Shown: positions 1 to 64,000, counted from the stretch's first letter. The stretch is DNA of 64,000 bases from Dehalococcoidia bacterium (GCA_009779255.1 WREQ01000001.1:5190-69189); one strand, 5' to 3'. The notes: a model not told the origin generated them from the sequence alone. Translations and numbers: made by a program.

Positions 1-545
1 TTGAGCGCCGCTAAAAGCATCGGGGTATTGGCCACCGACTCTTCGGCGGCATTGACCGCTACTTCCATTACGGAAATAACATCATCGCCGTTTTCATCAG
101 CCTGTTTCCGTGAAGCAATTGAAACATCTTTTATTACGGTAAGGATTGTCCCCTCAACAGGATTGCTCAGCCCTTTATATGCGGTATCTGCCGCCTGAGC
201 CAGCGCTACCGCCAAATCTTTACCGTTGAATGAATCCTTATTCTTCAGTCCCTGAGCCAGACCGTTCCATATCTGCGACAATATGACACCTGAGTTGCCT
301 CGCGCGCCCATGAGCGCGCCATCTGCCATCGCCTGTGCGACAGCGGATGCAGACGTTTCGTCGATTTTGTAGGCTTCCTCCACAGTAGAGCGCATGGTAA
401 GAAGCATATTGGTGCCGGTGTCTCCATCAGGAACAGGAAAGACATTCAGTGCGTCTATATCGGAGACTCTTTTTTCCAACCAGTTGGTAGCGGCCGCGAA
501 CATATCACGGAACTGTATCCCGTCAATTTCATTAGGCTGCTTCAT
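1..545 (-). CDS. DAK2-domain protein (YloV-like), N-terminal part; C-terminus lies beyond the window edge
   Basis: Manual minus-strand translation from ATG at 545 gives MKQPNEIDGIQFRDMFAAATNWLEK...NVFPVPDGDTGTNM, typical of DhaL/DAK2 fusion proteins. It is divergent from rpmB, as in many monoderm genomes. It is not in the ORF track because it runs off the window. Confidence 0.8.
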   Translation of the reverse strand, partial: MKQPNEIDGIQFRDMFAAATNWLEKRVSDIDALNVFPVPDGDTGTNMLLTMRSTVEEAYKIDETSASAVAQAMADGALMGARGNSGVILSQIWNGLAQGLKNKDSFNGKDLAVALAQAADTAYKGLSNPVEGTILTVIKDVSIASRKQADENGDDVISVMEVAVNAAEESVANTPMLLAAL

Positions 546-685
546 TATCGGTTAACCCTTTCCTTATTCAAGGATTTCTGTGGCTGCTTCGCTTGTCAAG
601 GAGCGGGGCTTTATGCTAACATTCACCTTTGAGACAAGACATTCTACAACAACTGAAGTTAGCAGTCAAAAGAGAGGAACAATTC

Positions 686-877
686 ATGAAGTGTGATATC
701 TGTGGAAAAGCTGGACAGTTCGGACATAACGTCAGCCATTCCAAAAGGCGAACCAACCGCCGCTGGGTAGCCAACATCCAGCAAGCCAGTGTCCAGTACG
801 ACGGGGAAGTCGCCAAAATAAGTGTCTGCACCCGCTGTCTGCGCACACAGCGGAAGCGATCCAGCGTGACAGTCTAA
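686..877 (+). CDS. rpmB: 50S ribosomal protein L28
   Basis: ORF 629..877 trimmed to the internal ATG at 686 (MKCDICGKAGQFGHNVSHSKRRTNRRW...), with an AGAGAGG SD upstream. Classic L28 sequence. Confidence 0.9.
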   Translation: MKCDICGKAGQFGHNVSHSKRRTNRRWVANIQQASVQYDGEVAKISVCTRCLRTQRKRSSVTV

Positions 878-2250
878 TCATTGTCGGCAAGTATTTCTCT
901 TGCCTTTTTTAACTGAATAGCAACTTGGCCGGGAGCGGTGCCTCCCGGCACTTTTTTAGATGCGGCAGAGGCGGCAGATGAGATGGTTTTAACATCACTG
1001 TCAAACAGCGTGGAAAACAGGCGGTATTCTTCACGAGTCAGTTCGTCCAGGGTTTTACCGGCCTCGACGGCGTAACCCACAAGTTTTCCCGTAATACCAT
1101 GGGCGTCCCTGAAACTCGCGCCTTTTCGCACCAGATAGTCCGCGACATCGGTCGCAAGTATGTACCCTCGACCCAATGAGCGCTGCATATTCCTAGAGTT
1201 GAATTTAAGAGTTCTGACCATACCCGCGAATACATCCAGTGACGCAGACAACGTGTCATGCGCATCAAACAAGGCTTCCTTATCTTCCTGCATATCTCGG
1301 TTATATGACAGGGGCAGTCCTTTCATAGTGACCAATACCCCCATCAGGTGTCCCAGTATTCTTCCGGATTTGCCGCGGCCAAGTTCGGCAACGTCGGGGT
1401 TTTTCTTCTGCGGCATTATGGAGCTGGGGGTGGCGTAAGCGTCGTCCATCTCTACGAAACCGAATTCAGACGATGACCACAGCACCAATTCTTCAGCCAG
1501 CCGCGAAAGATGCATGGCGCAGACACTGGCGCAGGCCAGATATTCTATAACAAAGTCCCTATCTGACACCGCGTCCAAGCTGTTTCCGGTGACTGAGGCA
1601 AATCCAAGCTCGCGAGCCACAAACTCGCGGTCCAGATCATAGGACGCCCCCGCCAGCGCTCCGCTACCCAGCGGCATGACATCCGCCCGTTTATATGCGT
1701 CATTGAAGCGCGCGTAGTCGCGCTGTAGCATTTCGAAATAGGCCAGCAGATGATGCGCCAGTAGCACTGGTTGAGCCGGCTGCAGATGGGTATAACCGGG
1801 CAGCATAACCGTAGCGGCTTCTTCAGCCTGTCCTACAAGGGCGCGCTCAAGATTTCTGATGCCGGATTGGATTTGTCTTATGGCGTCTCGTGTGAAAAGC
1901 CTCATATCGAGTGCCACCTGATCATTGCGCGAACGAGCGGTATGCAGTTTCCCCGCCACAGACCCCACGATTTCGAACAGGCGCGCCTCTATGGCCATGT
2001 GAATGTCTTCAAGCTCCGGCCTGAAAACGAATGTCCCGTTTTCTATCTCATCTAGAACCACGGATAACCCGCCCGCCAAGGCATCGGCTTCGGCAACGGT
2101 AATAATATTCTGTTTTGCCAGCATACGGGCGTGTGCAAGGCTACCTTGAATATCATGCTTGTATAGCCGTTTGTCGAAGGCAAGAGAGGATGTGTATCTA
2201 ACCACGGCCTCCGTAGCCTCTTTTTGCAGGCGCCCGCGTATATGGCTCAT
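874..2250 (-). CDS. argH: argininosuccinate lyase
   Basis: ORF 874..2433 trimmed to M62 (MSHIRGRLQKE), which has an AAGGAAAG SD and abuts the argG stop. Lyase-1 signature SSIMPQKKNPD is present. Confidence 0.93.
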   Translation of the reverse strand: MSHIRGRLQKEATEAVVRYTSSLAFDKRLYKHDIQGSLAHARMLAKQNIITVAEADALAGGLSVVLDEIENGTFVFRPELEDIHMAIEARLFEIVGSVAGKLHTARSRNDQVALDMRLFTRDAIRQIQSGIRNLERALVGQAEEAATVMLPGYTHLQPAQPVLLAHHLLAYFEMLQRDYARFNDAYKRADVMPLGSGALAGASYDLDREFVARELGFASVTGNSLDAVSDRDFVIEYLACASVCAMHLSRLAEELVLWSSSEFGFVEMDDAYATPSSIMPQKKNPDVAELGRGKSGRILGHLMGVLVTMKGLPLSYNRDMQEDKEALFDAHDTLSASLDVFAGMVRTLKFNSRNMQRSLGRGYILATDVADYLVRKGASFRDAHGITGKLVGYAVEAGKTLDELTREEYRLFSTLFDSDVKTISSAASAASKKVPGGTAPGQVAIQLKKAREILADND

Positions 2251-2251
2251 A

Positions 2252-3481
2252 TTACTTTCCTTCTTCCCCATGTTTTTCCGTGACTTTGAAAAGCGGCTGA
2301 GACTCGGCCTGTGTTTTTGCCGGCAGACCGAAGAGCCGTATGAAGCCGGGGGCGTCACTCTGGTCAAATTTGTCGCCCTTTTCATATGTCGCCAGACTAT
2401 GGCTGTACAGAGAGTACGGCGATTTGCGCCCAACTACGGAACATGTGCCTTTGTGCAATTTCAGGCGGACAGTACCGCTCACGAAACGCTGAGTACTGTC
2501 AATATAGGCAGACATGTCAAGCCGGTTGGCAGTGAACCACAGTCCGTCATAGATGAGATCGGCAAACTCAGCCGACACCTTCGCCTTGAAACGTGCCTGA
2601 TCTTTGGACAGCGTGAGATCTTCAAGCGCCTGGTGTGCCGCCAGCAGCAGTACTGCCGCCGGAGCTTCGTAAATCTCCCTGCTTTTGATTCCTACCAGCC
2701 GGTTTTCCACATGGTCGATACGTCCAATTCCGTGCTCTCCGGCCAGTTCATTCAGCCGGCATATCATGGCGGCGCCGACGACGGGGTTGCCGTCAAGAGC
2801 TACCGGAATACCCTTCTCAAAAGTTATCTCGCAATAAGCGGGGAGTTGAGGCGCGTCCGCCGGGGATTTTGTCCATGAGTATACCTCCGCTGGCGGCTCA
2901 ACCCACGGGTCCTCCAGCACACCACTTTCTATGCTTCGCCCCCAAAGATTCTCATCAATTGAGTAAGCATGGCCGCTCTGCACAGGGACAGGTATGCCAT
3001 GTTTTTTCGCATATTGGATGGCCTCTTCACGGGTCATGCCCCACTCACGCGCCGGGGCGATTATTTTGAGCGATGGTGCCAGCGTGTTTATCGCTATTTC
3101 GAAACGCACCTGGTCGTTTCCCTTACCAGTGCATCCATGCGCAATGGTGCCGGCACCTTCTGCAATGGCCACTTCTATGAGTTTCAGGGCAATCAACGGG
3201 CGCGCCAGAGAGGTGGCCAGTGGATAAGCGCCCTCATAAATCGCTCCGGCCTTGAGCATCGGGAAAATATAATCATCGACGAAGTCGTTCCTGGCGTCGA
3301 TTACCGTAGCTTTTACCGCCCCTACCTTCAGGGCTTTTTCGCAAATAGCGCCGAAGTCTTTTTCATTGCCGACATCTACGGTAACGGCAATAACATCCAT
3401 GTCATACTTCTCTTTGATCCATCTGACGGCGACCGAAGTATCCAGCCCGCCTGAGTACGCCAATACCACTTTGTCCGACAT
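2252..3481 (-). CDS. argG: argininosuccinate synthase
   Basis: 409 aa with the N-terminal AYSGGLDTS ATP-PPase motif. Full-length family similarity. Confidence 0.95.
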   Translation of the reverse strand: MSDKVVLAYSGGLDTSVAVRWIKEKYDMDVIAVTVDVGNEKDFGAICEKALKVGAVKATVIDARNDFVDDYIFPMLKAGAIYEGAYPLATSLARPLIALKLIEVAIAEGAGTIAHGCTGKGNDQVRFEIAINTLAPSLKIIAPAREWGMTREEAIQYAKKHGIPVPVQSGHAYSIDENLWGRSIESGVLEDPWVEPPAEVYSWTKSPADAPQLPAYCEITFEKGIPVALDGNPVVGAAMICRLNELAGEHGIGRIDHVENRLVGIKSREIYEAPAAVLLLAAHQALEDLTLSKDQARFKAKVSAEFADLIYDGLWFTANRLDMSAYIDSTQRFVSGTVRLKLHKGTCSVVGRKSPYSLYSHSLATYEKGDKFDQSDAPGFIRLFGLPAKTQAESQPLFKVTEKHGEEGK

Positions 3482-3504
3482 CGCATTCTTCCTTCCAGTT
3501 CTAA

Positions 3505-4695
3505 CTATATATCCTTCAGCGCCGCTTTTAACGCTTTGCGGAGAATATCCAATCCGGTGTTAATCTGCTGGAGCGTTACATTTAGCGGAGGAATCAGGCG
3601 CAGCAGATTCGGCTTGATACTGTTGACCAGCAAGCCCTTTTCCAGGCATGATTGTGCTATCTGGCGGGATATATCCGCGTCAAACTCAATCGCCAGCAGC
3701 AGCCCTCTACCTCTCACATCTCTGATAAAAGCAAAATCATTCTGAAGCGCTTTAAGCCCGCCGAGTAAATTTTTGCCCATTTCCGCCGCATGTGCCGCAA
3801 GATTGTTTTCTGTAATGAATTTCAGCGTGGCGTAACCGGCAGCGCAGGCCAGCGGGTTGCCTCCGAAAGTGGTGCCGTGTTCTCCTTTAGCAAAGACGGA
3901 AGCTTTATCTGTGGCCATGAAAACCCCGATAGGCACGCCTCCGGCCAGTCCTTTTGCCAGTACCAGTATGTCAGGGACAATTCCATCCTGCTCATAAGCA
4001 AACAGGCTGCCGCAGCGTCCGAGTCCCGTTTGCACTTCATCCAGAATCAGCAGTAGGTTATTTTGGTCACACCACTGCCGCACTTTTTTCAGGTACCCCT
4101 TATCCGGTATGTTGACGCCGCCTTCACCTTGCACCGGCTCCAGCAATACGGCGCATGTCTTATTCGAGGTCGCATTCCGAATAGCCTTGATGTCGTTGTA
4201 ATCGACATTCACAAATCCTACAGGCAGAGGTTCGTATGGATATTGAAATTTAGGCTGCCCCGTGGCCGCGGTCATTGCCAGTGTCCGTCCGTGAAAGGAG
4301 TTCTTGGCCGTTATGACCTCGTAGGCGCCGTTAAGGTTGATGTGCCCCCAGCGCCGCGCCAGTTTTACAGCGCCTTCAACGACCTCAGCGCCGCTGTTGG
4401 CGAAAAACACTTTACTCATTCCACTGTGCGCTATCAACAGCTCTGCCAGTTCAATTTGGGGTCTTGTATAATAATTGTTCGATGTGTGGAGAAGGGTTCG
4501 GGACTGTTTCTTCAACGCATCGACAACCGCCGGATGACAGTGTCCCAGGCTGTTTACGGCAATTCCTGAGACGAAATCAAGGTAACGCCGTCCGGCATCA
4601 TCCCATACATAAGCGCCGCGGCCTTTAACCAGTGTCACTGGCATGCGAGCAAATACCGGCATGTATAGTTGTTTTTCAAGTTCAGGCACATTCAT
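3505..4695 (-). CDS. argD: acetylornithine aminotransferase (class III PLP aminotransferase)
   Basis: ORF 3505..4782 trimmed to M30 (MNVPELEKQLYMPVF), 4 nt after the argB stop. LILDEVQTGLGRCG motif is present. Confidence 0.9.
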   Translation of the reverse strand: MNVPELEKQLYMPVFARMPVTLVKGRGAYVWDDAGRRYLDFVSGIAVNSLGHCHPAVVDALKKQSRTLLHTSNNYYTRPQIELAELLIAHSGMSKVFFANSGAEVVEGAVKLARRWGHINLNGAYEVITAKNSFHGRTLAMTAATGQPKFQYPYEPLPVGFVNVDYNDIKAIRNATSNKTCAVLLEPVQGEGGVNIPDKGYLKKVRQWCDQNNLLLILDEVQTGLGRCGSLFAYEQDGIVPDILVLAKGLAGGVPIGVFMATDKASVFAKGEHGTTFGGNPLACAAGYATLKFITENNLAAHAAEMGKNLLGGLKALQNDFAFIRDVRGRGLLLAIEFDADISRQIAQSCLEKGLLVNSIKPNLLRLIPPLNVTLQQINTGLDILRKALKAALKDI

Positions 4696-4699
4696 AAAG

Positions 4700-5500
4700 T
4701 TACTCCACGGGAGATATGGTGGTTCCGCCGCTTTCCGTTTCCACAGCGGTATAGGCGGCGGCTGGATTCCGTCCGTCCACAATGCGGCAGACTACGCCGC
4801 TTTCGGCGGCACGGGCACATGCCTTGAGTTTGGGAATCATGCCGCCGTAAGCCACGCCCGAATCTAGCAGCCCGGCAAGAGATTGCATCGACACATTGCC
4901 AAGAAGTTTCTCTGACGAGTCCCTGATTCCCTCCACATCCGTAAGGAAAATCAGCTTTTCCGCCTTCATCGCCGCCGCGATCTCCCCAGCCACGGTGTCT
5001 CCGTTGATATTTAACAGCAACGGGTCATCAGACTTTTGAATGCCGGAGTTCAGGCTTACGGGTGATATTACCGGAACAAACCCTCCATCCAGAAGCGACT
5101 CAATCACACCAGGATTTACTTTGACAACATCGCCCAGCCAGCCCAGTTTGGGGTCGCGTATTTTGCCTTCGATCAACCCGCCGTCCGCGCCGCTGATGCC
5201 GACCGCTTTCACTCCGGATGCAATCAAAGCTGCGGTGGTTTCCTTATTGGCTAAACCTGCCAGCACCGCCGTAACCACTGAAAGCGCCCGTGAATCGGTA
5301 ATGCGCTCTCCCTGATAAAACTCAGCCCTTAACCCCAAGTCTGCCATCCATTGAGTAACCATTTTGGCCCCACCATGAACCAGCACTAGCCGGTACCCCG
5401 CGCGGGACAGCCGCAACACATCCCTCACTGCCGAGTCTTTACTGTCGATTATAGACCCGCCAAGTTTGATGACAATCAGTTTCTGCGTTTGTTGTGGCAT
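4700..5500 (-). CDS. argB: acetylglutamate kinase
   Basis: 266 aa with IKLGGS and VLVHGGA motifs of the amino-acid kinase family. Lies within the arg operon. Confidence 0.93.
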   Translation of the reverse strand: MPQQTQKLIVIKLGGSIIDSKDSAVRDVLRLSRAGYRLVLVHGGAKMVTQWMADLGLRAEFYQGERITDSRALSVVTAVLAGLANKETTAALIASGVKAVGISGADGGLIEGKIRDPKLGWLGDVVKVNPGVIESLLDGGFVPVISPVSLNSGIQKSDDPLLLNINGDTVAGEIAAAMKAEKLIFLTDVEGIRDSSEKLLGNVSMQSLAGLLDSGVAYGGMIPKLKACARAAESGVVCRIVDGRNPAAAYTAVETESGGTTISPVE

Positions 5501-5509
5501 ATCGTTCCG

Positions 5510-6715
5510 TCAGGTGGTATAGTCGGCATTGATAGAGACATATTCCGCTGAAAGATCGCAGCCCCATGCTATCGCCGCGAAAGAACCCAGATTAAGATCC
5601 AGTTCTATTTTAACTTCACTACCACCAAGTACCCGCACCAGTTCATCATTATCTGCAGGCACGGGCTGCCCATTTGAAAGCACCAGTGCGCCGCCAATGG
5701 CAAGAGACAATTTTTCCAGCACAAAAGCGGCTCCGCTACGCCCGGCTGCGGCCACGATGCGTCCCCAGTTCGGGTCGCAGCCATGCACCGCCGTTTTCAC
5801 TAGCGGCGAAGTGGTTATGACGCGCGCAACCTGCCTGGCGTCTTCAGCGCTGGCTGCCCCTTTGACGGTAACCTCCATGAGCTTTGTGGCTCCCTCGCCG
5901 TCGCGCGCGACGGCTTTGGCCAGATAAATGCATAGCGCGTCAAGGGCTTGCTGGAAACACGCAGCCTCTTCAGAGCCAGCGGTTATCGTCTCACCGCCGG
6001 CAAGTCCGTTGGCCAGCAAAATCACACTGTCACTCGGAGAAGTATCGCCGTCTACCGAAATCATGTTGAATGATTTATTTACCGCTTCCCGCAGCGCATG
6101 CTGAAGAAATCCGGTTTCAACAACCGCATCGGTGGTAATAAAAGACAGCATTGTGGCCATATCGGGATGTATCATGCCGGAACCCTTGGCGACACCGCCG
6201 ATGGTATACCCGCCGCAGACAACCGCGCATTGTTTGGGTATGGTATCAGTGGTCATTATCGCTTTCGCCATCAGATCGCCACCATTGGAGGAAAACTTTA
6301 TGGAAGCGATAGCTGTCTTAAGCGCCTCCAGTGGCAGCCGTTTGCCGATGACGCCGGTACTGGCAATCAGCATCTCGAAAGCATCGATCCCCAGTCTGTC
6401 TGCGGCGGCGGTCAGCATGTTCTGCGCGTCAGGTTCTCCATATTCTCCGGTTCCGGCGTTGGCACAGCCGCTGTTTACCACAATTCCGCGAATGGAGGAC
6501 GACGGCACGCGGGATTGACATAATACTACAGCTGCGGCTTTGAATCCACTGGTGGTGAACACACCGACCGCGTGGCATGGGACAGCGCTTGCCAGCAATG
6601 CCGTGTCAAGATTAAAACGGGCATGCTTGTTTATGCCGGCGTAAGCGGCGCCAGCCGTGAAGCCGGACGGAGAAGTTACGGTTCCGTTTTCGATAAAAGT
6701 AAAATCGGTATGCAT
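5510..6715 (-). CDS. argJ: bifunctional ornithine acetyltransferase / N-acetylglutamate synthase
   Basis: ORF 5510..6769 trimmed to M19 (MHTDFTFIENG). The ATML autoprocessing site (ATMLSFITTDA) is present. Confidence 0.92.
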   Translation of the reverse strand: MHTDFTFIENGTVTSPSGFTAGAAYAGINKHARFNLDTALLASAVPCHAVGVFTTSGFKAAAVVLCQSRVPSSSIRGIVVNSGCANAGTGEYGEPDAQNMLTAAADRLGIDAFEMLIASTGVIGKRLPLEALKTAIASIKFSSNGGDLMAKAIMTTDTIPKQCAVVCGGYTIGGVAKGSGMIHPDMATMLSFITTDAVVETGFLQHALREAVNKSFNMISVDGDTSPSDSVILLANGLAGGETITAGSEEAACFQQALDALCIYLAKAVARDGEGATKLMEVTVKGAASAEDARQVARVITTSPLVKTAVHGCDPNWGRIVAAAGRSGAAFVLEKLSLAIGGALVLSNGQPVPADNDELVRVLGGSEVKIELDLNLGSFAAIAWGCDLSAEYVSINADYTT

Positions 6716-6820
6716 AGGTCGTAACAATATAGCATAGCGGCTTGGCAGCCAACAAACGCTTGAAGACAATAAAGGCGCGGGGAGACGAATGCAGTCCTGA
6801 CGTTATCCGCGGTTTTAAGC

Positions 6821-7120
6821 CTATGTCTTGCTGGGCTGACGGCGGCGGCGCTTCCAGCCCAACATGACCAGCAGTTCGCCGACCGCAGCGTCGCTGGTCT
6901 CGTCTGCAAGCGGCATGTCGGGATGTATGGTGTACTTGTTGCGACGCCCGACTTTGGTTTTGGTGATATAGCCCGCTTCTTCCAGGTCAAGAATGAGTTT
7001 GTGGGCGGTTCTTTCGGTGACGCCCACAGTATCACCAATCTCCCGTGCCGTGCTGCGGGGATATTTGGCAACTGTAGCCAGCACCAACCCGTGGGTCGTA
7101 ATGAAAGACCAGTCAGACAT
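6821..7120 (-). CDS. small winged-helix DNA-binding protein (ArsR/MarR-like)
   Basis: 99 aa. STAREIGDTVGVTERTAHKLILDLEEAGYITK is a clear HTH plus wing. The C-terminus is basic. Confidence 0.7.
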   Translation of the reverse strand: MSDWSFITTHGLVLATVAKYPRSTAREIGDTVGVTERTAHKLILDLEEAGYITKTKVGRRNKYTIHPDMPLADETSDAAVGELLVMLGWKRRRRQPSKT

Positions 7121-7229
7121 AATTTTCGGTTGTAAAAGACGAATGTTATTTCCGGTATCGTCTTTCTACCCTGTGCGACTAGTTTCGCACAATTAAGTCA
7201 GTCGCGTCAAGTACAGGGCTTTCGATATG

Positions 7230-7793
7230 CTACCCTTCGCTGATGGCGACACTGTTTATTACCGGTGGCGTTTGTGGCCGGCTCATCTCGCCGCCGGCAT
7301 AGGTAACAGGCACGGAGGCAATTTTCATCACCACATCCATGCCATCCACCACTTTGCCAAACTGGGTGTAGTTGGGCTGACTATCCAGAAAACGCGCATC
7401 GGGGCCGGTGCAGATAAAGAACTGACTGCCGTTTGTGTCGGGGCCGGCGTTGGCCATGGCCAATATTCCAACATCATAAGGATGTTTGACAGGCAACTCG
7501 TCGGCAAAACGGTAGCCCGGTCCGCCGCGGCCTGTGCCTTCGGGGTCGCCGCCCTGGATCATGAAAGTTTTGATGATACGGTGAAAAACGACGCCGTCGT
7601 AGAATTTTTGTTTTGCCAGGAACACAAAATTATTTGCCGTCAGGGGCGATTCCGAGGCAAACAGCTCAACCTTGAAACTCCCCAAGCTGGTGTCAAAAGT
7701 CGCGGTATATGTTTTGGCGCTGTCGATAATCATGGCTGGAGGGGTGTTCCAGTTTTTGGCGTTACCGGTATCCTGATTATTAATCGTCATCAC
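7230..7793 (-). CDS. ppiB: cyclophilin-type peptidyl-prolyl cis-trans isomerase (cytoplasmic form)
   Basis: 187 aa with FHRIIKTFMIQGGDP and GSQFFI cyclophilin motifs. No signal peptide. Confidence 0.92.
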   Translation of the reverse strand: MMTINNQDTGNAKNWNTPPAMIIDSAKTYTATFDTSLGSFKVELFASESPLTANNFVFLAKQKFYDGVVFHRIIKTFMIQGGDPEGTGRGGPGYRFADELPVKHPYDVGILAMANAGPDTNGSQFFICTGPDARFLDSQPNYTQFGKVVDGMDVVMKIASVPVTYAGGEMSRPQTPPVINSVAISEG

Positions 7794-7805
7794 TGCTCCT
7801 GTATG

Positions 7806-8429
7806 TTAGATTTCTTCAATGGTGATCGAATTGATAACGGGAGGGTCTATCGGGCGGCTATGTTCTCCGCTGGCACTAGCGCCAACCTCTACCCCAGCTA
7901 TCTGCATCACCACATCCATGCCTTCCACTACCCTGCCGAACTGGGTGTAAACAGGGTTGCGGTTGAGTGCCGTACCGGTACAGATGAAGAACTGGCTGCC
8001 TGCAGAATTTGGTTCGTTCTTGTTGGCCATGGCAATAATCCCGGGGTCGTAAGGATGTTTAATCGGCAGTTCGTCGGGTATGGTGTACCCGGGGCCACCG
8101 ATGCCGATGCCGGTGGGATCTCCACTCTGAATCATGAAAGTCTCCATGATTCGGTGAAAAATGACGCCGTCGTAGAATTTCTGTTTTGCCAGGAACACAA
8201 AGTTATTTACTGTTTGAGGCGATTCGGAGGCAAACAGCTCAACTTTGAAACTCCCCAGGCTGGTGTCAAAAATCGCATAGTAGGTTCGTGATTGATCAAT
8301 CTGCATTTCAGGAGGCGCCGTCCACTGCAAGGTGGAATCGGAGGTCTTTGATGTACAGCCGGCCATAGGCGCGACTAACACTGACACGGTCAGCAGGGCA
8401 AGGCATAACTTGTAAATTCGCTGTTTCAT
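7806..8429 (-). CDS. cyclophilin-type peptidyl-prolyl isomerase, predicted lipoprotein
   Basis: ORF 7806..8471. The preferred start is MKQRIYKLCLALLTVSVLVAPMAGC (signal peptide plus lipobox Cys). FHRIMETFMIQSGDP and GSQFFI motifs are present. Start is uncertain by 14 codons. Confidence 0.88.
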   Translation of the reverse strand: MKQRIYKLCLALLTVSVLVAPMAGCTSKTSDSTLQWTAPPEMQIDQSRTYYAIFDTSLGSFKVELFASESPQTVNNFVFLAKQKFYDGVIFHRIMETFMIQSGDPTGIGIGGPGYTIPDELPIKHPYDPGIIAMANKNEPNSAGSQFFICTGTALNRNPVYTQFGRVVEGMDVVMQIAGVEVGASASGEHSRPIDPPVINSITIEEI

Positions 8430-8528
8430 ATCTAAACAATAACCTGTTATGCGTTTTCCGTCAATGCCCATCAGTATCGTCTTCGTATGCTGGTGTTTGT
8501 CCGCGCATTATAATAAAATAGACCAGTT

Positions 8529-11096
8529 ATGAAGGACTCCGTCACTCCCATTCGGGCACAGTATCTCAATATTAAAAAGCAGCATCCCGATGCCATCGTG
8601 CTTTTCAGGCTCGGTGATTTTTACGAAACCTTTGATGAGGACGCCCGCATTGCCGCGCGCGTACTGGATATTGTACTCACATCCCGCGGCATGGGCAAAA
8701 ACATACAGGTTCCCATGGCCGGCATTCCATACCACGCCCTCGACGACTATCTCGGAAAACTTATTAAACAAGGATACCGGGTAGCAATTTGCGAGCAGCT
8801 CACCAAACCCGGCGAAATGCGCGGATTGGTCAGCCGCGACGTGGTGCGCGTTGTTACTCCCGGCACAGTGGTGGAGCCTTCTCTGCTGGAAACCAAATCC
8901 AACAATTATCTGGTATCAATTGCGGTCCGGGGGGAGCAGGCCGGACTGGCATATATAGACATTACGACTTCGGAATTCGCCTGTACGCAGCTTTCATTAT
9001 CCCGCCTGCGCACCGAAATCGACAGACTTGCCCCCGCTGAAATTATCGCCGGTAGCGGCAGCGGCTTATCCGATTTGCTACACCCTTATCGCATAACGGA
9101 AATCGAGCCGCGCTGGTTTGCTTACGATTCCGCGGAGCGCGCCCTACTGGAACACTTCAAAACTGCCACGCTGGAAGGCTTCGGCTGCGCACAATGGCCG
9201 CAGGCCATAGAGGCAGCGGGTGGCATTCTGCACTATTTGGAGACAACCCAAAAGCAGGCGCTGGAGCAGGCAAGCCGTTTTTCGGCCTATTCCACCGACG
9301 GTTTCCTCTCAATGGACAGCGTATCTTATGCAAATCTTGAAGTATTCAAAGGGCTTGCATCCGGTGACATTCGCGGTTCGCTGCTGTCAGTGCTTGATGA
9401 AACGCGCACCCCTATGGGTGCCAGACTTTTACGGCGATGGCTGACCCAACCACTGCTCAATCTGGACGGAATCAGGCGCCGGCAGAACTGCATAACCTGG
9501 CTGGTTGAGCATGCTATGGTCAGGCATGAAATACTTGCCGCTCTCAAGTCGATTGCCGACCTCGGCAGAATCATGAACCGTATCCGTAACATGACCGCTT
9601 TGCCGCGGGAAATCATCACACTGAAACACAGCCTCGCAGTCGTACCTGGGCTGGTAAGCCATCTCACATCGGCTGAAGATTGGCCGGGAACCACGCCAGC
9701 ACCCATGCCGGATATTATCAGCCTGATTACCATGGCAATTGATGACCAGCCGGCGGCGGCTCCCGGAGATGGTGATGTCATAAAACGCGGATTTTCTGGC
9801 GAACTCGACGCTCTGCGCTCCGATGCGCATGACGCCCGGCAATATCTTGCTTCCATGGAAAAACGGGAGCGCGAAAAAACCGGCATCAAATCCCTGAAAA
9901 TCGGTTTTACCAATGTTTTCGGTTACTACATCGAGGTTTCTCATGCTAATCATGCGCAGGTGCCAGACGATTACATTCGCAAGCAGACACTTGCCGGCGC
10001 AGAGCGCTACTATACCCCGGAACTCAAGGAATACGAAACTCGAATCCTGAATGCACGCGAAAAGCGGGAGGTTCTGGAGGCGGAACTGTTCCGGCAGATT
10101 TGCCGACAGATTTCGCTTTCATCTGAAGCCATTCTAGAGCTTGGCGATACATTGGCGGAGCTGGATATATTCAGCTCGCTGGCCGATATTGCAGTGCGCT
10201 ACGGTTATATCTGCCCCGAACTGGACGACAGCGCTATCATAGACATCCGGGGAGGGAGACACCCTGTAATAGAACGGACATTGCTGCAAGGAGAGTATAT
10301 ACCCAACAGCCTGTGCCTCTCCAACAAGGACGCCCGCATAATCATTCTCACAGGACCAAATATGGCGGGCAAATCGACATATCTCAAGCAGTCCGCGCTT
10401 ATCGTTATAATGGCGCAGATTGGCAGCTACGTCCCTGCAGACAAGGCTGTTATCGGTCTGGTGGACCGCATTTTCACTCGCATCGGGGCGCGGGAGGATC
10501 TGTCATCGGGTAAGTCCACTTTTATGGTGGAAATGGTTGAAACGGCCGCCATCCTGAACGGCGCTACCCCCCGCTCTCTACTCATTCTGGATGAAGTTGG
10601 CCGCGGCACTAGCACCTACGACGGCATGGCGATTGCGCAGGCGGTGGTGGAGTTCATTCATAACTCTCCGGCACTGGGAGCAAAAACGCTTTTTGCCACG
10701 CATTATCATGAGCTGACGGCGATGGCGGAGTCTCTGCCTCATGTGCGCAACTTCAATGTGGCAATTGCGGAAAACAATGGAGAGGTTGTTTTCCTGCATA
10801 AAATAGTCCACGGTGGAGCGGCCAAAAGCTATGGCATACATGTGGCGCGCATCGCCGGACTGCCGAAACAGGTTATAGAACGCGCAAGGAATATACTGTC
10901 AGAACTTGAAGGTGGAAACACTGGAACGACCAAAAACCCGACGACCATGCCGCAGCCTGCGCCCCAGTTATCCTTCTTTGCTTCACATAACAAGGTGGTG
11001 AACGAACTGAAAAATCTGGCAGTGGACGCCATATCTCCACTCGAAGCGCTGACCAAATTGTACGAATTGAAGAAGAAGGCCGAGGACGACGGCTGA
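8529..11096 (+). CDS. mutS: DNA mismatch repair protein MutS
   Basis: 855 aa with N-terminal PIRAQYLNIKKQHPD, Walker A GPNMAGKST and a full-length MutS layout. Confidence 0.96.
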   Translation: MKDSVTPIRAQYLNIKKQHPDAIVLFRLGDFYETFDEDARIAARVLDIVLTSRGMGKNIQVPMAGIPYHALDDYLGKLIKQGYRVAICEQLTKPGEMRGLVSRDVVRVVTPGTVVEPSLLETKSNNYLVSIAVRGEQAGLAYIDITTSEFACTQLSLSRLRTEIDRLAPAEIIAGSGSGLSDLLHPYRITEIEPRWFAYDSAERALLEHFKTATLEGFGCAQWPQAIEAAGGILHYLETTQKQALEQASRFSAYSTDGFLSMDSVSYANLEVFKGLASGDIRGSLLSVLDETRTPMGARLLRRWLTQPLLNLDGIRRRQNCITWLVEHAMVRHEILAALKSIADLGRIMNRIRNMTALPREIITLKHSLAVVPGLVSHLTSAEDWPGTTPAPMPDIISLITMAIDDQPAAAPGDGDVIKRGFSGELDALRSDAHDARQYLASMEKREREKTGIKSLKIGFTNVFGYYIEVSHANHAQVPDDYIRKQTLAGAERYYTPELKEYETRILNAREKREVLEAELFRQICRQISLSSEAILELGDTLAELDIFSSLADIAVRYGYICPELDDSAIIDIRGGRHPVIERTLLQGEYIPNSLCLSNKDARIIILTGPNMAGKSTYLKQSALIVIMAQIGSYVPADKAVIGLVDRIFTRIGAREDLSSGKSTFMVEMVETAAILNGATPRSLLILDEVGRGTSTYDGMAIAQAVVEFIHNSPALGAKTLFATHYHELTAMAESLPHVRNFNVAIAENNGEVVFLHKIVHGGAAKSYGIHVARIAGLPKQVIERARNILSELEGGNTGTTKNPTTMPQPAPQLSFFASHNKVVNELKNLAVDAISPLEALTKLYELKKKAEDDG

Positions 11097-11184
11097 ATCA
11101 CGTCCGGCTTTATGCCGGCGAACTCATGGGAGTTGTTCAAGCTTTTGACGCGCAGTTTCGCGCATCTATGTTGAAGACTAACTG

Positions 11185-11946
11185 TTAATCTGCCAGCCGG
11201 ACTGTGTTTTCCAATGTTCCTATGCCCTCGATTGTTACCTGCACCACGTCCCCCGGCTGCATAGCACCAATCCCGCCCGGCGTTCCGGTCGCGATTATAT
11301 CGCCGGGGAAAAGGGTCATCACCTGCGACACGGCGCTGACCAGCTCCGGCACCTTGAATATCAAATCCGCTGTATTTCCGCTCTGCCTGACAACCCCATT
11401 CAACCGTGTTTCGATTTTCAACGCTCCGGCATCCAGCTCTGTTTCAATTATCGGCCCCACGGCGGCAAAAGTATCGAATCCCTTGGCGCGCGCCCATTGT
11501 CCATCTTCTTTTTGCAGGTCGCGCGCTGTAACGTCATTGAAGCAGGTGTACCCCAGTATGCAGCCTGCCGCGTCTTTCGGAGCTATACAGCGGACTTTTT
11601 TGCCAATAACCACCCCCAGTTCACCTTCAAAATCCACTTGAGCGGATAACGGCGGATATACGATGCAATCCACTGGTCCGATGACGGCACTCGGCGGTTT
11701 CAAAAATATCAGCGGGGTGCGGGGAAGGTCATACCCTAGTTCAGCCGCGTGCGAATGGTAATTGAGTCCGATGGCCACAATCTTGGAGGGACGGCAGGGA
11801 GCCAGTAATTTTATCTCATCGGCGGCGAACTGTATGCCTGCGATTTTAAGTTTTCCGAAAGGATTGCCGGCAAGCTGCCGCACCATTTCCTCGTCGAGAA
11901 TCCCGTAACGTGGGAGTCCTCCAGTGTAAAAGCGCGCGATTTTCAC
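11185..11946 (-). CDS. fumarylacetoacetate hydrolase (FAH) family protein
   Basis: 253 aa. DFEGELGVVIGK and GDIIATGTPGGIG are typical of FAH / 2-keto-4-pentenoate hydratase-like enzymes. Confidence 0.85.
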   Translation of the reverse strand: MKIARFYTGGLPRYGILDEEMVRQLAGNPFGKLKIAGIQFAADEIKLLAPCRPSKIVAIGLNYHSHAAELGYDLPRTPLIFLKPPSAVIGPVDCIVYPPLSAQVDFEGELGVVIGKKVRCIAPKDAAGCILGYTCFNDVTARDLQKEDGQWARAKGFDTFAAVGPIIETELDAGALKIETRLNGVVRQSGNTADLIFKVPELVSAVSQVMTLFPGDIIATGTPGGIGAMQPGDVVQVTIEGIGTLENTVRLAD

Positions 11947-12242
11947 TGACAGATTCTAGAACAGTCCAGCGGCATTATCAAGCCAGAGAATGAGTTGAAA
12001 TGACATAAGAGATATTGAGAGAGACTTTCTTCCGTGGAGTTGCCTGGAAAAATCTCCCTGTCTCTCTTTATTGTGGAGAGAGCGGCGACTTGTTAACAAG
12101 CCCCTGATAACTCGCTACTTCATGCAGGTACAGGCGTTTGACAGGACGGACGGCTGGTTGTTAAACTTGTGCGAATTCAGGCACCGGATATGCCGCGGCG
12201 TTTCACGGCAGACGGTTCTCATGCCTGCAGCGAGGAGTGGTT

Positions 12243-13343
12243 ATGAAAATAACTTTGAGCGTCATCAAGGCTGATATCGGCGGTTACGTGGGGCATTCCG
12301 AATCTCATCCCGAAGTTCTGGCTTATGCTCACGACAGCCTGCTAAAGGCCAAAAACGACGGGCTGTTAGTCGATTTTCATGTAACGAAATGTGGCGACGA
12401 TGCCCAGCTGGTGATGACGCATACGCTGGGAGTGGATAACGAGAAAATCCATGAACTGGCCTGGAATACTTTCGTAGGTGGCACAGAAATTGCCAAAAAG
12501 CTGAAACTTTACGGCGCCGGACAGGATCTTCTGTCCGATGCTTTTTCCTGCAACGTTCGTGGCATGGGGCCGGGGTTGGCTGAAATGGAGATTGAAGAAC
12601 GAACCTCGGAGCCGATAATCATTTTCATGGCTGACAAGACCTCTTCCGGTTCATGGAATCTGCCGCTATACAAGATGTTTGCCGACCCATTCAACACTAT
12701 CGGACTGGTCATCGCCGAAAACATGCACAACGGCTATAGCTTTGAAGTGCATGACGTCATGCAGGGCAGGAAAATTACGTTCAATACCCCCGAAGAACTC
12801 TACGATATGCTTGTCTTTATCGGGGCGCCTGCCCGCTATGTTATAAAGTCTGTGCGCCATCGCGACACTGGCGATATGGGTGCTGTTTCCTCCACGCAAA
12901 AACTCTCGCTGATTGCCGGCCGCTATGTCGGCAAAGACGATCCTGTATGCATCGTGCGCGCCCAAGGTATTTTCCCGGCCGTCGGCGAAGTACTTGAACC
13001 TTTCGCCACACCGTATCTGGTTGAAGGCTGGATGCGTGGTTCTCATTACGGCCCGTTCATGCCTGTTTCCATTCCAGACAGCACCCCCACGCGTTTTGAT
13101 GGTCCGCCGCGCGTCATCGCCTGCGGCTTCCAACTGGCCAACGGAAAACTGATAGGTCCGCGGGATTTGTTTGCCGACAAGTCGTTTGATAATGCCCGTC
13201 AGAAGGCGTTGGACGCCGCGGATTACATCCGCGCCCATGGTCCATTCGAACCACATCGCCTGCCGCTGGACGAAATGGAATATACCACCATGCCGCAGGT
13301 GGCAAGAAAACTCCAGGACCGCTTTACCCCCATCGAGGACTAA
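12243..13343 (+). CDS. fbp: fructose-1,6-bisphosphate aldolase/phosphatase (class V FBPase)
   Basis: MKITLSVIKADIGGYVGHS... is the hallmark N-terminus of the bifunctional archaeal-type FBP aldolase/phosphatase. GAGGAG SD lies 5 nt before the ATG at 12243. Confidence 0.9.
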   Translation: MKITLSVIKADIGGYVGHSESHPEVLAYAHDSLLKAKNDGLLVDFHVTKCGDDAQLVMTHTLGVDNEKIHELAWNTFVGGTEIAKKLKLYGAGQDLLSDAFSCNVRGMGPGLAEMEIEERTSEPIIIFMADKTSSGSWNLPLYKMFADPFNTIGLVIAENMHNGYSFEVHDVMQGRKITFNTPEELYDMLVFIGAPARYVIKSVRHRDTGDMGAVSSTQKLSLIAGRYVGKDDPVCIVRAQGIFPAVGEVLEPFATPYLVEGWMRGSHYGPFMPVSIPDSTPTRFDGPPRVIACGFQLANGKLIGPRDLFADKSFDNARQKALDAADYIRAHGPFEPHRLPLDEMEYTTMPQVARKLQDRFTPIED

Positions 13344-13349
13344 GAGCCA

Positions 13350-13964
13350 GTGTCACAGCGAAAGCTCCTCTTGGCAACCAATAACAGAGGCAAGCTGGAT
13401 GAGCTTCGTGTTTTATTCGCTGGTATTGACAGGGAGATTGTCAGCCCAGCCGACGTGGGGTTGCAGCTTGACGTAGCCGAAACCGGCCACACATACGCCA
13501 TCAATGCCCGCCTCAAAGCGCGGGCATTTGCCTCCGCTTCAGGCCTTCTGACGCTGGCTGATGATTCCGGGCTGGAGGTGGATGCGCTGAGCCTCGCCCC
13601 CGGAGTGCATTCCTCACGCTGGGCCGGACCGATGGCTACGGATGCACAAAAGATAGCATATTTGTTGTCCCAAATGACGGCTGTGCCGCCGGAGCAGCGC
13701 AGCGCCTGCTTCTGCTGCGTCATGGCAATTGCCGCTCCAAAAGCAAGAAAAATCCGGCTGAGTTCTGGCAGCTGGCAAGGCTTCATTACCATGGAGCCAC
13801 ATGGAATCGACGGCTTCGGCTATGATCCGGTGTTTTATCTTCACAAATTTGGCATGACCGCGGCGGAAATACCGGCGTGGATCAAAAATCACATCAGTCA
13901 CCGTGCGCGCGCGGCCGCCGGCGCGCGCCGGATTCTACTTGAAGAACATCAGCAGACGCCATAA
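13350..13964 (+). CDS. rdgB: non-canonical purine NTP pyrophosphatase (RdgB/HAM1 family)
   Basis: 204 aa with LLLATNNRGKLDE, DDSGLEVDAL and GFGYDPVF motifs. GTG start. Confidence 0.9.
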   Translation: MSQRKLLLATNNRGKLDELRVLFAGIDREIVSPADVGLQLDVAETGHTYAINARLKARAFASASGLLTLADDSGLEVDALSLAPGVHSSRWAGPMATDAQKIAYLLSQMTAVPPEQRSACFCCVMAIAAPKARKIRLSSGSWQGFITMEPHGIDGFGYDPVFYLHKFGMTAAEIPAWIKNHISHRARAAAGARRILLEEHQQTP

Positions 13965-13965
13965 G

Positions 13966-13989
13966 CTCAAAACTCATCACTCAAAACTC
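13966..13989 (+). repeat. tandem heptamer repeat (CTCAAAA CTCATCA CTCAAAA CTC), related to copies at 15264 and 38906
   Basis: Direct reading: gCTCAAAACTCATCACTCAAAACTC lies immediately after the rdgB stop, in the rdgB-dnaN spacer. Confidence 0.6.
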
Positions 13990-14048
13990 TTGAGTCTGCC
14001 ATGCCGTTGGGTATATACTAGGTCACTATAACTTCAGGGGTGAAAAAA

Positions 14049-15188
14049 ATGAAACTATCCTGCCTTCAGGAAAATCTTAACCGCGGGCTGGGGTTGGTGG
14101 GGCGCGCCGCCGCCGCGCGCACGACGCTGCCGATAACCAACAATGTTCTGATTGCCAGCGACCAGGGGCGACTCAAACTGGTCGCCACCAATCTAGAAAT
14201 GGCGATCAGCTGCTGGCTCGGAACTAAAATTGAGGAAGAGGGCGCGATTACAATTCCGGCCAAACTGCTAACCGAGTTTGTCGCCTCGCTGCCCAACGAC
14301 AAAATTGACATAAAGCTGGCACCAAAAGGCAAAGCCATAGAGCTGCGCTGCGCCCGTTTTGAAGCACGCATTTCCGGCGCCGACGCCAAAGACTTCCCCC
14401 CAATCCCCAGAGTTGATGACGGCATTACCGCAAAGGTGGACTTCAACGCGTTCAAGCAGGCTATTAGTCAAGTGGTTTTTGCCGCCGCTTCCGACGAATC
14501 ACGCCCCGTACTGACCGGCGTCAACGTCGAATTCGAAGGCAAGACGCTCACGTTGGCTGCCGCGGACGGATTCCGTCTGGCTGTTTATAAACTGCCGCTG
14601 GCGCTGTCTATCGCGGAAAAAATCACCGCCATCATCCCATCCAAGACGCTAATGGAGCTGAGTCGGCTCATGACGGACAGCGACGACCCCGTTGAAATCA
14701 GGGTTAACGCCGCCAAAACACAGATTCTGTTCAAGCTCAAAGACATAGAGGTGGTTTCGCAGCTGGTGCAGGGAAACTTCCCCCAGTACAACCAACTGAT
14801 CCCGCAAAGCTTCAATACCAAGGCGATTGTGGATGTCGCCCAGTTCCGCGGCGCCACAAAGACCGCCTCCATATTCGCCCGCGACGGTAGCGGCATTGTG
14901 CGGCTGATTATCACCCCTGGTGAGAGCGAAGTCACGCCCGGAAAACTCTCGATTTCCGCCCGCTCCGAGGAAATAGGGGAGGACACCGGCGAGGTGGACG
15001 CTGTGGTTGAGGGTACCGAAGCAAAAATTGCCTTCAACAGCAAATACCTCATCGACGTGCTGTCCGTGCTGAAGGAAACCAGTGTCGCCGTTGAGGTCAC
15101 CACGCCTTCGAGTCCAGGCGTCTTCCGCCCGGTTGGCAGCGACAGCTATCTGCACGTTATCATGCCGATGTTCGTGCAATGGGGTTAA
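14049..15188 (+). CDS. dnaN: DNA polymerase III beta sliding clamp
   Basis: MKLSCLQENLNRGLGLVGRAAAARTTLPITNNVLI... has a three-domain clamp length. ATG at 14049 is preferred over GTG at 14040 because of SD spacing. Confidence 0.93.
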   Translation: MKLSCLQENLNRGLGLVGRAAAARTTLPITNNVLIASDQGRLKLVATNLEMAISCWLGTKIEEEGAITIPAKLLTEFVASLPNDKIDIKLAPKGKAIELRCARFEARISGADAKDFPPIPRVDDGITAKVDFNAFKQAISQVVFAAASDESRPVLTGVNVEFEGKTLTLAAADGFRLAVYKLPLALSIAEKITAIIPSKTLMELSRLMTDSDDPVEIRVNAAKTQILFKLKDIEVVSQLVQGNFPQYNQLIPQSFNTKAIVDVAQFRGATKTASIFARDGSGIVRLIITPGESEVTPGKLSISARSEEIGEDTGEVDAVVEGTEAKIAFNSKYLIDVLSVLKETSVAVEVTTPSSPGVFRPVGSDSYLHVIMPMFVQWG

Positions 15189-15200
15189 AATTAAGAAAAA

Positions 15201-15229
15201 AGCCCCCGCTGATGCGGGGGCTTTTTTTG
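15201..15229 (+). terminator. rho-independent terminator after dnaN
   Basis: AGCCCCCGC tgat GCGGGGGCT gives a 9-bp GC-rich stem, followed by TTTTTTT. Confidence 0.9.
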
Positions 15230-15284
15230 TCATTCCAACTTAAAATCCTCCACTGACCACTAATAACTCAACACTCATAACTCG
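15229..15284 (+). repeat. composite intergenic repeat: GTCATTCC head plus 3 tandem heptamers (TAACTCA ACACTCA TAACTCG)
   Basis: The same architecture, with 18/20 identity in the heptamer block, occurs inverted at 38906..38972. Confidence 0.6.
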
Positions 15285-15362
15285 TCAGGTCCCCCGTCTT
15301 GATAAATAGCCGCTTGAATAGCTATAATTCTCATAGCAATCCTAAATATCTGGAGGACTGAT

Positions 15363-16178
15363 TTGAAGTACAAAATGGCAGTTATTGATGTCGATGGGAC
15401 ACTGGTGAACAGTGAGGGGAATATCTCTGAAGAGGATAAGCTGGCTGTCAAACGTTTGCAGAAATCGTACGTGGAGGTGGTTCTGTGTACCGGACGCAGC
15501 GCCAAATCCACATTGCCTGTCATTACAGGATTGGGTTTGAAGAGTTTTCATATCTTCTGCGACGGCGCGCTGATATACAATCACACCAGCGCCGCCACCG
15601 CGTTCTCCCGGCCACTCGAACCCGCGACTGTCCGCGAAGCCGTAGATTTTTGCCGTAAAAACAATCTCTATCTGGAGTTGTACTCGACCATGAAGCTCTT
15701 CGCCGAAAAGCCGAACTCGTCTGACGAAATAAATCACAGCTTTTTCGGCGTGAATCCCGAATTCGTCAACTTTGATGATATTCTGGACAAAGAACCCTTG
15801 CTGAAGGCTGAGATGCTTATTCGCAACAAAGAGGACGCCGCCAGAGTCAAACTGTTCAAGGATAATTTTGGAGACACTTTCAATTACTCGGTCGCGCACT
15901 CTCCGGCCTATCCGGATGTGGATTTCGTCAACATTCTGCATCCGCAGGTTTCAAAAGGCGCGGCGGTCAAAAAAATAATGACGGACTACGGCTATCTGCC
16001 GGCGGAAGTCATCGCCATCGGGGATGGCCTGAACGACATCTCTATGCTGGAAGCTGTTGGGGCATCAGTGGCCATGGGAAACGCCTTCGACGAAGTTAAA
16101 AAGGTCGCCAACTACATCACGGAAACAGTCGATAATCACGGCGTGGCTTCTGCTATAAACTTCTTCTTCCCCGTGTAG
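15363..16178 (+). CDS. Cof-type HAD-IIB phosphatase
   Basis: 271 aa with VIDVDGTL (motif I), CTGRS and GDGLNDISM (motif IV). TTG start lies 7 nt after GGAGG. Confidence 0.88.
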   Translation: MKYKMAVIDVDGTLVNSEGNISEEDKLAVKRLQKSYVEVVLCTGRSAKSTLPVITGLGLKSFHIFCDGALIYNHTSAATAFSRPLEPATVREAVDFCRKNNLYLELYSTMKLFAEKPNSSDEINHSFFGVNPEFVNFDDILDKEPLLKAEMLIRNKEDAARVKLFKDNFGDTFNYSVAHSPAYPDVDFVNILHPQVSKGAAVKKIMTDYGYLPAEVIAIGDGLNDISMLEAVGASVAMGNAFDEVKKVANYITETVDNHGVASAINFFFPV

Positions 16179-16273
16179 GAGTTGTTGACATAATCAACGT
16201 TATGGCATAGCAAGTATTCTCTTGCCGAAGAGTCAACAATAGCATATCGGTCCGCCGTATTCGCAACGTAAAA

Positions 16274-16300
16274 GGAGCCGCTCAAGCGGCTCCTTTTTTT
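16274..16300 (+). terminator. rho-independent terminator after the Cof gene; insulates the downstream cassette
   Basis: GGAGCCGC tcaa GCGGCTCC gives an 8-bp stem, followed by TTTTTTT. It is preceded by an A-run, so it is potentially bidirectional. Confidence 0.88.
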
Positions 16301-16358
16301 ATATGATGCCGTAATACCGCATATAACCATCATCAGCGTAACAACCCTGAAAATTATG

Positions 16359-16387
16359 TTGACAATGTTCCACACTGGTGATACGAT
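16359..16387 (+). promoter_or_regulatory. sigma70-like promoter with extended -10 for the 16422-18858 cassette
   Basis: TTGACA (16359-16364), a 17-nt spacer, then TGaTACGAT (TG at 16379-16380, -10 at 16382-16387). It lies about 35 nt upstream of the P1 start. Confidence 0.6.
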
Positions 16388-16421
16388 ACCCCCAAAATAA
16401 ACCTTGAAAGGGGAATTGAAA

Positions 16422-17339
16422 ATGTCACAGCCGGGAAAAGAACTATCCAGCATTGATTTCAGGAACCTTATCGGTGGACCGCTTGTCGCTGTGGTGGAGG
16501 CTCAGGCTCAGGCCGCGCTCAGCACGGTGAACTTCATCCGCGAAGTCGGCTTCAAGCAACCGGTGAAAGATACGGGCGACAAGGCCGAAGACCTGCCCAC
16601 GACCGGTGAGCCGATCTATGTGGTCTTCAAATATCCCAAAGAGGTTTCTCCCTATTCGCCAGCAGTTCCTTATTCCATTTCCGTTAATGTAACAACGTCG
16701 GGAAGCGGATACACGAGTCCCAGTGTCACTTTTAACAAACCAACCGGCACTGGTACCGCTGCGGCCACCGCAACCGTAGAAAAAGACGAGGATGGCAAAA
16801 TCACCGGAATCGTAATGACTAGCCTTGGCGCGGGGTACACCGCAGAAAAACCGCCGACTGTCACCATCAGCGACCCGCCTGCAGGCGGAACCAAGGCTGT
16901 ACTCAGCGTCAACTTCACCCCTCCGCAGAATCCGGTACCCGCCGTATTCCAGGAAATGAAGCTGGAAGTACCCATGCTTTCAATAGTGCCCATCCCCTAC
17001 CTGCGCGTGGATGAAGTCACCATCGACTTCAACGCCAAAATCAACTCCATGCAGACCTACGAACACAGCAGATCCTACGGGGTCACTACGGACACCTCCA
17101 CATCGGCCAAAGGTGGTTTCTTCTTCGCCAAAGCCTCGGCTTCCTTCAAGTGCTCCACCGCCTATCAGAGCAACTCCAAGTCCACCGGCCAGGTGGAAAG
17201 AACCTACTCTCTCGCAATTCATGTCAGAGCGGTTCAGGATGAGCTGCCGGGTGGCATGGAGAAGATCTTGGGCATTCTTGAAGACGCCATCAAAACGCAG
17301 CCTTCCGGTGCGCCAAAAGAAACCGTACTAACCACATAA
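16422..17339 (+). CDS. hypothetical protein P1: DUF2589-like (family recalled from memory) with an inserted GxGYT-repeat module
   Basis: ATG at 16422 follows an AAAGGGGA SD. N-terminal LIGGPLVAVVEAQAQAALSTVNFIREVGF, C-terminal-half VPMLSIVPIPYLRVDEVTIDF and ERTYSLAIHVRAV. The central 'SGSGYTSPSVTF...LGAGYTAEKPPTVTI' insert sits between them. No catalytic or TM motifs were seen. Confidence 0.75.
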   Translation: MSQPGKELSSIDFRNLIGGPLVAVVEAQAQAALSTVNFIREVGFKQPVKDTGDKAEDLPTTGEPIYVVFKYPKEVSPYSPAVPYSISVNVTTSGSGYTSPSVTFNKPTGTGTAAATATVEKDEDGKITGIVMTSLGAGYTAEKPPTVTISDPPAGGTKAVLSVNFTPPQNPVPAVFQEMKLEVPMLSIVPIPYLRVDEVTIDFNAKINSMQTYEHSRSYGVTTDTSTSAKGGFFFAKASASFKCSTAYQSNSKSTGQVERTYSLAIHVRAVQDELPGGMEKILGILEDAIKTQPSGAPKETVLTT

Positions 17340-17435
17340 ATCGCATTGTTAATGTAAAATAGGTTGTTCATCGCTGCGGGGCGTCCATTATCGTATGCCC
17401 CGCGGCGATGGAACACGTTTAATGGAGGAGCTGTT

Positions 17436-18251
17436 TTGCCGAATCTTTCAGAATTTTTAGGCGCTATCGTACAAGAGACCGCCAGGGCAAGAATGCTGAT
17501 GGATCTCGCATCGGTCCGCATCGCCGAGGCCTATTATCAGGACATGTATCTCAAACATCTTTCCGTCCCGCATTTTAAAATGCCAGAGGTGACGGTGGAA
17601 ATGCCAGTGGCGATTGTGCAGGTCAATTCGCCCGGCAGCAACGTGACGAACAGCAAGTTATTGACCGAGATTAAAAAGCGCGTCACCAGCGATCTGGGCA
17701 ATCTCATGCCGCGCGTCTTGGTCACAATACAGGACTCCGCGACGCCGGTCAAAACGATGACCTTGCGTTCGTTGCCCACCCGCGCCGCCACGCTGAGCAG
17801 TCTGAAGGGAGCAGAGTTGAGCGCGCGCACAAAGACTACCAGTAAGACTATTGTTGACATCGTGTTCAAAAATGCGTCCCCGAACACGGATGGGTATAAC
17901 ATGCCAATCCGGCTGACGCGTTTGGCCGACGATCTGGAGTTGTCCCTGTCGCGGGAACTGACCACGAATTATCGGGATTACTTCGTGGATAACAAAGGCA
18001 ACCTTGATCAGCAAGCCGTCGATGGTGTGCTGCGTTTGGCCAGAGAGTCGTTTTTCGACAGCGTCACGTCGATTATGGAAAAAGAGGAAACGACGGTCGA
18101 GATCATCGGCAACACCTCGGCGTTGATTGGCACCAGCGATACGAAATATATGACCGTGGTCAAGATGACCCTGCGTGAGCAGGATTTCGAATGGAAGCTG
18201 GGTGAAAAAGACGACAACGGCATCGAGGAACGTCATCTTACCATTGAGTGA
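17436..18251 (+). CDS. hypothetical protein P2 (possible remote paralogue of P1)
   Basis: ORF 17364..18251. The preferred TTG start at 17436 lies 5 nt after GGAGGAG. LSEFLGAIVQETARARML... helix followed by SVPHFKMPEVTVEMPVAI echoes the P1 helix and VP...DEVTIDF elements. No known motifs. Confidence 0.7.
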   Translation: MPNLSEFLGAIVQETARARMLMDLASVRIAEAYYQDMYLKHLSVPHFKMPEVTVEMPVAIVQVNSPGSNVTNSKLLTEIKKRVTSDLGNLMPRVLVTIQDSATPVKTMTLRSLPTRAATLSSLKGAELSARTKTTSKTIVDIVFKNASPNTDGYNMPIRLTRLADDLELSLSRELTTNYRDYFVDNKGNLDQQAVDGVLRLARESFFDSVTSIMEKEETTVEIIGNTSALIGTSDTKYMTVVKMTLREQDFEWKLGEKDDNGIEERHLTIE

Positions 18252-18273
18252 CATTGAAAGGGGAGGATGATCG

Positions 18274-18858
18274 TTGATTCTCTATACGGTGCTGGCGGAA
18301 CTGGACGGTATTCTGGCCGAAACCGCTTCGTTGGTTGACCTCTATAAAAATAAGGAGCTTTCGTTTTACGACAAATCCATGAAATGGCTGGAGCGGCTTG
18401 AAAAGCTTGCGGATGAAAACCGCTGGGTCATCAAGGCCGAAATAGCCTCGTTGCGCGGCAGGATCATCACCGCTTCCCGTATGCAGGCAGATGACACCTT
18501 CAGCTGGATGCCCATGTCCAAAAACCGCCGCCGTGCAAAGGATGCGCTGACCGCCGAATGCATCAATATCGCGGTCAGCCGCTCGGTGGACTTCGTGCAA
18601 AAGGACAGGGAGCTGCAAAACGAAGCGGCCAATATATTGAGGCAGGTTCTATCGGTAGCCATTTCCAAAGGCTTGGTGGAACCACGTCCAAGCGCGGCCG
18701 TTGACAGCAGTTTTATAACCCACAGCTGGCGCGCGGCGGCATCCGACCAAGAGTTGGCCAAGATGTGCGCGCACGTGGTCGGGCTTATCGGGGCGTATAA
18801 CGCGTATATATTGTTCGACAAGGCCTTTGGGGATATTTTTATCAACGGCCACTGTTGA
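18274..18858 (+). CDS. hypothetical protein P3 (predicted mostly helical, unknown function)
   Basis: 194 aa. TTG start lies 5 nt after GGGGAGGA and 22 nt after the P2 stop, which suggests translational coupling. No recognisable family. Confidence 0.65.
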   Translation: MILYTVLAELDGILAETASLVDLYKNKELSFYDKSMKWLERLEKLADENRWVIKAEIASLRGRIITASRMQADDTFSWMPMSKNRRRAKDALTAECINIAVSRSVDFVQKDRELQNEAANILRQVLSVAISKGLVEPRPSAAVDSSFITHSWRAAASDQELAKMCAHVVGLIGAYNAYILFDKAFGDIFINGHC

Positions 18859-19066
18859 TATTCGCCACCAGCGTTACAACCAACCTGACTTTCAACGTGG
18901 TGGATCATAATTTAATCTCAAAAGGCAACTCGTCCCCTACAACCCCATTCGTCCTCACCATGCGATGCGCATCAATGGCAGATAGGTGCCGCACCTCATA
19001 GGCTACTTCAATACGCTGGAATACAATCCCCTTAAGTCCAATATGTATTGGAACTTATACACGGCT

Positions 19067-19095
19067 TTGACAATAGCTGTATATAGTGCTATTTT
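19067..19095 (+). promoter_or_regulatory. candidate sigma70-like promoter with extended -10 for the lipoprotein gene
   Basis: TTGACA (19067-19072), a 17-nt spacer, then TGcTATTTT (19087-19095). Confidence 0.45.
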
Positions 19096-19187
19096 GAAGA
19101 AGAACTAAGGGATAGTATCACAGTTATGGAGACCATCGGGCATAAAACTTGGGAATCGTCAATCCTGCATCTGTCAGGGAAAATTGA

Positions 19188-19778
19188 ATGAAAAAACTGA
19201 TGCCACTCCTTGTCGCCTTTCTTGTCGCGCTAACATTGCCAATATCATGTAATAGCGCCACAACACCTAGTGAGGCCGGATTTCTTCTTAATGTCACGGC
19301 TGGACCGGGAGGTACTGTTCAGTCTGAAGTCAACGGGACATATTCCCCCAGAGAACAAATTGAGATAACCGCCTACCCAGATCATGGATTCTCATTCTAT
19401 AGATGGGTTGTCTATTCAGCTGATTCTAGTGGTCCATGGTTGTTCAAAAATCAAAACCCGGCTCGGTTTGCAATACAATGGAATTTAGACATTGTAGCTA
19501 CGTTCAAAGAGACGAGTGAACTGTTTTTTCTATCCATTGTCGATGGGCCGCACGGCGGAATCCCAGCCGGAGGGGCATCAATCTATAGCGGCAATTACCT
19601 TGCAGGAGAAGTAATAGCAGGGCTAATCGTACGCCCTAATCCTGGATGGTCGTTTGAAAGGTGGGTTATATTCTCAAGAGATTTTGAGATCATGGGAACT
19701 ATTGAGCACGGCGTTGACACATTTGTCATGCCTTCATACGACGTGATTCTAGTAGCTGAATATAAAGAAGCATCATAA
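19188..19778 (+). CDS. predicted lipoprotein with two divergent InlB B-repeat-like beta domains
   Basis: MKKLMPLLVAFLVALTLPISC gives a signal peptide and lipobox. Two ~80-aa repeats each carry a GG(T/I)...Y..GE.I...A.P..G(F/W)SF.RW pattern. The gene is visibly AT-richer than its flanks. Confidence 0.7.
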   Translation: MKKLMPLLVAFLVALTLPISCNSATTPSEAGFLLNVTAGPGGTVQSEVNGTYSPREQIEITAYPDHGFSFYRWVVYSADSSGPWLFKNQNPARFAIQWNLDIVATFKETSELFFLSIVDGPHGGIPAGGASIYSGNYLAGEVIAGLIVRPNPGWSFERWVIFSRDFEIMGTIEHGVDTFVMPSYDVILVAEYKEAS

Positions 19779-19840
19779 TCACCATTCATAGCTAATATCT
19801 CGTCTATTCCGGCTTCCGTCTAAACGGACAGAAACGACAG

Positions 19841-21664
19841 CTACCCCAAGAACTCTTTGATTTTCCGCGCAATCAGCGGCGTGATGCCGCGTATCTGGAT
19901 TAACTCCTCCAGCGTCGCCTGTTTGACCCCGGCGAAAGTGCCGAACTTTTTGAGCAGGGCGCTACGGCGGCGCGGACCGATACCCGGCACGTCATCCAGC
20001 GCCGAAGCCAATGCTTCACGCTTACGAAGCTTTTGGTGATAACCCAGAGCGAAACGATGCGCCTCGTCCCGCACACGCTGGAGAAGTTGCAGCCCAGGTG
20101 ACACAGCCGGCAGATTAATCGGCTCGGAGCGGCGCGGCAGGAAAATCTCTTCTTTCTCTTTTGCCAGTCCGACGGCGGGGATGTCTCCCACACCAGATTG
20201 CTCCATCGCCTCACGAGCCGCCGAAAGCTGCCCCTTGCCACCGTCTATAAGAACGAGAGCCGGTAAGGTCCAGCTTTTATCGTTCCCACCGGCATGGGAG
20301 AAACGCCGACGTAGCATTTCCCCTAACATGGCGAAATCGTTGGCACCTTCTACTCCCACGATACGAAAACGGCGGTATTTAACAGGCGCCGGCCTGCCTT
20401 CCTCAAAAACAACCATGGAACCCACCGCCATGCGCCCCTGAATGTTGGATATGTCGTAACCCTCAATACGGGAGGGAATGTTCGAAAGTTTCAAGACGTC
20501 TTTCAACTCGGTCAGAGCTGCGTTCAATGTCGAAGCCTGCGCGAGATTCTTGACACGAAGCTGCTCCAGTCCCCTGACGGCATTCTGCTCTACGATGTTC
20601 ATCAGTTCGCGGGACGGACCGCGCTCCGGAACGCGCAGTGAAACCGCGCCGCCCCGACGGTCAGAGAGCCATTTTCCGATGATCGCCGCCTCTTTTACCG
20701 GATGCTGCAGCAGTATCAGAGGCGGGATATTCATGGTGGCAGCATAATACTGTTGGACAAAATCGGTCATTATCTGGTCCGGATTTTCAGCTTCAACCCC
20801 GGAAAGAGTGAACCCTTCCCGCCCGACAAGCTTGCCGCCGCGCACAAAAAACACCTGCGCCAATGCCTGATCAGCGTCTATGGCAAAAGCAATGGCGTCC
20901 TGATCGCCGCGAACCCGCGCGGCTAGTTTCTGCCATGCCGTAACCTGCCGAATACCGTTCAGCTGATCTCTCAGCCATGCAGCGCGTTCGTATTGCTGTA
21001 ATTCGGCGGCCTGACGCATTCGGGCGACGAGATTTTTTTCCAACAGCTTCTGCCTTCCATCCAGAAAGAGGATAACCTCCCTGATGGTTTGCATATATTC
21101 TTCGCGACTGATTTTGCCGGCACATGGCGCCATGCAGCGACGCATGTCATATTCCAGACACGGGCGGCGCACGCGGCTACCAAGCTGTATATCGCACGAA
21201 CGAAAGGGAAAGATGGATTTTACCGCGTCCAGCGAGTGCCTTATTGAGCGGGAATTGGCAAAAGGACCGAAATAGCGCGCGCCGTCGGATGCGGCATGAC
21301 GCACTATCTGCACGCGAGGCCATTCCTCTTTCAGGTCTATCCTGAGGTAAGGAAATCCCTTGTCGTCCCTGAGACGAACATTGAAATGCGGACGAAATTT
21401 TTTTACCAGATTGAGTTCCAGCACCAGAGCCTCCTCTTCGGAAGATACGATATAGAACTCAAAGTCGGAGACATTCGCAACCATGCGCGCTGTCTTGGGG
21501 TCATGTTCGGTTTTCATAAAGTAGCTACTGACGCGATTACGCAGGTTAACAGCCTTGCCGACATAAATAATCTTGCCGGCAGCGCTTTTCATAACGTAAA
21601 CGCCAGGTTCCGTGGGCAGCTGTCTGGCGCGAGTCAGGAGCGGACTGATTTTTTCAGCAGACAT
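19841..21664 (-). CDS. uvrC: excinuclease ABC subunit C
   Basis: ORF 19841..21781 trimmed to MSAEKISPLL (M37 at 21673 is also possible). GIY-YIG motif (GVYVMK...IIYVGKA) and a C-terminal HhH are present. Confidence 0.93.
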   Translation of the reverse strand: MSAEKISPLLTRARQLPTEPGVYVMKSAAGKIIYVGKAVNLRNRVSSYFMKTEHDPKTARMVANVSDFEFYIVSSEEEALVLELNLVKKFRPHFNVRLRDDKGFPYLRIDLKEEWPRVQIVRHAASDGARYFGPFANSRSIRHSLDAVKSIFPFRSCDIQLGSRVRRPCLEYDMRRCMAPCAGKISREEYMQTIREVILFLDGRQKLLEKNLVARMRQAAELQQYERAAWLRDQLNGIRQVTAWQKLAARVRGDQDAIAFAIDADQALAQVFFVRGGKLVGREGFTLSGVEAENPDQIMTDFVQQYYAATMNIPPLILLQHPVKEAAIIGKWLSDRRGGAVSLRVPERGPSRELMNIVEQNAVRGLEQLRVKNLAQASTLNAALTELKDVLKLSNIPSRIEGYDISNIQGRMAVGSMVVFEEGRPAPVKYRRFRIVGVEGANDFAMLGEMLRRRFSHAGGNDKSWTLPALVLIDGGKGQLSAAREAMEQSGVGDIPAVGLAKEKEEIFLPRRSEPINLPAVSPGLQLLQRVRDEAHRFALGYHQKLRKREALASALDDVPGIGPRRRSALLKKFGTFAGVKQATLEELIQIRGITPLIARKIKEFLG

Positions 21665-21812
21665 ACTGCACATTTTAACACACGCGCCGGAAGACCAGCC
21701 GCGGATTCCGATCTTTAAATGGGGAATCATGACAAGGCGACATACGGCACGGGGAAAGAAATGGATGTGCCCGCCTTGCAAGCAGGCCGCTCCGCGTGTT
21801 AGTTTATGCTTA

Positions 21813-22343
21813 ATGAGACGAGACCATGTTTACAGGGGCAACGACCCTGCCGAATTTCTGGTGGAAAACCATGCATTGTTGCCGCGTGGCAAGGCACTGG
21901 ATATAGCCATGGGTGCCGGGCGCAACGCGGTATATATAGCCAAAGCCGGCCTGGACGTACTGGGCATCGAGATTGCCCCCGATGCGGTAGACAAGGCGCT
22001 GATTTTGGCAGCCGCGGAGGGAGTTAAAATATCAACCATTGTGGCAGATTTGGAAAGCGACTATCACCTGTCGCCGGCAGCCTACGACCTGATTATCTGC
22101 TTTTACTACCTGCACCGCCCGCTTATCCATGAGATAAAGCAGGCGCTCAGGCGGGGCGGGATAATCATATATGAAACCTTTACCGTAGACCAGAAGCAGT
22201 GGGACAAACCGTCCAACCCCGATCACCTGCTGAAACATGGCGAACTGCACGATATGTTCAGCGACTGGCGCGTCATCAAATACCGCGAGGGCATCATCGA
22301 ACCACGCAAAGCCATCGCCAGTATCGTTGCCTCCAAACCGTAA
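21813..22343 (+). CDS. class I SAM-dependent methyltransferase (TehB-like, small)
   Basis: ORF 21612..22343 trimmed to MRRDHVYRGND, because the upstream part overlaps uvrC. ALDIAMGAGRNAVYIA is SAM-binding motif I. Confidence 0.8.
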   Translation: MRRDHVYRGNDPAEFLVENHALLPRGKALDIAMGAGRNAVYIAKAGLDVLGIEIAPDAVDKALILAAAEGVKISTIVADLESDYHLSPAAYDLIICFYYLHRPLIHEIKQALRRGGIIIYETFTVDQKQWDKPSNPDHLLKHGELHDMFSDWRVIKYREGIIEPRKAIASIVASKP

Positions 22344-22512
22344 CAGGCTTCGTAAAACCGAGCATTTCACAGTGCAAATCAGTCTACCGGAAAGATGTTC
22401 CTTGAACAGGGACAGGCCCGAATGGCAAGTGCCGCAACGCCTGTCTAAAATCCCGTTCTCCAACTTTGATACGTGGTATGAAAGAAATTATTCAGATTTT
22501 GGCAAAACAGGC

Positions 22513-22540
22513 TTGCATTCTTCATCTGTTATGTTAAAAT
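22513..22540 (+). promoter_or_regulatory. candidate promoter with extended -10 upstream of xerC/D
   Basis: TTGCAT (22513-22518), a 16-nt spacer, then TGtTAAAAT (22532-22540). Confidence 0.4.
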
Positions 22541-22565
22541 AAGTGGACTTTCAAAAGAGGTGCCT

Positions 22566-23501
22566 GTGAGACAAGATATCGACAACTTTCTGAATTACCT
22601 TCGTGTTGAGAAGGGTTTCTCCGCCAACACCACCGCGGCTTACGCCAATGACCTCAACCAGCTGGCTACTTTCGCCGAAGATAAAGCCGCTATGGAAGGC
22701 AGCCACGACCCTATATGGAAAAATTTTGATCGGCCAGCGATGTTATCCTATCTGCTGGATCTCAAGGAACGCGGCTACGCCGTTACCACCGTAGCACGCA
22801 AGGTTGCCGCCGCTAAAAGTTTCTTCAGCTTTCTGGTGTCCGAAGGGAAGATCACCGCCGACCCCATGGAAAACATTAGCTCCCCCAAGGTGGGAAAGGC
22901 ACTGCCCGACACACTGACCGTAACCCAGGTGCGGCAACTCATCGAGCAGCCGTCCAAAAGCGACAGCCCGGAGGCACATCGCGACCGCGCCATGCTGGAG
23001 CTTTTATACGCCAGCGGTATGCGCGTAAGCGAGCTGGTAGGGCTGGACATCGGAGACATTGACACTAAAGCCGGTACGGTGCGGCCGTTTGGCAAGGGGA
23101 ACAAGGAACGACTGGTGCCGATTTATCCTCAGGCCGCCCTGATTGTAGAAACTTATACCCGTGAAGTCCGTCCGCGCTTCGTGCGCTCCAATGAAGAAAA
23201 AGCGCTGTTCGTAAACCAGCGCGGTGAGCGCCTGACCCGTCAGGGACTATGGCAGATTTTGAAGGGCTACGCCAAGAGTATCGGACTGGAGAAACAGGTA
23301 AAACCTCATACCTTGCGGCACAGTTTCGCCACTCACATGCTTAACGGTGGCGCCGATCTGCGTTCGGTTCAGGAACTGCTGGGACACGCCAATATTTCAA
23401 CCACCCAAATTTATACCCATCTCACGTCAGAACATGTGCGGCAGGCCTATGACCGCGCCCATCCCAGGGCAAAACGGGCAGGTACCGCACAGCAGTCATG
23501 A
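22566..23501 (+). CDS. xerD: site-specific tyrosine recombinase XerC/XerD
   Basis: N-terminal FLNYLRVEKGFSANTTAAYANDL plus the catalytic region RHSFATHML...GHANISTTQIYTH. GTG at 22566 (5 nt after AAGAGG) is preferred over GTG at 22560. The XerC versus XerD assignment is not resolvable by eye. Confidence 0.88.
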   Translation: MRQDIDNFLNYLRVEKGFSANTTAAYANDLNQLATFAEDKAAMEGSHDPIWKNFDRPAMLSYLLDLKERGYAVTTVARKVAAAKSFFSFLVSEGKITADPMENISSPKVGKALPDTLTVTQVRQLIEQPSKSDSPEAHRDRAMLELLYASGMRVSELVGLDIGDIDTKAGTVRPFGKGNKERLVPIYPQAALIVETYTREVRPRFVRSNEEKALFVNQRGERLTRQGLWQILKGYAKSIGLEKQVKPHTLRHSFATHMLNGGADLRSVQELLGHANISTTQIYTHLTSEHVRQAYDRAHPRAKRAGTAQQS

Positions 23502-23636
23502 ATATTCCGAGCTTGACATAAACAGCACAGGCTCGGTCTATCATCAAGACAGCGTACCAGACAGTCAATCGGGCGGTGTATCCGTCCGTGTATAACTGAA
23601 TAAAACATGTGCCTACTGGCACAGAGAGGTTGTTAG

Positions 23637-25712
23637 ATGAAACAGTACTCTCCGGAACACATCCGCAACGTGGCATTGCTGTCGCACAGCGGCGCGGGTA
23701 AAACGACCCTTTCCGAATCCATATTATTCAGTACCGGCGTTATCAACCGACTGGGGAAAGTCGATGCCGGCACCACCACCTCGGACTACGACCCCGACGA
23801 AATTAAACAACATATCTCCATCAATCTTTCATTGCTGCCGTTAGAGTGGCGTGAAACCAAGATAAATCTGCTGGACACCCCCGGCTATCTGGACTTCGTG
23901 GGCGAGGTCAAGTCGGCTGTCAGGGTGACCGACGGGGCAGTAATGCTGGCCTCGGCCGCCTCCGGGCTTGAGGTCGGCACGGAACTGGCATGGAATTACA
24001 GCGCGGATGCCGAACAGGCGCGGCTTATATTTATAAACAAAATGGACCGCGAAAATGCCGATTTCACCCGGACAATGGAGCAGTTTCAAGCACGCTTCGG
24101 ACCGCGTTGCGTTGCCATACAGCTGCCTATCGGGGCGCATTCCAACTTCAAAGGCGTTATTGATCTCATCACGATGAAAGCTTACACAGGGACTCAGAGC
24201 CAGGAGGAACCCATCCCAACTGAACTGCTTGAACAGGCAAATGCTCTGCATGGCAGGCTGGTAGAGACTGTCGCCGAAAGCGATGACACCCTTATGGAAA
24301 AATATCTGGGCGGTGGAGAAATAACCCCTGATGAAATTGCCGCCGGGCTTAAGGCGGCAGTGCCAGCCGGCAGGATTGTGCCAATTCTCGCCGGCTCCGG
24401 ACTTTTGGGCATCGGGGTGACGCAATTTCTGGATGCCATTGAGCGCTATCTGCCTTCCCCATCGCAAGGCAAAATAAAGTTCACGGAAGATTCCCCCTGT
24501 AAAGACCTGGAAATCGCCACCGGGGAACCGCTGTCCGCACTGGTATTCAAAACTACCGCCGACCCGTATGTGGGTAAGTTGACATATTTTCGCGTGTATT
24601 CCGGCACCATCGATTCAAACTCACAGGTGTGGAACGCCAACCAAAACGCCGCCGAGCGTATCGGCCAGCTGTTTCTGGTTCGCGGTAAAACGCAGGAGCC
24701 AGTGGCCAAAATCGAGGCCGGTGACATCGGCGCCGTCGCCAAGCTGGGCATAACCGCCACCAGTGATACACTGGGTACGCAGTCTCGTCCGGTTAAGCTG
24801 TCGCCGGTGGTGTTCCCCAAGCCGGTTTACAGCGTGGCTGTCAACCCCAAAACAAAGGCTGACCTCGACAAGATGGGCTCTGCCCTTGCCAGACTGGCGG
24901 AAGAGGACATGACACTCAGTGTAAAACGCGATCCCGACACCGCTGAAACCATCCTGTCCGGCATCGGCGATACGCAAATGTCTGTGGCTACCGAAAAAAT
25001 ACAGCGCAAATTCGGCGTGGGGGTAGATCTCACCCCACCCAAAGTTCCTTATCGCGAGAGCATTACCATTCCGTCACAAGCTGAATACAAGCATAAAAAG
25101 CAGACCGGCGGCCGCGGGCAGTACGGACACGTGGTCATGCAGTTTGAGCCGCTGCCGCGCGACTCGGACAGCGGATTTGAAAACAGGGTGGTCGGCGGCA
25201 CCGTTCCTAAAAATTACGTGCCGGCCGTGGAAAAAGGGATCGTCGAAGGTCTCAAGGAGGGAGCGCTGGCCGGTTATCCAGTTGTGGGAATCAAATGTAT
25301 CCTGATAGACGGCAGCTATCATCCGGTAGACTCATCCGAAATCTGTTTCAAAATTGCCGGCGCCGGCGCGCTCAAGCAGGGCATACTCGATGGCAAACCG
25401 GTGTTGCTGGAACCCGTCGTTAACCTGAAAATCACCGTGCCCAACGAATTTACCGGAGATATTCTCTCCGACCTTAACACCAAACGGGCGCGAGTCATGG
25501 GCATGCATCCTGAGGGCGGCATAAATGACATCAACGCCGAGGCACCAATGGCAGAAGTGTTGCGCTATGCCATTGACCTCAAAAGCATCACCCAGGGACG
25601 CGGCACCTACAGCATGGAGTTCTCCCGTTACGATGATGTGCCGGCTAATATTACGCAGAAAATCATCGCCGATCGGCAGGCGGAAAGAGAAAAGGAAGCT
25701 GCGGCCAAGTAA
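23637..25712 (+). CDS. elongation factor G paralogue (EF-G2-like translational GTPase)
   Basis: 691 aa with the five-domain EF-G layout (DTPGYLDF, INKMDR). It has an atypical P-loop, SHSGAGKTT, and is not in a str-operon context. Confidence 0.85.
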   Translation: MKQYSPEHIRNVALLSHSGAGKTTLSESILFSTGVINRLGKVDAGTTTSDYDPDEIKQHISINLSLLPLEWRETKINLLDTPGYLDFVGEVKSAVRVTDGAVMLASAASGLEVGTELAWNYSADAEQARLIFINKMDRENADFTRTMEQFQARFGPRCVAIQLPIGAHSNFKGVIDLITMKAYTGTQSQEEPIPTELLEQANALHGRLVETVAESDDTLMEKYLGGGEITPDEIAAGLKAAVPAGRIVPILAGSGLLGIGVTQFLDAIERYLPSPSQGKIKFTEDSPCKDLEIATGEPLSALVFKTTADPYVGKLTYFRVYSGTIDSNSQVWNANQNAAERIGQLFLVRGKTQEPVAKIEAGDIGAVAKLGITATSDTLGTQSRPVKLSPVVFPKPVYSVAVNPKTKADLDKMGSALARLAEEDMTLSVKRDPDTAETILSGIGDTQMSVATEKIQRKFGVGVDLTPPKVPYRESITIPSQAEYKHKKQTGGRGQYGHVVMQFEPLPRDSDSGFENRVVGGTVPKNYVPAVEKGIVEGLKEGALAGYPVVGIKCILIDGSYHPVDSSEICFKIAGAGALKQGILDGKPVLLEPVVNLKITVPNEFTGDILSDLNTKRARVMGMHPEGGINDINAEAPMAEVLRYAIDLKSITQGRGTYSMEFSRYDDVPANITQKIIADRQAEREKEAAAK

Positions 25713-25726
25713 ATCCGTTTGAAATA

Positions 25727-25756
25727 TCAGCCCCGTGGGCCGTCCTGCGGGGCTGA
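25727..25756 (+). terminator. hairpin after the EF-G paralogue (no clear U-tract)
   Basis: TCAGCCCCG, a 12-nt loop, then CGGGGCTGA gives a 9-bp stem. The downstream sequence is not T-rich. Confidence 0.35.
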
Positions 25757-25839
25757 CTGCACTATCCACTTGCATGACGGGAGCGACGATGGGGATAGGA
25801 CGATACCCACACACAGACTTCATGTTGGATGGTAGCGAT

Positions 25840-26262
25840 ATGACCACAATAGAAAAGGCCGAGCGACTGCACAAAAGGGTCAACACATTCATGCTCAGTT
25901 GCAACGGGGCGGATGGCTATCCAATGACAAAAGCGGTTGTCCCCGGCAAATACAGAGAATCACTGCGGGAGTTATACTTCTGCACGAACACATCCTCAAA
26001 ATTTGCCGCCCAAGTAAGCCAAAATCCGAAAGGCAATGTCTATTACTATAAACGCATACTGTTTAATTTCAAAGGGTGTCTGCTCAAAGGCGATTTTGAA
26101 ATTGTGAGCGACATGGGCATTAAAGAAAAGCACTGGCAATGGATATTCAAAGATGCTTATCCACAAAAGTCATTCACAGATCCCGACTTCTGTGTCCTGA
26201 AATTCACTCCGATTTCAGGAAGATTTTATGCTGATTTTAAGATTGAAGATTTCAACCTCTGA
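25840..26262 (+). CDS. pyridoxamine 5'-phosphate oxidase-family (general stress protein 26-like) protein
   Basis: MTTIEKAERLHKRVNTFMLSCNGADGYPMTKAV... has the FMN-binding split-barrel pattern. The start is uncertain (25822 or 25840). AT-rich composition. Confidence 0.6.
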   Translation: MTTIEKAERLHKRVNTFMLSCNGADGYPMTKAVVPGKYRESLRELYFCTNTSSKFAAQVSQNPKGNVYYYKRILFNFKGCLLKGDFEIVSDMGIKEKHWQWIFKDAYPQKSFTDPDFCVLKFTPISGRFYADFKIEDFNL

Positions 26263-26668
26263 ACGATTCATCCTAAGTATTAGCAGAAGTGTCCGCTCTA
26301 AAACGAAATCCCCGTTTCTCTGTTGCTGATTCGCCGATTGAGCTTGCGTATTCGCTTGCGTTAATAATGCGGAAAATAGATACTTGATAACACCGCCATG
26401 GGTGCTCAAGTATTACCCCTTTGTCGAAAATGTAATTTACCACCTGCGCAGTCACCGTTGCATAGAGTGGTGCGGCTATTGAGACAATAGCATTGACCCC
26501 AAGAGTGCGCTTCAAAGGCTTTTCGGCTATCTCGCATTCAGAACCTACGAGGGCGAGCCGCCTTTGTTCACGGCATGGGCTATTAGAAAAAATGCTGCCC
26601 GAAATCATAACCATCACAGACGAGCAATATCAAGCCTTAATCAAAATCAACAAGAAAGGAGTTGCCGA

Positions 26669-26887
26669 GTGGCAATATATCATCTATCAATCAAAATCAT
26701 CAGCAGTGGCAAAGACGGTAAGTCCTCTGTTGCGGCGGCGGCTTATCGTGCGGCTGATAAAATCCATAATGAATATGATGGAGTAACCCACGACTACACC
26801 CGCAAAGGCGGTGGACGCGAAATCGTCCGTCACCTTACAAACATCTTACATTCTCCATACGCTTTACTGCTTTTTAACAATGCCTGA
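26669..26887 (+). pseudogene. N-terminal remnant of a MobA/MobL-family conjugative relaxase
   Basis: GTG at 26669 lies 7 nt after AAAGGAG. (V)AIYHLSIKIISSGKDGKSSVAAAAYRAADKIHNEYDGVTHDYTRKGG matches the conserved first ~48 aa of MobA/MobL relaxases. The frame then degenerates and stops at 26887, whereas full proteins have several hundred aa. Confidence 0.75.
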
Positions 26888-26944
26888 CCTTGTTAAAATA
26901 TCGTCTCAGTAGAATAAAAAAATCATTGAGGAGAATGAAGGATC

Positions 26945-27808
26945 ATGAAAAAACCGCTTGTTCTTATTTCCCTGCTACTCGTTCTGGCGCTCGCTCTGAC
27001 CGCTTGCAGCGCAAGCTTTGACCCGGCGAAAAACATATCCGTAGTTGCCCGCGAAGACGGCAGCGGCACCAAAACCGCCTTCATGGAGCTCATCGGACTT
27101 AGAGGCAAGGCCGACCCCAGGCACGTTGTCACCCAGAACGGTGTCGCAGGCGTCCTTGCGGAAGTGAAGGGCAATCCGCACGCGGTCGCGTATGAAAGCC
27201 TTGGTTATGTCACAAAGGACGTGAAAGCGCTGAAGGTCAACGGCGTGGAAGCCTCGGTCGCCAATATCAAAAACGGCACCTATCAAATCGCCCGTCCGCT
27301 CTCGGTAGTATATAAAGAATCCACCCTCAGCAATTCCCTATACAACGCCTTTCTGACCTTCCTGAAATCCAGCAACGCGCAAAATATCATCAACGACGAG
27401 GGTTATGTTTCGGTCGTTGACAACGCGGCTGCGTATACGATAAACAGTTCTCTCTCCGGCACGATAGAGATAAGCGGCTCAACCTCGCTCCAGCCTTTGA
27501 TGGGCGAACTTGCCAGCGCGTTCAAAAAACTCCAACCTAACGTAACTATCAATGTGGCGGGCGGCGGCAGCGGTACCGGATATAATAACGCCGAAAACGG
27601 CGTATCCCAGTTCGGCATGATAAGCGAAGTATTCGGCCAAGCTAGGGCTGCTTCCTGCACCCATTATATCGTAGCCCAGGACGGCATCGCGGTTATCGTC
27701 AATAAAAAGAACCCTCTGGATAATATCACGATGGATCAACTGAAAAATATTTACGACGTTGACGCAGGGGCAAGCGCCATTCTCAAGTGGGACGCGCTGG
27801 TGAAATAG
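26945..27808 (+). CDS. pstS: phosphate ABC transporter substrate-binding lipoprotein
   Basis: Signal peptide plus lipobox LTAC. REDGSGTKTAF lies near the N-terminus and GSTSLQPL...GGGSGTGY...IAVIVNKKNP in the C-terminal half. It lies upstream of pstCAB. Confidence 0.9.
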   Translation: MKKPLVLISLLLVLALALTACSASFDPAKNISVVAREDGSGTKTAFMELIGLRGKADPRHVVTQNGVAGVLAEVKGNPHAVAYESLGYVTKDVKALKVNGVEASVANIKNGTYQIARPLSVVYKESTLSNSLYNAFLTFLKSSNAQNIINDEGYVSVVDNAAAYTINSSLSGTIEISGSTSLQPLMGELASAFKKLQPNVTINVAGGGSGTGYNNAENGVSQFGMISEVFGQARAASCTHYIVAQDGIAVIVNKKNPLDNITMDQLKNIYDVDAGASAILKWDALVK

Positions 27809-27922
27809 CGCATCGTCGGCAGCATCGGCTCAGTCATGTCGCGTATTAAAGCGCATACAGATCCCTCCTTCGCCTTGACGCGCATTGCCATACTCGTCGC
27901 TCCTGCCTCCTCGTAGGTGGTC

Positions 27923-27973
27923 GGCTATGTTCCACTCCGCAAAGCCTTTGGTTTTGCGGAGTGGAACATAGCC
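27923..27973 (+). repeat. perfect 21-bp inverted repeat (extendable to about 24 bp) in the pstS-pstC spacer
   Basis: GGCTATGTTCCACTCCGCAAA (27923-27943) pairs with TTTGCGGAGTGGAACATAGCC (27953-27973). The central gccTTTggt adds 3 more pairs. No U-tract follows. Confidence 0.85.
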
Positions 27974-28016
27974 ACAGGGAATTTGCAATGTTTAAGCCTG
28001 ACTGTGAGAAAGCATA

Positions 28017-28904
28017 ATGAACAAAGCTTATCGTTTTATCAAGGCCAGAGACAACGTCATGCGCGGCATATTCCTGTTTTGCGCCGTGTTCTCGGTAATG
28101 GCACTCGGCTGCATCTGCGTGTTTTTGTTCGCGGAGGGTCTGCCGTTCATCGGCAAGGTCGGGCCGGCCAATTTCTTCGGGACAACGTGGCATCTGGACA
28201 GCGCCGCATACGGCATCCTCTCCATGATCGTGGCGTCGCTCTATGTCACGGCATTGTCAACGGCCATCGGCGTGACCGCCGGATTGTTCACGGCGATCAG
28301 CCTGTATAAATTTTGCCCGCCCAAAGCCGTTCCCCCGATCCGGCAGATGATCAACCTTTTGGCGGGGATTCCGTCGGTCATATTCGGCCTGTTCGGCTTG
28401 ATAATAATAGTGCCTTTTCTGCGCGACGTCATCTCCCCGAACGGCATGGGCTACGGTATTCTGGCGGCGAGCCTTGTTTTGTCGGTGATGATATTGCCGA
28501 CCATCGTCAGCGTCAGCCTCGATGCTTTGAACGCCGTGCCGAAAAATTATTTTGAGGGCGCCATCGCGCTTGGAGCGACAAAGGAACAGAGCGTGTTCAA
28601 GGTCATGCTGCCCGCCGCCAAAAGCGGGGTGCTTGCCGCCGTCGTGCTGTCTATCGGGCGCGCCATCGGCGAAACGATGGCGGTCATCATGGTGATCGGC
28701 AATTCGCCAGTCATGCCGACAAGCCTGTTCCAATCGGTGCGGACGATGACGGCGAACATCGCCTTGGGCGCGACCGAGCTTTCCGGCGATGCCGCGACCG
28801 CGCTCGTAGCCACCGGCGTGGTGCTATTTTTTTTCACGCTCCTGTTGAATCTGAGCATATCATTGTTGAGAGGGGGTGGAGGACGTGAGCGAAAAGGCGC
28901 ATAA
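28017..28904 (+). CDS. pstC: phosphate ABC transporter permease PstC
   Basis: 295 aa, polytopic, with the EAA-like region EGAIALGATKEQSVFKVMLPAA. Confidence 0.92.
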   Translation: MNKAYRFIKARDNVMRGIFLFCAVFSVMALGCICVFLFAEGLPFIGKVGPANFFGTTWHLDSAAYGILSMIVASLYVTALSTAIGVTAGLFTAISLYKFCPPKAVPPIRQMINLLAGIPSVIFGLFGLIIIVPFLRDVISPNGMGYGILAASLVLSVMILPTIVSVSLDALNAVPKNYFEGAIALGATKEQSVFKVMLPAAKSGVLAAVVLSIGRAIGETMAVIMVIGNSPVMPTSLFQSVRTMTANIALGATELSGDAATALVATGVVLFFFTLLLNLSISLLRGGGGRERKGA

Positions 28905-29739
28905 AAAGGAAATTATGAAATTCGCGGCCTGGAAAACCGTTTCACGGGCCGCGCTGATCTTGAGCCTTGCCGCGCTCGCCGCCGTGATCATCTTCGTTCT
29001 CATCCGGGGAATCCCGTATGTCAACGCGCATTTATTATTCGGCGAATACAGCACCCGGAACCCCTCCATCAAGCCAGCGCTCATCGGCACGCTGTATCTG
29101 ATTCTCATTTCCGTGTCCATCGCCGCGCCGATCGGCATCGGCAGCGCAATCTTTCTGACCGAATACACAAAAAGCAAAAGCCGACTGGTGCGCATCATCC
29201 GTGTCGCCGTTGAAACGCTGGCGGGCATACCCTCGATCGTTTACGGGATATTCGGCTATCTTGTTTTCGTCGTTGCGCTTGGCTTCGGATATTCGATGAT
29301 CGGCGGCGGCATCACGCTCGCCGTCATGATCCTGCCGGTCATCGTCCGCTCCACCGAAGAAAGCTTGCTCGCCGTGCCGCTTTCACTGCGGGAGGGCAGC
29401 TTCGCGCTTGGCTCATCAAAGTTCAAGACGATCTTTTCCGTCATTTTGCCTTGCGCCGCGAGCGGCATCGTCACTTCGTTGATTTTGGCAATCGGGCGGG
29501 TCATCTCTGAAAGCGCTGTCTTGATCCTGACCATCGGCATGGTGGTGGACAGGATACCCGACGGGTTCGCTTCTCCCGGAACGAGCCTTGCCCTCGACGT
29601 TTATTATTTCGGTTCCCACGGCTATCCCGAACAGGCAGCGGCGACCGGCGTGGTGCTACTTGTTCTCGTGGTGTCCATCAACATTCTGGCGACAGTCTTA
29701 GGAAAAGTGTTTGGCAAAGGGGAACTTGCGAATGGATAA
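28876..29739 (+). CDS. pstA: phosphate ABC transporter permease PstA
   Basis: 287 aa, polytopic, with [21 protein letters not shown]. The start is ambiguous (GTG 28876 or 28885, or ATG 28915). Confidence 0.9.
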
Positions 29740-30493
29740 ACAATTTAACATCACTGTGCGCGATTGTGATTTATATTATAGTGACTTTCAAGCCTTAAAG
29801 AATGTCAGCATAGATATAGAGGAACACGAAGTCACGGCGTTAATCGGGCCGTCCGGCTGCGGCAAATCGACGTTTATAAAAATGCTCAACCGCATGAACG
29901 ACCTTGTGGAAGATTGCCGTATCACTGGTGAAATCCTAATCGGCGGGCAAGATATATACGCGAAAGGAATGGATGTGACCCTGCTTCGCAAAAATGCAGG
30001 CATGGTTTTTCAAAAACCCAACCCGTTCCCAATGAGCATATATGATAACATCGCTTTTGCGCCCCGCACCTTTGGGATAAAGAAAAAAAGCGAACTTGAC
30101 AGCATCGTAGAGCGTTCGCTGAAACAAGCGGGCTTATGGAATGAAGCGAAAGACAGGCTTCGTAAAAACGCGATGGGATTGTCGGGCGGACAACAGCAAA
30201 GGCTCTGCATCGCCCGTGCGCTTGCGGCTGAACCGAAAATATTATTGATGGACGAACCGACAAGCGCACTGGACCCGATTTCAACGGGGAAAATAGAGGA
30301 TTTGATTAACGATTTGAAGAATAAATACACCATCGTAATCGTCACCCACAATATGCAGCAGGCGACGCGCATATCGGATAAAACCGCGTTCTTTCTGTTG
30401 GGGGAAATAATCGAATACGGCAGGACAGTAGACATTTTTTCAAAACCAAAAGACAAGCGCACCGAAAATTACATAACAGGAAGATTCGGTTAG
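29732..30493 (+). CDS. pstB: phosphate ABC transporter ATP-binding protein PstB
   Basis: Trimmed to [11 protein letters not shown]. Walker [10 protein letters not shown], signature LSGGQQQRL and Walker B LLMDEP are present. Overlaps the pstA stop by 8 nt. Confidence 0.95.
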
Positions 30494-30525
30494 GATTGAA
30501 AAATTTACAAAAAAGGAGTATAATC

Positions 30526-31185
30526 ATGTCTATACGAACACGATACGATAAAGAATTGGCAGGCGTTTTCGATAACCTTGTGCTGATGTGCCGCCACATC
30601 GAAGTGGCGATTGAGAAAAGCGTTAAGGCTCTTGTTGACCGAAACTTTGAGCTTGCATACGAAGTTTGCGACGACCATAAGCAAATAGACAAAATGGAGC
30701 GCGAAATTGAGCAGTCCTGTCTACGGATACTGTTGATGGAACACCCCGTCGCAAGCGACTTCCACGAAGTATCCGCCGCGCTTAAAATGATAACCGACCT
30801 TGAACGTATCGGCGACCAAGCGTGGGATATAGCCGAAATCGTACCGCAATTCGGCGACGAGGGGTATATTAAAAAACTGGAGCACATCCCGCAGATGGCG
30901 GTCATCGTTATACAGATGGTTAAAGACGGCGTTCATGCGTATATCAACCGCGACCTAAAACTCGCCCGTTCTCTTGACAAAACAGATGACAAAGTTGACG
31001 GCTTGTTTAATACCGTAATGGCAGACCTTACGGCTCTTATCAAGAAAAATCCCGACAATGCCGAGCAAGCAATCATGCTTATGATGATAACGAAATACTT
31101 AGAGCGTATCGGCGACCATGCCGTGAATATCGGCGATTGGGTCGAGTACGCTATTACGGGCAACCGCCCGAAAGGAAAAGAGTGA
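30526..31185 (+). CDS. phoU: phosphate signalling complex protein PhoU
   Basis: Trimmed to MSIRTRYDKEL after an AAAGGAG SD. Two PhoU repeats carry the ERIGD motifs LERIGDQAWDI and LERIGDHAVNI. Confidence 0.92.
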   Translation: MSIRTRYDKELAGVFDNLVLMCRHIEVAIEKSVKALVDRNFELAYEVCDDHKQIDKMEREIEQSCLRILLMEHPVASDFHEVSAALKMITDLERIGDQAWDIAEIVPQFGDEGYIKKLEHIPQMAVIVIQMVKDGVHAYINRDLKLARSLDKTDDKVDGLFNTVMADLTALIKKNPDNAEQAIMLMMITKYLERIGDHAVNIGDWVEYAITGNRPKGKE

Positions 31186-31189
31186 TAAC

Positions 31190-31864
31190 ATGAAGCAAAT
31201 TATCTTCGCGGTCGAGGACGATGCCGCGATTCAAGAACTCTATACATACTCATTGGAAAATGAGTTTGACTGCCACTGTTTTAATGACGGGACATCGTTC
31301 TTTGACGCGTTTGCGAACGGCAGCCCCGACCTCATTCTGCTTGACATTATGCTGCCCGGCGATGATGGCTTTGCGATTCTGTCGCGCTTGAAAAACGGTA
31401 AATCCACCGCCCATATCCCTGTCATTATGGTGTCGGCAAAGGGCGAGGAAGTTTCAAAGGTCAAGGGATTAAACATGGGAGCCGACGACTACATAGCAAA
31501 GCCGTTCGGCGTTCTGGAACTTGTGGCGCGTATCAAGGCGAATCTGCGTAAAAGCGGAAGCAGTACGGCTGAAAGCGTCGTATATAAGGACATCACGATT
31601 GACCATTCAAAGCACCGTATTATCGTGAACGGGAGTCAAATCCAAACGACACTCAAAGAGTACAATCTTTTATGTCTGCTCTGCGAGAACGCCGAAAAGG
31701 TACAGGAGCGGGAGGTTATTTTCAATGAGGTGTGGGGCGATAGCTTCATCGGCGAAACGCGCACGTTAGACTTCCACATAAAGGAATTGAGAAAGAAACT
31801 CGTTGAAAACAGGAGCGAAGCCGCCATCCAAACCATCCGAGGGGTAGGTTATATACTCACATGA
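31190..31864 (+). CDS. OmpR-family response regulator (PhoB/PhoP-like)
   Basis: Receiver domain (DLILLDIMLPGDDG, SAKG) plus a winged-helix output (IQTIRGVGYIL). Lies in pst-phoU context. Confidence 0.9.
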   Translation: MKQIIFAVEDDAAIQELYTYSLENEFDCHCFNDGTSFFDAFANGSPDLILLDIMLPGDDGFAILSRLKNGKSTAHIPVIMVSAKGEEVSKVKGLNMGADDYIAKPFGVLELVARIKANLRKSGSSTAESVVYKDITIDHSKHRIIVNGSQIQTTLKEYNLLCLLCENAEKVQEREVIFNEVWGDSFIGETRTLDFHIKELRKKLVENRSEAAIQTIRGVGYILT

Positions 31865-33546
31865 AAAAAAGACTTTTCATATATACGATGCTCATAATTT
31901 CCACGGGTCTGCTATGTTTTTTTGCCGCGTCCGTCTATATAACGCAAAATAACAATCTGAACATAGCCAAAGATACGGTAATGGAAACGGCGCGGAACTA
32001 CGCAGACTTATATACCAGCGATACTGAACTATCCGCTTTCGTCAAAACGAGCGGCGACACTCGGATAACTATAATCGCCCCGGACGGCACAGTTTTGGCG
32101 GACAGCCGTCCGCTTGATATTACTTCGCTCGAAAATCATTTGGATCGTCCCGAAGTACAGGCTGCCGCGAACGGTTCGCCAACGGCGTTTGTCCGTCACT
32201 CCGATTCGCTTGGCGTGGATATGATTTATTATGCAGTAACTATACCAACAGGATATGCAACATTTGACGGGTTTGTCTATTTGCGGGCTGCGATTCCCGT
32301 TGCGAAAATAGACGCTTACCTTTTCCAATCCCTGCCGCTGCTGATCGTTTTGCTCCTTGCCGTCGCGTTGCTTTGCTTTGCCTTTTCACGCGGCATGATC
32401 GGACGGGTCACAAAACCCTTTGAATCGGTTGAACGGAAATTGCGCCTTTTATCTAACGGAGAGTATGTGCCGGAACCTATTGACGGGAGTTATGAAGAAA
32501 TAGACGCAATTATCCGAGGGATTGATGAAGTAGCGCAAGTTTTACAGAGCAGTTTTGCCGATTTGCGGGATGAAAAAACCAAACTGGATTACGTCATGAG
32601 CAACATCGGCGATGGGCTGTTTGTGTTGGACGACGACAAAAAAATAACGCTGATAAACTCCGCCGCGCTTGGCATCTTCAACGCAAACCTTGAAATCGTC
32701 GGGAAGAATGTCAATTACCTTTCCAATGAAAAAACGCTCGTCGATACGGTGAGGGATTGCGTAAACCATAACGAGGACGCCCTGTTTGAATTTCTCACAA
32801 ATGGTCGGATTTACTTGACCGCCGTTAAGCAGCTCCACGATACGAAACTGACGATGGTAGTGCTGTCAGACGTTACGGAAAACCGCGAGAACGCCATGCG
32901 GCGGGAAGAATTTTTCGCAAACGCTTCACACGAATTGAAAACGCCACTGACAGCGATTAAAGGTTTCAATGAGTTGACGGCGCTCAACAACAAAGATGAA
33001 GGCATAAACAAATATATCGATAGCATCACGCGGGAAACCGACCGTATGCTATCGCTGATTGGGGATATGCTCAAGCTGTCCGAACTCGAAAACACGCAAA
33101 ACACTACCCCAGTTACCGTGTCGCTTAAAAAAACGGCGGAAGAAGTCCGCGAAACTTTATCTGCCGCTATCAGCGAAAAATCCATAACCCTTGATATTAT
33201 CGGCGACGGCACGGTAGAAGCCGAGCCAAGTCATGTTTATGAGCTTATAAAAAACCTTGCGGAAAACGCCGTGCGCTATAATAACCCAAATGGCAGAGTG
33301 TCAGTGACGATTGAAAACACGGGGATTTTTGTTTATGACGACGGCATCGGTATATCGCCCGTTGAACAAACAAGGATTTTTGAGCGTTTCTACCGCGTTG
33401 AAAAAAGCCGCGGGAAGCGCGGCGGCGGCACGGGATTAGGGCTTTCAATCGTCAAGCATATTTGCGCTTTGTATGGTTGGGAACTGTCACTGAAAAGCAA
33501 ACTCGGCGTGGGAACAGAGATAACGGTGACGTTTGGGAAGAAATAA
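31861..33546 (+). CDS. sensor histidine kinase (PhoR-like)
   Basis: Two TM segments, a PAS-like region, the H-box FFANASHELKTPLTAIKG and the G2 box GGTGLGLSIVKHI. ATGA overlap with the regulator gene. Confidence 0.9.
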   Translation: MKKRLFIYTMLIISTGLLCFFAASVYITQNNNLNIAKDTVMETARNYADLYTSDTELSAFVKTSGDTRITIIAPDGTVLADSRPLDITSLENHLDRPEVQAAANGSPTAFVRHSDSLGVDMIYYAVTIPTGYATFDGFVYLRAAIPVAKIDAYLFQSLPLLIVLLLAVALLCFAFSRGMIGRVTKPFESVERKLRLLSNGEYVPEPIDGSYEEIDAIIRGIDEVAQVLQSSFADLRDEKTKLDYVMSNIGDGLFVLDDDKKITLINSAALGIFNANLEIVGKNVNYLSNEKTLVDTVRDCVNHNEDALFEFLTNGRIYLTAVKQLHDTKLTMVVLSDVTENRENAMRREEFFANASHELKTPLTAIKGFNELTALNNKDEGINKYIDSITRETDRMLSLIGDMLKLSELENTQNTTPVTVSLKKTAEEVRETLSAAISEKSITLDIIGDGTVEAEPSHVYELIKNLAENAVRYNNPNGRVSVTIENTGIFVYDDGIGISPVEQTRIFERFYRVEKSRGKRGGGTGLGLSIVKHICALYGWELSLKSKLGVGTEITVTFGKK

Positions 33547-33683
33547 AACATCCATCAAAATACAATGCACGATGAGGCTCAAACCGTCTTGTCAGGCGAT
33601 TTTTTGTGTCCGAAATGTAAAACAATACGAAATGTTTTAAGAATTATTTTCACAAACCCCTTGACGAAAGTGAAACTCCGCCG

Positions 33684-34511
33684 TCAGAAGAACTTCCCCC
33701 ACACCACCCGCTCTATCCCCGCCAAGTCAGCCATGGTTTCGATATGCGCGGACGGAACAGCCCTCTTGAGCATCGCCATGACCGCCTGTGCCTGACCAAG
33801 CCCAATCTCAAGCAGGACACTGCCGCCGGGGCAGATTTTGCCATCCAAGCCTTCACATAACCGTTCAATAATCTCCAACCCATTGGCACCGCCATCCAGA
33901 GCCATGTGCGGCTCGCAACTGCCGGCGCAATCGGCAGATTTTACATAAGGCAAATTAGCGACCAGAATATCGACGGCTTTCGGCAAAGGCTGCGCAAGGT
34001 CGCCATGCAAAAAAATAATCTGTGATGCCACCCCATGCCTGAAAGCGTTGCGGCTGGCAACCTCTAGCGCTTCGGATGAAATATCCACGGCATAGATTTC
34101 ACTCCCCGGCAGGTTGGCAGCCAACGTGATGGCAATCGCGCCGCTGCCGGTGCCTATATCTGCAATCGATGGGGTATTCAGATTACCCGCCAACTGCAAC
34201 ACCTTTTCTATAATATGTTCGGTTTCAGGCCTCGGAATCAGCACGAAAGGATTGACTTCAAACTCCAGCCCGTAGAATTCGCGTCTGCCAAGGATGTACG
34301 CCAGCGGCTCTCCCTGTATATGGCGGCTGACCAAAGTTTCAAGATGAGCGGACCAGGCAGCAGAGATGTCGCGTTCGAAAGCAAGGAACAAGCCTGCGGC
34401 ATCTAACCCCGAAACATGGCGGACGAGCAGCTCCGATTTCAGTTCTGCTTCCTCAACAGCGGCATCCACAAGGCGGGCTCTGACCTGCGCCAACGCCTCT
34501 TTCAGGTTCAC
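33684..34511 (-). CDS. prmC: release-factor glutamine N5-methyltransferase
   Basis: DIGTGSGAIAI SAM motif. 4-nt overlap with prfA. The catalytic tetrad reads NLPY instead of the canonical NPPY. Confidence 0.88.
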   Translation of the reverse strand: MNLKEALAQVRARLVDAAVEEAELKSELLVRHVSGLDAAGLFLAFERDISAAWSAHLETLVSRHIQGEPLAYILGRREFYGLEFEVNPFVLIPRPETEHIIEKVLQLAGNLNTPSIADIGTGSGAIAITLAANLPGSEIYAVDISSEALEVASRNAFRHGVASQIIFLHGDLAQPLPKAVDILVANLPYVKSADCAGSCEPHMALDGGANGLEIIERLCEGLDGKICPGGSVLLEIGLGQAQAVMAMLKRAVPSAHIETMADLAGIERVVWGKFF

Positions 34512-35578
34512 ACTGCCTCGGCTTCTAGTGCTCTGGCTTGCTCGCTGGTGGCTACGGCATCGATAATCTCGGCTAGTCCGCCCTCCATAACCTTGGGAAG
34601 ATTGTGTACGGTAAGGCCGATGCGATGGTCGGTAACACGATCCTGCGGGAAATTATAGGTGCGTATTTTCTCGGCGCGCTCGCCGGTGCCCACCTGGGTG
34701 CGGCGTTCGGCAGCCAGTTCGTTTTCTTGTTTGCAGCGCTCGGCGTCCAGCAAGCGCGCCTTTAACACTGCCATGGCCTTTTGACGATTACGTAGCTGTG
34801 AACGCTCGTCCTGACACACCACCACCAAGCCGGTGGGGAGATGCGTCAAACGCACCGCCGTTGCCACCTTGTTGACGTTCTGCCCTCCGGCACCGCCGGA
34901 ATGAAAAATATCCACGCGCAACTCAGATGGATTTATATCCACCTCAACATCCTCCGCCTCCGGCAGGACAGCCACCGTAGCCGTAGAGGTATGAATGCGC
35001 CCTCCGGCCTCCGTGGCCGGCACTCGCTGCACGCGATGCACCCCCCGCTCGTACTTGAAGCGTGAAAAAGCGCCCCTGCCACTGACCTCAAAAATGATTT
35101 CCTTGAACGCGCCCACCGCGCCTTCAGAGCGGTCGATAATCTCTACTGTCCAGCCGTGGGTCTGGGCGTACCGGCTGTACATACGGAACAGATCGGCGGC
35201 AAACAGTCCGGCCTCATCTCCTCCGGTGCCGGCACGGATTTCCATGATGACATCCCGCCCGTCATTTGGGTCGCTCGGCAGCAGTGATGTTTTAAGTCCA
35301 GCCAACTGCGATTCCAGGACGGCCTCCAGCGACACCAGCTCCTGTTTGGCCATGATGCGCATCTCTTCATCAGTTTCCGTATCCAAAATCAAGTGAGTAT
35401 CGGCAATCTGTTTTTCGGTATTCCTGTACTGCCGATACATCCTGACCACGTTCTCTACTCCGGAACGTTCCTGCGCCAGTTCCTGTAGACGCTTAATATC
35501 GGAAACGACATCCGGCGATGCCATCTCTTGTTCGATCTCATTGAAACGCAGTTCAAGCTGCGCCAGCCTATCCAGCAT
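34508..35578 (-). CDS. prfA: peptide chain release factor 1
   Basis: 356 aa with the PATE-type recognition loop (RVPATEAGGRIHTS) and the GGQ motif (SGGAGGQNVNKV). Confidence 0.95.
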   Translation of the reverse strand: MLDRLAQLELRFNEIEQEMASPDVVSDIKRLQELAQERSGVENVVRMYRQYRNTEKQIADTHLILDTETDEEMRIMAKQELVSLEAVLESQLAGLKTSLLPSDPNDGRDVIMEIRAGTGGDEAGLFAADLFRMYSRYAQTHGWTVEIIDRSEGAVGAFKEIIFEVSGRGAFSRFKYERGVHRVQRVPATEAGGRIHTSTATVAVLPEAEDVEVDINPSELRVDIFHSGGAGGQNVNKVATAVRLTHLPTGLVVVCQDERSQLRNRQKAMAVLKARLLDAERCKQENELAAERRTQVGTGERAEKIRTYNFPQDRVTDHRIGLTVHNLPKVMEGGLAEIIDAVATSEQARALEAEAV

Positions 35579-35629
35579 AAAAGACTCCCGGGAGCGTCAT
35601 TGTAGCATGAGCACTATACATAAACAATA

Positions 35630-35667
35630 CATGATGCGGGGAGGTTGTTACGCCTCCCCGCATCATG
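35630..35667 (-). terminator. terminator hairpin downstream of acs
   Basis: CATGATGCGGGGAGG, an 8-nt loop, then CCTCCCCGCATCATG gives a perfect 15-bp stem. On the minus strand it is followed by a moderately T-rich tract (TATTGTTTAT). Confidence 0.7.
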
Positions 35668-35682
35668 TCGCGGTAACAAACG

Positions 35683-37641
35683 CTAGCGGACCGTTTTGGT
35701 CGCGGCCGCTTTCAACTCTTCGTAAGCCTGCACGACCTCTTCAACGGATGTCTGGTCGTCGAGTGTGGTAACGTCACCTATTCCGATGCCGGAAGCCACC
35801 GCCTTAAGCACCCGGCGCATGATCTTGCCGGAGCGTGTCTTGGGTAGTTTCTCTACGAAGATGACCTCTTCAGGGGTGGCCACCGCGCCGATAGAAGTAC
35901 GCAGATGTTTGATCAACTCCTTCTTGAGTTCACCGGATGGCTCAACGTCTTTGCGCATGGTGACGAACAATACGATTGCCTCTCCCTTGACATCGTCCGG
36001 CTTGGATGCCACCGCGGCTTCGGCCACCATGGCATGTCCGACCATGGCGTGTTCAAGTTCGGCAGTGCTGATGCGATGTCCGGACACCTTTATGACCTCG
36101 TCGGCGCGACCCAGCAGCCACCAATAGCCATCCTGATCCTTCATGGAATAGTCACCGGCGGCGTAATATCCGGGGAAACGCGACCAATAGGTCTGCTGAT
36201 ATAATTCCGGCGATCCGTACACATCCAGTAGCATACCCGGCCATGGTTTACGTATCGCAATAAAGCCTGTCTTGCCGGGGGCGGATTCATTTCCGTCGGG
36301 GTCAAGCACGACAGGATCAATGCCAGGCATCGGCAGTGTCGCCGATCCTGGTTTGAGCGGGTAGGACTGTATACCGACACACGGGGCGATCATAAAGCCA
36401 CCGGTCTCGGTCTGCCACCACGTATCCACTATCGGACAGTTTTCATATCCTACGTACTTGCAGTACCATTCCCACACTTCGGGGTTGATGGCCTCTCCCA
36501 CCGAACCCAGCACCTGCAGAGTGGACAGGTCCCGATTGGCCAGCCATTCTTCTCCATTGCGCATGAACATGCGAATAGCGGTCGGAGACGTGTAGAATAT
36601 GTTCACGCCATATTTTTCAATAATGCGCCACCAGCGGTCCATAGCAGGGTAATCGGGAGCGCCTTCGTACATAACCGACGTCAGTCCCAGAGCCAGCGGG
36701 GCGTAAACCCCATATGAGTGCCCCGTAATCCAGCCGACATCCGCCGTGCACCACCAGATGGATTCCTCTTTTGGATTGAAGGCCCATTGCATTGTCTTTG
36801 CGGCATAGAGCAGATACCCTCCGGTTCCATGTAGGATGCCTTTTGGTTTGCCCGTGGTGCCGGAAGTGTAGAGAATAAACAGCGGGTCAGTAGCTTCCAT
36901 CGACTCCGGTTTCACATATGAGCACGAGCTGTCCATATAATCCGCAAACCAGACGTCTTTTTCAGGATTAAACGCCGCATCGTGACCGGTGTATTTCACT
37001 ACCGCCACTTTTTCGACTCCAGGAGTCATCTTTACGGCTTCGTCCACGATTTCCTTGAGCTGGAGTATCTTGCCGCGACGGTAGCCGCCGGTTGAAGTAA
37101 TGATAATCTTGCTCTGTGAATCGTTAACACGGTCGGCAATTGCTTGGGCGCTGAACCCTGCGAAAATGACGTTATGAATGGCGCCGATACGGGCGCAAGC
37201 CAACATAACCAGCACCAGTTCGGGAATCATCGGCAGATAAACGGTAACGCGATCTCCCTTGCCCACCCCCAGTTTTTTCAAGGCAGCAGCATACGCGTTG
37301 ACCTCATGATACAGGTCTGCGTAAGAAAGCGTGCGCGTAGCACCTGTCTCGCCCTCCCAATATATGGCCACCTTGTTTTTGCGCCAGCTCTTGAAATGGC
37401 GGTCTACGCACTGCGTAGAAGCATTCAGTCTGCCACCGACAAACCAGCGGGCGTAAGGCGGATTCCAGTCGAGAACCTTTTGCCACGGCTTGTCCCAGTC
37501 AAGCAGGGTGGCCTGCTCTGCCCAGAAAGCCTTCGGTTCCGTCAGTGCTCGCTGGTACATATCCTGGTACCTTTTCAGCGGCCAGAAATAATTTCTGGTT
37601 GGCAGATTGTGCTTGGTAACATCCTTACTCGCAAATGCCAT
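35683..37641 (-). CDS. acs: acetyl-CoA synthetase (AMP-forming)
   Basis: 652 aa with the YTSGTTGKPKG AMP-binding motif. Full-length Acs similarity. Confidence 0.95.
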   Translation of the reverse strand: MAFASKDVTKHNLPTRNYFWPLKRYQDMYQRALTEPKAFWAEQATLLDWDKPWQKVLDWNPPYARWFVGGRLNASTQCVDRHFKSWRKNKVAIYWEGETGATRTLSYADLYHEVNAYAAALKKLGVGKGDRVTVYLPMIPELVLVMLACARIGAIHNVIFAGFSAQAIADRVNDSQSKIIITSTGGYRRGKILQLKEIVDEAVKMTPGVEKVAVVKYTGHDAAFNPEKDVWFADYMDSSCSYVKPESMEATDPLFILYTSGTTGKPKGILHGTGGYLLYAAKTMQWAFNPKEESIWWCTADVGWITGHSYGVYAPLALGLTSVMYEGAPDYPAMDRWWRIIEKYGVNIFYTSPTAIRMFMRNGEEWLANRDLSTLQVLGSVGEAINPEVWEWYCKYVGYENCPIVDTWWQTETGGFMIAPCVGIQSYPLKPGSATLPMPGIDPVVLDPDGNESAPGKTGFIAIRKPWPGMLLDVYGSPELYQQTYWSRFPGYYAAGDYSMKDQDGYWWLLGRADEVIKVSGHRISTAELEHAMVGHAMVAEAAVASKPDDVKGEAIVLFVTMRKDVEPSGELKKELIKHLRTSIGAVATPEEVIFVEKLPKTRSGKIMRRVLKAVASGIGIGDVTTLDDQTSVEEVVQAYEELKAAATKTVR

Positions 37642-37670
37642 TTGTGTCTCCTTCTGTTCTAAAAATTTAG

Positions 37671-38744
37671 CTAACCGATACCGGTGCCAGGTTCAATACT
37701 CTCACCGGCATAAATCGCAAAATCGTGATTAACACGCACATGGTCGCCAAGCACCGCTCCCTCAACACGGCTGCCGGCCTCCAAGCGGCAACCGTTGGCT
37801 ATAATGCTTGCCGATACACGGCAACTATCACCTATAGCAACTCCGTCCCATACGATAGCCGAACTGACAACCGCGTCACCGGCAATCCGGCAATTCGCGC
37901 CGATAACGGCAGGCCCCTCGACAAGCACTCTTTCGCCAATATCGCAGCCACGACCGATCAATACTGGCCCCCTGATTACCGCGGTGGCGGCAATATTGCT
38001 GCCTTCGCCTGTGATGACTTCATCGCCGCAACCGCCGCTCCTGCCTGTCAGCAGATCGAAATTAAGCTGACGGTATTTCGCGGGGCTACCGATATCTATC
38101 CAGTATCCGGCGGAAGGAAAGGCGAATACCGCTTTGTCACCGGCCAGCATTTCAGGGAAAAGCTGGCGTTCGAAGCTGTATTCCATGGCGGAGGGTATCA
38201 GATCAAGAACTTCAGGCTCCATAACATAGGTGCCGGCGTTAATCATATTGGTGGTTATTTCATTCCACCCCGGTTTTTCCAAGAACCTTTTCACGCGGCC
38301 TTCTGGGGTGGTTTCAACAAGTCCGTACTGGGTGGGATCTTCCACGGGGGTAAGCGCGATAGTGACAGAGGCCTGTCTATGACGGTGGAAATCAAGCATG
38401 GCGGTATAATCCAGGTCGGTAAAGATGTCGCCGTTCAGAACAAAGAAGGTTCCCTTGATTAACTCCGCCGCATTCTTTACCGCTCCCGCCGTCCCCTGCG
38501 CCGTTTTTTCATGAGCATAGCTGATCTTCATCCCCAGATAAGAGCCGTCACCGAGGCATCTCTCAACCTCGTCCGCCAAGTTGCTGATGGCAAGCACGAC
38601 TTCACCAACGCCATGCGACTTGAGCCGCAATAGGGCATGCTCAAGGAACGGCCTGTTCAGAACAGGCACCAGAGCTTTTGGTGTATGCCAGGTGAGCGGC
38701 CTTAGCCGCGTTCCCAGCCCTCCCACTAAAATAACCGCTTGCAT
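37671..38744 (-). CDS. NDP-sugar pyrophosphorylase with a C-terminal left-handed beta-helix (mannose-1-P guanylyltransferase-like)
   Basis: N-terminal VILVGGLGTRLRPLT nucleotidyltransferase motif plus hexapeptide repeats at the C-terminus. Confidence 0.85.
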   Translation of the reverse strand: MQAVILVGGLGTRLRPLTWHTPKALVPVLNRPFLEHALLRLKSHGVGEVVLAISNLADEVERCLGDGSYLGMKISYAHEKTAQGTAGAVKNAAELIKGTFFVLNGDIFTDLDYTAMLDFHRHRQASVTIALTPVEDPTQYGLVETTPEGRVKRFLEKPGWNEITTNMINAGTYVMEPEVLDLIPSAMEYSFERQLFPEMLAGDKAVFAFPSAGYWIDIGSPAKYRQLNFDLLTGRSGGCGDEVITGEGSNIAATAVIRGPVLIGRGCDIGERVLVEGPAVIGANCRIAGDAVVSSAIVWDGVAIGDSCRVSASIIANGCRLEAGSRVEGAVLGDHVRVNHDFAIYAGESIEPGTGIG

Positions 38745-38905
38745 ATTTTAAAAATTAGCCTCCGCCTGAGTATCGGGAGGGGAGCTGAAAAGAACGTATA
38801 TGATAGCAGGTATGTCGGAGAATTTAAAGTCAGCGCAATATTTCCGTAGAAATCCGATAGCCCGCGTACTCCCCGATTGATTGGTGACGCGTGGATGAAA
38901 GTTGG

Positions 38906-38972
38906 CAGTTATGAGTTTTGAGTTATCATTCCTGTTCGCCTGAGCGGACCGGAATCAAGAGTGCAGAATGAC
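38906..38972 (-). repeat. composite intergenic repeat (inverted copy): GTCATTCTG...CAGGAATGA palindromic unit plus heptamers TAACTCA AAACTCA TAACTG
   Basis: The reverse complement reads GTCATTCTGCACTCTTGATTCCGGTCCGCTCAGGCGAACAGGAATGATAACTCAAAACTCATAACTG. This matches the 15229..15284 architecture. Confidence 0.6.
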
Positions 38973-39242
38973 ATTGATGGGGAAAGTTTTGAACTATAGA
39001 GTTGTGAGGGAGGAACTTGGTGCAGACCGGACGCATCGGTTACAGCGAGATATAAGCGAATGGGTGGACTGAAAGCCAACCACTGAAAGCTGTTCGGATT
39101 GCGCGCAAAGCGGTTTAACCTTATAATAACTCTTAACCGAACACAGAACACTTGCCTGACACTCACAAGAAAGCAGGTTTTAGCCTTGTTTAAAACTTTA
39201 TTTAAGAGAAAGAATTCCAGCGCCAAATCCTCCGGCCGCAAG

Positions 39243-40463
39243 ATGAACAGCTGGCAGAAACAGGCGCTACGGCAGCGCATCATCGCTATCGTAGGAGGAG
39301 TCACCATACTGGCGGTTGTCACGATGCTGATCTCCGGTTGGTTTTTCGGGCAATACCTGCCGGTAGACCGCCACAAACGCGTTACCGTCATTGAGGTGAG
39401 CGGGCAAAAATTCAACATGGGATACTATATCGACGCCCTGAGGGGCTATAACCAGCTTTATTTAGAAGGTAATTCGCAGTTACTTCCATATATTCTGGAT
39501 ATGACGGTGCAAAACATCCAGCAGTTTGTACTGGTGCGGGATGGTGCCGCCAAGCTGGGCATCAAAGTCAGCAACGCCGAAATCGACAAACTTAGGAGAG
39601 CGTACTTTCTGCCGCGCAGTCAGGCGGTCAGGGACATCCTAGAAATGGCATTGCTGAGTGAAAAGCTGCAGGACGAGCATTTCGGGCCGCAGGTTCCCGA
39701 TTCCGGAGACACTCGCGATGTCATCGCCATATTCCTTGAAAGCCAGCGGCAACTGGAAAGCATAAAAGCCCAGCTGAATGCCGGCGCCGACTTCGCCGAA
39801 CTGGCGGCCTTATTTTCACTGGACAGCACCACCAGCGGAAACGGCGGCGCGCTCGGGCTGCATGCCAACGGCGTTTTTGACTACCAACTGGGCACAGCCG
39901 GGTTTGATGACGCAATCTTTGAACTTGAACCTGGGGTGTGGGGTACGTTCGATGACGCAGACCGTAGCAAGCAGGGCGGCTACTGGCTAATAAAGATTAT
40001 CGAGCGCAACGAGGACAACTCGCTGGCACACGTATCCGGCATCCTTCTCGGTAGCATCGAAGAAGCCGAAGAGATAAAGGCACGCCTAGACGCCGGAGAA
40101 GACTTCGACACACTGGCGAAGGAGTATTCCCAAAAGCTGAATGATATGTCCGGGGCAGACCTCGGCTGGGTATCGGCTGCCGACAGCGACGTTTTCAAGG
40201 ATTTCGCAATGGATACATCCAACCCTGTAGGCACCGTCAGCTCTCCCATCAAAGACGCCTCTCAAACCACCACTGGCGGCGTATGGCTGTTCAAGGTGTT
40301 GAGCAGCGAAATCGCAGACACCACGGAAGAAGACAGGGATTACCTGATCGGCAAGTTTTTCAACGACTGGATGAGTGAGCTGCAAGAAGCAGCCGCGGAT
40401 ACAATGATTAACCACTTGGACACAGAAAAGAGAGCATTTGCAGTAGCACAGGCCAGCAGGTAG
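39243..40463 (+). CDS. membrane-anchored PpiC/parvulin-type peptidyl-prolyl isomerase (PrsA/SurA-like)
   Basis: N-terminal TM anchor (IIAIVGGVTILAVVTMLISGWFF) and two parvulin-like regions (GGALGL..., GADLGWVS). The start is uncertain (ATG 39243 or an upstream TTG). Confidence 0.8.
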   Translation: MNSWQKQALRQRIIAIVGGVTILAVVTMLISGWFFGQYLPVDRHKRVTVIEVSGQKFNMGYYIDALRGYNQLYLEGNSQLLPYILDMTVQNIQQFVLVRDGAAKLGIKVSNAEIDKLRRAYFLPRSQAVRDILEMALLSEKLQDEHFGPQVPDSGDTRDVIAIFLESQRQLESIKAQLNAGADFAELAALFSLDSTTSGNGGALGLHANGVFDYQLGTAGFDDAIFELEPGVWGTFDDADRSKQGGYWLIKIIERNEDNSLAHVSGILLGSIEEAEEIKARLDAGEDFDTLAKEYSQKLNDMSGADLGWVSAADSDVFKDFAMDTSNPVGTVSSPIKDASQTTTGGVWLFKVLSSEIADTTEEDRDYLIGKFFNDWMSELQEAAADTMINHLDTEKRAFAVAQASR

Positions 40464-40469
40464 CCGCAT

Positions 40470-41765
40470 ATGGAAAACAGAACTGTCGGCATAGGCCTCA
40501 TGGGGCTGGGAGTCATCGGCGGGCAGGTGGCACGTGTTCTGACCGAAAGGGCCAATCTGCTCTCCGAAAGAATCGGATGCCCAGTTGTGCTGCGAAAAAT
40601 AAAGGTCATACCGGTTGACTTGGAAAAGCCGCAGGCGCAGGCCATGGATGACTCCCTGTTTACCACCGATGAGGAAGAGTTTTTCAATACCCCCGGCATC
40701 GACATTGTCATTGAACTTATCGGCGGGGAGCATCCCGCTTTCGAGTATCAGAAACGCGCGCTGAAGACCGGCAGGCATGTAATAACCGCCAACAAGGAGG
40801 TCATCGCCAAACATGGCGCGGAGCTGCTGTCGCTGGCGGCGCAGAACGGCGTAAATCTGCGATACGAAGCCTCGGTTGGCGGCGGCATACCGCTGATTGC
40901 TCCTTTCCAGCGCGATCTGATAGCCAACCGCGTAAGCGGCATCTATGCTATCATCAACGGCACTACCAATTTCATTCTCAGCACTATGGCCAGGGATGGC
41001 ACCGAGTTTGCCACAGCGCTGGCGCAGGCACAGAAACTGGGATATGCTGAATCCAACCCGCGCAACGACCTTGATGGCATTGACGCCGCTTACAAGATTG
41101 CCATACTGGCGACACTGGCCTTCCGCAGCCGAGTGCACCCAGAACAGGTATACCACGACGGCATCTCGAAACTGACACGGCGCGATTTTCAGTATGCCAG
41201 GGAACTCGGTTTTGCCATAAAACTGCTGGCCATCGCCAAACAGACCGATGCTGAAATCGAAGTGCGAGTGCACCCAGCTTTCGTTCCCGCTGACAGCTTT
41301 CTGGCCAAAGTGGATGGTGTTTACAACGCTGTGCTGGTGGACGCCGATCTTACCGGACAGGTGACCTTCACCGGCAAGGGCGCCGGTGCCCTGCCGACTT
41401 CTTCTGCCGTAGCCGCAGACGTCGTAACCGTAGCACGCCAGATGCTTTCAGGACAATCGGCAACAGCCTGGCAGACGGATGAAAAAAAGGGCATAAAGCC
41501 CATGGCGCAAATTGTAACCAAATATTTCATCCGCATTGGTGTTGAAGACCGCCCGGGAGTGATGGCGCAAATTGCCCACACGCTGGGAGCTCATGATATC
41601 AGCATCGCATCACTTATTCAGAAGAAAAGCGAGCCTGGCCGAACCGTCGAAATTGTCATCATGACCCATGCCGCCAGAGAGGCCGCCGTGCAGGCAGCCT
41701 TCAGCGACTTCAGGAAAATGTCCGTCGTAAAAGAGGCTCATAACTTCATACGCGTAGAGGATTAA
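40470..41765 (+). CDS. hom: homoserine dehydrogenase with a C-terminal ACT domain
   Basis: 431 aa with GLMGLGVIGG Rossmann fold, NKEVIA and a full-length match. Confidence 0.93.
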   Translation: MENRTVGIGLMGLGVIGGQVARVLTERANLLSERIGCPVVLRKIKVIPVDLEKPQAQAMDDSLFTTDEEEFFNTPGIDIVIELIGGEHPAFEYQKRALKTGRHVITANKEVIAKHGAELLSLAAQNGVNLRYEASVGGGIPLIAPFQRDLIANRVSGIYAIINGTTNFILSTMARDGTEFATALAQAQKLGYAESNPRNDLDGIDAAYKIAILATLAFRSRVHPEQVYHDGISKLTRRDFQYARELGFAIKLLAIAKQTDAEIEVRVHPAFVPADSFLAKVDGVYNAVLVDADLTGQVTFTGKGAGALPTSSAVAADVVTVARQMLSGQSATAWQTDEKKGIKPMAQIVTKYFIRIGVEDRPGVMAQIAHTLGAHDISIASLIQKKSEPGRTVEIVIMTHAAREAAVQAAFSDFRKMSVVKEAHNFIRVED

Positions 41766-42821
41766 ATGGCAAAACAGGGACTGCTGTTCAAGTACAAAGA
41801 ATATCTGCCGGTAACTTCCCAAACACCCTTGTTCACACTGGGGGAGGGCGACACCCCACTGGTGCGCGCACCGGCGTTAGAAAAGTTGACTGGTTGCGCC
41901 GAACTTTATTTCAAACTGGAAGGGTGCAATCCCACAGGCTCATTTAAGGACCGCGGCATGATAATGGCCATCGCCAAGGCTAAAGAAGAAGGCAGTCAGG
42001 CGGTCATGTGCGCCTCCACCGGCAACACTTCCGCTTCTGCCGCTGCCTATGCCGCCAGCCAAGGGATGCAAACCATCATTCTCATTCCCGACGGCAAGAT
42101 TGCGTTAGGTAAACTGGCGCAGGCCATAATGCACGGAGCCAAAATCGTCGCGATACAAGGCAACTTTGATCAGGCGCTGAACATGGTGCGCGAACTTACC
42201 TCCAAACACCCGGTAACGCTGGTCAATTCCCTCAATCCCTATCGTATCGAGGGACAGAAAACCGGCGCTTTTGAGATTATAGAATCGCTCGGGGATGCGC
42301 CGGATTTCCTTTTTATCCCAGTGGGAAATGCCGGCAATATCACCGCCTACTGGAAGGGGTTCACGGAGTATCACAAGCTGGGCAAGGCGTCAAGACGCCC
42401 CAGGATGATGGGTTTTCAGGCCGCCGGCGCCGCCCCTATCGTGCTGGGACATCCCATCGAGAAGCCCGAGACGCTGGCCACCGCCATCCGCATCGGCAAC
42501 CCCGCCTCATGGCAGAAGGCCGCGGTCGCGCGTGACGAATCAGGCGGCTTGATTGACATGGTTACCGATGATGAAATCCTGACCGCCTATCACCTGCTGG
42601 CTGAAAAAGCGGGGCTATTCGGCGAGCCGGCTTCCGCCGCCCCACTTGCCGGACTGTTGAAGCTCTTACGGGAGGGGTATGATTTGTCAAGCGCTAAAGT
42701 GGTGTGCATCGTTACCGGCAACGGACTCAAAGACCCCGACACCGCCATCAAAAACGCCCCAGATATTCTGAAGCTGCCGTCCGACATGGTTGCCATCGAA
42801 AAAGCGCTGGGCTGGAGTTAA
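41766..42821 (+). CDS. thrC: threonine synthase
   Basis: 351 aa with PLP lysine motif [11 protein letters not shown]. Lies directly after hom. Confidence 0.94.
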
Positions 42822-42832
42822 GGTAAACGTAC

Positions 42833-43399
42833 ATGAACGAAAAAGCTATCCGCGAAGCCGTTAGCAAGATGATTGTCGCCATCGGCGAGGACCCGGGACG
42901 TGAGGGACTGATAGACACTCCGCGCCGCGTCGCCGAAATGTACAGTGAACTGTTTTCCGGCATGCATCAGGATCCCCTTGAGGAATTGAAAGTCGGCTAT
43001 GAACTGGGGCACCGTGAACTGATCATCCTCAAGGACATTCCTTTTTATTCCATGTGCGAGCATCACCTGCTGCCGTTCTACGGAGTGGCGCATATCGGCT
43101 ACGTACCCAATATTGAGGGGCGTGTGGTAGGCATCAGCAAGCTGGCACGGGTAGTTGAGTGTATTTCGCGCCGCCCCCAAATACAGGAGCGCTTGGCCAC
43201 ACAGATCGCCGATGCCATCAACGATGGATTGAACCCTGACGGGGTAGCGGTGGTTATTCAGGCGGAACACATGTGCATGGTGATGCGAGGCATCAAGAAA
43301 CCGGGTTCAAGCGTGATAACATCGGCGCTCAGAGGCGCTTTCCGCAAACGTGCCACTATCAGAGCGGAATTTTTCTCCCTGATTCAGGAGAGGAAGTAA
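42833..43399 (+). CDS. folE: GTP cyclohydrolase I
   Basis: 188 aa with CEHHLLPF and QERLT motifs. Confidence 0.95.
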
Positions 43400-43403
43400 C
43401 CCT

Positions 43404-44192
43404 TTACCGGAGTTCGTCCCAAACCACCTCATCCATATCGAACACCGGGCCATCATTGCATACCTGCCTGAGTCCAGACTTCGTTTTTATGCCACAGCCA
43501 TAGCATACGCCCAGCCCGCACGCCATGCGCGTCTCCAGCGAAACCTGCACCGGTATCCCCGCCAGATCATGTTTTGCCAGTCCCCGATACATCGGCAGAG
43601 GACCACAGGCGAATATTTGTCCGACATCACCGATAAATTCGGGAATGCATTGGGTCACCAATCCCTGCCTTCCATAGCTGCCATCATCGGTATATTCCAG
43701 CAGCCGAGCTACCCCGGGAAGCAGTGCTTTATCGTAGCGCGCCGCGCCAGCGGTGCCATAGGCAAGATTGACACTTAACCCGCTTGCCTGTGCCTCCTCG
43801 GCCAGGAAAACCAACGGCGCAATACCCAACCCCCCTGCCACCAGCAGAACCGATTTCGAGCAACTGTCGATGGTAAATCCATTGCCAAGCGGGCCGAGTA
43901 TATCAACAGTGTCCCCAGCCCTGATTTCGGACAGCCATTCCGTTCCCTTGCCGACAACGGCAAACAGGAACGATACTTTTGTTCTGTCACCGCTGACGCG
44001 GTGAATGCCCAGAGGACGCCTGAGAAAGGCTCCGCCGCCGCATTTCAGCATGGCGAACTGCCCCGGACGAGCCTTTGCCGCTATCTGTGGCGACTCCAGT
44101 TCCACAAGATAAATTCCTTCGGCGACATGAGTACTGCATGTAACCGTGGCCTGTATCTGTATCGGGCTGACTATATTTGACATAATTATCAA
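43404..44192 (-). CDS. pyrK: dihydroorotate dehydrogenase electron-transfer subunit
   Basis: 262 aa with an FNR-like fold and a C-terminal 2Fe-2S Cys cluster (CGLGVCYGC). Overlaps the carB stop by 4 nt. Confidence 0.9.
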
Positions 44193-47100
44193 GCCATGCT
44201 TTCGTCTTTGCGATATTCCGCCAGCGTCTTGACGCTGAAAGACTGACTGCCGTCTGCCAGTACATCAGCCAGCGCCGCAGCGGTATCAAGTGAGGTGAAG
44301 CATGGCACCCGTTTTTCAGCAGCCGCACGGCGGATCTCGAATCCGTCTCGCAGTGCCGCCCTAACGCCAGTAACCGTATTCAGCACCCCGTCCACGGTGC
44401 CGTCACGAATCACATCCAGCACATTGGGATGACCTTCCGCCAATTTTTTGGTGATAACCTTGACCGGCATGCCCGCGGCTTCTATCATGGCCGCAGTGCC
44501 TTCGGTGGCAAAAAAGCTGTATCCCCGCGCGTACAGCCGGCGGATGACAGGCAAGGCTTCCGGCTTGTCGCGGTCGGCGATTGAAAGCAGCAGCTTGCCC
44601 TTGTGCGGAAGCATCATTCCCGCCGCCGCCAGAGCCTTTCCCAATGCCGCTTCAAAATTATGGTCAAGCCCCATCACCTCCCCGGTGGACTTCATCTCCG
44701 GACCGAGATAGGTATCCACTCCTGTCAGTTTGGACATCGAAAACACCGGCGCCTTGATGGCCACCAAGTCCCGCGCCGGATACAGTCCGCTGACATACCC
44801 ATGCTCCTTGAGGCTACGGCCCAGCATGACGCCGACCGCCAGATCCACCATCGGCACCCCTGTCACCTTGGAGATGAACGGGATGGTGCGCGAGGACCGC
44901 TGGTTGACTTCAAGAACATAAATTTTGGACTCGCCGTCCTGTTTTACCACCACGAACTGGACGTTCATCAACCCCTTGACGCCCAATCCGATGCCAATGC
45001 GCACTGAGTAGTCAACGATCGCCGCGATTTCAGCCTGCGACAGATTTTGCGGCGGATAAACCGCCATACTATCACCGGAATGCACACCGGCGCGCTCAAT
45101 ATGCTCCATGATGCCGGGAATAAACACCGTCTCGCCGTCGGCGACGGCGTCAACTTCACACTCTTTACCTTGGAGATATTTGTCAATCAGAATACGACGG
45201 CCGGTATCCAGTTCTACGGCGGTTTTCATATAGCGCGCCAGTTCACTCTCGTCATGCACAACCTCCATGGCGCGCCCGCCCAGCACGTAACTGGGACGCA
45301 CCACCAGCGGGTAGCCGATGAGTTTAGACACGTTCAGAGCTTCATCGATGCTGGAAACAGCGGCACATGGTGCCTGTGGAATACCCAGCCCTGCCAAGAA
45401 CGCCTCAAAACGGCCGCGGTCTTCAGTCATATCAATGGTTTCGGAACTGGAACCGATAATGGGCATACCGGCTCGGTGAAGCGGCTCGGCAAGATTGATA
45501 GCCGTCTGGCCCCCAAACTGTACGATAGAGCAGGGAATTTCGCCGTCTTCGCCCGCAGCCTCATTCTCCAGAATATCGCGGATGCTCTCCTGGTCGAGAG
45601 CCTCGAAGTACAGACGGGTGGAGGTATCGAAGTCAGTCGAAACCGTCTCCGGGTTGGAATTGGCCATGACGGACTGATACCCTGCCTTCTGCAGCGCCCA
45701 TGACGCATGTACCGAACAGTAATCAAACTCAATCCCCTGCGCGATGCGGATAGGACCGGAGCCAATGACAAGGGCTTTTTTGCCAAGGGATGTAACCGTT
45801 TCGTTTTCCGCTTCGTATGTCGAGTAAAAATAGGATGTGGCGGCGTCAAACTCGGCGGCGCAGGTATCTACCATCTTGTATACCGGCCGGATGCCCCACT
45901 CGCGACGCATTTGGCGCACCTGCTCCGGCAGGCGGTCAGCCAGGGTTCCCAGCATCACATCCGAGAATCCTATGCGCTTGGCAGACAACATTAACTCCGA
46001 ACTGAGCGGTTCGGACAGCAGTCGCTTTTCCATGTTCACGATGTTACGCATCTTGTTCAGGAACCACAGGTCTATTTTCGTTTTTTGGGCAATGGATTCA
46101 GGGCTGGCACCGCGCCGGAGTGCCGCCATGATGGACCACAGCCTGAGATCGGTCGGCTCCATGGGGAAATCGGGGGGACTGCTCTCTGTCCATTTCGGGT
46201 CTTCCCATAGCAACGTCTTTTTGCCGAATTCCAATGAACGCACCGCCTTACCCAACGCCGCCTCAAACGAACGATCAATGGCCATCACCTCTCCGGTGGC
46301 CTTCATTTGGGTGCCCAGCAACCGGTCGCCAGAAGCGAATTTATCGAACGGCCAACGCGGTATCTTGACCACCAGATAATCCAGTGCCGGCTCGAAGGAA
46401 GCCCGTGTCTTGCCGGTAACGGCGTTAGTGATCTCATCCAGCCGCCTGCCAATGGCAATCTTGGCCGCCACCCGCGCTATAGGATACCCGGTCGCCTTGC
46501 TGGCGAGGGCGGAGGAGCGGCTGAGGCGCGGATTTACCTCAATCACCACATATTCGTTGCTTTGCGGATTAAGGGCAAACTGGATATTGCAGCCGCCCTC
46601 TATTTTCAATGCGCGGATAATCTTGAAAGAGGCCGTGCGCAGCATTTGGCATTCCTTATTGGTAAGGGTCTGGCTAGGCGCCACCACGATGCTATCGCCA
46701 GTGTGGACGCCCACAGGATCGATATTCTCCATGTTGCAGATGGCGATGCAGGTATCGGCCGCGTCGCGCATTGCCTCATACTCAATTTCCTTCCATCCAG
46801 CCACTGAGCGCTCGATCAGAACCTGATGCGTGGGGGAAGCCATCAGGCCGCCCGAGGCTATGCTGTCCAGCTCCTCCCAGGTGTGCGCCATGCCGCCGCC
46901 GGTGCCACCGAGAGTAAACGATGGGCGCACTACCACTGGCAGACCGATTTCACGCGCGACACTGCGGGCGTCTTCAATGGTGTTGACCGTTGCAGAAGGC
47001 GGCACATGCTCACCAATACTGATCAACAAGTTCTTGAACAACTCCCGATCTTCGGCGGTACGAATGGTTTCAATCGAGGTGCCGAGCACCTTGACGTTGT

Positions 47101-47425
47101 ATTTCTCTAACACACCGGCATCCGCCAGCGCGACAGCCAGGTTTAACCCTGTTTGGCCGCCCAGCGTGGGAATCAGTCCGTCCGGGCGCTCCTTCTCGAT
47201 AATGCGAGTGAGCATCTCGACGGTCAGTGGCTCGACATACACCTTATCGGCAATATCTTCGTCCGTCATGATGGTGGCGGGATTGGAGTTCACCAGCACG
47301 GAGATTACACCCTCTTCACGCATGGCTTTGCAAGCCTGCGTGCCAGCATAATCGAACTCGGCCGCCTGCCCGATGATGATGGGGCCGGAACCGATGATGA
47401 GTACTTTTTCAGGTTTATTAATCAA
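44189..47425 (-). CDS. carB: carbamoyl-phosphate synthase large subunit
   Basis: 1078 aa with duplicated ATP-grasp halves. TTG start follows an AAGGAG SD. Confidence 0.96.
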
Positions 47426-47468
47426 CTACTTTTTCTCCTTATCCACTATGCGCATGAATTTTCCCTCC

Positions 47469-47601
47469 GTCATTGCGAGCGTCCTGCCGTAGCGAGATCG
47501 AAGCAATCCACCTCATCTCCACAAGTAAAACAGTAACATCCTCAAAACCCCTCCATCACTTCATAGAGATTGCTTCGGTTGATACGCAATATCGCAATGA
47601 C
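47469..47601. repeat. nested inverted repeats: two facing copies of a GTCATTGCGA...CGAAGCAATC palindromic unit in the carA-carB spacer
   Basis: GTCATTGCGA (47469-47478) pairs with TCGCAATGAC (47592-47601). CGAAGCAATC (47509-47518) pairs with GATTGCTTCG (47568-47577). Each unit is also self-complementary (ATTGC/GCAAT). Confidence 0.75.
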
Positions 47602-47610
47602 AATGTCGGT

Positions 47611-48711
47611 TTACTTTTTCTCTTTATCTACCATCTGCATAAACTGGTTGAACAAGTACAGAGCATCCAGTGGGCCCGACGATGCCTCAGAATGATACTG
47701 GATGGTAAAAATCGGCAGATCTTTGTGGCGCAAACCCTCCACCGTGTCGTCGTTGAGGTTGACATGGCTCACCTCCAGCCCATCCCCTATGCCGTCCGGA
47801 TCCACTATGTAGCCGTGGTTCTGGGCGGTGATATAGATATGCCCTGTGGCAAGATCTTTCACCGGTTGATTGCCGCCGCGGTGGCCGAACTTGAGCTTGA
47901 AGTTCCTTCCGCCGAAAGCGCGCGCGACAAGATGATTGCCCATGCAAATGCCCATGATGGGCACGAATCCAATCAGCCCCCGGATGGCATAAACCGCATA
48001 GTCCAGCAGTTCCGGATTGCCAGGTCCGGGAGACAGCAACACGCCGTCCGGTTTATATGCCAGAATATCCTTTGCACTGGTCGTGCAGGGTACCACGCGG
48101 ATATTGCAGCCCAGTGAACGCAGGATGCGCAGAACGTTATACTTACAGCCGTAATCCACCACCACAATGTTCCTGCGGCTTTCGCCATCCTCCGGATTTA
48201 ACTCATACGGCTCTCCCGTGGAAACCCCTCTGGCTAAATCGATGGTGTCGTAGCCGGGCGCGTTCGCCAGTATTTCCGCGGCTTCCTGCGGCGTGCGAGT
48301 AGAGGTCAGCACTCCCATCATCACCCCACAATCACGCAGCTTGCGCGTGATAGCGCGTGTATCCAGTCCGACTATGCCAGGAACACCTGCTCCAGCCAGA
48401 TAGTCTCCAATCGGCTGCCGACTGAGATAATGACTGGGTTCGACACAATTTTCGCGCACTACAAAGCCCCTGACCTGTATGCGCGATGATTCTGCATCAA
48501 TTTCATTGATACCATAGTTGCCGATTAGGGGATATGTGGGAATCACGATTTGCCCAGCATAGGAGGGGTCAGTCAGCATCTCCTGATAGCCAGCCATCGA
48601 GGTGTTGAATACCACCTCGCCGACGGCGTCGCAGTCGGCACCGAAGCTCTCGCCTTCGTATATGGATCCGTCCTGTAGCATTAATATGGCGCGTTTTATC
48701 ATATTCTTCAT
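47611..48711 (-). CDS. carA: carbamoyl-phosphate synthase small (glutamine amidotransferase) subunit
   Basis: 366 aa with the GATase triad region GICMGNH. Lies upstream of carB. Confidence 0.95.
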   Translation of the reverse strand: MKNMIKRAILMLQDGSIYEGESFGADCDAVGEVVFNTSMAGYQEMLTDPSYAGQIVIPTYPLIGNYGINEIDAESSRIQVRGFVVRENCVEPSHYLSRQPIGDYLAGAGVPGIVGLDTRAITRKLRDCGVMMGVLTSTRTPQEAAEILANAPGYDTIDLARGVSTGEPYELNPEDGESRRNIVVVDYGCKYNVLRILRSLGCNIRVVPCTTSAKDILAYKPDGVLLSPGPGNPELLDYAVYAIRGLIGFVPIMGICMGNHLVARAFGGRNFKLKFGHRGGNQPVKDLATGHIYITAQNHGYIVDPDGIGDGLEVSHVNLNDDTVEGLRHKDLPIFTIQYHSEASSGPLDALYLFNQFMQMVDKEKK

Positions 48712-48759
48712 CCTGATTTTATTACTCCGACAAAAGGGAGATTAAGATTCTTTTGCTCA

Positions 48760-50031
48760 TCATTCCTGATAAACAATTTTTCCCCCGAATATGGTTGCGA
48801 TAACCATGCCCTTCAGCTTTTCGCCGTCAAGCGGCGTGTTTTTGCCCATGGAAGCAAACTTCCCTGCATACACCACCCATTCCGCGTCCATGTCGATGAT
48901 GGTGATGTCGGCCGCCGCACCAACCGCCAGCATCCCAAACGGCTTGCCCAGGATTTTCGCCGGTTCCGCCGTCAGCTTGGCGATAAGAAGCGACAATTCC
49001 AGCTTGCCGGAATGCACAAGTGCCAGCAGACTCCCCAGCGCAGTCTCCAGCCCAGAGATGCCGCTGGCGGCATTGCCAAACTCGCACAGTTTGTCATTCA
49101 GGGTGTGCGGGGCATGATCGGTGGCGATGATGTCGATGGTGCCGTCTTTCAGGCCTTCGATAAGCGCGTCAACATCATTCCGCGTGCGAAGCGGCGGATT
49201 GACTTTGGCATTGGTGTTGTAACCCAGCACCCGCTCCTCGGTCATGGTGAGATGATGCGGTGTGGCCTCGCAAGTGACTTTTACCCCACGTTTTTTTGCC
49301 TGGCGTATCAGCTCTACGGAACCTGCGGTGCTTACATGCGCGATGTGCAGTCGCGCTCCGGTAAGTTCAGCCAGAATAATGTCGCGGGCAACCGCAACCT
49401 CTTCGGCGGCATTGGGCACACCACACAGCCCCAGCCGGGTGGCGATGATACCATCATTCATCACCCCATCAGCCGACAGGGATGGATCCTCACAGTGCTG
49501 GATAATCGGTAGCCCGGTTGGCAGACTGTATTCCATGGCGCGGCGCATCAACCGCGGGTCATTCACGTAACTTCCGTCATCCGAGAAACCCACCACGCCC
49601 GCTCCCGCCACTTCCTGCATATCGGCCAGCTCTCCCCCATTTCTGCCGCGGGTAATGCATCCTACAGGTAGCACACGCACCACCGCCTCTTTTTCAGCGA
49701 TGGTTTTGACATATTCGACAATAGCCAGGTTGTCCATCGCCGGACTGGTATTGGGCATACAGCACACCGTGGTAAAACCACCGCGCGCCGCCGCCCGCGC
49801 CCCGGTGGCAATCGTCTCCTTCTGCTCATAACCCGGCTGGCGCAGATGGCAATGCAGATCTATGAAACCCGGACAGACAACCTTTCCACGCGCATCAATA
49901 ACTTCGGCCTCTGACGGCATGTTCCCGCCGATGCTCTCGACCCTGCCTGCGGAAATGAGGACATCCGTAATATCATCCAGATTTTGCGACGGGTCGATAA
50001 CGCGCCCACCTTTGATAATCAAATCATTCAT
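48760..50031 (-). CDS. pyrC: dihydroorotase
   Basis: 423 aa with the [12 protein letters not shown] metal-binding motif. Confidence 0.94.
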
Positions 50032-51008
50032 AGCTCTTTACTCCCAGACAACAGATACAGTAACGCCATGCGCACCGCCACCCCGTTGGCCACCTGCTCG
50101 TTTACCATCGAGCGCGGCCCGTGTAGCACGTCGCCAGCAAGTTCTACATCCTCGTTCACCGGCCCAGGGTGCATCACGATGGCGTCCGGCTTTGCCAGCG
50201 CCAGCCGCTCTTTGTTCAATTGGTAGCCGCTGGTAAATTCGCGCAGCCCCGGCAGTAGCCCGCTCTGCATTCTCTCCTTCTGCAGCCTGAGACACATTAC
50301 CACATCGGCATCTTGAAGCGCCGCGTTGATGTCGGTGGTGACATTAACATCAGGGAAACGGCCTTGCGGATCATCCATCCCAGCCGGCAGCAAAGTCGGC
50401 GGAGCGCACAGGGTCACTTTCGCCCCCATTTTGCTCAGGCACCAGATATTGGAATGCGCCACGCGGCTGTGTTTTATATCGCCGACGATAGCGACCTTGA
50501 GGCCATTGACGCTCATCTTGTGACGACGCATGGTGTACAGGTCGAGTAGCGCTTGAGTGGGATGGGCGTGCCAGCCGTCGCCGGCGTTAAGCAAGTTGGC
50601 TTTGACATAGGGCGCGGCGCAGTAGTGCGCGCCGGACAGCGGATGCCGCATCACAATTATATCGGCGCCGATGGCTTCAAGAGTGTTGAGGGTGTCTATC
50701 AGACTCTCACCCTTGGTTACAGAGGACGACTGCGCCGTAATATTGACCACGTCGGCGGAGAGATTTTTTGCCGCCGCCTCGAAGGAGCCGCGCGTGCGCG
50801 TGCTGGCTTCGTAGAACACGGTGAACACTGTTTTACCGCGCAGAGCGGGTACTTTTCTGATCGGGCGGGAGAGCACGTCCTTCATGGCGTCAGCGGTCTG
50901 CATCACCAGCTCTATTTCGGCAGTACTGAAATCATCCACATCCAATACGTGATGATGCCGCCACGCTACGGACTCACCCGCCTGAGACACCGTTTCCTTA
51001 CCCGACAT
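50028..51008 (-). CDS. pyrB: aspartate carbamoyltransferase catalytic subunit
   Basis: ORF trimmed to [13 protein letters not shown] overlap with the pyrR stop. FYEASTRTR and HPTQ motifs are present. Confidence 0.93.
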
Positions 51009-51541
51009 CAATCCTCCTCCCTCACAATCCTGACCTCGTCCGCGCCGTCCGCCTCCGTCAGACACACCTGCACGTCCTCGTCCTTCGCGGACGGAATGTT
51101 CTTGCCGACATAATCGGCGCGGATAGGAAGCTCACGATGGCCGCGGTCCACCAGCACCGCCAGTTGAATCACTTCCGGGCGGCCGAGATCGATAAGGGCA
51201 TCCATAGCGGCGCGCGCCGAGCGCCCAGTGTAAAGCACATCGTCCACCAGCACCACCACCTTGCCAGCGATGCTACCCGGAATAGCGGTGGATTTTACCT
51301 GCAGGCTGCGTGCCGGCAGGTCATCGCGGTAAAGCGAGAAGTCCAGCGCGCCAACGGGAACATCTATTTTTTCGAAAGAGGTGATATTGGCGGCCAGTCT
51401 CACCGCCAACGGAAAACCGCGGGTGTGCATACCAACCAGCACGATGTTTTCAATGGTGCGGTTGCGCTCGACAATCTCGTGTGCCATGCGCGCAAGCGAG
51501 CGCCGCATCTCATCGGCGGTCATGATGACCTTTGCTGACAT
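51008..51541 (-). CDS. pyrR: bifunctional pyrimidine operon regulator / uracil phosphoribosyltransferase PyrR
   Basis: Trimmed to [29 protein letters not shown]-binding [13 protein letters not shown] motif is present. Confidence 0.93.
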
Positions 51542-51544
51542 AAA

Positions 51545-51625
51545 TAAAACCTCTCGCCATTCTGCCGGCAAGAGGTTACAGTGCACCATGCTCATCCCCC
51601 TTACCAGCCTCTCTGGACTGACTTA
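51545..51625 (-). promoter_or_regulatory. PyrR-binding attenuator: binding loop plus intrinsic terminator
   Basis: The minus-strand RNA contains GUCCAGAGAGGCUGG (plus-strand 51605-51618), matching the PyrR box UCCAGAGAGGCU. It is followed by terminator CCUCUUGCC-loop-GGCGAGAGG (51550-51575) and UUUUAUUU running into the pyrR AUG. Confidence 0.85.
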
Positions 51626-51689
51626 AAGTGCGGGAATCCAATCCAATTGTCCAGTAGTATATCAGAAGAATGGGGGAGAAATCAAAACG

Positions 51690-51995
51690 GTGTGGCAGGT
51701 GTGCGCTTACTATTATGAAAATCATCTTGGAAGATTAGGCGTTGCTAAGCTTGTGGAACAAATACGACCTGCGCTATGTGTAATATCTGAATTCGGGGAA
51801 GAATTTTCCAATCATCGCAAAGCAGTCGCTGATGTTTTTAACGAAGCCTTTTCTCAGACAAAATTTCTGCCGGCTGATATTGGACTATGCATAAATAGCA
51901 CAATGAAAGTTTGGGGAACAGCAACCAAGAAATTCATAGCCGTTAAAGATGTAAAATATAGTGAGTCCGTCAAAAGTATTTCATATAACAGTTAA
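51690..51995 (+). pseudogene. possible C-terminal fragment of an MBL-fold hydrolase (very tentative)
   Basis: 101-aa AT-rich ORF with a GTG start. HLGRLGVAKLVEQIRPALCVISEFGEE resembles the last strands of metallo-beta-lactamase-fold proteins, but there are no N-terminal metal motifs. Confidence 0.25.
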
Positions 51996-52150
51996 TTTTT
52001 CTATACTGACCTGCTCGCATCCCATAAATAATACCAATACCTTTTAGAATTCTCCGCGAAAATGTCCCCAAAGCTTTGATATAAATTCAGTACTGCTTGA
52101 CACTCATTCCCCACCGTTGTATCCTTATTGTATATACATCGGAGGCCATT

Positions 52151-52387
52151 ATGAAATCACGCATCGGCAAATGGGGCAACAGTCTGGCGGTACGAATCCC
52201 GCACTCCTTCGCCAAAGAAGTCGGTATCAGGCATGAGACGGACGTAGAGTTGTCGCTGACCGACGGCGCAGTGGTAATCAAGCCCTTTTCCGTGCCTGCA
52301 CTTGATAAACTATTGGCTGAAATAACCCATGAGAATCTGCACCGCGAGACAGAAACCGGTGGCGCTGTCGGGTGTGAGGCGTGGTAA
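52151..52387 (+). CDS. mazE: MazE/AbrB-SpoVT-family antitoxin
   Basis: Trimmed to MKSRIGKWGNSLAVRIPHSFAKEVG after a GGAGG SD. This is the swapped-hairpin AbrB motif. Confidence 0.88.
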   Translation: MKSRIGKWGNSLAVRIPHSFAKEVGIRHETDVELSLTDGAVVIKPFSVPALDKLLAEITHENLHRETETGGAVGCEAW

Positions 52388-52728
52388 CTTCCCGCCCTTA
52401 CGTGCCCGAGCGCGGCGATGCCGTCTGGATTGATATGGACCCGCAGGCCGGTCATGAGCAGTCAGGACGCCGCCCTGCGGTGGTGCTCTCTCCGGCAAGC
52501 TACAATGAAAAAACCGGCCTGGCACTGTTGTGTCCGATTACCAACCAGCGAAAGGGCTACCCTTTCGAAGTGCGACTGCCCGAAGGGATCGCGGTATCTG
52601 GCGCGGTACTCTCGGATCAGGTGAAATGTCTTGACTGGCGCGCCCGCAAAGCGGAACTGATTTCCACCATTCCGAATGCCGCCGTCGAGGAAATTCTGGC
52701 GAAACTGTCCGCCCTGCTGTCTTTCTGA
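52381..52728 (+). CDS. mazF: MazF/PemK-family mRNA interferase toxin
   Basis: 115 aa with PERGDAVWIDMDPQAGHEQSGRRPAVVLS and LLCPITNQ motifs. Overlaps mazE by 7 nt. Confidence 0.9.
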   Translation: MVTSRPYVPERGDAVWIDMDPQAGHEQSGRRPAVVLSPASYNEKTGLALLCPITNQRKGYPFEVRLPEGIAVSGAVLSDQVKCLDWRARKAELISTIPNAAVEEILAKLSALLSF

Positions 52729-52908
52729 TGACGCGTAGTCCGTGCCATTTTTTTATTGTCGTTGCGGCTTTTTAATGCCATTGCGGACTTGTTCCGCAAT
52801 CCAAAGCGACACCTCGATGCCACCCCACCACCTCCAGCTCCTTCGTCCTCGCCGCAGCGGACCTCCAGGATGGACTGGTACTGAATCAAGCAAAGAAGTC
52901 TCCCCGAA

Positions 52909-52917
52909 TGTTATAAT
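52909..52917 (+). promoter_or_regulatory. extended -10 element (TGTTATAAT) immediately upstream of pcrA
   Basis: Perfect TGnTATAAT at 52909-52917. The pcrA ATG lies 8 nt downstream at 52926. No good -35 was found. Confidence 0.35.
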
Positions 52918-52925
52918 TGAGCCCT

Positions 52926-55106
52926 ATGACCGACATACTCTCAGGCCTCAACCCAGCCCAAAAAGAAGCCGTCGAAACCATTCAAGGACCCGTGCTGATA
53001 CTGGCCGGCCCTGGCTCCGGCAAAACCCGCGTCATCACCCACCGCATTTCTTATCTGGCAAAGGTGTGCGGTGTAAGTCCGCGTCATATTATGGCCGTGA
53101 CCTTCACAAACAAGGCCGCCAAAGAGATGCAGGAACGCTTGTCTGTGCTAGCTCAGTCCGCCGCGCGCGACATAACCATGGGTACCTTCCACGCCATCTG
53201 CGCCCGCATCCTGCGCATTGACGGCAAAACCATCGGAATAGATACCGGCTTCGTGATTTATGACCAGGATGACCAGGTCTCGCTGGTCAAGCGCGCCATG
53301 CTGGCGCTCAATCTCGACCCCAAGCAGCACTCGCCAAATGCCGTCCTGAACCAGATTTCGCAGGCCAAGAGCCAGATGTTGGCGCCCGCGGATTACATAA
53401 AACTTGGCCGCAGTTATTTCGAAGAACTATGCGGACGCGTTTACGAGCGCTATCAGGAACTGCTGAAAACCTCAAACGCGCTTGACTTCGACGATCTGCT
53501 GATGCGCACCGTCGAGCTTTTCCGCAAGCATAAAGATGTGCTGGATAGTTATCAGGCGCGCTACACTCACGTCATGGTGGACGAGTTCCAAGACACCAAT
53601 CTGGTGCAATACGAACTGGTTAAACTCATCTCCGGCAAATACCGTAACCTCTGCGTGGTGGGCGACCCCGACCAGTCCATCTACTCATGGCGCTCCGCCG
53701 ACCTGCGCAACATCCTCAATTTTGAAAAAGATTACCCAGATGCCAAAACCATCATGCTGGAGCAGAACTACCGCTCCACCAAAACCATCCTTGATGCCGC
53801 CTCGGCAGTGATTGCGGCCAACCGGCAACGCAAGCTCAAACAGCTTTTCACCGAGAACGAGCAGGGCGCACCGGTTACGCTGGCTGAGGCCTACAACGAA
53901 GCCGAGGAAGCCCAGTTCGTGGCCAATGAAATCGAGAAGCTGGCCGGGCGCGGGGAAGCCAAACTTGGCGAGATTGCCGTGATGTACCGCACCAACGCCC
54001 AGTCCCGCGCCTTGGAAGAGGCATTCATCCGCTACGGCACCGCCTACAGGCTGGTGGCCGGCACGCGCTTCTACGAACGCAAAGAGGTCAAAGACGTCAT
54101 CGCCTATCTGCGCATTATCCAGAACCCGGCTGATGACATCAGCCTGATGCGTATCATCAACGTGCCAACGCGCGGCATCGGCGAGCGCACCATAGCCGAC
54201 CTCTCAGCTTGGGCCAGAAGCCGCGAGATTTCAATCTACGCCGCCATACATGAGCTGGCAGAGAATCTTACCGAAAAACCCCTCTTCAATCCGCGCACCA
54301 CCAAACTGCTGTCAGATTTTCACGGAATGATAGAAGAATTCAGAAAGCAGAGCGCGGAGCTACCTCTGTTGAAGCTCTTTGACCGCGTCATTAACCGCAC
54401 CGGTTTTCAGGAATATCTTGCAGCCATGCCCGACGGCGAAGACCGCCTCGACAACGTCATGGAGCTGCGCGGTGTGGCGCAGGATTATAACGACCTGCCG
54501 CCCGGCGAAGCGTTGCCAGCGCTGCTGGAAGGTATAGCGCTGGTTTCGGATGTAGACGGGCTGAGTGAGTCCGGAGACGCCGTCACCCTGATTACACTGC
54601 ATCAGGCCAAGGGGTTGGAATTTCCAGTCGTGTTTATCGCCGGCATGGAGGAAGGCATCCTGCCGCATATCCGCTCCTTCGACGACCCCGCCCAAATGGA
54701 AGAGGAGCGCCGGCTATGCTACGTTGGCATTACCCGCGCCAGACGCCGCGTGTATCTGGTGCGTGCCTTCCGCCGTGCCATGATGGGGTCTTCAAATGTC
54801 AACGCTCCGTCACGCTTCCTCAAGGACATCCCCGATTCACTCACCTCAGGCGCCCGCCCGTGGAAAGCGGAGCAGGTAAAACTGCATCGCAGGGAAGTCG
54901 AACTGCAGGCGGAACCGGATGTCGACGTAAACCAGGAACTCACCGAACTAAAAGCAGGAGATGCGGTGCGACACACTAAGTTCGGCGAAGGCGTCATCAT
55001 CAGCGCCCATCCTGTGCGCGGCGATATGGAGGCGATCGTGGCCTTCAAGGACGTAGGGGTCAAGAAGCTGCTGCTCAGTTTCGCAAAACTGGAAAAGGTA
55101 GAATAA
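52926..55106 (+). CDS. pcrA: ATP-dependent DNA helicase PcrA/UvrD
   Basis: MTDILSGLNPAQKEAV, Walker A AGPGSGKT, DEFQDTN and the other SF1 motifs are present. A TTG at 52917 is an alternative start. Confidence 0.94.
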   Translation: MTDILSGLNPAQKEAVETIQGPVLILAGPGSGKTRVITHRISYLAKVCGVSPRHIMAVTFTNKAAKEMQERLSVLAQSAARDITMGTFHAICARILRIDGKTIGIDTGFVIYDQDDQVSLVKRAMLALNLDPKQHSPNAVLNQISQAKSQMLAPADYIKLGRSYFEELCGRVYERYQELLKTSNALDFDDLLMRTVELFRKHKDVLDSYQARYTHVMVDEFQDTNLVQYELVKLISGKYRNLCVVGDPDQSIYSWRSADLRNILNFEKDYPDAKTIMLEQNYRSTKTILDAASAVIAANRQRKLKQLFTENEQGAPVTLAEAYNEAEEAQFVANEIEKLAGRGEAKLGEIAVMYRTNAQSRALEEAFIRYGTAYRLVAGTRFYERKEVKDVIAYLRIIQNPADDISLMRIINVPTRGIGERTIADLSAWARSREISIYAAIHELAENLTEKPLFNPRTTKLLSDFHGMIEEFRKQSAELPLLKLFDRVINRTGFQEYLAAMPDGEDRLDNVMELRGVAQDYNDLPPGEALPALLEGIALVSDVDGLSESGDAVTLITLHQAKGLEFPVVFIAGMEEGILPHIRSFDDPAQMEEERRLCYVGITRARRRVYLVRAFRRAMMGSSNVNAPSRFLKDIPDSLTSGARPWKAEQVKLHRREVELQAEPDVDVNQELTELKAGDAVRHTKFGEGVIISAHPVRGDMEAIVAFKDVGVKKLLLSFAKLEKVE

Positions 55107-55109
55107 ATC

Positions 55110-56816
55110 TTGGCAATTCAAGTGTTGGACGAACATGTCATCGCCCGCATCGCCGCCGGCGAGGTTATTGAGCGTCCAGCGTCGGTGGTTAAAGAATTAG
55201 TCGAAAATGCCATCGATGCCGGCGCCACTCAGATTTCAATCGAGATACAGGGCGGAGGGCTTGAACTCATCCGCGTCTCGGATGACGGGTGCGGCATCGC
55301 CACTCCGGAACTCGAAACCGCCTTCCTGCGCCACGCCACCAGCAAGATTCGCCGCTTTGAGGATATGTTCACGCTACATTCGCTGGGCTTCCGCGGCGAA
55401 GCGCTGCCCTCTATTGCAGCAGTAGCCGATGTGGAAGTCACTTCATGTCCGTCCGGTAGCACCGCCGGGATGCAGATTAAAATCAATGGCGGCAAAAAAA
55501 TAAACACTGCTACAGCAGGCCGCGCGCCTGGAACCACTTTCAGCGCCACAGGGCTATTTCAATCCGTTCCCGCCAGATTGAAATTCCTCAAGTCGCGCCA
55601 GACCGAAAATTCCCATACCGCATCTGTAATCAGCCGCTATGCTCTGGCTTATCCCGAAGTGAAGTTTAGCCTTGCTATTGACGGCAGGAACGCCTTGAGC
55701 ACGCCTGGCAGCGGCAGACTTGAAGACGCCATAATCAGTGTATACGGGATTGACGTGGCGCGCGAGATGCTGGAGGTCAGTGAAGACAGTGGAGACACAA
55801 AGATAAGCGGCATGGCCGCCGGACCGGCGATCTCCCGCGCAAACAACAGCTTTATCAACCTCTTCGTCAACCGCCGCTGGGTCACCAGCCGCCGTCTGGT
55901 TTATGCCGTGGAAGAAGCCTATCACGGACTTTTGATGACCGGCAGGCATCCACTTGCCGTCGTCAACATATGGGTGCCGCCGCAGGACGTAGACGTCAAC
56001 ATCCACCCCACCAAAAGCGAGGTGAAGTTCCGTGATGAGTCAGTCGTCTTCTCCGCCGTGCAAAAAGCGGTGCGCCGGGCGCTGGTGCAAAGTACACCTG
56101 TCCCGCGGGCATCCGAAGCGTCGGCAATCTACAAGACCGCGCCGCTTCCGCAAATTTTCAACCGGCAACCCCATACGCCGATTGAACGGCATGGCTACCT
56201 GTATCCGACTCCGGCTATAGAGACCACCCCACTGCCCCCGCCAAAGATGACTTTGCCGGCACTGCGTCTGCTCGGCCAGTTCAGAAACAGTTACATCATT
56301 GCGGAGGGACCTGACGGGCTGTATCTGATCGACCAGCACGCCGCCCACGAGAGGGTATTATTCGAAAAACTCCGCCGCGAAAAGACACAGGGCATACCGG
56401 AGGTACAGGCACTTCTGACGCCAGAAACCATGGAGGTGACACCGGCTCAATCGGTAATACTGGAAGCGGGACTCGACGGGCTTGCCGAATACGGTTTCCA
56501 TCTCGAAGATTTCGGGGCGAACACCTATCTGGTGCGCACCATACCAGCCATGCTAGCAGACAAAAACTGGAAAGCCATGCTGACCGAACTACTGGATACC
56601 GCGGGAAAGGAACGCAGTCAGTTCATGGAAAGGCTGTCCGCCCTGACCGCCTGCCACAGCGCCGTAAAATTCGGGCAGTCATTATCCGCAGAGGAAATGC
56701 GCGAGCTGCTGCGACTGCTTGAACAGGCAGACCTACCCAACGCCTGTCCGCACGGCAGGCCTACCATAGTGTGCCTGCCAACCGGGCAACTGGAAAAAGA
56801 ATTCCGGCGGGGATAG
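55110..56816 (+). CDS. mutL: DNA mismatch repair protein MutL
   Basis: IAAGEVIERPASVVKELVENAIDAG is the GHKL ATPase N-terminus. The C-terminal dimerisation region carries ACHSAVK. TTG start. Confidence 0.94.
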   Translation: MAIQVLDEHVIARIAAGEVIERPASVVKELVENAIDAGATQISIEIQGGGLELIRVSDDGCGIATPELETAFLRHATSKIRRFEDMFTLHSLGFRGEALPSIAAVADVEVTSCPSGSTAGMQIKINGGKKINTATAGRAPGTTFSATGLFQSVPARLKFLKSRQTENSHTASVISRYALAYPEVKFSLAIDGRNALSTPGSGRLEDAIISVYGIDVAREMLEVSEDSGDTKISGMAAGPAISRANNSFINLFVNRRWVTSRRLVYAVEEAYHGLLMTGRHPLAVVNIWVPPQDVDVNIHPTKSEVKFRDESVVFSAVQKAVRRALVQSTPVPRASEASAIYKTAPLPQIFNRQPHTPIERHGYLYPTPAIETTPLPPPKMTLPALRLLGQFRNSYIIAEGPDGLYLIDQHAAHERVLFEKLRREKTQGIPEVQALLTPETMEVTPAQSVILEAGLDGLAEYGFHLEDFGANTYLVRTIPAMLADKNWKAMLTELLDTAGKERSQFMERLSALTACHSAVKFGQSLSAEEMRELLRLLEQADLPNACPHGRPTIVCLPTGQLEKEFRRG

Positions 56817-56870
56817 GCCGGTTTGGGGCCGACCACGCGAATACAGGCAGTAGCCTCATAGGAGGAAAAA

Positions 56871-57194
56871 ATGGCGACCACAGTTGATTTTATCGAATAT
56901 GTCTGCGGACAAATAGCAGGGACGGGCATAGTCCGGCATAGAAAGATGTTCGGCGAATATATGGTTTATGTGAATGACAAACCCCTTCTTTTGGTTTGCG
57001 ACAATACAGTATTTGTCAAAATTCTGCCCTGCTTGGATAAATTGATGTCCGGCGCCGAGAAGGGACACCCCTATGACGGCGCAAAAGAACATTATGTGCT
57101 GGATATGGACAATATTGAACTGTCCCGGGATGTTATCGCAGAATTACTGCCGGTAACGCCGTTACCAAAGCCAAGAAGAAAAAGTGCATTTTGA
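56871..57194 (+). CDS. TfoX N-terminal-domain protein
   Basis: 107 aa with the RKMFGEYMVYVNDK core of TfoX_N. AGGAGG SD. Confidence 0.8.
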   Translation: MATTVDFIEYVCGQIAGTGIVRHRKMFGEYMVYVNDKPLLLVCDNTVFVKILPCLDKLMSGAEKGHPYDGAKEHYVLDMDNIELSRDVIAELLPVTPLPKPRRKSAF

Positions 57195-57211
57195 CGGGAG
57201 GAGCCTCATTT

Positions 57212-57469
57212 ATGGGTGAACTTTCGGCACGGCCAAACATTGCCGCAAAACTGGAAAAACAACTTGCAGATATCGGGATTACGACTGTTGCTGAATTAAA
57301 AAATGTCGGCAGCCGTAAAGCGTGGCTGCGTATTTTGGCACGGGATCCGTCGGCCTGTATTATGCGGCTTTCGGCGCTTGAAGGCGCAATCCAGGAGGTG
57401 CGCTGGAATTATCTTGACGATACAACTAAAATAGCATTAAGGGACTTCTATCAAAAACATAAAGGCTGA
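57212..57469 (+). CDS. TfoX C-terminal-domain protein
   Basis: MGELSARPNIAAKLEKQLADIGITTVAELKNVGSRKAW is the HhH-like TfoX_C pattern. It is in a different frame from, and directly after, the TfoX_N ORF. Confidence 0.75.
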   Translation: MGELSARPNIAAKLEKQLADIGITTVAELKNVGSRKAWLRILARDPSACIMRLSALEGAIQEVRWNYLDDTTKIALRDFYQKHKG

Positions 57470-57521
57470 TTGATATTAACGGACACAAAATAACATTACA
57501 TAACAGGAGGGAAAGAAAGCA

Positions 57522-58184
57522 GTGCGAAGACTCAAGTGTTCCATCTGCGGATATATTTACGATGAAGCCGCAGGAATCACGGAAAGGGGCATCGCCCCCG
57601 GAACCAAATGGGAAGATGTTCCCGAAGGCTTCAAGTGCCCACTGTGCGGAGCGCCAAAGTCCGTGTTCAAACCGCTTGAAGATGCTCCGCCGCCGCTCCC
57701 GGTTGTAAACGCAGACGATAATCACGCCGAAAACCTTAAAGAGCTGTCACAGGGAGAAATCTCAGCGATTTGCAGCAGTCTTGCCAAAGGCTGTGAGAAA
57801 CAACGCCTTTTGGACGAAATGGCTGCTTTTAACAAAATCGCCGATTATTTCAAGGCAAAAACGGCTGCCGAAAGCAACACACTGGACGCCGCCGCAAAAA
57901 TGCTTGACGAAGATTTATCGGATGGTTTCTCCTCCGCAACCGCCGCCGCGAAAACGGCCGCGGACAGGGGGGCGATGCGCTCCTTGGTATGGAGCGAAAA
58001 GGTTAGTATAATGATGAAAGCGCTGCTCGACCGCTTCGCCAAAGAGGGGGACGCGATGCTTGAGAACACAACCGTCTGGGTTTGCGACATCTGCGGCTTC
58101 ATTTACATAGGCGACACGTCGCCGGAAATATGTCCGGTCTGCAAAGTGCCAAAGTTCAAAATCATCGAGGTGGAAAGGAGATAA
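57522..58184 (+). CDS. protein with an N-terminal rubredoxin domain, a helical middle region and a C-terminal rubredoxin-like Cys4 knuckle
   Basis: CSICGY...CPLCGAP is a canonical rubredoxin. The C-terminus carries CDICGF...CPVCKVPK. I saw no ExxH diiron ligands in the middle region. Confidence 0.75.
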   Translation: MRRLKCSICGYIYDEAAGITERGIAPGTKWEDVPEGFKCPLCGAPKSVFKPLEDAPPPLPVVNADDNHAENLKELSQGEISAICSSLAKGCEKQRLLDEMAAFNKIADYFKAKTAAESNTLDAAAKMLDEDLSDGFSSATAAAKTAADRGAMRSLVWSEKVSIMMKALLDRFAKEGDAMLENTTVWVCDICGFIYIGDTSPEICPVCKVPKFKIIEVERR

Positions 58185-58188
58185 CGCG

Positions 58189-59235
58189 ATGCCAGCTTAC
58201 AGAAATGTCCGCCTTTGCGGAAAAGACTGTATGTGCCTGTATGTTTGTCCCACAGGCGCGACCAATACTGAGAACAGCATCATCGATGCGGCTAAATGTA
58301 TTCCTGGCTGCATGGAGTGCGTGAAATCCTGCCCATCCGGAGCTATTTCGATGGTTCCCGACAGTTATCCGCCACAGCAGCCAAAAACGGAAGCTGTCAG
58401 CTCGACACAGCGTGGATTGGCGCTCAGCAAAGTACGCCAGGAACAAATCTCGAAGCATGTCGCCGCATCCTCGGGCAGTGCGGTGACAAGACAGTTTGCC
58501 GAGGCTGTCGCAAAATCCAATCTACGTATGGCTGAGGACATCTTGCGAGAAGCAGGCTATATGCTCCCGCAAAGCGACGAGGTGCACGGGCTGCTCGAAG
58601 CCATGCTCGAAAACGCCGCCCCGGATTTCCCTCAAGATGCGGCAAAACTACTGCTTGCTAAATTACAAAAAACAAATAAAGGAGAGGTAAAAATGGCAAA
58701 TCTGAAAGGCACCAGGACAGAGAAAAACCTCATGGAGGCGTTCGCAGGGGAATCCCAGGCGAGAAACAAGTATACATACTTCGCCTCCAAAGCGAGAAAA
58801 GAGGGCTTCGAGCAGATAGCGGCCTTCTTTGAGGAGACCGCCGGCAACGAAAAGGAGCACGCCAAGATTTGGTTCAAGCTACTCCACAACGGTGAAGTCC
58901 CCGGAACCACCGAAAACCTGAAAGCGGCAGCGGCCGGCGAAAACAGCGAGTGGACGGAAATGTACAGGCGAATGGCGGTCGAGGCCCGCGAGGAAGGCTT
59001 TACCGACATCGCATTCCTATTCGATTTGGTGGGCGCGATTGAAAAAGAGCATGAGGAGCGTTACCTCAAACTTTTAAGCAACATTGAGACCGGCTCCGTC
59101 TTTGCCAAAAATTCAAAATCTGTTTGGATTTGCCGCAACTGCGGCCATATCATTGACAACGAAAGCGCCCCAGAGGTATGTCCTGTTTGCGACCACCCAC
59201 AGGCCTACTTTGAACTGCGTGCAGTCAATTATTAA
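58189..59235 (+). CDS. rbr: ferredoxin-like (2 x Cys-cluster) domain fused in frame to rubrerythrin
   Basis: N-terminus: CGKDCMCLYVCPTGA and CIPGCMECVKSCPSGAI. From residue 169 on, MANLKGTRTEKNLMEAFAGESQARNKY...EKEHAKIW...EKEHEERY...CRNCGH...CPVCDHP is a full rubrerythrin. An internal AAAGGAGAGG SD plus ATG at 58693 may allow separate translation. Confidence 0.85.
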   Translation: MPAYRNVRLCGKDCMCLYVCPTGATNTENSIIDAAKCIPGCMECVKSCPSGAISMVPDSYPPQQPKTEAVSSTQRGLALSKVRQEQISKHVAASSGSAVTRQFAEAVAKSNLRMAEDILREAGYMLPQSDEVHGLLEAMLENAAPDFPQDAAKLLLAKLQKTNKGEVKMANLKGTRTEKNLMEAFAGESQARNKYTYFASKARKEGFEQIAAFFEETAGNEKEHAKIWFKLLHNGEVPGTTENLKAAAAGENSEWTEMYRRMAVEAREEGFTDIAFLFDLVGAIEKEHEERYLKLLSNIETGSVFAKNSKSVWICRNCGHIIDNESAPEVCPVCDHPQAYFELRAVNY

Positions 59236-59248
59236 GGAGGAAAACAAA

Positions 59249-59659
59249 ATGCGCGGTAACCAAAAATTCTTTATCTGCAAGCATTGCGGCAACATGGTCG
59301 GTTTTATCTACGACAAAGGTCCGCCATTGGTGTGCTGCGGCGACAAAATGACGGAACTTGTACCCAATACCGTTGACGCCTCTCACGAAAAACACGTCCC
59401 CGCAATCAAAAAAGCTGAAGAATGCCCATGCGGCTGCACTTGCGGAAGCGCATTGGTCATCGAGATTGGCAGTGTGCCACATCCCATGACAAGCGAACAT
59501 AACATCAGTTTTGTTTACATCGAAACTGAAAACGGCGGAAAACAGCGCTACCTTAAAGTCGGGCAGGAACCCGTGATAAAAGTCTGCTGCTGCGATGACA
59601 AGCCTGTTGCTATCTACGCTTACTGCAATCTGCACGGTCTGTGGAAAACGGAAGTATAG
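59249..59659 (+). CDS. dfx: desulfoferrodoxin (2Fe superoxide reductase)
   Basis: Trimmed to MRGNQKFFICKHCGNMV...VCCGDKM (desulforedoxin centre I). HVPAI...HPM...CNLHGLW gives the centre II ligands. AAGGAGG SD. Confidence 0.9.
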   Translation: MRGNQKFFICKHCGNMVGFIYDKGPPLVCCGDKMTELVPNTVDASHEKHVPAIKKAEECPCGCTCGSALVIEIGSVPHPMTSEHNISFVYIETENGGKQRYLKVGQEPVIKVCCCDDKPVAIYAYCNLHGLWKTEV

Positions 59660-59677
59660 CCATACCATCATAGTTAT

Positions 59678-59724
59678 AAAGAGCGGCGGGCGGGTTGAAT
59701 CCGTCCGCCGCTCTTTATTTATTT
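59678..59724 (+). terminator. rho-independent terminator closing the oxidative-stress cassette
   Basis: AAAGAGCGGCGGGCGG, a loop, then CCGTCCGCCGCTCTTT gives a 16-bp stem with one G-U pair, followed by ATTTATTT. Confidence 0.85.
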
Positions 59725-59998
59725 GAGATGGCTGCCAAGTGGTGAGATGTTGCCGTGTCTGTTTTTCTCAAAATCGTGCAGGGACTTTCCATGATAAGAG
59801 TTTGGAGGTCATAGGGAAGTGCAGGAGTTGGCAAATGAGCGAGGCTTAGTATCTTGTGCCACAAGGCCGGCGAAGTGCAAATTCCCGATTTCTAATTCCA
59901 ATTTAGTTGGAAAATTTTGACGGTAAAAATCTGAGAGTGCAGGTATAAGCTATTTTAGGTTTTTTACCATCCCCGCTGGTGTGCGCGAGACAGCACCA

Positions 59999-60592
59999 CT
60001 ATTTGAGAGATTGTTTGCTGCTACCCGGTTTGGTCAGAGGGATACCAGCATGGCACAGGGGACATTCCTCCGGTTTATAGGCCGGAGTGACGGAACGCAG
60101 GGTGGCATACAGCGGACAGCCAAAATCAAGTCCATGCTCAGAACGATCGACCAGCACCGCGACGCCAGCGACAGCAGCCTGATGTTCTGCCAGCGCAGCA
60201 AGGACTTCGCAGACGGATTTGCCGGTAGTCAGTATATCGTCCACCACCAGCACGCGTTCTCCGTGTTTCAGCATAAATCCGCGGCGGAAAGCGCGCCTGC
60301 CGCTTTCCTCTTTTTCCGCAAAAATACAGCGTACACCAAGCTGTCTGGCAACCTCGTAGGCCAGAATGATGCCGCCGGTGGTAGGCCCGACTACTGCTTC
60401 AATACCATGGGACGTAAAATACCCGGCAATCATGCTGCACAACGCCTGCGTGTATTCGGGATGCTCGAGAATGCGGAATTTTTCCCAGTATACCGGCGAA
60501 TGCAAGCCGGAAGTAAGTAAAAAATGCCCGTCCAGCACCGCCCCACTCTGACGGAAGAACGCTTCAGGATTAACAGGTACCGCTTCCGTCAT
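59999..60592 (-). CDS. pyrE: orotate phosphoribosyltransferase
   Basis: 197 aa with the PRPP motif VLVVDDILTTGKS and FLLTSGLHSPVY. Confidence 0.92.
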   Translation of the reverse strand: MTEAVPVNPEAFFRQSGAVLDGHFLLTSGLHSPVYWEKFRILEHPEYTQALCSMIAGYFTSHGIEAVVGPTTGGIILAYEVARQLGVRCIFAEKEESGRRAFRRGFMLKHGERVLVVDDILTTGKSVCEVLAALAEHQAAVAGVAVLVDRSEHGLDFGCPLYATLRSVTPAYKPEECPLCHAGIPLTKPGSSKQSLK

Positions 60593-61179
60593 TTTACCCC
60601 CGTGCCGGCTTTATAAAAGTCATAGTTATGCGTCGACCCGAAATTACTCCACGGCCAGATGACCAACCAAGCCCGACCAACGATATTTTCACGCGGCACC
60701 GTCCAGCCGTTGTGCGAGTCCGCAGATTTGTTGCGATTATCGCCCATCACAAAGTAATGGCCTTCTGGAACCGTGAACGGCCCGAATGAATAATTGGGCG
60801 GCTCTGCAACATACGGTTCTTCCAGTGTTATCTGCGTACCATCAACCTTGGATATGGTCACCTTACCGCTATGAATCGTGATGGTTTCCCCGGGCAAACC
60901 AATGACACGCTTTACATAATCAGTATCGGAATGCAACTGCTCCGGCGGGGTGAAAACGATAATGTCGCCGCGCTGCGGCTCGTGTCCGAATTTATACGCC
61001 AGTTTGTAAATCAGCACCCGTTCGCCAACAGGCATCGTCGGAATCATGCTCCCGCTGATGACCTCGACGTTTTGCAGGGTCATCCTGATACCAAGAAAAA
61101 GCGCAAGCGCGATAAGCAGCGTAATAGCTATTTCACGAGCCGCAGCTTTTATCCTAAGTTTTACAACAGCATCATCCAT
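60589..61179 (-). CDS. lepB: signal peptidase I
   Basis: TM anchor, catalytic SGSMIPT box, GDNRNKSADS box. 4-nt overlap with pyrE. Confidence 0.92.
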   Translation of the reverse strand: MDDAVVKLRIKAAAREIAITLLIALALFLGIRMTLQNVEVISGSMIPTMPVGERVLIYKLAYKFGHEPQRGDIIVFTPPEQLHSDTDYVKRVIGLPGETITIHSGKVTISKVDGTQITLEEPYVAEPPNYSFGPFTVPEGHYFVMGDNRNKSADSHNGWTVPRENIVGRAWLVIWPWSNFGSTHNYDFYKAGTGVK

Positions 61180-61295
61180 GTAAAACAGATTATACTACTG
61201 CGCCACGATTATGGCTAATCAGGACGGTGACTAACTAAATGTGTCCGCGTGCGTTATAATATGCGCAACATGATTTCAGCAGCACAGGAGGACAT

Positions 61296-62051
61296 ATGAA
61301 AAAAATAACCATACCTTTCCTTTCAATGCTGGCAGCACTGTCATTGACCATCGGGCTCGCCTCTTGCAGTGCGCTCACCGGCGACAGTGGCGCAGCCGTC
61401 CCAATCGGATCCAATCAAGATACCGGCATCTGGGTGACTGGCGTCGGCAAGGTTACCGTCACTCCAGACATGGCGGTAATAGCCATGGGAATACAGGCAC
61501 AGGCAGAGACCGTAACCGAGGCTCAGCGACAAGCATCCGAAGCGATGTCGGCGGTCATGACCGCCATCAAGAACAAAGGAGTGTCAGACAAGGACATCGC
61601 GACCACGGCTTACAATATCGCGCCGGTTTACAGCTATGACCGGAATACCGGCAACCAAAATCTGGACGGCTACAGCGTCTCCAATTCCATCAGCGTAAAG
61701 GTACGCAGTATCGCCAATGCCGGAGCGGTTATCGACGCCGCCGCAACGGCAGGCGGGAATTACACCAGAATCAACAGCGTAACGCTCACCGTGGACAAAC
61801 CGGAGCAGTATAGCGAGCAAGCCCGCGAAGCCGCCATGACCGACGCCGCCACCCGCGCCAAACAGCTTGCCAAGCTGGGTGGAATCAAGCTGGGCAAACC
61901 AGCCTACATCGCCGAATCCACCGCCAATCCGTGGCGAACCATCTACTATGAATCACCCGCCAATGCCAACATTGTAACTTCTGACACAGTTATCACCCCC
62001 GGTGAAACAGAAGTCACCGTTACGCTACAGGTAGTCTATACCATCTCATAA
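61296..62051 (+). CDS. SIMPL-domain (DUF541) lipoprotein
   Basis: Lipobox LASC. VTGVGKVTVTPDMAVIAMGIQAQAETVTEAQ and the C-terminal GETEVTVTLQVVY pattern are typical of SIMPL/BP26-like proteins. Confidence 0.8.
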   Translation: MKKITIPFLSMLAALSLTIGLASCSALTGDSGAAVPIGSNQDTGIWVTGVGKVTVTPDMAVIAMGIQAQAETVTEAQRQASEAMSAVMTAIKNKGVSDKDIATTAYNIAPVYSYDRNTGNQNLDGYSVSNSISVKVRSIANAGAVIDAAATAGGNYTRINSVTLTVDKPEQYSEQAREAAMTDAATRAKQLAKLGGIKLGKPAYIAESTANPWRTIYYESPANANIVTSDTVITPGETEVTVTLQVVYTIS

Positions 62052-62067
62052 TTCAGCCCGTATCCAA

Positions 62068-62106
62068 AACAGGGACTCCGTGTATTACGGAGTCCCTGTT
62101 TTTTTA
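62068..62106 (+). terminator. rho-independent terminator
   Basis: AACAGGGACTCCG, a 7-nt loop, then CGGAGTCCCTGTT gives a 13-bp stem, followed by TTTTTTTAT. Confidence 0.9.
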
Positions 62107-62145
62107 TTTGCACTTTCAAAAAAGACCGTTTAGAATGAGCGCACT

Positions 62146-63276
62146 ATGGACTACATGGAGCAGGCGATTGCGCTGGCCAAACTGGCACAAGGGAATGTGT
62201 CTCCCAACCCGGCTGTCGGCGCCGTACTGGTACGGAATGGCGAGGTGGCGGGGCAGGGGTTTACCCAACCCCCCGGCGAGCAACATGCCGAAATTGCCGC
62301 CATTGAAGCCGGCGGCGAAAGAGTCCGCGGTGGCACACTGTACGTCACCATGGAGCCATGCTGCCACTTCGGGCGTACCGGGCCATGCACCAGAGCTATC
62401 ATCGAGGCCGGCATCAGCCAAGTGCATATGGCCATGATTGACCCCAACCCACTGGTATCCGGCAAAGGCCGGGCGGAACTGGAGGCGGCCGGCATCAAAA
62501 CCTTCGTTGGAGAACAAGAAGAACAGGCGCGACAGCTGGTTGAAGCCTATTCAAAACACATCACCAGCGGAATGCCGTTTGTCACGGTCAAATTTGCCAT
62601 GAGCCTGGACGGCAAGATTGCCACCCACACAGGCGACTCCAAGTGGATAAGCAATGAGGAATCGCGACAATTCGCCCACAGCCTGCGCCATAATTCAGAC
62701 GCCATCATGACCGGCGCCAACACAGTGCTGGCGGACAATCCCCACCTCACCGCCCGCAGCAGCAGCGGACGCGGCGGGACCAGCAAAAACCAACCTCTGC
62801 GCATTGTAATTGACGGCAGGGGACGCACGTCTCAAAACGCGCAACTATTTCAGGAAGCCGGAAAAACCATACTGGTCATGGGCAGGCCGGCGGAAGCACA
62901 CGAGAAGGCATCCTTCGCCGGTCTGCAAACGGAGATTTTGGAATTTCCATCCGATGACGGCATAATACAACTGGACAAATTGCTTAAAATGCTGGGGGAG
63001 CGACAGATAACCAGCATCCTGGTGGAAGCCGGCGGTATACTGGTCGGGTCGCTCTTTGATCAGGGATTGGTGGACAAGGTGTATGCCTTCGTAGCGCCTA
63101 TCATCATCGGCGGTGCCGCCAGAACGCCTGTGGAAGGCTCAGGCGCCAGCAGACTCATGGACGCTTTCAGGCTGGACAGGGTATCTGTAGGCGCCATGGG
63201 AAGCGATGTCCTTATTTCCGGCTATATAGCAAATAAATCAGGGCGGCGTGTAGGCAATGTTCACCGGAATAGTTGA
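62146..63276 (+). CDS. ribD: bifunctional riboflavin biosynthesis deaminase/reductase
   Basis: 376 aa with the CMP/dCMP deaminase zinc motif HAEIAA...PCCHFGRTGPC and a C-terminal RibD reductase domain. Confidence 0.93.
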   Translation: MDYMEQAIALAKLAQGNVSPNPAVGAVLVRNGEVAGQGFTQPPGEQHAEIAAIEAGGERVRGGTLYVTMEPCCHFGRTGPCTRAIIEAGISQVHMAMIDPNPLVSGKGRAELEAAGIKTFVGEQEEQARQLVEAYSKHITSGMPFVTVKFAMSLDGKIATHTGDSKWISNEESRQFAHSLRHNSDAIMTGANTVLADNPHLTARSSSGRGGTSKNQPLRIVIDGRGRTSQNAQLFQEAGKTILVMGRPAEAHEKASFAGLQTEILEFPSDDGIIQLDKLLKMLGERQITSILVEAGGILVGSLFDQGLVDKVYAFVAPIIIGGAARTPVEGSGASRLMDAFRLDRVSVGAMGSDVLISGYIANKSGRRVGNVHRNS

Positions 63277-63883
63277 AGAGATCGGTAAAATCATTTCCTC
63301 CAGCGGGGGCAGTTTGACCATTGGCGCCCGTAAAGTGTTGACGGAGGCTGCCCTCGGAGACAGCATTGCCGTCAACGGGGTCTGTCTGACCGTAACGGCG
63401 CTCAACGATACCAGCTTCAGCGCGGATGTCATGGAGGAAACACTCAGCAAAACCACGCTTGGCAGGCTCCGTCTCGGCGACAGCGTTAATCTTGAGAGCG
63501 CCCTGACACTTTCCAAAGGCATCGGAGGGCATCTGGTAGAGGGGCATGTTGACGCCACCGGCCGCATAATATCCATCAGCCCACTTGGTCAATCCCGGAT
63601 AATCCGCATCGGCGCCCCACCGGAAGTTATGCGCTACGTTGTGACGAAGGGATTTATCGCCATAAACGGCATCAGCCTTACCGTTGTGGAGCACGACGAA
63701 CATTCTTTTACGGTATCAATCGTAAAATTCACCATGGATAACACCATCCTTGGCGAGGCCAGAGCGGGAGACGCCGTCAATCTGGAGGCAGACATCATTG
63801 CCAAGTATGTCGAGCGCTGCATCGGGAAAAAAGGCGGCTTGACCGAAGATTTCCTGAAAGAGCACGGCTTTATCAAATCCTGA
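63257..63883 (+). CDS. ribE: riboflavin synthase alpha chain
   Basis: MFTGIVEEIGKI N-terminus with a duplicated lumazine-binding barrel (second repeat GHLVEGHVD). Confidence 0.94.
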   Translation: MFTGIVEEIGKIISSSGGSLTIGARKVLTEAALGDSIAVNGVCLTVTALNDTSFSADVMEETLSKTTLGRLRLGDSVNLESALTLSKGIGGHLVEGHVDATGRIISISPLGQSRIIRIGAPPEVMRYVVTKGFIAINGISLTVVEHDEHSFTVSIVKFTMDNTILGEARAGDAVNLEADIIAKYVERCIGKKGGLTEDFLKEHGFIKS

Positions 63884-64000
63884 GTATTTCCCCATCTTCG
63901 TTTTTGGATAACGAACGACCGCACCCATTCATTGTTTTCACAGCTACACCGACCATGTGTTGATAATTTTCAAAAATATCGGCTGGTGTCCGCGGCGTTC

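Follow-up and report, generated by a model that had tools for sequence, protein, structure and literature searches.

What is encoded by three adjacent genes, P1, P2 and P3, that stand between dnaN and a Cof-type gene on one side and uvrC on the other in a Dehalococcoidia bacterium, and to which an earlier note, made from the sequence alone, could assign no function? The analysis of the whole stretch of 64,000 nucleotides (hereafter the window) and of related loci elsewhere establishes that the trio is a real operon encoding a conserved, non-enzymatic and undescribed module. Its products resemble nothing characterised and most likely build a protein assembly, which is possibly a membrane pore, so that the trio is a good candidate for a cellular system not yet described.

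The three co-directional ORFs each have their own strong Shine-Dalgarno site and share a near-consensus promoter on the 5' side (Table 1). Their lengths, ribosome-binding sites and spacers (96 nt between P1 and P2, 22 nt between P2 and P3) came out exactly as the earlier note had read them, and the same holds for the two signals upstream. In the terminator closing the Cof gene a stem of 12 bp, 7 of them GC pairs, encloses a 4-nt loop (16270-16297) ahead of TTTTTTT, and the promoter, with TTGACA from 16359, TACGAT ending at 16387 and a TG ahead of the -10 element, scores 10/12 and is one of the top two among the region's 8 sites, where shuffles give 3.8 +/- 2.1. A 14-nt context around the P1 Shine-Dalgarno site recurs ahead of P3. 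The TTG start of P2 is backed by an N-terminus, MPxLxxxLG..., conserved across 82 homologues. The cassette had also been called insulated; this description stands for the 5' side only, because no canonical terminator was found 3' of P3, where a 330-nt gap leads to a new promoter at 19067.

Table 1. Coordinates of the features of the P1-P2-P3 cassette, counted from the first letter of the window.
Feature	Position	Strand	Details
Cof-type HAD hydrolase ORF	15363-16178		closed by terminator 16270-16297
Intrinsic terminator of upstream Cof-type HAD hydrolase gene	16270..16305	+	cassette 5' boundary
Sigma-70-type promoter	16359..16387	+	TTGACA, 17 nt, TGaTACGAT (extended -10)
P1 Shine-Dalgarno site	16407..16414	+	AAAGGGGA
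P1 ORF	16422..17339	+	305 aa, ATG start; DUF2589 (PF11655), Pfam E 8e-25
P1 N-terminal long helix	16458..16550	+	residues 13-43; AF2 model; residues >=90% conserved in 82 sequences
P1 inserted beta domain	16674..16919	+	residues ~85-166; AF2 pLDDT >90
P1 long beta-hairpin	17016..17231	+	residues 199-270; AF2 strands 199-216, 253-270
P1 hairpin distal excursion	17070-17177	+	residues 217-252; amphipathic, aromatic tip
P1-P2 intercistronic stem-loop	17369..17411	+	putative attenuator or mRNA stabiliser
P2 Shine-Dalgarno site	17424-17430		GGAGGAG
P2 ORF	17436..18251	+	271 aa, TTG start
P3 Shine-Dalgarno site	18260-18267		GGGGAGGA
P3 ORF	18274..18858	+	194 aa, TTG start, close 3' of P2

The P1-P2 spacer carries a marked RNA structure: the interval 17337-17440 folds at -42 kcal/mol (z -4.4), and none of 200 shuffles was equally stable. 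Of 15 related loci whose spacers reach at least 60 nt, 11 have a stable hairpin at this place, against 24% of control regions; at the majority of loci the P1-P2 spacer is short and has no hairpin. The gap between P2 and P3 has a median of 6 nt across loci. In composition the cassette is host-like, as had been judged by eye, with GC of 0.53-0.55 and GC3 of 0.63-0.69, the same as in dnaN, xerC and fusA. The housekeeping flanks named in the earlier note are confirmed, and no phage genes lie nearby. Scans for tRNA and repeats found no tRNA and no flanking or att-like repeats at the cassette, and together with Rfam they gave no mobile-element or riboregulator signatures.

The trio is conserved as a fixed unit. 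In 83 of the 88 loci obtained by P1-first retrieval, P1, P2 and P3 keep their order and strand, and four of the five misses are contig ends. A P3-first retrieval, seeded with a close-clade P3 alignment (the broad one is too divergent for a metagenome scan), found P2 upstream at 8/8 loci and P1 at 4/4 where the contig was long enough. Co-occurrence is near-absolute in both directions, and it spans at least 12 bacterial phyla as well as Methanothrix and Methanosarcinaceae, with wall-less and murein-less organisms among the hosts. No fourth conserved gene exists among all flanking ORFs; extra conserved "clusters" near the trio were rejected as antisense ORFs overlapping P1. The flanks contain 167 different Pfam families, each seen at most 4 times, in otherwise unrelated neighbourhoods, and one cassette copy, in Kribbia, lies beside a Tn-like element. 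P1 has more than 1293 homologues, has a relative in 434 of 185,579 species genomes and is the most constrained member, with ~50% identity between phyla and domains, while P2 and P3 drop to 21-27%. Such a sporadic distribution combined with ~50% identity across phyla and domains points to horizontal transfer.

P1 belongs to DUF2589, as the earlier note had suggested: it matches PF11655 at 88.4 bits (cut-off 23; E 8.3e-25), the match being divided in two by an insert. It has the family marks, namely an N-terminal GGPL..AQ helix (signature F..liGGPL.A..AQaqaa....FI..VGF), a VPxLxxxPIPxxR motif and a C-terminal QDEMPxG helix. Membership gives no mechanism, the family being uncharacterised in both function and structure; literature searches found DUF2589 mentioned only in passing (PMC3949148, PMC11402942), and nothing on PF11655, PF27375 or AF_0414. 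What sets P1 apart from the family profile is the ~80-aa phage-type beta domain between the profile halves, which resembles a virion decoration domain by PHROGs (E 2e-7 to 1e-4), by Foldseek against BFVD (rmsd 1.6-2.2 A, identity 35-42%) and by a match to tailspike Dpo31 (E 1e-3). The likeness to phage tail-fibre, baseplate and P22 gp10-like proteins is confined to residues ~85-166. The domain is missing in archaeal and some bacterial P1, including 217-aa forms, and is an optional insert rather than the system core.

The second distinctive element of P1 is its long hairpin, of which the distal part keeps a pattern rather than a sequence. Every column over residues 219-231 and 237-248 follows a hydrophobic-polar alternation, both ends carry aromatics and the turn is of the Y/W-P-P-L-F type. 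The aromatic tip reads GGFFF here and YPPLF or WPGGS elsewhere. The sequence varies while the pattern is kept, and the beta-moment of the hairpin has a median z of 2.9, with z>2 in 90% of 82 sequences. In size the amphipathic hairpin agrees with the membrane-spanning hairpins of beta-pore formers, about 2 x 10-13 residues, and residues 199-283 give a weak profile match (E 0.036) to the barrel-forming region of the L-ring protein FlgH. The AF2 pLDDT of the tip is below 50, as expected for a segment whose ordering depends on an oligomer or a membrane. Against the PDB, the P1 model had a best Foldseek E of 1.3, thus nothing at E <=1, with parasporin-2 at rank 22 (prob 0.01), and the P1 core found no tube, sheath, capsid, encapsulin or filament fold in PDB or BFVD, the insert alone being matched. 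These negative results are weak, because the models are mediocre (pLDDT 72 and 67). We propose that P1 is the major self-assembling subunit.

The partner proteins are more elusive. Precomputed matches to PF27375 (AF_0414), an uncharacterised family, are present in 15 of 19 P2 homologues, the graded entries being "weak" or "faint"; our Pfam search, on a set without PF27375, gave no match for P2. Aligned as a family of 82 sequences against the P1 core, P2 scores a hhalign probability of 57% (E 1e-4) over the N-helix and the PxP-strand motif, and three P2 ORFs match the P1 HMM weakly (E ~1e-3 to 1e-4), while none of the 82 matches Pfam DUF2589 at E <=0.1. By these profile comparisons P2, which carries a helical insert, is probably a paralogue, though a very distant one, of DUF2589; Foldseek of its model against the PDB returned myoglobin noise (TM 0.17). 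P3, with 18 close homologues, is an orphan without a family, probably helical. All 320 of its clusters among 1.84 billion representatives are single-domain, without a fusion to a known domain, and it had no match in Pfam or PDB sequence searches; a relationship to P1 or P2 was rejected (hhalign prob <1%).

Searches with Pfam, NCBIfam, PADLOC and PHROGs gave nothing for P1-P3 beyond DUF2589 and the matches of the P1 insert, no weak Pfam family recurred among the 82 P2 and 78 P3 homologues, and the PDB, searched by sequence with each protein alone and with profiles built from 17-120 sequences, yielded nothing for the DUF2589 core, P2 or P3. The statement that the proteins have no P-loop, nuclease, protease, HTH or transmembrane signature agrees with these profile searches and with hydropathy: no protein has a signal peptide or a transmembrane helix (top 19-residue Kyte-Doolittle means 1.33, 0.71 and 1.26 for P1, P2 and P3). 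The label "non-enzymatic" likewise fits, since among 78-82 homologues no P3 position reaches 90% conservation and only 12 positions of P2 do, none of them forming a catalytic-type motif. Four profile libraries, PDB sequence and Foldseek against the PDB thus gave no confident match to a characterised system, and the co-occurrence of the three genes is conserved; for both reasons the interpretation of the earlier note is supported. Self-assembly of P1-P2-P3 is plausible.

Where such an assembly might act is suggested by a gene found beside the trio in one lineage. A peptidase of ~300 aa, with a PG_binding_1 and a LAS/VanY-like domain and no signal peptide, adjoins the trio in 10 of 81 loci. It is present, either immediately divergent from the trio or as a fourth gene, in all 8 members of one P1 subclade, which spans Actinomycetota, Chloroflexota, Desulfobacterota/Myxococcota, Burkholderiales and Planctomycetota; Kribbia dieselivorans and Kocuria are examples of the four-gene variant. 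Without a leader, such a hydrolase of the wall requires passage through the membrane, which points to a membrane-breaching role of the trio. Of the roles offered earlier, an envelope association thereby gains indirect support from this one subclade, whereas a defence role has none from the neighbourhoods. The arrangement mirrors holin-endolysin cassettes and type 10 secretion, where a leaderless endolysin needs a membrane lesion. It differs from them in that the trio is not phage-borne and that no peptidoglycan hydrolase stands beside it at ~88% of loci, including this window; moreover, holins are small alpha-helical transmembrane proteins, unlike P1-P3. The lack of a signal peptide and transmembrane helix, taken with the wall-less and murein-less hosts, places the target in the cytoplasm or at the cytoplasmic membrane.

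It is tempting to hypothesize, tentatively and at somewhat less than an even chance, that the operon specifies a three-component non-enzymatic assembly whose P1 forms a membrane pore. The cassette would move horizontally as one operon across Bacteria and Archaea. The P1-P2 stem-loop would yield P1 in excess over P2 and P3, and P1 would form homo-oligomers by way of its invariant helix at the N-terminus and its PIPxxR and KYPK motifs. Its amphipathic hairpins would then join into an oligomeric beta-barrel that enters the cytoplasmic membrane from inside, leaving a pore or lesion. P2 would retain the assembly helix at its N-terminus together with the PxP-strand motif, with a helical domain in place of the P1 hairpin, and P3 would be a helical partner; both, minor, fast-evolving and translationally coupled, may nucleate, cap or gate the P1 assembly. 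The output would be controlled membrane permeabilisation, as in holin-like release, lysis or cell death. That P1 oligomerises and enters the membrane, and that P2 and P3 act in this way, is what we infer from the features described above. The broader proposition is a little more doubtful: that the DUF2589 trio represents a new class of leaderless, cytoplasm-acting beta-barrel machines for breaching membranes, a counterpart of holins and gasdermins with an unrelated fold, gated by P2 and P3, swapped horizontally between bacteria and methanogenic archaea and coupled in some lineages to a leaderless peptidoglycan peptidase that would serve lysis or the release of protein.

Beta-barrel pore formers such as aerolysin/ETX-MTX2, alpha-haemolysin/leukocidin and gasdermins have amphipathic hairpins whose pattern is conserved and whose sequence is poorly so. 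P1 resembles them in its hairpin of ~2 x 12 residues, polar and Ser/Thr-rich with an aromatic or hydrophobic tip, emerging from a beta-sheet core, and it would, like bacterial gasdermins, act from the cytoplasm without a signal peptide. However, it has no sequence or fold similarity to these or any other pore-forming family in Pfam, Foldseek or PDB profile searches, and the cassette includes neither the associated protease of gasdermin systems nor the secretion signal of pore toxins. Several further observations weigh against a pore: the peptidase linkage holds in just ~12% of loci, this window not among them; the phage-type decoration domain has no obvious role in a cytoplasm-facing pore; and the intercistronic hairpin is missing at most loci, where spacers are short.

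Amphipathic hairpins also occur in soluble beta-sandwich, tube or ring proteins. An alternative only slightly less likely than the pore is that P1 polymerises as the major subunit of a soluble structure in the cytoplasm (filament, tube, ring, shell or scaffold) that leaves membranes untouched, in which the P1 hairpins form inter-subunit sheets as in tail-tube, Hcp and ring proteins, the insert is displayed on the surface, and P2 and P3 serve as nucleator, cap or adaptor. A strong promoter, a hairpin after P1 and coupled P2 and P3 suit a major subunit, the P1 core is extremely conserved, and a variable surface insert is typical of virion structural proteins. A harmless structure is also more easily reconciled with constitutive expression: a lethal pore-former would not be expected under a near-consensus constitutive promoter without tight gating. 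Multi-paralogue DUF2589 clusters elsewhere fit as well: PF27375-family genes share with DUF2589 genes the transcriptionally regulated cluster AF0414-AF0417 of A. fulgidus ("short DUF2589-related genes"), and the Fulvitalea plasmid pFA8 has a similar multi-paralogue clustering. On the other hand, the P1 core, for which the model is of moderate quality, has no fold match to encapsulin/HK97, tail-tube/Hcp or virion-like shells, nor to sheath or filament folds; a hairpin tip that keeps its pattern and not its sequence is unusual for a protein-protein interface; and a leaderless peptidase co-transferring with one subclade is left unexplained.

Membrane permeabilisation by P1 overlaps with another scenario, unlikely in our view, in which fast-evolving P2 and P3 sense phage infection and release the conserved killer P1 in abortive infection. 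The spread of P1 over few genomes at about 50% identity, the self-contained cassette in unrelated neighbourhoods, the Kribbia copy and an effector that is conserved while its partners diverge all speak for it. Yet P1, P2 and P3 match none of the PADLOC-DB v2 families at E <=1, few of 149 immediate neighbours (~60 loci, +/-2 genes sampled) match defence models, mostly generic ABC/AAA ATPases, and the neighbours here are housekeeping genes. The system has no nucleotide-signalling, nuclease or NTPase component, and in the limited test over +/-2 genes no enrichment in defence islands was seen.

Slightly less likely again is a small regulatory or stress-response complex, for instance in envelope or metabolic stress, without higher-order assembly. 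The archaeal relatives AF0414-AF0417 of A. fulgidus are up-regulated specifically on lactate (PMC3949148), and a carbapenem-response expression table of B. fragilis lists a DUF2589 gene (PMC11402942); both reports concern expression only, and the genes in question may come from other subfamilies of DUF2589. The three proteins lack any DNA-binding, sensor or enzymatic domain, and the size, beta-rich build, phage-like surface domain and extreme conservation of P1 suit a structural protein better. A prophage remnant or virion structural module is scarcely credible despite the likeness that PHROGs and BFVD show to tail-fibre, baseplate and P22 gp10-like proteins, since this is limited to the 80-aa insert, missing in many P1 homologues, while one true P1 relative in 2.9 million IMG/VR contigs, one weak match in 50,697 phage records and the host-like, phage-free surroundings without tRNA or att-like repeat all speak against it. 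These results effectively refute the remnant reading. Prophage or plasmid carriage is rejected as well, its traces amounting to one IMG/VR contig, a single phage record of 4 kb and one distant copy on a plasmid.

Should the trio prove to be a machine that breaches membranes or assembles itself, DUF2589, uncharacterised since its Pfam entry, would gain a function, and two partner families would be defined, one of them without any family entry. The trio would also represent a new architecture, unlike holins, gasdermins and known beta-pore formers, by which prokaryotes open their own membrane, and a compact three-gene tool working in Gram-positive, Gram-negative, wall-less and archaeal cells, as well as a marker of cross-domain gene flow. 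Even on the conservative reading, that of a new cytoplasmic assembly, the cassette would still be a small, experimentally tractable system with clear predictions.

P1, P2 and P3, the three co-directional genes of the cassette, constitute a single, strongly expressed operon and a fixed three-component module without enzyme signatures, an undescribed module that is conserved across both prokaryotic domains. Scanning 185,579 species genomes with a P1 alignment retrieved relatives in 434 genomes, the best 80 loci of which were fetched; 88 loci entered the count of gene order, and 81 dereplicated ones the clustering. Hosts include Bacillota (Anaeroplasmataceae among them), Desulfobacterota, Myxococcota, Gamma- and Betaproteobacteria, Zetaproteobacteria, Campylobacterota, Bacteroidota, Ignavibacteria, Gemmatimonadota, Acidobacteriota, Actinomycetota, Chloroflexota and Planctomycetota, as well as the archaea Methanothrix and Methanosarcinaceae. 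P2 and P3, recognised by their own HMMs, follow P1 immediately, with order and strand unchanged, in 83 of the 88 loci, so that the co-occurrence across phyla raised in the earlier note holds true; the five exceptions comprise four contig ends and one unscored 183-aa ORF located 3 nt after P2. When all flanking ORFs were clustered, only P1, P2 and P3 proved to be conserved (81, 81 and 77 of the 81 loci, respectively). Retrieval starting from P3 found P2 upstream in 8/8 cases and P1 in 4/4 where the contig was long enough. The neighbours are unrelated (149 proteins and 167 Pfam families, each seen at most four times), and enrichment in defence islands or prophages, which the earlier note had also raised, found no backing: PADLOC matches among the 149 proteins are few and mostly generic ATPases, and IMG/VR, GenBank phages and PLSDB plasmids are practically devoid of the cassette.

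Within the window, the terminator, promoter, three ORFs led by Shine-Dalgarno sites and spacers (96 nt between P1 and P2, 22 nt between P2 and P3) were all as first described on reinspection of the coordinates. The impression of a host-like composition was likewise correct, GC and GC3 of the cassette being indistinguishable from those of dnaN, xerC and fusA in the window. Scans of the region revealed no tRNA, flanking repeats or Rfam matches at the cassette, and no canonical terminator was found 3' of P3. The next gene encodes a lipoprotein-like protein with InlB B-repeat (Flg_new_2) domains and a lipoprotein signal peptide ending in LPISC; it has its own promoter (TTGACA-17-TATTTT; region 19067-19778) and is not conserved beside the trio in other genomes. 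The TTG codon is the true start of P2, since the N-terminal MPxLxxxLG is kept in 82 homologues, and the public gene call (P0001; 252 aa, from internal Met20) is too short. A near-identical 14-nt translation-initiation context, AC[C/A]TTGAAAGGGGA, is common to P1 and P3, and the Shine-Dalgarno site of P2 differs from it.

Coordinates of the cassette features in the window and of selected features in related loci (L numbers) from other genomes and metagenomes
Feature	Sequence	Position	Size	Remarks
Intrinsic terminator of the Cof-type HAD hydrolase gene	Window	16270-16297, then T run		Strong
Promoter TTGACA-17 nt-TGaTACGAT	Window	16359-16387		10/12 matches, extended -10
Initiation context of P1	Window	16401-16414	14 nt	
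P1 ORF	Window	16422-17339	305 aa	Strong Shine-Dalgarno site
Stem-loop core, P1-P2 spacer	Window	17369-17411		
P2 ORF	Window	17436-18251	271 aa	TTG start, strong Shine-Dalgarno site
Initiation context of P3	Window	18251-18264	14 nt	
P3 ORF	Window	18274-18858	194 aa	TTG start, strong Shine-Dalgarno site
Lipoprotein-like gene	Window	19188-19778		
Linked peptidase	L003	6997-7905 (-)		
Linked peptidase	L011, L019, L023, L025, L026, L028, L079, L081, L067			
Resolvase-transposase-ATPase region	L003	1736-4552		Kribbia dieselivorans
Variant cassette of pFA8	L091	4773-7247		Fulvitalea axinellae
P1 in three ORFs	L093	1188-2098		Metagenomic

The P1-P2 spacer contains a very stable stem-loop (spacer -42 kcal/mol, z -4.4) that is not followed by a T run. 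In 11 of 15 related loci whose spacers measure at least 60 nt, comparable hairpins of unrelated sequence stand at the equivalent place, versus 24% of control regions; between P2 and P3 the median gap is 6 nt. The stem-loop may act as an attenuator or an mRNA-stabilising element, and together with the short P2-P3 gap it fits production of P1 in excess over P2 and P3, although P1-P2 spacers are short in most loci.

The earlier note assigned P1 to the uncharacterised family DUF2589, and it is indeed a member (PF11655, E 8e-25), with the profile match split by an insert of ~80 residues (~85-166). This insert, missing from many 217-aa homologues including archaeal ones, resembles the decoration domain of phage tail-fibre, baseplate and P22 gp10-like proteins (PHROGs; in BFVD, rmsd ~2 Å at 35-42% identity) and is also similar to the tailspike Dpo31; within P1, similarity to anything named is confined to it. 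P1 stays ~50% identical across phyla and domains, a range over which the identity of P2 and P3 falls to 21-27%. Over 78-82 homologues per protein, 46 residues of P1, 12 of P2 (mainly in the N-terminal helix and PxP motif) and none of P3 reach at least 90% conservation, and residue conservation reveals no catalytic signature in the trio. Those of P1 cluster in its N-terminal helix (F..GGPL.A..AQ....FI..VGF), in P.YV.FKYPK, in VP.L...PIP..R and, towards the C-terminus, in A.QDE.P.G...L..LE. Literature found on the family is limited to passing mentions: in A. fulgidus the DUF2589-related AF0414-AF0417 are up-regulated on lactate (PMC3949148), and an expression table of B. fragilis has a line for a DUF2589 gene (PMC11402942).

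In the AF2 model of P1 (pLDDT 72) the N-terminal helix is long and the insert well folded; a very long beta-hairpin (strands 199-216 and 253-270) and a helix at the C-terminus complete the structure. The distal excursion of the hairpin (212-257; pLDDT below 50) is the least conserved sequence of the P1 core. Its amphipathic character is conserved: hydrophobic and polar residues alternate in every alignment column of 219-231 and 237-248, aromatics stand at both ends, the tip reads Y/W-P-P-L-F, GGFFF or W-P-G-G-S, and the beta-amphipathic pattern has a median z of 2.9 versus shuffles, with z >2 in 90% of 82 sequences. One metagenomic locus carries P1 as three consecutive ORFs beside intact P2 and P3, reflecting either frameshifts or a pseudogene.

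P2 has no match in local libraries (Pfam, NCBIfam, PADLOC, PHROGs), and its homologues carry precomputed matches to the uncharacterised PF27375 'AF_0414', weak or faint where graded. Broad alignments of P2 and the DUF2589 core match in hhalign (probability 57%, E 1e-4) over the N-terminal helix and a motif, '..LKh.PVPRF..veldvPV' in P2 and 'VPiLtmlPIPfiRIeettIDF' in P1; three P2 ORFs also match the P1 HMM weakly. These comparisons lend moderate support to P2 as a putative, very distant paralogue of P1, and its model (pLDDT 67) has an N-helix and strand as in P1, with a four-helix insert replacing the hairpin. P3 belongs to no family, with no match in Pfam, NCBIfam, PADLOC, PHROGs or PDB; in a set of 1.84 billion representatives its relatives make up 320 clusters, each of them of 113-232 aa, single-domain and without fusions. 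Signal peptides and TM helices are absent from all three proteins. Sequence and profile searches of PDB gave nothing meaningful, nor did Foldseek against PDB with the P1 and P2 models; this negative outcome of the fold searches is not to be over-read, both models being of moderate quality.

In 10 of 81 loci the trio is accompanied by a leaderless peptidase of ~300 aa, whose adjacent gene either diverges immediately from the cassette or extends it as a fourth gene in the same direction. The protein combines an N-terminal PG_binding_1 domain with a C-terminal LAS/VanY-like motif (SKHGxGYALD...SHVHVEF), lacks a signal peptide and is 60-70% identical across phyla. This genetic link characterises one lineage: the peptidase is found with all eight members, from five phyla, of a P1 subclade defined by at least 68% identity to the Kribbia protein. 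Kribbia also encodes a Mu-type transposase (rve, Mu-transpos_C), together with a resolvase and an AAA_22 ATPase, about 3.5 kb upstream of its four-gene variant, and this region may mobilise the variant horizontally. A gut-Clostridia clade (L065, L068, L071-L074, L076, L078) adds two genes 3' of P3, encoding a Cys/His-rich orphan of 245-264 aa with no Pfam or PDB match and an Mga/DeoR-type HTH protein of ~110 aa. On the Fulvitalea plasmid pFA8, the P1-like DUF2589 protein has a C-terminal Ig-like extension and no internal insert; behind its gene come those of a P2-like protein (E 7.5e-6) and, where P3 would be, of a second, short DUF2589 protein (189 aa). The trio also occurs in the murein-less Anaeroplasmataceae, Methanothrix and Methanosarcinaceae (L077, L085, L086, L088), and therefore its core function cannot depend on peptidoglycan; the Dehalococcoidia, the class of the MAG that contains the window, probably also lack a murein wall.

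Our tentative proposal is that the trio forms a pore. P1 would homo-oligomerise via its invariant motifs, its hairpins would assemble into an oligomeric beta-barrel breaching the cytoplasmic membrane from inside, and P2, devoid of the hairpin, and P3 could nucleate, cap or gate this assembly. Of all targets, the membrane alone is shared by Gram-positive, Gram-negative, wall-less and archaeal hosts, and such a lesion is exactly what a leaderless peptidoglycan hydrolase needs, which fits the peptidase link. On our reading, the trio would work like a beta-pore former or holin, although homology places it in no such family and it is devoid of holin-type TM helices; it also matches no known defence system in PADLOC. 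The main rival, nearly as likely as the pore, keeps the trio in solution as a cytoplasmic polymer or shell, with the hairpins forming sheets between subunits and the phage-like insert as a surface decoration; it suits the constitutive promoter better than a pore does but leaves both the peptidase link and the pattern-only conservation of the hairpin unexplained. A role in abortive infection would be compatible with a pore but lacks support from the neighbourhood and is improbable; a small regulatory complex appears slightly more improbable still, and a prophage remnant is scarcely credible.

Taken together, the results support the interpretation made from the sequence, and the finding is real. 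With a mechanism that is still inferential, the cassette brings a mechanistic hypothesis that is testable.
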